Shown piece after piece: positions 1 through 31,326 of a stretch of DNA of 31,326 nt. The translations under genes were made by a program, and so were the position numbers. The stretch is taken from NCBI GenBank assembly GCA_964016885.1, contig CAXHJY010000893.1:1-31326 (forward strand), read 5' to 3'. This DNA is from Eledone cirrhosa (taxonomy: Eukaryota). The notes below the pieces were generated by a model that was not told the DNA's origin, searched no databases, and was given only the letters and a program-made list of their open reading frames with translations. Numbering within the stretch: the first letter of the stretch is position 1; each line of letters begins with the position of its first letter.

Positions 1-177
1 CGTCGGATGAAATACATAACAGATTTTTGTTACAGACCTCTACATGCTCGTTTCAAATCCCGGCAAGTCAACTATGCCTTTCGTCTCTACGAAATCGATA
101 AAATATCACTACTAGTAAAATACTGAAGTCAGTATTTCCCCTTCCTGCCCCCTAAATTGCTGGCCTTGTATCTAAAT
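1..177 (+). mobile_element. Degenerate tRNA-derived SINE (B box, central core and 3' part)
   Basis: TTCAAATCCCGGCAAGTCAACTATGCCTTTCGTCTCTACGAAATCGATAAAATA...TACTGAAGTC...AAATTGCTGGCCTTGT resembles the better-preserved copy at 21213-21366. Confidence 0.7.
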
Positions 178-1204
178 GATAAACCGTTAATTAGTAATGT
201 TATATATACCATCACCGCCAGTGCCGGTGGTGGTAGTAATGGTGTTCGTGATAGTGGCAGTAGCTTCCAACAAGCAAGAACAGAACACACAACATGTTCC
301 ACCCACCGACAGGACAGACAGACATAGGCTAATGGCTGTGGGGGGAGGAGAAAAACAATGATGGGAGAGATTGGGGGAGACATACACATGACTACACACT
401 CCCTTCTTTCTATTTCTAGCTGTATGTGCTTCCACGAAATACTATGTTGTTTCGTTGATCCATAATAAAGGATCACATCAACTGGGATTTAGAGCCGATT
501 TATTTCAAGACTCACACACACTATATATTGTATACACACATTAATTGTACACATACAATACACACGTATTTGGTCACTACACATAGATACACATATCTAG
601 TTTGTGCGTGTATGGAGAGAGCGCGAGAGATACAAACTAGAGATGTTGATTATATATAAATATAAATACCAACTGATTTTATATACATATACCCAATAAA
701 AATATACAATAAAAACATATTAAACACACACTCAGGCATAGCCATATAAAAGACAATAAACATACACGCACTCACATTTACACTCAGAAAAACATTGTTA
801 CAAATATATTTATAAATAAGTACACATTACAACAGACTGCTATCAAACACATCTATAAATACACAGACAAGATATTCATAATATAAAACACAAAACACGT
901 ATAACACACGCATATACACATTCACTCATTACATAATAACTCATGCATGTTTTTTTATTAAATGCAAGGAGCACATCTGTACTACTATTCTTACGGGATC
1001 CGGACAAAAACCCCCTCCGAAGCCCATATCCGTCAATTAAACAGCAAAGAAGGATAAAAGTTTTTTTGGTTAAAGTTTCTTAGGCTAAACTTTTTTCCAG
1101 AGATTCTTTATTTTAATTTTTACACATTTTCTTTTTGCAAAAAATTTTGCTTTATATTTTTAGACCTGGGTTTTTTTCTCGAAGGAGTTTTTTTTTTCTC
1201 TCTG

Positions 1205-1243
<39 letters not shown>

Positions 1244-1278
1244 GTATATATATACATGTGTGTGTGTATGTATGCGTC

Positions 1279-1320
1279 TAACCCATGCTAGCGTGGAAGA
1301 TGGACGTTAAACGATGATGA
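1279..1320 (+). mobile_element. 3' tail of an RTE LINE or RTE-tailed SINE
   Basis: AACCCATGCTAGCGTGGAAGATGGACGTTAAACGATGATGA matches the tail that follows RTE coding sequence on the minus strand at 19560-19610. Confidence 0.6.
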
Positions 1321-1342
1321 TATATACATATATACACATACA

Positions 1343-1401
1343 ATAGCTCTACTATACATAGAGCACTCTTCTTTCCATTACTTTTTCTACGGAAATACTT
1401 A

Positions 1402-1405
<4 letters not shown>
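1343..1405 (+). mobile_element. Truncated 3' tail of the (TA)n-embedded hammerhead element family
   Basis: AGCTCTACTATACATAGAGCACTCTTCTTTCC followed by (TA)n matches the reverse complement of 9372-9420. Confidence 0.6.
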
Positions 1406-1453
<48 letters not shown>

Positions 1454-2248
1454 GCGTCGTATCTACATTACACAACATTCATAAACGTATGTGTAAACGT
1501 GACCATGCAATTTAATGTTTGTGGTCGTGTGTATGTAAACATTTAAAAGGTGTGTAATACGCATGTATATGATTATGTATGTGTATAAACGTTTACAGCC
1601 GTGTAATACACGAGTGTAAATATGAATGCATGTGAATGTTTGAATGTAGACATATTTAGATGTATGTATAAATATATTTTTATGCATCTAAGTCTGTAAT
1701 AAAACGCGTGTGGTGTTTACTTACATGATTGTAACCCACACAACTGTGTATATATATAAATGTAAATATATGTGTGTGCGTGTATGTTTACAATGACATC
1801 CAGATAAAAGTTAACGATCAAAGGTTGTAGTGAAGCAACCGAATAAAAAATCAACAACAGAGATATAATATACACACGGTTGGTGTGTATATATATATAT
1901 GTGTGTGTGTGCGAACCTACACAGCAAAATAACGGACCCTTATTTAATTGAAGGCATTGGTTGTTTTCAGTAACTTAGAAACTAAAGGGTGGAATAGTTG
2001 GGTAGTCTGACATACCCTTGACTCGCAAGTCTGAGGGAGGCGGATATCCTGTATAGCCCAGGTGCTATTACAGCCTCTCGGGCCCACAATTAGCACGGCA
2101 GGTATGGTAAGGTAGGTTGCTAAGTAGTATAGACACACCACCATCAACTGTTGGTTTTTGTCGATCTCGTTTAACTAGAGGATCTCCGGTTTGGCTAGGT
2201 CTACAGCCCTTGGGTGTTTACACCTCTTTATCGTCTACGGGTGTAGGT

Positions 2249-2355
2249 AGACAAGACCAAACATTTGGTGGGAGAGGTACAGTTTATATCAAACCTGACA
2301 GATACTCACAGAAAAGATGAAAAGTAAAGTCGATCCCGTCATCATTAAACTGACA
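2249..2355 (-). mobile_element. Degenerate SINE fragment
   Basis: GAAAAGATGAAAAGTAAAGTCGATCCCG is the reverse complement of the SINE core (GTCGACTTTACCTTTCATCC at ~21306). Confidence 0.5.
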
Positions 2356-2369
2356 TTTGCTTCAACCAA

Positions 2370-2548
2370 TGCGGGACCTTAAGGTTAGTTGCTCGAATTG
2401 TAAGAAAAAGCAATATAATATTCCTCACCACACCCTATTACTGACTTTAAAAAAAGGGATGAAATATTAAGTTTGGGTGAAAAATGTTATGATCATATGG
2501 CCAAAACAACGCCTTTGACCATAGGTCAGCTTAATCAGGGCTAACATA
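2370..2548 (+). repeat. Degenerate interspersed repeat, related to 12560-12722
   Basis: Shared blocks TAGTTGCTCGA/TGGTCGCTCAA and CCTTTGACCATAGGTC/CCTTTT..GACCATAGATC. Confidence 0.45.
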
Positions 2549-4852
2549 TGTTATTAAAAGTCCTTTCTACACGATAAACAGTATTCTGCGAAATAAAAGC
2601 GAAAGCAAAAATCCACAACATATAACAAAAAAATAAACAATCTCCTTTCATCTTACCTGTTTAATGCTACGGATGTCATCTCTTCGTGTCGTATTCGGTA
2701 TTCCTGCATAATTCGTTTCTTTTCAGCTGTCCGAGGGTAAACAGACATAGTAGTGGTTGAATAGGAAGTGTTAGAGAAGGTATATATTACAGAGAGAGAG
2801 AAGTTTGAAAGGTGTTACGATTGTGTATATATCAAACCCTCGATGACAGAGACAGAGTATAAAAACTCAAAATAAACACCCCCCAGGAGAAGACACCTAA
2901 AGTGTCTCTCTGGTTGGCGGTTAATTGAGATATACTGAAACTATCTCAAATTCAGTATATGAATGGTTTCTCAGTGTGCGTATGTATGTACATATATCTG
3001 TGTGTGTGTGCGCGCGCGTATGTATATATAAATATGAATATGTGATCTTCGTTGTTGAACAGATGATGTGTGAAGAAGAAAGACACTACAGACAGATAGA
3101 GAAAGTGAAGAGGGAAGTAAAAAAAAAAGATACTGGCGAGAAGAAAAAGAGAGAGAGGGAGAGAAGACAGACAAAGGAAGGAAGGGAGAAGAGAGTGGGG
3201 GAGAAAAGCACGTTCAGTAGTCAAGACGGAGCAGAGCCGATGTAACAAATGTTATGAATAAATGGTTTTATCCAAAAGCAGAGAGATGGCCTCTGTAAAT
3301 AGCCGACAAGGTGTAAGAAAATCCAAGGGATTCCAATGTACACAGAAAAGATTGTTGTTAATAGTGATAAAGATATATTTTTCACCAAAAAATAAAAACA
3401 TTGAAAGATTATTTTAGTTGGTATTTAAACTGAATGTCTCTCTACTCGCTGCTGGTTGTAGGCACGCCATTATACCACGCCACTATGTACGTTTTTTTCC
3501 CCTTTCACTATTGCTCTTACTCCACTTCACTCTGCCTTCTCCTTCCACGACATCCCCGTCTTCTTTGCGGTGATAGTGTTGTTGATAATGGAGGGGGTGA
3601 TAATGATAGTGGTGGTGATGGTGCGCTTTGGGTCGTACAAACGACGTAAGAGGTGGTGAGAGAGAGACAAAAGAGAGTGAGGGGTTGAAACCAAAAATAG
3701 AAAGAATGAGTAGGAGTGAGAGAAAGAAACATAAGACAGTGAGAGTGTGTGGAGATAGGTCTGAACTAGATAAAGTAAGAATATAAATAGAGGAAGAGGA
3801 GATATATATATATATATACATACAGCAAATTGATAGGTATAGAAACTAAGAGAGAGAGAAAAGAAAGGCAGTAAAAGTATGGAAATAAACGAAAGGGAGG
3901 AGAGACCATATGTAAGATAATAAAAACAAAGAGAAAGTGTGAGGAGGAGAAGCAACGTGCCTCCTACCACCATACAGCGTTTCTTTGTATGTAGGCATAT
4001 ATGTGTGTCAATGTATGTGTGCGCCTGTAATAGTCGGTGTGCGTCTAGAATGAGTAGGAATTGGCGGGAAACATACGTGCACCTATTCACATTTAGAAAA
4101 ATAGTCCCTTCACCTCGTCCTTCTCTGTGTCAGATGGATTCTTACTTCTCCTCCTCCTTTTATTTGACTTACGCCTTTCCTTTCCTTCCTACATACTTAA
4201 CCCTTTCACTCTTTTTTTTTATAAAAGGCTTCCATTATGCTTTGTATCTCTTTCTTACTACCTCTTCCTCTCTCTCTGGTATTAAAGTATATCTCACCCT
4301 GTTATCTTTATCCTTTCTCTGTCTCATACTCCCTTTCTTTCATATATCTTACGCTCTCTCTCTCTCTTCTCACCACCACTACCACAATCTGTTGCCTTTC
4401 TGTCTTTTTTTTTCTTACCGCACGATTTTTCCTCTTTTCTCACGCTTCCTTTCTTCGTCTCTCTTCATTCCATCCGCCGTTCTACCTCGCTGTTCTTGTT
4501 TCACTCTACATAACCCATAAAAATAAGGGAGAATACACTCGGGTGGCTTTTCAGATAAACTTCCTTTCGGTCGAACCTTCTCACCCCTCTCACATTTTGT
4601 ACCACCCGGTTCATTTCATGTATTATATGTTATGCCCCCCCCTCCCCTTTGCACCTCCTGTTTGCACATTCATATTTGTAGAGATAACATGGGTACTGGC
4701 ACTCAATATACATTATAGATGAGAATAGATATTTTACAAACGATAAAAGTGGCAGTGATTTAGAAGTGTCGGTTATATAGATATATTAAGTGACACACAT
4801 ATATATAAACACTCCATGTGTGGTTTGGTAGGGGGGGGAGGGTACTATCTAT

Positions 4853-4980
4853 CTGACGTTGCCTGAACAACACGTGGCGGGAACTCCGAGTGGAACACAG
4901 TGAATCATCAGCTGTTTTCTCGTAAGAAATATACTCTATAACGTGTATTGAGTACTCTTTCCTTTGGGTAGATAATAAAA
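4853..4980 (+). mobile_element. Decayed hammerhead-like motif plus GAGTACTC tail
   Basis: CTGACG(T)-TGCC...GGCG-(G)GAAC-TCCGA-GT(G), with the same TCCGA stem III as the 5561 motif. TATTGAGTACTCTTT at 4946-4960. The core is mutated and no stem I is visible. Confidence 0.4.
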
Positions 4981-5505
4981 ATATTAGATATTAGATATAT
5001 TTCTTTATTAGCCACAGGGGCAAAAAAGAAGGGGACGTAGATAGACAGCTAAATAAATAGATGTAATAACTGACATTTCCCCATACTCTATGATTTAGAT
5101 CACTCCCCCACAGACACACACACACACACACTTGTCAGTAACCTTTCTTTAACTCATACCATATCCTACCTTACTACCCTCCCACTCTCAATATTTCTTT
5201 CGGTATTCCTTTACATTGTCCAGACTTTCTTTTCATATCTGTTGCATCTCCTCCTCCTACCCTCGTTTTTTCTGTATTTCCTCTTTATCCCAAACCTCCG
5301 TCGTACAACTTTCTCTCTTTCATTTTATTGTTCATTTCCTTTATTTTTTCGACCTAACCCCAGTATTTAATAAATTTAGGGGAGAAGCAGACGAAAATAG
5401 AGGGCGTTGATATATATATATATATATATATATAAATTAATAAAAATAATGAATAAAAACAAAGAATTAGTTCCTTATATTAAAAAATTCATCATTTTAC
5501 GATCG

Positions 5506-5619
5506 TTTCTAGGATATATATGTGTCTGTTGGTATGTATATCATATATATATATATATGGCTGACGAACGAAGCATCAATAACATCAGAATGCTTTGTGA
5601 AACTCCGAGTACCTAGAAA
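5506..5619 (+). ncRNA. Type I hammerhead ribozyme motif with intact core and interrupted stem I
   Basis: CUGACGA 5561-5567; stem II ACGAAGCAU/AUGCUUUGU (9 bp, one G-U); GAAAC-UCCGA-GUA 5599-5611. The 3' CCUAGAAA is complementary to UUUCUAGG at 5506-5513. Confidence 0.7.
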
Positions 5620-5730
5620 GGTATAAGCCGGTTTGCCATGTATTATATATATATATACATATATATGTATATACATATATATAGATATATGTATATATAT
5701 ATATATATATGTATAGTAATAATAATAAAA

Positions 5731-5865
5731 TTGAAGAGGATCCGCTAAGGTGAAACAATTGTTCTCGGTATGGTGAACTAACTGTTGTGTAACCACTTCT
5801 ACCTAACTCGTCCCTTGGACTGAGTGCTCTACCACTACGGATATTACCTTCCAGTGTTCCACCAC
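5731..5865 (+). mobile_element. Short (TA)n-flanked element with decayed hammerhead 3' half
   Basis: TTGAAGA...GAAAC-AATT-GTT (palindromic stem III), then GAGTGCTC at 5822, then the large TA array. Stems I and II are weak. Confidence 0.45.
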
Positions 5866-5922
<57 letters not shown>

Positions 5923-5945
5923 ATATATATATATATATATATGTG

Positions 5946-5978
<33 letters not shown>

Positions 5979-6015
5979 GTATATATATATGTATATATAT
6001 ATGTATATATATATG

Positions 6016-6078
<63 letters not shown>

Positions 6079-6109
6079 GTATATATATATATATGTATAT
6101 ATATATATG

Positions 6110-6174
<65 letters not shown>

Positions 6175-6533
6175 GTATATATATGTATATATGTATATAT
6201 ATATATGTATGTATATATATGTATATATATATATGTATGTATATATATGTATATATGTATATATATATATGTATGTATATATATGTATATATATATATGT
6301 ATATATATATATGTATGTATATATATGTATATATGTATATGTATATGTATATATATATGTATATATGTATGTATATATATATGTATATATATATATATAT
6401 GTATGTATATGTATATATATATATATGTATGTATATATATATGTATGTATATATATATGTATATATATATATGTATGTATATATATATGTATATATATAT
6501 ATGTATATATATATATGTATATATATATATATG

Positions 6534-6578
<45 letters not shown>

Positions 6579-6873
6579 GTATATATATATGTATATATAT
6601 ATGTATATATATGTATATATATATGTATATATATGTATATATATATGTATATGTATATATATGTATATATATATGTATATATATATGTATATGTATATGT
6701 ATGTATATGTATATATATGTATATATATATGTATATACATATGTGTATATATATATATGTATATATATATGTATATGTATATATGTATATATGTATATGT
6801 GTATATATATATATGTATATATATATGTATATGTATATATGTATATATGTATATATGTATATATGTATATATG

Positions 6874-6920
<47 letters not shown>

Positions 6921-7287
6921 GTATATGTATATGTATATATATATATATGTATATATATATGTATATATATATGTATATATATATATGTAGATATATATGT
7001 ATATATATATATCTATATATATATGTAGATATATATGTATATATATATATCTATATATGTATATATATGTATATCTATATATATATGTATATATATGTAT
7101 ATCTATATATATATGTATATATGTATATATGTATATATATATGTATATATGTATATATGTATATATATATGTATATATGTATATATATATATATATGTGT
7201 ATATATATGTGTATATATATATATATGTATATATGTATATATATATGTATATATGTATATATATATATATATATGTATATATATACA

Positions 7288-7342
<55 letters not shown>

Positions 7343-7903
7343 GTATGTATATATATATGTATGTATATATATATGTATGTATATATATATGTATGTGTAT
7401 ATATATATGTATGTATATATATATGTATGTATATATATATGTATATATATGTATGTATATATATATGTATATATATATATATGTATGTATATATATATGT
7501 ATATATATATGTATGTATATATATGTATATATATATGTATGTATATATATATGTATATATATATGTATGTATATATATGTATATATGTATGTATATATGT
7601 ATGTAATATATGTATGTATATATGTATGTAATATATGTATGTATATATATATGTATATATATATGTATATATATATATGTATATATGTATATATATATGT
7701 ATATATATATGTATGTATATATATATGTATGTATATATGTATATATATATGTATATATATATGTATATATATATGTATATATATGTATCTATATATGTAT
7801 CTATATATGTATATATATGTGTATATATATGTATATATATGTATATATATGTATCTATATATGTATATATATATCTATATATGTATATATATATCTATAT
7901 ATG

Positions 7904-7976
<73 letters not shown>

Positions 7977-8006
7977 GTATATATATGTATATATATATGT
8001 ATATGT

Positions 8007-8052
<46 letters not shown>

Positions 8053-8428
8053 GTATATGTATATATATATATGTATATATATATGTATATGTATATATAT
8101 ATATGTATATATATATGTATATATATATATATGTATATATATATGTATATATATATATGTATATATATATGTATATATATATGTATATATATATATGTAT
8201 ATATATATGTATATATATATATGTATATATATATGTATATATATATATATGTATATATATATATGTATATATGTATATATATATATATGTATATATATAT
8301 ATGTATATATATATGTATATATATATATATATGTATATATATATGTATATATATATATGTATATATATATGTATATATATATATGTATATATATATGTAT
8401 ATATATATGTATATATATATATGTATAT

Positions 8429-8478
<50 letters not shown>

Positions 8479-8529
8479 GTATATATATATATATGTATAT
8501 ATATATGTATATATATATATGTATATATG

Positions 8530-8580
<51 letters not shown>

Positions 8581-8725
8581 GTATATGTATATATATGTAT
8601 ATGTATATATATATATGTATATATATATATGTATATGTATATATATATATGTATATGTATATATATATATGTATATATATGTATATGTATATATAAATAT
8701 GTATATATATATATATATGTATATG

Positions 8726-8756
<31 letters not shown>

Positions 8757-8765
8757 GTATATATG

Positions 8766-8815
<50 letters not shown>

Positions 8816-8907
8816 TGTATATATATGTATATGTATATGTATATATATATATATGTATATATATGTATATATATATATATATATGTATATATATGTATAT
8901 GTATATG

Positions 8908-8954
<47 letters not shown>

Positions 8955-9045
8955 GTATATATATGTATATGTATATATATATATGTATATATATATATAT
9001 GTATATATATGTATATGTATATATATATATGTATATATATATATG

Positions 9046-9090
<45 letters not shown>

Positions 9091-9171
9091 GTATATATAT
9101 ATGTATATATATATATGTATATATATATGTATATATATATATGTATATATATATATGTATATATATATATG

Positions 9172-9207
<36 letters not shown>

Positions 9208-9227
9208 TATGTATATATATGTATATG

Positions 9228-9261
<34 letters not shown>

Positions 9262-9305
9262 TGTATATATATATGTATACATATATATATGTATACATAT
9301 ATATA

Positions 9306-9371
<66 letters not shown>
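5866..9371. repeat. ~3.5 kb compound (TA)n/(TATATG)n microsatellite
   Basis: Seen directly. Interruptions are almost all G on the + strand, with C variants mainly near the right end. Confidence 0.98.
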
Positions 9372-9375
<4 letters not shown>

Positions 9376-9452
9376 GTAATTCCAGGAAAAAAGAGTGCTC
9401 TATGTAGGTAACAGAGCTTAATAGTTATGTAATAAACAACATAAGGCAATTA

Positions 9453-9512
9453 TTTCATTTACCAGTAATTTCTTAAAAGCCAAAAAATCTGCTTTCAATC
9501 ATCAGAATGAAA
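9453..9512 (-). ncRNA. Type I hammerhead ribozyme (sense copy of element A)
   Basis: UUUCAUU-CUGAUGA-UUGAAAGC...GCUUUUAA-GAAAU-UACUG-GUA-AAUGAAA, giving a 7-bp stem I and an 8-bp stem II. Confidence 0.8.
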
Positions 9513-9523
9513 AAATAGGATTT

Positions 9524-9584
9524 TTTCATTCTGATGATTGAAAGCAAAATTTTTTGGCTTTTAAGAAATTACTGGTAAATGAAA
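9524..9584 (+). ncRNA. Type I hammerhead ribozyme (inverted copy in element A)
   Basis: Stem I 9524-9530/9578-9584; CUGAUGA 9531-9537; stem II 9538-9545/9557-9564; GAAA 9565-9568; GUA 9575-9577. Confidence 0.8.
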
Positions 9585-9636
9585 TAATTGCCTTATGTTG
9601 TTTATTACATAACTATATATATATATATATATATAT

Positions 9637-9845
9637 ATAGGAACCAGTAAGACACCGACGGCTGAGCTCAAGCCGTTTCGACGGCTAATTCTGGACTAAA
9701 GATTTAGTCCAGAATTAGCCGTCGAAACGGCTTGAGCTCAGCCGTCGGGTTCTTACTGGTTCCTATTACCCACTCTACTACCCTAAGTATTGAGTACTTT
9801 GGTGCGTTATGGTCCACCTGGTTCCTTACCACATTTCCTTCGTTA
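9637..9845 (+). mobile_element. Element B: 130-bp palindrome with hammerhead 3' half plus tail
   Basis: 9637-9700 pairs with 9703-9766 (2 mismatches). Contains GAAACGGC-TTGAGCTCA-GCCGTC. Tail has TATTGAGTACTT. (TA)n on both sides. Second copy at 15996-16196. Confidence 0.8.
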
Positions 9846-11353
<1,508 letters not shown>

Positions 11354-11529
11354 CACATACCTAAATGTCTATCTTTATATCGCATCGTTGTGCCGAAATT
11401 ACGAATCAAGCTCGATTCCCAGTTGGAGCTAAGTTACATCCTCAAATTCCCTCGTAAATGGACGAAAGGTGAAACATTTGTTTGTATAAACACAATATTG
11501 ATCCACAACTTCTGTCGTATATGTGTGCG

Positions 11530-11646
11530 TGTGCCCAACCCGTGTCTGTTCACGATTATACCTGTATAACTTAGCGTTTCGACAAAAAGTACCAGACTTG
11601 AAAAAATAAGTTGAGTCAATATGCCCAACTAAAGGGCACCGCCTTG
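11530..11646 (+). mobile_element. Degenerate SINE fragment
   Basis: TAACTTAGCGTTTCGACAAAAAGTACCAGACTTGAAAAAATAAGT resembles a recalled octopus SINE body. Confidence 0.4.
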
Positions 11647-12074
11647 ATTCATGTGTGTTTGGGTATATGTGCGTGCATGTATGTTTACAAATATGTGAGT
11701 ATATATATATATGGGTGTACATCGCAACTTCTGTCTACAAACTATATAAATAAATGATATATATATATATTTATATAAATTGTAGAGATAGAAGGTGCGT
11801 ATGAAACAAATGTTTTACCAAGCCGTCTTTACAAACGATCACAACGAGAGAATGAAGGGGTGATAAAATACAAACTGTTTCAACACAATGTTTGTAAAAC
11901 GTAACAGTTAGCAACGCGAGCGCGAAACATGAGAGAATTATTTTTATCGGCGGACGAACACAATTTTTCCCAGGGATGAAATACGTAAATGGGCAAAGAA
12001 GGAAAAAAAATGAGACGCGGGAAACTAAAAATAAACAAATCAACAGCTGTTGACGAAGCTTCTAGTAGGACCGT

Positions 12075-12135
<61 letters not shown>

Positions 12136-12302
12136 TGACGGTGATGTTGGCGGTATAGTGGTGGTAGTAGTAGCTGCAGTAGTAGCACTAGTAGTAGTAG
12201 TGATAGTAGTAATAGTAGTAGTCATAAACGTAGTAGTAGTGGGTGCTGATTGTGGCGGCGGCGGCAGTAGTAGTCGTAATAGAAGAAAAAAGGGGAGTAG
12301 TA
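12075..12302. repeat. (TAG)n microsatellite with a degenerate extension
   Basis: Pure GTA repeats at 12075-12130, decaying thereafter. Confidence 0.9.
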
Positions 12303-12559
12303 GTCTGGTGACCTGTATGTGTGTACTATGTGCAAATGTGCTTTCGTCGGTGTTTGTATATTCACTCACAAACACACATATATAGATATAGATATGTATA
12401 TATGTGTGTACAATTGCGCTTTCTTCGCTGTGTGTGTATATATGTATATATACACACACAACGACGAAAGCACAATGACACATATATATACGTCTGTTTG
12501 TGTGTGAATCAGCTTGTATAGTAACAATTATTTTCTTGTTTGTATGGTACACAATCCCA

Positions 12560-12722
12560 CGTGGTCGCTCAACCTGTTAAAATAGCAGCCAAATCACACC
12601 TGTCTTGAAAGGCACACGTGGTCCTTCAAACTTCTAAAGAGACAGGATAATTCCGGCTGGAATTCCTTTTATCTTAGACCATAGATCTATCTCCTCGCTC
12701 AGAGGCTAAAAACAATAGCAAT
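12560..12722 (+). repeat. Degenerate interspersed repeat (AAATAGCAGCCAAAT family)
   Basis: Similar to 2370-2548. The motif also occurs at 28117-28135. Confidence 0.5.
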
Positions 12723-12792
12723 AAGACAAATGGAGACACCATTATCATTTATTAGATGTTTCTTCTTATTTTCATTACCGTTTGACACCACA

Positions 12793-13320
12793 ATAAAGGT
12801 CAGAAATTTGGTGGAGAAGGGAAAGTTGATTACATCGACCCAGTATTTAATTAGCACTTTATTTTTTCGACTTCGGTGAGATTTAAACTCAGAACAAATA
12901 CCGCAAAGCGTAAGTTCAGCGCTCTAACGATTCTAATATTTGTTTTTATAGCGGCAATGGCCAAAATTGTTAGCTTTTTTCCATAGCGGCACAAGGCCAA
13001 AATTTGTGGAAGAGGAGTTAGTCGATTGAGTAACCAAATATTGAACTGGTACTTGATTTTATCGATGTTTCAACGATGACGGGCAAATTTGGTGGGATTA
13101 GAAATCAGAACGTAAAGAGACAGAAAATATTTAAAATAATAATTTCTGTTAAATCATATAAAAAAGAAAAAGAAAGGAGCCAAATATCAGATTGAATCAA
13201 GGAAACTCTGTTTCTATCTGCTGATCGCAATTCCTGACACAAGAGAAAGGGTTTGTACTCAGAACACGTAAGATATACCCCCAAAGCATCCTGTTTGACT
13301 CTTTAACAATTTCACCCCTG
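12793..13320 (-). mobile_element. Cluster of two to three degenerate SINE copies
   Basis: Repeated AAGG(T/C)CA..AATTTG...GA(T)TTAAACTCAGAAC / GGGATTAGAAATCAGAAC / GTTTGTACTCAGAAC, which are reverse complements of the SINE B box and core. Confidence 0.6.
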
Positions 13321-13644
13321 CACTGGCCTTTTATTTATCGATCCGACAAAATAAATTATAAAAGAAATCATTACTATTATTTACTGTCTCATTAGGTTCT
13401 GTGTGCAAATACTAACAAGGCTTGACAATCAGGCCACAAATTTAGGAATAGCGTCTAATCTCAACAAAGGGTATGTTCGTTCCTTTCACAAAGTTGACGT
13501 ACAAACAAGGTCCATTTCGACTGCATTTCTTTAATGTTCTAAAATATTTGGATTAACTCAGACCATAAGAGTTATCTCCCTTGTTAGCTTCTCACGGTCT
13601 AAATACCCGCCTAAAGAGAACAGGTCTTCAATAGAAATCTTCTG

Positions 13645-13708
13645 CCATGCTGCGGTTAACTTTGCCTTTGATCTTTTCGGAGTGGATAAAGTACTGAAGT
13701 CGAGTCTT
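13645..13708 (+). mobile_element. SINE core fragment
   Basis: GGTTAACTTTGCCTTTGATCTTTTCGGAGTGGATAAAGTACTGAAGTCGA matches the core at 21304-21360. Confidence 0.55.
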
Positions 13709-13892
13709 TCTTTCTCTCTCCACCAGGTTTAAATGCCCAAGAAACACATTGTTACAATGTTGCCCCTACCAATCCATCAGAGTTAAGGACTCAATGATGA
13801 TTATACACACGCACGCACACACACACACATATTCAGGGAGTGTAGCGTGAAATTACATATATATACACACACATATATATATATACATATAT

Positions 13893-13925
<33 letters not shown>

Positions 13926-14078
13926 CATACATATATATATATATACATACATATATACATACATATATATACATACACACACACATATATATATATAAAA
14001 GGAATATTAAATCTCTACTTCGGTATTGGGTACTCTTTTCTCTCAGCCGTCAACCACATATGGATATATGTGTGTATG

Positions 14079-14115
<37 letters not shown>

Positions 14116-14134
14116 ATATATATATATATATATA

Positions 14135-14308
<174 letters not shown>

Positions 14309-14427
14309 GAGAAGAAAGAAGAATACTGCGTGGTTTTGCACATGGGTTACATATGATAAAAATATATATACATGTATATATATATATATATATACATGTA
14401 TACATATATCTACGTATTACTACAGTT

Positions 14428-14466
<39 letters not shown>

Positions 14467-14784
14467 AATGTTTATATATATATATAAAAGAAGTGTTTAT
14501 ATATATACATAAACATTTCTCTTTCGTAAAAGTCGTTTTTCGTATTTTTCGTTGTCTGCTACACGCATGTGTATTTTCATCCTGCACCTCTCCTCCCCCT
14601 ACCACTGTTACTCCTATTACTACCACTACACTATACTTGCTACTATGTCTGGAATGTAGAACGTTGGTGGGGCTTTCCTTATAAGGGCAAGCTATCAATC
14701 AGCTGATTAGATTGCCTCTTTTCATTGGTCCCCTCTTTTCATGTCTACGTTAACGTCAAAGGCACATTTTCAAAAAAAAAATAG

Positions 14785-15327
14785 GCCCTTCTCTCTCTCT
14801 TTCTCACTCTGTCTTTCATTTTCCTTTGTTGTTCTCCTCTCTCTCTTTAATGCTTTCTCTCTCATACTCTCGTTCTTTTTTCATGATCTTTCTTTCTTCT
14901 TTTATGCTACTCTTGTTCTTTTATACTCTCTCTCTTTTATTATTTCTCCTCCTTTCATTTTCTCACTCTTTTATACTTACTCTCTTTCGTTCTTTTAATC
15001 TCTCTTTGTCTTTCATAATGTCTTTTTTTCCTCTCTTTCTCTAACTCTCATTTGGCTGTCTCTTCTTTTTTAACTGTCTCCCTTACTTATTTTTACTCTC
15101 TCTCCCTAACTTTCTTTTCCTATATCAATCTCTCCTCTTTTTCTACGTCTGTTTCTCTTCCCTGTCTTTCTTTTTTACACCGCTCTGGCCTCTTTCTCTA
15201 GTTTTCTTTTTTTCCTGCATCTCCTTTCATTCTTTAACTACATCTCTCTCTTCTCACTTTTCCTGTCTCTTTTTTCTATATCTCTCTCTGTCTTTCTTTT
15301 CCTACATCTCTCTCTCTCTCCTCCCCT
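14785..15327. repeat. Polypyrimidine low-complexity tract
   Basis: CT-rich. Similar tracts at 4130-4510 and purine-rich tracts at 3075-3205 and 3655-3950. Confidence 0.8.
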
Positions 15328-15995
15328 CAAAACGGAGGAGTGTGATGTAGTAGCCATGGACACCCAAAGGGAAGTAATGGCTGCCGTTTCCGCACATACG
15401 AAAACAACGGCAGGGTGTTTGAGGAAGAAGCGATGAGACCCGAGTAAAGAGTCCAAAAATGGAAAGAAATATATAAATTATATGAAAATAAACACATAGC
15501 AAGCATATTAGCGTGCAGAAATATATATGAGCATGCAGTAACACGACATTTCATATTAGTATGATAGGTAGAGGGAGAAAACCATGTGTGTGTAATCAGT
15601 ATTAACAGATCATCGTTATTATTTATAATAGTAGTGGGGATCATTGTCGAGTGAGAACATCAGAAGCCCTCGGTTGTGGTTTCAATAATTGGTTGGGTGA
15701 AATTGAAATATCTAAAAAATCACTTCAGTTGCGCACGAAAACATAAGCAACTCGTCATACTATGGCTTCTGTAGTGAAAAAAAAATTTACAAGAGGCGGG
15801 AGACGTTGTGCCTAGTCAATGGATGTCTGTAGTTAAGGGCGTAAAGAGGAAGTGAAGTAGTAAATACAACTCGAAAGGTATTTTTAAAAAAAGCTATTTC
15901 TCTTGACTAAACGAAATACTAATACATATATATATATATAATGTATATAATATATATATATATTATATATACATTATATATATATATATATATAT

Positions 15996-16196
15996 AACGA
16001 AGGAAGTGTGGTAAGGAACCAGATGGACCATAACGCACCAGAGTACTCAATACTTAGGGTAGTAGAGTGAGTAATAAGAAAATGTTCAAGACCCCGACGG
16101 CAGAGCTCAAGCCGTTTCGACAGCTATTTCTGGACTCTAGAAATAGCCGTCGAAACGGCTTGAGCTCTGCCGTCGGGGTCTTGAACATGTTCCTAT
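15996..16196 (-). mobile_element. Element C: second copy of element B in the opposite orientation
   Basis: 15996-16080 is the reverse complement of 9761-9845 with few substitutions. Palindrome at ~16074-16196 centred at ~16135. Confidence 0.85.
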
Positions 16197-16408
16197 GTAT
16201 ATATATATATACGCATATAAGTGCTCACATAGCTAATTCACAGATTGTAGATTAGATGTCGACATATACCCATACAAACGAGACACAAAATACACTGACG
16301 CATTAGCACATATATACACACATGCACAGACGCACAAACATAGTGACAGATACTTAATGTACACAAACACCTAGCGGGCACAAACACACACATGCGAATG
16401 AGCACTTA

Positions 16409-16540
16409 CATATAGGCCTACACAGGCGATTGTGTATATACATATATATGTATGTATATATATATATTTATAGATATTTATATATATATATATACATACA
16501 TATATATGTATATACACAATCATCTGTGTAGGCCTATATG
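16409..16540. repeat. ~130-bp inverted repeat with a TA-rich centre
   Basis: CATATAGGCCTACACAGGCGATTGTGTATATAC... pairs with ...GTATATACACAATCATCTGTGTAGGCCTATATG. Confidence 0.85.
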
Positions 16541-17070
16541 CGTATATATATCATTTGTAGCTTGTACTCCTGCGTTGTTTTTTATATTCCTATATATATA
16601 TAGTGAATTGTTTAAATATATACACACTCTACATTAGAAACGCGCAAGTACACGTACACACACACATACAAGGTCATATGCTCACATACGCGCATGTACA
16701 CATACACTTCAAGACAATACACCATCACTGTCTCTCTTGCTTTCCTTCCCCACTCACTGACTGACATTTTCGCTAACAAAGACTCACATATACTTGTATG
16801 AAAGCATATACACACACACACACACAAAACTGTACGTTATGCCTACACTAGATCCATACATACATGTATGTGTATGCACATGAATTTGTTTTTAGTAATA
16901 CATAATACATTCGCAAATACGCAAAATTATAACACACGCATACATATCTGTCAACGTGCACAACACGTATAGTCTCTCGCTTTCCCTCTCACATTTTCTA
17001 ACCGATACATACACATGCGCGCGCGCATGCATAGATAATATATGATGCAATAAATGTTATTGTGTGTATA

Positions 17071-17121
<51 letters not shown>

Positions 17122-17180
17122 ATATATATATATATATATATACATACATACATATATACATACATATATATATATATAGA

Positions 17181-17214
<34 letters not shown>

Positions 17215-18127
17215 TGTATCCATATATATAATTTTGTTTATCTTATTTACATGCAATATAGCTATATCATTTCAACCTGCTTGTGTGCATGCATACACAC
17301 AATACACTTGCACATGCGGACTTAAACAGACAAAAATATATTCTCACATACACCTTCACGTATAAACAAACAAGCAAAACTACATACACACACATGCATA
17401 CAGAGAGACGCGCACACACATACACATAGTACACCTAATTTCACACACACACAGAGACGCACACGCGATGATGATATTCGCACATAATACAGATTTATAC
17501 ATAGATACAATTTTACATAAACATACGCACCCATTACACATGCTATCATGAAACAAATGTAGACACAATTACACATAGAGTGAAACAATTATAATCAACA
17601 GAACGCATATACGTACATGCACATATTTATAAAAGCAACATAGAGCGGAAACCCACAAATGGAAACCTACACACATTTACTTACATATACGCATATAGGA
17701 ATGAACACAAATACAAACACGCGGCTACTCGTACACCACATATACAGTTGCAAATATACAAATGTACACACCTTTTCCATGACCGACACACATTGACACA
17801 TATGTACTTATATATATTTGTGTGTGTGTATCGAAGGGGTGTGTCCATTTCTATGTATATTTACAGCTGTATATGTGCGCCAGTAACCGCGAGTTTATGT
17901 CCACAGCTATGTATATATGACTAATGGCAGCTTAAGGATGACAAAATGTATACAGCTCCGAAATAATTTTTTTCTATTAATCTTTTGATGAAGGGATTTT
18001 ATCCTGTAAAGAACTACCAGGTAACACCTCAACATCACTGTTATCATATTTAACATTTGCCGTCCAATTCACATTGTGGTAGCTATTAAACAAAACACAC
18101 ACCCTCATTTCTCTCTCTCTCTCTCTC

Positions 18128-18181
<54 letters not shown>

Positions 18182-18186
<5 letters not shown>

Positions 18187-18235
18187 GAAAGGTATAGAAA
18201 ACACTGCAGCGAAAAGCCAACAGCACTTCATAATA
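18182..18235 (-). repeat. 54-bp insert within (TA)n, homologue of 14135-14188
   Basis: Reverse-complement similarity of about 80%. Confidence 0.75.
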
Positions 18236-18569
18236 TATAATATATATATATATACACACACACACTATATATATATATACACACACACACTTACGGTAAA
18301 CATGTTGACTAATCGGGGTTGTGTATGTAACGCACCAATCAGTGAATAATGATGCAATTCAATTAAGCACTCAGCGTTAAGTATCTTCTTCGGAATAAGA
18401 TTTGTCAGTCAGTCAGTCAGTCAGTGTAGAATAAGGAAAATGCGAAGTTCGATGTAGATGTTAAAAAGTCCTTTATTAACAAAGCTGTGATACATATTTC
18501 AATGACGATTGTGGCTACATGATTGTTCAATCATACAACCAGTCACGCGATATCAGCAGACAGCATCAT

Positions 18570-19427
18570 ATGTAACAAAGTTACATTTCCGAGGTAATTT
18601 AATCTAAAGATAAGGGAACGGATACAAATGCTGTTTTCATAGTCGAAGTTCGTTCCCTTGTCTTTAGGTTGGATGACGAGCAACTGCGTGAGCTGGTGGA
18701 AGCTGACCCACGCCAGACATCACGCCAAATCTCCGGCATGTTTGCGGCATCGAAAATAAGGCATGCAACAGAGAAGGTATCTAAGAAGCTGGACCAATGG
18801 AGTGCCCCACAATCTGAATGCCCGTAATCATGAATATCGGGTGCGACTTCTCTGTTCTCCTACCATCGCACAACCAACTGGTTACATTCCATTGTCACTG
18901 ATGATGGAAAATGATGTCTCTACATTAATGTCAAGCACAAGCGAACGTGGGTTGATAAAGAGTGCACCACAACGGTAAGCAAAGGCCCTACTGAGCGTTT
19001 GGTGTGACTAGAAAGATGTCATGCACTCCGAGCTGTTCCCACTGACACCAGCATAACCTCTGACGTCTATTGCGAACAACTTGACAGATTAGCGGCGAAT
19101 AACGCACAGGTACGTCCTCACCGTGGTCCTGTTCGATTCTTTCATGATAATGTTCGGCTGCATACATCAAGGACGACCCGTGAGAAGCTGCTGGAGCTAG
19201 GTTGCGAGGTTCTGCCCCACCCGCCGTATTCATCCGACCTCAAGCCTACAGACTATCAGATTTTTTTCTCAATGAGAAAGACCTTCGCTAACGAAAACTA
19301 GTTAAATCTGTGGCTGACGGAATTCTTTGAATCGAAGCCAGAAGAATTGTGCAGGGATGGAATCATGTGCCTTCCTAATCGATGGCAGACGGTAATCGCA
19401 AATGATGGTGATTATTTTGACTTCTAA
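18570..19427 (+). pseudogene. Decayed mariner (DD34D) transposase
   Basis: Across frames: VTKLHFR; LDDEQLRELVEADPRQ; W-VPHNL; IVTDDGK*; HDNVRLH...HPPYSSDLKPTDY (34 residues between the two Asp); LPNRWQTVIANDGDYFDF*. Contains stops, frameshifts and deletions. Confidence 0.93.
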
Positions 19428-19449
19428 AATTTTACTAATGAAAATTTAA

Positions 19450-19481
19450 AAAACGGCGAGAACCTTCTATCCAACCTAATA
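19450..19481 (+). mobile_element. Mariner right terminal inverted repeat plus TA
   Basis: Ends ...TATCCAACCTAA-TA, the typical mariner TIR end. The left TIR is not recognisable. Confidence 0.75.
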
Positions 19482-19497
19482 TGTGTGTGTGTGTGTG

Positions 19498-19558
<61 letters not shown>
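19482..19558. repeat. (GT)n microsatellite
   Basis: Seen directly. Confidence 0.95.
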
Positions 19559-19559
<1 letters not shown>

Positions 19560-19560
<1 letters not shown>

Positions 19561-19745
19561 CATCCCCAATAATTTTTACGTCTGCTTTTCCTTGCTTGAA
19601 TGGGTTGGACGGGTTTTCTCCAGTACAGCTTTCTTCCACTTGTCAAGTTCATTCGTCATCTCCACTGTGAGGTTCCGCATTTGGAGACCAGCTCTCACCA
19701 CTTCTACTCAGGTTTTCCTCAATCTTCCTCTTTTACAGCACGCGA
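19560..19745 (-). mobile_element. 3' end of an RTE-clade LINE
   Basis: GRLRKT*VEVVRAGLQMRNLTVEMTNELDKWKKAVLEKTRPT, then the AACCCAT...GCAGACGT tail. Confidence 0.75.
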
Positions 19746-20114
19746 TATTATAAACAAAACTAAACTAAAACCCCGCTTTCTTTGAAATCACAATCATAAC
19801 ATTTGACGGAGTGTGTCGCTTCTAAAATCGTTTAAGTGTAAAACTGCTCATTCTTCATTTTTTCCTGAATGTCTAGATAAACTGCATCAAGTTGACGTAG
19901 AACAAAAAAGACACAAATATGCAACGCTGCTCACAATCAGCTTATATATTGTTAAGATTGCGGATCGAATTACAAAAACGTTGCTCAATCTGTTGGTAAT
20001 TAATTCGAAGTCTGCAAAAAGAATTTTTAACAAATAAATATAAAAAAAAGGATAAATGAAAATATGAGATTGAATTTGTCACAACATTTCACACAAATAC
20101 ATTTCAAAAGTGTT

Positions 20115-20605
20115 TTTAGGCAGGGCCAGAGCAACTTTCCATCAGTTGAGAGATGTCTGGAGCTCTTCTGCTCTCTCGACTAACACTAAGATATTCAATA
20201 TCCCTGTGAAGCATGTTTTGCTATATGGGGAAGGGGCCCGGAAAACTGCCATTACCACCATGAAGAGAATACAAACGTTCATCAACACCTGTCTCAGGAA
20301 AATTCTTCGGATTCGCTGGCCAGACATGATTAGTAAACAGGAACAGAAGCAGCGAACTCAGCAAGTGTCTGTCTATGATGACATTTTTTAGAGGCAATGG
20401 AGATAGGTTATTCACACCCTTTGAAAACAACATCTAGTACTATAAAGCAAGCTCTGACCTGGAAAATAAAAAGAGGAAGACCTAAGAATACCTGACACCG
20501 TGATCTGAAGGAACAAGCGGAGGTAGGACATTCCTGCGGGACATTTGGAGCGACTAGCCCAGGGTTGAGATGGCTGTAGAAATTTTGTTGGTGGCCTATG
20601 CTGTT
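20115..20605 (+). pseudogene. RTE-clade LINE ORF C-terminal fragment
   Basis: GRARATFHQLRDVW...VLLYG...IQTFINTCLRKILRIRWPDMIS...KQALTW..KRGRPKNT...FVGGLC, with stops and frameshifts. Confidence 0.9.
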
Positions 20606-20882
20606 GGTGGTGGGATGGTGGTGTGGACCAAAACTGTACCGAAGTCATTGGCTCCAGTAAATCTGTTTATAAGCGTGCCAGTGTTGTGTATATGCGTGAG
20701 TGTATAAAGTGTGTAGGTATACATATTTGCATGCGTGTGTGTGTATATTCATGAGTGTGTATATGCATATTTGCATGATTCTGTCTGTGTATATGTATGT
20801 ATGCACATTTCTGTGTATGTATCCGTGTGCGTTTGTATGTGCATGTATATGCATGAGTGTGCGTGTGTGAGTATGTGTGTAT

Positions 20883-20917
<35 letters not shown>

Positions 20918-21212
20918 TAGGAGTAAGGTGAAATAAAATGAAGGGAGTGGAATGGTACCACTTTTCATACAATACTCCTTTTTTCCACCTTGTTTGAATT
21001 ATTGTCTACTTGGGTGGTAGAGGGGAGAGAACAATGTAAACCTAGATTTTCGTTTCCGTGGTGTCAGTAAAATTTATAGCAGAGGTCACCACCAGGTGGC
21101 TTACACCATAAATTCGTCATTTTAACGGAACTTTCACGAAAAAAAAAAAAGTCTGTCAAATGTTTTTTTTTGTTTTTTTTTCTGCCTCTATTCTTATACC
21201 TCACATCATAAA

Positions 21213-21366
21213 GCGGCGAATTGGCAGAGTAGTTAGAACGTCCGATAGAATGCTTTGTAGCGTTCGCTCCAGCTCTCTGTACTCTCCTAGTTCAAATCTT
21301 GCCGAGGTCGACTTTACCTTTCATCCTTTCGAGGTCGATAAACAACAGCTAGTACTGGGGCGATTC
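21213..21366 (+). mobile_element. tRNA-derived SINE, 5' part
   Basis: A box TGGCAGAGTAGTTAG, B box GTTCAAATC, core GCCGAGGTCGACTTTACCTTTCATCCTTTCGAGGTCGATAAA. Confidence 0.85.
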
Positions 21367-22611
21367 TTCATTCTTCTCTCACTCATTCACTCTTCTTTAC
21401 TCTCTTTTGCTGGAAGAAATCGGCTGTGTTCAGATCTGGAGAGGGGATGTGCTCCGCCAGGAGGTTTAAATGATCCAAGACATAACATATATCATGACTA
21501 TGGTGAACCTACGACTACACAAGAAGTTAAGGGCTCAGGCAATGCAAACGGAAAGACGTGTAGGTAGGGAATCACAGAAGACTTATGTTCTGAGAAAGAA
21601 GGACTGGGTGTAGTGGTTAGTGTGGGATCTGAAATATTGGGCGTAGCATGGATGATGTGAGGGAAGAGAAGGAAGTCGTTAGTGCTGGAAGCAAGAGACT
21701 TTAGTTTCTTTCAAAGGACACAACCACTATAGTAGCAATAGGAAAAGTCGTGGGGCGATAGCACGTAAGTGATTCAGACACTGGCGGGCATCTGTAAATG
21801 ACTTTGTCAATTAGTTGAGTGGCTTTGTGGTTAGGGTGCCGAGGGTCGATATGCCTGAGCTGAGCAATGGGCTGAGCTCCTGCTGGCCTACAAAATGGCT
21901 CAAATAGGTTGTGTTTATCACCTCTCCCGGCCAAACTCCCTCCCATGCGCCTCGCCACGGCACTAGCTTCACCAAATTGGGTTGGGTGTGAAAGTGAGAG
22001 CTTGGCGCTATAACCGATGCAATGTTTGGATTACACTATCTTAAAATGCATATACTTGCGGCTGGGCACCCCGAAGAAACTCCATTTAAATGAACTTATA
22101 CCATGAATTCCTTCGATGGAGCCGGCTCAAACCCCCCTCCCCGGTGAACGCCACCACTAATACAAGTAGGGTAGGAGTCTCAAACTCAAGGGCATAAAAG
22201 GACCTTTACTTCCCGAAGAAGAGGAACAGCGGGTCAAAAGCGAGATGAGTAGGTGGGGTGAGATGATTTCTACCAGTTATAATGCTAATCAGCAATACAG
22301 CTGCTAGGCTGTTATTTTTTTCTCTCCATCAAAATGAATATATATATGATAGTAAGTGTGATATGTGAATTAGTACAAAATGTGGTGAGACAAATTTTCT
22401 TAAATTTCGTTTTTACTTTTGGTAAATCCCCTTTTTTCCGTTTTCACTTTTGATAAATTCCATTTTTTTTTTCAATTTTATTCATGGGAAAATTGCAGTA
22501 AATGATATTATAAATATTATTAAAACAGAGAAAGCAAAAGCAATGTGCTCTGAAAATTGTTCTGCCGCAGGCCATAGAAACGTAGTTTGCGGGTTGCGTG
22601 TTTGAAACCTC

Positions 22612-23338
22612 TGGGCTAAGGTGTGTTTGGTTTACAATCGTGAGTTCGATTCTTGGACAGGGTGGAGCGTTCTGTCCTTGAGCATGACACTTTATTTCAC
22701 GTTGCCCCGCAACAACAACAACTACAACAACATCAAATAGACTGTACAACACCCACAACAACAACAACAACTACAACATCAAATAGACTGTACAACACAC
22801 GCAACAACAACAACAACTACAACATCAAATAGACTGTAAAACACCCGCAACAACAACAACTACAACATTACAACACCATTAACAACAACTACAACATTAA
22901 ATAGATTGTATAACACCCACAACAACAACTACAACAGGATCAAATAGACTGTACAACACCCACAACAACAACAACGACTACAACATCAAATAGACTGTAC
23001 AACACCCGCAACAACAACAACAACTACAACATCAAATAGACTGTACAACACCACCAACAACAACAACTACAACATTACAACACCATTAACAACAACTACA
23101 GCATTAAATAAATTGTATAACACCCACAAGTCCACACAGCTAACAAAACTTAGTTACACCTGTAATTTAAATGACCAGTCTTGTCACACACTGTATTGTG
23201 CTGAATCTACCCCAGAACTACGTTAGAGGTACACGTGTCTGTGAAATGTTTAACCACTTACATGTTAATTTCGCAAGCAGGCTGTTCTGATGGTTGAACA
23301 ACTGGAACACTCATCGTCGGAAATGATGGTGATCCAAC
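22612..23338 (+). mobile_element. tRNA-derived SINE split by a minisatellite
   Basis: GTTCGATTC...GTCCTTGAGCATGACACTTTATTTCACGTTGCCCC (to ~22709), resuming AGTCCACACAGCT...CTACGTTAGAGGTACACGTGTCTGTG...CAACTGGAAC (from 23129). Confidence 0.7.
22710..23127. repeat. ~43-bp CAA-rich minisatellite with ~210-bp higher-order duplication
   Basis: Unit (CAA)n-CTACAACATCAAATAGACTGTACAACACC. The variant block CATTACAACACCATTAAC...ATTGTATAACACCCAC occurs twice. Confidence 0.92.
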
Positions 23339-23494
23339 ATTAGTCGATTGTCCTTTGAATGCGGTCAAGGTTGTATGTGTATGTAAGTTGCAACAGCACC
23401 GTCCCAGATGTGGCAGCAACACCGTCCCAGATGTACGAGCAGATGTGGGAGGAGAATTGTCCCAGATGTAGGAAAAGTCATCTATTCACTCAGT

Positions 23495-23545
23495 TTTGAC
23501 TCATGCCTTTCACCGCTCCAGGGTGGATAAACAAAATGAATACGA
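23495..23545 (+). mobile_element. Old SINE core fragment
   Basis: GACTCATGCCTTTCACCGCTCCAGGGTGGATAAA resembles the SINE core. Confidence 0.35.
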
Positions 23546-24281
23546 ATCAATGGGGAACCACAGCGATCTGGTAAGGGAGAAGATGGAGCCCTCCTTAACC
23601 ACCGAAGGATGAAGTTAACGCTTTAGCTGTCTCGTGATACTGATGATCACTCTACGCAACTGCGGTGTCAAGGGTATGGGGGAGGTGCAAACAGCACATG
23701 CAGTGCAACCGGTGGAGGGAGTCCGACGCACATCTCGTAAGTTTGAGGCAAGAAAAGTGGAAAAAATTGTCACAGTTGTAACAATTCCTTCCTTCCTTCC
23801 CTTCTTCCACCTATTCCACGTGGCACACAAATGATATTGATGGACTTCTTGTGGTGTGTGGGTGGGTGGGCTGAGGACCGGAGGAATGAGAAGGAACTCT
23901 GAGTTGTCAAGGAAGGTATTGTGTGTGTGTGTGTGTGTGTGTGTGTTACCCTGTTAAAAACTTGTTTACACTGGCTCATGTTGCCGCCGCCGCCGCCATC
24001 ACGGCTGTCGCCAAAGTCACCGCCACCGCTGTCACCAATGTCATCGTCGCTGCTGACACCACAGCCACCTCCGCCACCTTCTTTGTTGTCATCGTCACTG
24101 CTAACTGATCTATAACCTCTGTTGTCTTTCTGATAATGGAAGGGTGTGGGGTGAACGAGTGAAGTATGGGTCAAGAGATTGATAGATAGAGAGAAGTAGA
24201 GAGAAAATGAGAGATAGAGAAAGGCTGAAGAGTTAATCTGGGTTCAGAATCCCCTTTTAGTTTATAATCAACAGATATATG

Positions 24282-24570
24282 GCGGCGGCGGTGGTGGTGG
24301 TGGTGTTGGGTAGGAGATATGATATTTGTGGCGGCGATAGTTCTTGATGATGATGATGGTGGCAGTGCTAGCCGGGGGGGGGGGGGTAACTGTGGTAGTT
24401 TCGGTGGTGATGGTGGTTGTTGGTGATGGTTGTTGTTGGTGATGGTAATGATGGTACTGGTGACAGTGATGCTGGTTGTGGTAGTGATAGTAATTTCGAT
24501 GGTTGTGGTGGTAGTGGATTTGTTGTTGTTGGTGTTGGTGTTGGTGTTGGTGTTGGTGTTGGTGGTGGTG
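24282..24570. repeat. GGT/GAT/GTT trinucleotide low-complexity region
   Basis: Seen directly; includes (GTTGGT)n. Confidence 0.85.
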
Positions 24571-24611
24571 ACAGTTGTACCGTTAGTCAAGCAATCAATT
24601 TCCCTGCAACT

Positions 24612-25085
24612 AGTACAGTCAGTCGTTGGGGTGCCACACTAAGTGCTTTTGTGGTTAGCTGTCGCCACTGGCCTCTGTTCTCCGTCATGCTAGAAAGGTT
24701 AGATGTTTTGTGACCTGTCCAGTCTTTGATGTTGCCGGACCAGGATTTTATTTGCTTCTTCTCCGTCCTCCCTTGACTATGTCTGGTTTTAGACAGGGAG
24801 TTTAAAAGAATCTTGCTCTTTTCTGAGCTGATCTTCATTCCGTATGCTCTTGGAGCTCTGCTTCGTATGCTCCTGGAGTTCTGGTGGTGGCCTCCTGGAG
24901 TTCTACTTCGTTGCTTCCTAATAGGTCAACATCATCAGCAAAGCACAGGCTGGAAATGGGCCGTCCTCAACGGAAAAAGTTGTGTAGAAGTCTTGGGGTG
25001 TCTCTTGTATATACTCCAAGAAGACATTATTGTCGAACTCCAATTGTTGTCCTGGAAAATTCTCCGACGCCACGAATAACTACTT
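24612..25085 (-). pseudogene. Internally deleted RTE-clade reverse transcriptase fragment
   Basis: GEFSRTTIGVRQ; GRPISSLCFADDVDLLGSNEVELQE; YGMKISSEKSKIL; QIKSWSGNIKDWTG...RGQWRQL. Confidence 0.88.
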
Positions 25086-25304
25086 CTAGAAATTTCAGCT
25101 TTCTCATGCCTCTACACTTCAGATTTTGAAGTATGGAAGCGAGAGATTTCTGGAATTTCAACATACATTCAGAAATATATACATATATACACATAAACAC
25201 ACACATATATACACATAAACACGCACACACACACATACATACATTCATGCATACACACATAAACACAGACATACGCACACACACATACATACATGATGCT
25301 ATCG

Positions 25305-25530
25305 TGCAATGCCTGTGCATGAAGATTTTCTTTAGAGTGAGGTAAGACTGTGTATTGAGCCAATCCCACTCTCTGAACGACATTAGCTATAACCAGAAAA
25401 GAAGAAAAGATCAACATCATCGGTTACTGAGCGGCAGGTTTTATGTCGGAGTTATCCCAGTTGCCTTCTCCTAGAAGAATGCCATAGCAAAGGCTAGGGG
25501 TCCTTCACTACTAGTGGTTTAACCGCGCGA
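25305..25530 (-). mobile_element. Older relative of the bipartite RTE-derived element
   Basis: Shares GCAATGCCTGTGC, CCCACTCTCT, TCAACATCAT, CCTTCTCCTAGAA and CAAAGGCTA with 26281-26470. Confidence 0.75.
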
Positions 25531-25646
25531 TCAGGCATCCAGCACGATTATTTCCATGTCCCCGCGCATATACATACACATGCATAGATGTATATATATA
25601 TATATATATATACATATATACTCATGTATACATGTATATACATATT

Positions 25647-26050
25647 AAAAATATGCTCTGTTGTAGAAGTCAGCTACCCATATGATGTCAATGTGGTAAG
25701 AAAACTGCAAGAGAAGAAGGATACCTACCGACCATTTATGAGAAATTTGCAAATTTAGTTTCCAAGCTACACGTTCAGCTTCATACCCTAAATTATTATA
25801 GCTACAAGTTATATACCAATCCGCCTGGACCAAAGTATAACCGAGTTTGGATTTATGAAGAAAGAATCTAACCTCTTAATTCATAAGCTACAAATGGCTG
25901 CGATATCTGGAACCTTCAAAACCTGTAAAATATTTTTACGATTCAAAAAATGAACACTTGCACAAGAGACGACAATTTCCTTAACTTACAATCTTGACAC
26001 TGGAAGTCGGCCGGTCAAAAGTAAACTCAAACTTAAGAGAAAGATAGACC
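25647..26050 (+). pseudogene. 3' end of a restriction-like-endonuclease non-LTR retrotransposon (R4/Dong-like)
   Basis: KICSVVEVSYPYDVNVVRKLQEKKDTYRPFMRNLQI*FPSYTFSFIP...LIHKLQMAAISGTFKTCKIFLRFKK* (stop 25951-25953), then a short 3' UTR and (TACA)n. Confidence 0.7.
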
Positions 26051-26070
26051 ATACATACATACATACATTT

Positions 26071-26659
26071 GGTGGCTGCCAACTCGTTTTCGAGTACGGC
26101 CACTACTTTATATCCATGCAGAAGAACCCCTACCGATGCGCTGAACGAGTGTGACTTTTTAGTCCAGCCAGCGACATGAAAACTCTGGTATAAACACTAC
26201 ACTTGTGACAATTATTGACACATAGTGCTAGGCCCATTGTACCATGTGACGACAAGTGCAGAGAGATCTCCAGATATAAAGCAATGCCTGTGCCATGAAG
26301 GTTTTATAGTGAGCAAAGGCACTGCACAAAGCCAGTCCCACTCTCTTAACCAAGATGATATTTACCAAAAAGAAGAACAAGTCAACATCATTGGATACCA
26401 TCAGGGTTGCAGGTGTTATATCAGAGTTTTCCTTCTCCTAGAATTCTGCTTTGACAAAGGCTAAGGGGTCATCTCTCCCGGTGATTTTGGATGGCCATTG
26501 ACTCTTAAGAGCTCCTTTGCCCTTTGACAGGTTTTGTTTTTAGTCCTGCAGGATGTCCAAAGTCACCCTCCTCACCAAGAAACCTGGGTGGGGTTGCCAG
26601 TTTAGTCGCCAACGACCCGACCATGAGACCATGAGACCATGAGACAAGTTGTACTGGGA
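26071..26659 (-). mobile_element. Bipartite non-autonomous RTE-derived element, copy 1
   Basis: 5' part with CTAGGAGAAGGAAAACTCTGA joined to a C2H2-encoding ORF end (KCSVYTRVFMSLAGLKSHTRSAHR*), 3' end GTACTCGAAAACGAGTTGGCAGCCACC and a (TATG)n tail. Confidence 0.75.
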
Positions 26660-26714
26660 TACATACATATATACATACATATATATATACACATACGTAC
26701 ATATATATATACAC

Positions 26715-26797
<83 letters not shown>

Positions 26798-26823
26798 TAT
26801 ATATATATATATATATACAGATA

Positions 26824-26861
<38 letters not shown>

Positions 26862-26864
26862 CAT

Positions 26865-26963
<99 letters not shown>

Positions 26964-26993
26964 CATACACATATATATATATATATATACATA

Positions 26994-27024
<31 letters not shown>

Positions 27025-27184
27025 ACACATATATATATATATATACATACACATATATATATATATACATACACATATATACATACATACATACATATAC
27101 ATATACACACATACATATATATACATACATACATACATACATATACATACATATATATATATACATATATATATACATATATAT
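26660..27184. repeat. (TA)n/(TACA)n compound microsatellite
   Basis: Seen directly. Confidence 0.97.
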
Positions 27185-27230
27185 GGTGGCTGCCAACTCG
27201 TTTTCGAGTACGGCCACTACTTTATATCCA

Positions 27231-27594
27231 TATAGCGAGAATACTAGGTTGTATGAATGTAACAAGGAATACATTGTTTGTGTAGATAATATTTAATTAA
27301 CAATGGTAGATAGTATAGTTGACATGTCAAAGTAATAGATGATAGAATGAAGCAAAGTTAGTAGTTACCGTTTTGATTGCCAGGCAAACGCGGCTGGCAG
27401 AGGACGCCTGGCTAAGGCCAGGCGCCTGTTGGCCAAATGAATGGCAGAGCCAAATGAGAGGCTCTTGACCTGGTGCCGAAAAGGCAATGAGAGAATGAGA
27501 GCTTAAAGTTGTTAGTTTTATAGGGTTCTGACTGGAAGTTGCAGAAAGGGTTCTACTTCCCGTCTAGATCCAAACAAGGGAGACAACCGCTACA
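27231..27594 (-). repeat. 3' LTR
   Basis: Direct repeat of 28964-29327. Has TATAAAA and ATTAAA on the minus strand. Confidence 0.95.
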
Positions 27595-27597
27595 TAA

Positions 27598-27607
27598 CCT
27601 CCCGCCA
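27598..27607 (-). other. Polypurine tract
   Basis: TGGCGGGAGG-TTA immediately before the 3' LTR. Confidence 0.6.
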
Positions 27608-28930
27608 GAATTTTAGTGTATAAAAATCGAAATGAAAATATGTAGCAAGTTGGCGAGAATGTTGTAACAGGCATGAAAATTACGACAAAAGAATGTTTGG
27701 AAAAATCAATGATAGATATCAAGGTAGCCAACCGCTCTTGGCCAGAGAACGACTGGACATCCATCTATCCATCACCCAAAGATACAATGTAATAAAGTAA
27801 AAGTAAGAGAAGAGCTCAAAGTTCAAAATATAGTTCACAGGTGTGCAATCACTTGACAGCAGGAAAGAAAGTGTGTTCCAGAGAATGAATGCAGGTGGTT
27901 TCTGTTCTGTGGTATATCGTGAAATTTCCAACCTCCGAATGGATTTTCTCACAGGAAGAGTGCTGCAAAAATAAATTCTCTGGCTTTGGTTGTTGGTGAA
28001 GCTGTGTTGATGTATTGCTGCTGCTGTTGCTGTTGTCTCGCTGAGTGAGCGTATTCGGTGTTTAAATTCACAGTAAAAAAAAAAAAAATTTTTTAGAAAA
28101 AATGAGTTGCGCAAAGTGCTAGAAATAGCAGCCGAAGTTGATGGTCGATGTTGAGAATGCGTTGACCTGGAAGGGTCAAGAGGCCAGCGACCAGAGAAAT
28201 AAGCATTCTTAATAAATGCGCGGTTATCAACGGTAAATTTACATTGTAAATTTATAAACCGGCAAATAGAAGAATATAGCTTAAGGCTGAAGAATCCTTG
28301 GCGAGAAATGTTATCTCTGGCGTGCGGCTTTGTCTGTGAGTAGAGACATCTCTGTGAATCGAGAATTTGTGCTGCCTACACGTGCCAATACAAGGTTGAA
28401 AAAAATAATATTTCTAACGCGCGAGAAAATGATAGTGCAAGTGTGAAAGTGACAATGATGAAAAAGAAAGGCTTCACTCAGCATAATTATTGGTGTGAAC
28501 TTTGGGAAAAAAAAAAACTTGAACGATGAAGAAAACGATGAACAAAAAGGCAATGGTTCATCGAAAATAAATGTTCCTGTTGAAATGTTTTTTTAAAGAA
28601 TATCGAATTTCTTTTTTTCCCTTTTTTTTTGTTTTGAAAGAGTTCGTTGTAAGACACGAGAAACATATATATATATCGTGAAATGTTTTTTTTTTTGTTT
28701 TGTTTTGAAAGTGTTCGTTGTAAGAAACGAGAAACATATATATATTGGTGAAATGCGACAGTTAGTTGATGCGTGAGAGAAAAAGTCTGTCTGTGCAAAT
28801 TCCACATGTGCGTGTGTGCGTGTCCTTGAGTATTTTCATAGTTTGTCGATAAATTTGCTGTGTATTCGTAATGTTACTCACACAAAACCAGATGTGCTAT
28901 TTTTTGGGGTGACCACCTATAGCGATGAAC

Positions 28931-28962
28931 GGCTGCGTGTTCATATCACGTCGGGGTCACCA
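28931..28962 (-). other. Extended primer-binding site complementary to tRNA-Trp positions 45-76
   Basis: The + strand reads GGCTGCGTGTTCATATCACGTCGGGGTCACCA, i.e. the tRNA-Trp 3' end including CCA, 1 nt from the 5' LTR. Confidence 0.9.
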
Positions 28963-28963
28963 A

Positions 28964-29327
28964 TATAGCGAGAATACTAGGTTGTATGAATGTAACAAGG
29001 AATACATTGTTTGTGTAGATAATATTTAATTAACAATGGTAGATAGTATAGTTGACATGTCAAAGTAATAAATGATAGAATGAAGCAAAGTTAGTAGTTA
29101 CCGTTTTGATTGCCAGGCAAACGCGGCTGGCAGAGGACGCCTGGCTAAGGCCAGGCGCCTGTTGGCCAAATGAATGGCAGAGCCAAATGAGAGGCTCTTG
29201 ACCTGGTGCCGAAAAGGCAATGAGAGAATGAGAGCTTAAAGTTGTTAGTTTTATAGGGTTCTGACCGGAAGTTGCAGAAAGGGTTCTACTTCCCGTCTAG
29301 ATCCAAACAAGGGAGACAACCGCTACA
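28964..29327 (-). repeat. 5' LTR
   Basis: Direct repeat of 27231-27594. Confidence 0.95.
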
Positions 29328-29736
29328 TACATATAGGAGAACCCCTACCGATGCGCTGAACGAGTGTGACCCTTCAGTCCAGCCAGCGACTTGAAAACTC
29401 TGGTACAAACACTACACTTGTGACAAATATTGACACATAGTGCTGGGCCCATGGTACCCTGTGACGACAAGTGCAGAGAGATCTCCAGATATAAAGCAAT
29501 GCCTGTGCCGTGAAGCTTTTATAGGGCAAAGGAGCTCTTAAGAGTCAATGGCCATCCAAAATCACCGGGAGAGATGACCCTTTGGCCTTTGTCAAGGCAG
29601 AATTCTAGGAAAAGGAAAACTCTGATATAACACCTGCAACTCTGATGGTATCCAATGATGTTGACTTGTTCTTCTTTTTGGTAAATATCATCTTGGTTAA
29701 GAGAGTGGGACTGGCTTTGTGCAGTGCCTTTGCTCA

Positions 29737-29776
29737 TACATACATACATACATACATACATACATACATACATACA

Positions 29777-29808
<32 letters not shown>

Positions 29809-29841
29809 CATACATATATATATATACATATATATATATAT
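29737..29841. repeat. (TACA)n/(TA)n microsatellite
   Basis: Seen directly. Confidence 0.95.
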
Positions 29842-29941
29842 GTTTCTTGACTGTTGTATCACGTGACTGTCTCCTCCTCCGCCTTTTGGGATTCTTTCTC
29901 ACATCATATAGACGCGTTCTTGAGGCTAGTAAAACGAGGTA

Positions 29942-30031
29942 TCCTCTTGATAAGTCGGCAGACCTCGCAAATGCTCTATATCTATATGATGTATTGTTTT
30001 TGTTTATGCCACGAAACTACGTAGTCGAGGA
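29942..30031 (+). ncRNA. Decayed type I hammerhead ribozyme motif
   Basis: Stem I UCCUC/GAGGA; core UUGAUAA (two transitions from CUGAUGA); stem II GU(C)GGCA/UGCCAC; GAAAC-UACGUA-GUC with palindromic stem III. Confidence 0.7.
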
Positions 30032-30270
30032 ATCTAGAAGCAGTTTAGGTATGATACATCTTATTACTAATTATATCTAAATGTTTCTTCTCTCTTCATA
30101 ATGTACTATATAGCTCTGATACTGGTTCAGTCTAATCCATTCGGATTGGTTTGTCCCAGTTATTCATAGAGCAACATCGGTTAAGGTTGGCACCATTAAC
30201 TCAAGGATGGATGTGGATATATTCATGTATATGTGTGTGTCCTCATGTATCTGTGGGTTTCTCAATATAT

Positions 30271-30278
<8 letters not shown>

Positions 30279-30312
<34 letters not shown>

Positions 30313-30369
30313 CATACATATATATACATATTTATATATATATATATATACATACATACATATATATAC

Positions 30370-30403
<34 letters not shown>

Positions 30404-30411
30404 ATATATAC

Positions 30412-30445
<34 letters not shown>

Positions 30446-30453
30446 ATATATAC

Positions 30454-30500
<47 letters not shown>

Positions 30501-30501
30501 C

Positions 30502-30560
<59 letters not shown>

Positions 30561-30919
30561 CATACATATATATATATATACATACATATATATATATACA
30601 CATACATATACATACATATATATATACATACATATACATACACATATATATATATATATATATACATACATATACATACATATATATACACATACATACA
30701 TACATACACATACATATATATATACATACACACATATACATACATACATACATATACATACATATATATACATACATACGTATATATACATACATATACA
30801 TACATATATATATATACATACACACATATATATACATACATATACATACATACACATATACATACAAATATATATATACATACATATATATACACATACA
30901 TTTATATATACATACACAT

Positions 30920-30966
<47 letters not shown>

Positions 30967-31029
30967 CATACATATATATATACATATATACATATATATA
31001 TATATACATATATATATATACATATATAC

Positions 31030-31126
<97 letters not shown>

Positions 31127-31127
31127 A
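30279..31127. repeat. (TA)n/(TACA)n compound microsatellite
   Basis: Seen directly. Confidence 0.97.
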
Positions 31128-31326
31128 TATAAGATCAAAAGATGGTTAAAGGAGTTCAATATATTTTATTATGCGCATTTCAAAAACAAACATCATTAAA
31201 CAATAATATTTGTGTTTTCATCAGATAAAACAGGAGAACATGATATGAAGGCTAAAAAAACACTTGTTGATAGTGCAGTTTTAAATCAACATATGCATTG
31301 CTTTATTGTACTACAATAAAACTCAC

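Follow-up and report, generated by a model that had tools for sequence, protein, structure and literature searches.

We identified, within a 31,326-nt contig of Eledone cirrhosa (the whole of which is the window below), a short fold-back element carrying a hammerhead ribozyme motif on each strand. The element probably works like the pseudo-LTR stump of a Penelope-like element (PLE) joined to its own inverted copy, a severely 5′-truncated insertion in (TA)n, a reading to which we give a probability of roughly four in five. It lies in a non-repetitive island between a 3.5-kb (TA/TG)n array on the left and a short (TA)n run on the right (Table 1). Positions 9421-9616 form a 196-bp near-perfect palindrome whose arms, separated by a 3-nt centre, differ from each other by a 1-nt indel and a substitution, both within loop II, and (TA)n is reached at both ends. 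Only the left arm extends beyond the position at which its partner gives way to (TA)n, into a tail that can form a 7-bp hairpin (z -1.8, matched by 11 of 200 shuffles and thus weak by itself) with a loop that differs between family copies. A first-pass annotation of this DNA had reported the palindrome in (TA)n and both hammerheads, which our analysis bears out, and had passed over the tail and a weakened stem III.

Table 1 Coordinates of the fold-back element, its flanks and the adjoining insertion
Feature	Position	Strand	Remarks
(TA/TG)n microsatellite array, left flank	5866..9372	none	Likely target
One-sided tail of ~48 nt	9373..9420	-	3′ end of long arm; stem-loop
Long (left) arm	9421..9516	-	Hammerhead-bearing element end
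Type I hammerhead motif	9453..9512	-	C3 9505, N17 9460
Fold-back centre	9517..9519		3 nt equal to family upstream sequence in the right arm's direction, judged from loose ends behind 9516
Short (right) arm, inverted, tail-less	9520..9616	+	Directly into (TA)n; 244 X8 reads with same end
Type I hammerhead motif	9524..9584	+	C3 9531, GUA 9575-9577; stem III with two U-G pairs (C-G in family)
Short (TA)n run, right flank	9617..9639	none
Second, unrelated fold-back family insertion, adjoining	9640..9843	+	124-bp palindrome plus 80-nt one-sided tail

The motifs on the two arms are oriented outwards and present the type I order of core elements (CUGANGA, GAAA, UH) together with stems I to III. On the plus strand stem I pairs 9524-9530 with 9578-9584 (7 bp) and stem II pairs 9538-9545 with 9557-9564 (8 bp including one G-U), the core consists of CUGAUGA (9531-9537), GAAA (9565-9568) and GUA, and stem III is reduced to A-U, U-G and U-G pairs closed by a 3-nt loop; cleavage would be expected after 9577. 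A descriptor search of the window, with stems I and II each of at least 4 bp, returned these two motifs against a mean of 0.007 matches per shuffle; stems of 7 and 8 bp arose in 0 of 300 block-wise dinucleotide shuffles. The complete type I hammerhead claimed earlier for both strands is therefore supported, although the two matches represent one event rather than two since the motif is duplicated by the palindrome. Of the motif searches proposed in the first-pass annotation, our own descriptor recovered both arms; no Rfam hammerhead model was present in the eight matches to 9519-9620 at E ≤ 10, which is a test of the library and not a structural requirement. All eight of these, and across the window the Rfam matches among the 150 of 285 listed, were sub-threshold, of microRNA or snoRNA type, and derived from TA repeats and hairpins.

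To place the element within a family we used the long arm (9374-9519) as reference and collected reads and contigs at 80 % likeness from four of the ten listed public runs. This yielded 1,588 contigs from run X1, 17 from X2, 3 from X6 and 2,798 raw reads from X8, a high-copy repeat found under three organism labels. Apart from N7, which differs in 350 of 608 reads (57 %), 11 of the 12 core positions had no variant above 3 %, the exception being G8 (altered in 106/608 reads, with two starts), and 7 of the 10 positions of loop II vary, a count which the indel there may inflate; these frequencies come from a threshold that favours conserved reads and from RAD reads that sample loci unevenly. Four of the six variable stem positions retain their pair (as G-U/G-C or A-U/G-U), and the pair is broken at 9492 (23/586 reads) and 9498 (239/610 reads). 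The stem changes are one-sided only, with zero double compensatory changes in per-site data that are unable to reveal two-sided ones. The first pair of stem II is U-A in this copy and C.A in 239 of 610 reads, and the conserved G10.1-C11.1 is absent. A fixed core with N7 and loop II free is, as judged from read variation, the profile of a hammerhead selected in its source elements. Loose ends at 9464 (36 contigs) and 9474 (16 contigs) have consensuses that, compared by eye, point to sister subfamilies with a common 3′ part and a different stem II hairpin.

The ends of the family mirror those of the two arms. In X8, 244 reads run from 9421 directly into (TA)n as the right arm does, and loose ends at 9381 (895 reads) and 9384 (309 reads) carry a slightly different tail that likewise ends in TA repeats, so both end types, with and without the tail, occur among family reads. 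At the opposite end, 347 X8 reads continue unfolded behind 9516 with an agreement of 0.73, compared with 0.33 at the restriction-cut ends of the library, which indicates that many copies are part of a longer element. All six rows of listed joints change strand. Four of these, supported by 21 X8 reads, are fold-back joints of 9513-9516 to 9516, one of which is also present in an X1 contig, and the other two link 9419 with 9516 (3 reads) and 9445 with 9480 (4 reads). The clustering at 9516 is partly made by the reference, which departs from the family after this position and so hides fold-backs lying farther upstream. Among the loose ends listed, depth shows no step across the cut site at 9454-9468 (281/609, 276/595 and 275/590). 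Read-end pile-ups at 9448 and 9451 were rejected as biology; their position coincides with an AATT site, and we attribute them to the restriction cut of the RAD library.

The first-pass annotation had proposed a non-coding, TA-targeted Penelope- or retrozyme-like insertion. The PLE half of this proposal fits every testable feature (the inverted copy, the tail on one side, the (TA)n target and a hammerhead-type pattern of conservation among copies), making membership of that group likely, and the retrozyme half is weak, no head-to-tail joint being found in any of the six rows. The arm is indeed free of ORFs, with no ATG-started ORF of 20 aa overlapping it, unlike pseudo-LTRs that contain an ORF start, but the 347 reads extending unfolded upstream make it likelier that a longer element was truncated to this stump than that the insertion stands alone. 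Pfam detected no reverse transcriptase or GIY-YIG family in 209 stop-to-stop frames of at least 45 aa in the window (low-complexity frames left out), as expected for a stump. A distinctly unlikely variant of this reading is that the source was a non-autonomous, non-coding hammerhead element of a few hundred bases, SINE- or retrozyme-like and mobilised by a PLE in trans, of which the stump represents most of the unit. The 3′ part occurs at very high copy number and the arm lacks an ORF, both of which would suit such an element, as would published indications, in the accessible portions of the papers, that solo pseudo-LTRs act in cis, the ORF being provided in trans (PMC3846280), and that animal retrozymes derive from PLE pseudo-LTRs (bioRxiv 10.64898/2026.07.22.740005). 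It is opposed by the lack of same-strand joints, by the absence of a tandem array of the unit from 62 TRF rows and by the upstream extension of the 347 reads in sequence that is neither tail nor (TA)n.

It appears very improbable that assembly or library preparation produced the palindrome as a fold-back artefact of a single family copy. The locus does lie inside a long low-complexity array, the listed joints do not include the exact junction of this copy with its 3-nt centre, and none of the listed public runs contained half of the sampled words. The arms however stop at the two natural ends of the family and differ from each other at two places, joints of a similar kind occur among the raw reads and once in a contig from a different run, and two copies of a second family within the window share the layout. 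Least probable of all is a MITE-like fold-back DNA transposon that targets TA, is mobilised in palindromic form and has its hammerhead as passenger or by chance, for which the near-perfect palindrome, the TA at either end and a DDE transposase fragment within the window could be cited, but against which stand the tail on one side only, the variable centres, the 347 unfolded versus 21 folded reads at the centre, the absence of terminal inverted repeats that are symmetrical and end at fixed positions common to copies, and a hammerhead-specific conservation in which N7 alone is free.

The second family, which adjoins the element on its right, has a further copy at 15997-16192; both copies are flanked by (TA)n and carry an 80-nt tail, and their centres lie ~11 nt apart. 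Their arms agree at 50/52 and 52/54 positions within copies compared with 46/55 and 45/56 between copies, which fits a mirror arm built anew at each insertion. In the long arm of this family GAAAC...GTC encloses a 6-bp stem whose loop is near-palindromic, an arrangement resembling a hammerhead 3′ half truncated inside stem II, with no CUGANGA left. Pattern scans for the hammerhead family gave 0 loci in metagenome and viral contigs, and one for the second family gave 0 loci in viral contigs; these are non-host collections, uninformative about the family.

Further hammerhead-like motifs were observed in the window. Between TA runs at 5558-5640 (+) there is a core at 5561, a 9-bp stem II, a GUA ending at 5611 and a 2-bp stem I, likely a different truncated PLE end. 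By the last TA array, at 31160-31230 (-), inspection by eye revealed a 6-bp stem I, an intact core at 31224, a stem II with 8 of 9 pairs and a perfectly palindromic stem III; its stem II mismatch explains why it was missed by the descriptor. In a (TA)n island at 5716-5865 (+), a degenerate core of hammerhead type lies near 5733, together with a candidate for a palindromic stem III. Other repeats in the window are of different kinds. Direct repeats of 367 bp, 99.5 % identical, flank 1.37 kb without a Pfam match at 27230-29329, which is on its sequence a young non-autonomous LTR-type element, and what we take to be a primer-binding-site-like motif lies on the minus strand at ~28945-28962. Fragments at 19008-19298, 20074-20388 and 29348-29518 match DDE_3/rve, DUF6451 and C2H2 zinc finger, the first two presumably being remnants of a mariner and an RTE-type LINE. 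A dispersed repeat is present in pieces at 26109-26523, 29324-29734 and 25306-25502 with one 212-bp part inverted between copies, and there are more fold-backs at 16412-16537 and 17715-17896, one centred on a TA run and one old (72 % identical).

The copy described here carries letters that are rare in the family at 9467, 9468 and 9481, positions at which the family letter was present in 739/860, 849/858 and 648/662 X8 reads respectively, and the rare letters are present in both arms. Two of the three convert C-G pairs of stem III to U-G in both arms, so the ribozymes of this copy are probably inactive. Compared with the family, the predicted energy of its stem III hairpin is +4.5 rather than +0.4 kcal/mol and that of the stem III motif self-duplex -3.6 rather than -8.2 kcal/mol. 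The computed probability of the ribozyme fold as a monomer is 2e-6, with unremarkable monomer folding z-scores (-0.5 and -0.8); nearest-neighbour folding leaves out the tertiary core, so that poor ribozyme formation is itself a prediction. A read-through RNA is predicted to bury the ribozyme inside the hairpin of the whole element (-140.8 kcal/mol versus -3.5 kcal/mol for the ribozyme fold), in agreement with the earlier suggestion that a transcript spanning both arms would sequester it. Dimerisation of two hammerheads in cis was considered and discarded, since a transcript contains a single hammerhead plus its complement, the latter being transcribed first. The locus is thus best regarded as a probable dead remnant. 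Since the rare variants are common to both arms, a single template molecule is the most likely source of both arms, although the shared variants may also stem from later gene conversion.

For the truncated PLE insertion that we favour, we infer the identity of the enzyme and the order of events as follows. The GIY-YIG endonuclease of a PLE would nick AT-rich DNA, and reverse transcriptase would start at either of two sites at the RNA 3′ end, giving a tailed or a tail-less arm. The enzyme would read through the uncleaved hammerhead and halt a few bases 5′ of stem I, after which the mirror arm would be made from the same template by snap-back or template switch. The inverted second copy would accordingly be a probable product of the same insertion event. 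The clustering of joints at the 5′ edge of stem I, with no pile-up at the cleavage site, leads to the further thought, unlikely as we judge it, that the fold of the hammerhead and not its cut sets the point of stalling and snap-back in reverse transcription. Were this so, the family would serve as a read-out from nature for the self-priming model, itself a proposal, PLE hammerheads would have a non-catalytic, structural job, and thousands of short dsRNA-forming hairpins would have been seeded in microsatellites.

As a single locus the element matters little, being most likely a dead retrotransposon stump of published layout. The family is of wider use. Its high-copy, short palindromic insertions allow the start of the mirror arm relative to the ribozyme to be mapped copy by copy, and as a data set it can tell whether both arms derive from one template, and so bears on the origin of the inverted repeats of PLEs and on the role of their hammerheads. 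For annotation it carries a warning too, in that such stumps resemble MITEs or microRNA hairpins and escape Rfam hammerhead models.

Published systems are compared here on the accessible portions of the papers cited. No description of the family was found in the accessible literature on octopus and cephalopod hammerhead families and on palindromic hammerhead PLEs in microsatellites, although repeat libraries such as Repbase and Dfam, or supplements, may list it. A study of Octopus vulgaris lists active Penelope families in a main text whose accessible part is without hammerheads (PMC13282606). Non-LTR retrozymes (PMC7229834) are alike in being small, non-coding and of high copy number, with a type I hammerhead in an animal-type genome. 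Retrozymes are however defined as tandem units (PMC7229834; bioRxiv 10.64898/2026.07.22.740005) and form head-to-tail arrays and circles with canonical hammerheads, whereas the present element is head-to-head and minimal and no tandem joint was seen. None of the public runs listed as containing the element is an RNA run, which speaks neither for nor against expression as circles.

The Poseidon element PAc of the green anole (PMC11167929) shares with our family two 3′ ends around a stem-loop tail and an AT-rich target. There the tail is tied to two reverse transcriptase start sites in the stem-loop, cutting is AT-rich, and hammerhead cleavage was unnecessary for insertion in vitro; in the accessible part of that work, as here, cleaved RNA shows no sign of use in insertion. 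Unlike our element, over whose arm there is no 20-aa ATG frame, the ORF of PAc starts inside its hammerhead.

The minimal hammerheads of PLEs (Cervera and de la Pena 2014, PMC4209133) are likewise of type I, with a helix II of 7-8 bp and a tiny helix III suited to dimers, a dimer model reviewed in PMC6765202; the accessible account reports no cleavage as monomers and low cleavage as dimers. Helix I is 7 bp here as opposed to the 4-5 reported, and stem II opens with U-A or C.A in place of the typical, non-obligatory G10.1-C11.1 after an extra nucleotide. Stem III and loop 3 differ in forming an imperfect palindrome, and the opposite-strand motifs lie ~25 bp apart rather than the 100-700 bp of the dual motifs described.

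The closest likeness is to EN+ PLEs (PMC8557442, PMC3846280), whose insertions often comprise a head-to-head inverted 5′-truncated copy with a tail on one side only, pseudo-LTR repeats containing hammerheads, a microsatellite or AT-rich target and, in the accessible descriptions, no discernible target-site duplication. Self-priming from the junction palindromes has been proposed for this arrangement (PMC3846280). Our element departs from it in retaining no ORF between the arms and in a tail of ~48 nt compared with 30-40 bp. Among types with a target bias, Naiads likewise insert into (TA)n but are described as lacking canonical hammerheads in the accessible part of PMC8557442, and Neptune elements favour microsatellites (PMC8557442); our nearest guess for the closest PLE type is a (TA)n-biased Neptune, and the layout of the element is one already published for the PLEs of other animals.

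Follow-up and report, generated by a model that had tools for sequence, protein, structure and literature searches.

Read-through capture of tRNA-Trp as the probable origin of a 32-nt primer site in a non-autonomous LTR element of Eledone cirrhosa

Positions 28931-28962 of contig CAXHJY010000893.1 of Eledone cirrhosa (assembly GCA_964016885.1), which was analysed as one stretch of 31,326 nt (hereafter, the window), form the primer site of a non-autonomous LTR element, 2.1 kb long, that lies on the minus strand. We consider read-through of a mature tRNA-Trp with misincorporation at position 58, already proposed in a preliminary description of this DNA, to be the best-supported origin of this site (probability about 0.8). 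Precisely, the site was probably made once, in the founder of the family, when the reverse transcriptase passed the presumed m1A58, inserted a wrong base and produced an over-long strand that landed on the LTR end. The proposal is supported by the CCA included in the match, by an un-extended parent type, by a hotspot of changes at position 58 and by changes at G37. The presence of m1A58 and m1G37 in the host tRNA-Trp is assumed here from general tRNA biology. For m1A, both an arrest of reverse transcription and a misincorporation signature have been described (PMC4787781).

The element and its flanks are made up of the following features:

27227..27230: left target-site duplication, TCCA
27231..27594, minus strand: 3' LTR, 364 nt, with 2 differences from the 5' LTR
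27595..27606, minus strand: polypurine tract, with a 2-nt spacer before the 3' LTR
27607..28905, minus strand: non-coding internal region of about 1.3 kb
28906..28915, minus strand: what is left of the original short primer site, which is 12 nt long in the parent type; it is changed at tRNA position 72
28916..28930, minus strand: 15-nt duplicate of the LTR 3' end (U5 end); family copies and the parent-type element show it to be colinear with the LTR end
28931..28944, minus strand: 14-nt extension, complementary to tRNA-Trp 45-58, with T (tRNA sense) at 28944, i.e. position 58
28945..28962, minus strand: 18-nt primer-binding site complementary to tRNA-Trp 59-76, CCA included, and free of mismatches in the window copy
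28964..29327, minus strand: 5' LTR, 364 nt, with termini TGTAGCG...CGCTATA in element sense
28980..28988, minus strand: U5 box resembling tRNA-Trp 45-53, matching the T47 isodecoder at 7/9
29328..29331: right target-site duplication, TACA, matching the left one at 3/4

We considered the 32-nt match as a real primer site because it sits 1 nt from the LTR; no tRNA gene was found in the window by ARAGORN. The two longest minus-strand internal frames gave no Pfam domain, and a tblastn search of the window element with five gag/pol proteins of relatives gave no match. The family consists of at least 571 dispersed copies, the window element having no intact gag/pol. Sixty copies were fetched and 33 of them could be measured, with a median LTR divergence of 0.9%; a 4-bp target-site duplication was present in 25, while of the remaining eight, four lie in AT repeats and read 6 and four have 0-1. 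The window element itself is inserted into another dispersed repeat (window 27184-27230 and 29328-29520), an uninterrupted copy of which lies 1.1 kb away, at 26071-26290. Elsewhere in the window, at 5600-11500, there are multi-kb AT-rich microsatellite arrays with a strong GC skew.

The CsRn1 clade of Ty3/Gypsy elements is described as having a tRNA-Trp primer site and a 4-bp target duplication (PMC2582038), both of which are present in the window element. Trp-primed relatives in the same genome carry DUF7041, protease and reverse-transcriptase domains, and a CHCC Gag motif was seen in one of the four frames tested from other Trp-primed families (L177), the window element having no Gag. These relatives and the 4-bp duplication would fit the CsRn1 clade, to which the window element, with neither Gag nor Pol, would probably also belong.

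To the host genes, the match is as claimed in the preliminary description, both in its length and in having T in place of A58. In fact, 28931-28962 correspond to positions 45-73 of the host tRNA-Trp(CCA) plus CCA, and T at 28944 is the only difference. We searched the 3.0-Gb genome with a 29-nt pattern having N at position 58 and obtained 42 matches, 35 of which fall in an array of tRNA-Trp genes on C4. With the reversed pattern as a control, the same 3.0 Gb yielded 0 matches, so the tRNA match is not due to chance. The array genes were called tRNA-Trp by ARAGORN and do not encode CCA, and both A57 and G57 are present among the host isodecoders. A58 is carried by 34 of the 35 array matches and by 38 of the 39 intact gene contexts (a few overlapping loci possibly being counted twice). 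The remaining array gene, L032:4717-4790 (G000:C4 tRNA-Trp array), has T58, together with a change in the D stem. The expectation that host genes would lack T58 thus holds for all but this one gene, which has A57 whereas the family has G57. It is identical over positions 45-73 to the window copy, which also has A57 (at 28943).

We then considered base 58 across the family, whose copies were found by an exact 24-nt core. Among at least 571 copies, 564 have T58 and 7 have C58, with no A and no G. T58 was inherited from the family founder as the product of one event and was not made at the insertion of the window copy. In four public runs, no second letter was present at 2% or more at 28944; at 28943, 28953 and 28958 most reads differ from the window copy, which for this reason we consider unusual. 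Its near-perfect match to the tRNA is likewise atypical, since 49 of 60 family copies taken in genome order (L204-L263) differ from the tRNA at both 67 and 72 and most have G57, which is the family state (only 4 T58 copies are non-G57). The A57 of the window copy may be either CpG decay or a fresh copy: L201 has A57 together with an unrestored primer site, and L267 is like the window copy, with A57/T58 and a perfect site.

Within L204-L263, C72 was restored in 11 copies and G67 in 5, G67 never alone. On the tree of internal regions (60 regions; L225, L232 and L252 were dropped for short internal cover), the tRNA-matching states occur on terminal branches only and follow a 3'-polar pattern. The tRNA-perfect copies are scattered on this tree, a single clade being rejected (p-AU 1e-5). 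None of the 571 copies combines the family junction with a re-copied A58. We infer that tRNA-Trp still primes the family and that the primer site's 3' end is re-copied from it; since this 3' part has repeatedly been restored to the tRNA state and position 58 has not, copying would normally stop before 58.

Some further observations concern these primer sites. The outer (28958) and inner (28906-28915) sites of the young subfamily are both off the tRNA at 72, by different bases. A search for tRNA-Trp copies having A67 and either C or T at 72 gave one A67/C72 gene and one capture, and none with T72; a tRNA-Trp gene with G57 and A67 (T6-A67 pair), at L099/L265, is a possible source of the family A67. 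A 46-nt block is tandemly duplicated in L081/L082 and in L084, and in the latter the tRNA is matched perfectly by the outer primer site but not by the inner one. In L252, an inverted junction joins a family copy to the LTR of another family, which carries exactly 18 nt of tRNA copy; this points to a stop that normally falls before 58 and to packaging in common.

A parent-type element, met by chance beside another locus, is present at L266:6493-8782. Its two LTRs measure 388 nt, its internal part shares 72-81% identity with that of the family, and its primer site consists of 12 nt directly against the LTR, without extension. This site, together with the adjoining LTR end, corresponds in sequence to the inner duplicate found in the older subfamily (in which the original short primer site is perfect: L070, L085, L117, L225, L267), so the family gained 47 nt in one step, 32 from the tRNA and 15 from the U5 end. 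Five older-subfamily copies with the family junction were available, three of them from the perfect-site search; four have T58 and one C58. As all five are without the 67 and 72 differences, the founder apparently differed from the tRNA at 58 alone. L272 has a second capture, alike in anatomy but at another junction, with A57/A58. The pattern search for an un-extended parent with the young LTR end gave 0 matches, and L181, which had been considered as a parent, was dropped because its junction is chimeric with the LTR of another family (family E, below).

In the proposed course of events, a parent-type element with a 12-nt primer site right after the LTR would have been the starting point. Its plus-strand strong-stop DNA would have been extended along a mature tRNA as far as position 45 or beyond, dA being placed opposite 58, and the 3' tail of this strand would have annealed to the tRNA-like U5 box on the minus strand instead of the primer site. 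The product would be the order found today, i.e. LTR, 32 nt of tRNA, 15 nt of U5 end and old primer site. This extended form has spread to the present copies (at least 571), which inherited T58, and the primer-site 3' part has been restored repeatedly, as seen on the tree, with 58 left unchanged by a copying that would normally stop short of it.

The U5-end duplicate at 28916..28930 would be the scar of such a mis-landed plus-strand transfer, and the box at 28980..28988 the putative landing site of the over-long strand. This box, which lies roughly where colinearity would place it, is the best 9-mer match in the LTR for the T47 isodecoder, and for the C47 form it is one of three tied at 6/9; its match to the tRNA is 8/9 in some copies and 5/9, by eye, in the parent type. 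A snap-back origin of the 6 nt beside the extension was also considered and rejected: the region folds (z -3.6), but LTR variants assign the bases to the U5 duplicate.

Other captures of the same tRNA were compared at position 58. Those that end in CCA and extend to position 42 or lower, which adjoin a variety of LTR ends, have 15 A, 3 C, 3 T and 1 G at 58 (n=22), i.e. a base other than A in 7 of 22. In the capture search, which allowed two mismatches anywhere, 35 hits were listed and 30 were fetched, one of which (L167) was left out as an intact gene. Of the 29 fetched captures, 5 have a changed position 58, against changes at 10 of 754 non-CpG background sites (p=1e-4); with the five unfetched rows, all A58, these values become 5/34 and 18/884 (p=0.001), plain A58 being present in 29 of the 34. 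After family E was collapsed to one row, the excess at 58 had p=0.007 or 0.0007. The comparison between captures and host genes at 58 alone was not significant (5/29 vs 1/39, p=0.08). A tally of 33 A, 5 C, 4 T and 2 G was not used, as its loci had partly been picked by the base at 57-58. Among captures that arose independently, position 58 is a hotspot at which T, C and G all occur.

The 5' ends of the captures cluster at 35-41 and 28-29, in a search that demanded a match to about position 41. Among the four captures reaching 29 or lower, G37 is changed in two, against 0 of 60 neighbouring sites at 29-44, a post hoc comparison with n=4. L119 and L160 are captures to tRNA position 28 in which C or T replaces G37, and these changes are likely to be the fossil of a second modification. 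G37 and G26 are presumably both methylated in the host tRNA-Trp. In L121 and L122, the captures end near 37; next to them, with an overlap of 3-4 nt at the joint, come 12-16 nt from the end of their own LTR, and then host-like DNA.

A different arrangement was found in family E (L170-L199, e.g. L187), a CsRn1-like coding Gypsy family with DUF7041 Gag and protease, to which L177 with its CHCC motif belongs. Here the tRNA-Trp site is split into 11 nt, 8 unrelated nt and then about 18 nt matching tRNA 37-54. Of 29 copies, 24 have the split site and the other five an unbroken tRNA copy of 40 nt, a proportion that does not represent a rate because the query was itself a filled copy. At position 58, the five filled copies have 3 A and 2 T. 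They do not form one clade (p-AU 0.005, on a tree with four long branches and with L171 left out), and the family shows repeated fill-in onto the second box. By analogy, this box may act like a primer over-extension sequence.

The T at 58 could also have entered after a read-through capture, if the family master later mutated at this position in the ordinary way, as it did at 67 and 72. Such mutation has certainly reached the tract, since these two other differences are fixed within the same 32 nt in 49 of the 60 copies, and most captures have kept A58. Nevertheless we consider this explanation unlikely: T58 is common to both subfamilies (four of the five older copies, the fifth having C), whereas the 67 and 72 differences are absent from those same five; A58 is present in none of the 571 family copies; A to T is a transversion; and 58 is a hotspot in captures of independent origin. 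The case for a templated T, from a variant tRNA-Trp primer having U58 and hence no methyl stop, comes from the array gene L032, whose A57/T58 sequence equals the window copy over 45-73, and from the A57/T58 and perfect site shared by the window copy and L267. However, the U58 gene is one of 39 gene contexts and also has the D-stem change, the family has G57 (non-G57 in only 4 T58 copies), and such a primer cannot yield the captures with C58, G58 or T47/T58. We therefore regard it as very unlikely for the family; in the window copy alone, T58 may have been templated by the A57/T58 host gene.

The preliminary description had offered extended primer pairing as an alternative. In one form of it, selection would have built the extension and left position 58 free because m1A cannot pair. 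The computed duplex energy does favour the longer site (-62.8 kcal/mol for 32 nt vs -36.6 for 18 nt), and family E keeps its second box (tRNA 37-54) apart from the 11-nt site in 24 of 29 copies. On the other hand, the tract cannot be traced in the parent type and appears along with the U5 duplicate, and selection on it was not detected: in 29 copies it is not more conserved than internal sequence, with minor alleles at 0.5% against 1.2% (2/377 vs 180/15409, p=0.33). We give this origin little credence, even though selection may account for the retention of the extension. Extended pairing is otherwise compatible with read-through and plausible for the related split-site family E, with no excess of conservation speaking for it in the window family. 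It is finally conceivable, and in our opinion extremely improbable, that a LINE-type enzyme retroposed a tRNA fragment into the primer region. The tRNA piece is indeed flanked by a short direct repeat resembling a target-site duplication, but this repeat is made up of the LTR end and the old primer site, the CCA lies exactly 1 nt from the LTR, and captures in four other families occupy the primer-site position ahead of gag/pol frames (CCA-ended fragments adjoining LTR ends were checked in five families). Read-through of the mature tRNA, with the error at 58 probably made during the same event, is the reading that we retain.

The available account of the mouse MusD/ETn elements (10.1101/2025.05.12.650695) describes complementarity past 18 nt, in a 22-nt primer site, a family-wide mismatch at m1A58 that its authors ascribe to misincorporation, and successful copies with further primer-site mismatches; the window family resembles them in all these respects. 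It differs in that its site is 32 nt long, that it is a Gypsy-like non-autonomous element rather than an endogenous retrovirus, and that here an un-extended parent type and a duplication scar are present, together with independent captures in which 58 is variously T, C or G and 37 is changed as well. In the primer over-extension sequence described for lentiviruses and spumaviruses (PMC13191261), as here, complement of the tRNA beyond 58 adjoins the primer site, and minor strong-stop products past 58 are reported in vitro, with stops at 55, 54 and 37. That sequence covers the stops at 54-55 and has a demonstrated role in transfer, whereas the window tract reaches position 45, would have arisen by capture and is known from sequence. 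In the bipartite sites of Ty1/Ty3 (PMC5371799), and likewise with the HIV primer activation signal (PMC11181671), the tRNA pairs through its T arm with sequence lying outside the 3' primer site. Both are resembled by the split site of family E and by the U5 box, although in family E the second box, 8 nt away from the site, corresponds to tRNA 37-54. For Ty1 and Ty3, strict inheritance of the primer site is reported (PMC7472051), whereas the window family restores it from the tRNA.

The concept has thus already been published for MusD/ETn, of which the window family is a longer and better-documented variant. In a literature covering subscription and older papers thinly, we found neither a capture of 32-40 nt reported for a Gypsy element nor a census of multiple capture events. 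Older retroviral clones with inserted tRNA sequence are known. The value of the present case lies in its replicates, its parent type, a probable second modification and the split-site family. It is a case from a real genome, with parent, scar and replicates, in which read-through of the m1A58 stop in the germline would have founded a large family; earlier evidence came mainly from test-tube work on HIV and was inferred for MusD. Moreover, mismatched primer sites dominate the family while tRNA-perfect ones keep reappearing, a pattern relevant to whether, outside mammals, perfect primer sites are selected against by tRNA fragments.

A census of captures would be a cheap and testable way to infer tRNA modification sites in animals for which there are no tRNA data. 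Tentatively, and with somewhat less than even odds, the whole genome might be read as a natural tRNA-sequencing record, in which dozens of read-throughs, independent of one another and made by endogenous reverse transcriptases, wrote down the stops and errors of two modifications at the least, m1A58 and m1G37 (perhaps also a stop near 26-28), and the CsRn1-like split sites served as a landing pad for viable insertions. If so, germline levels of tRNA modification, past and present, would be readable from assemblies alone.
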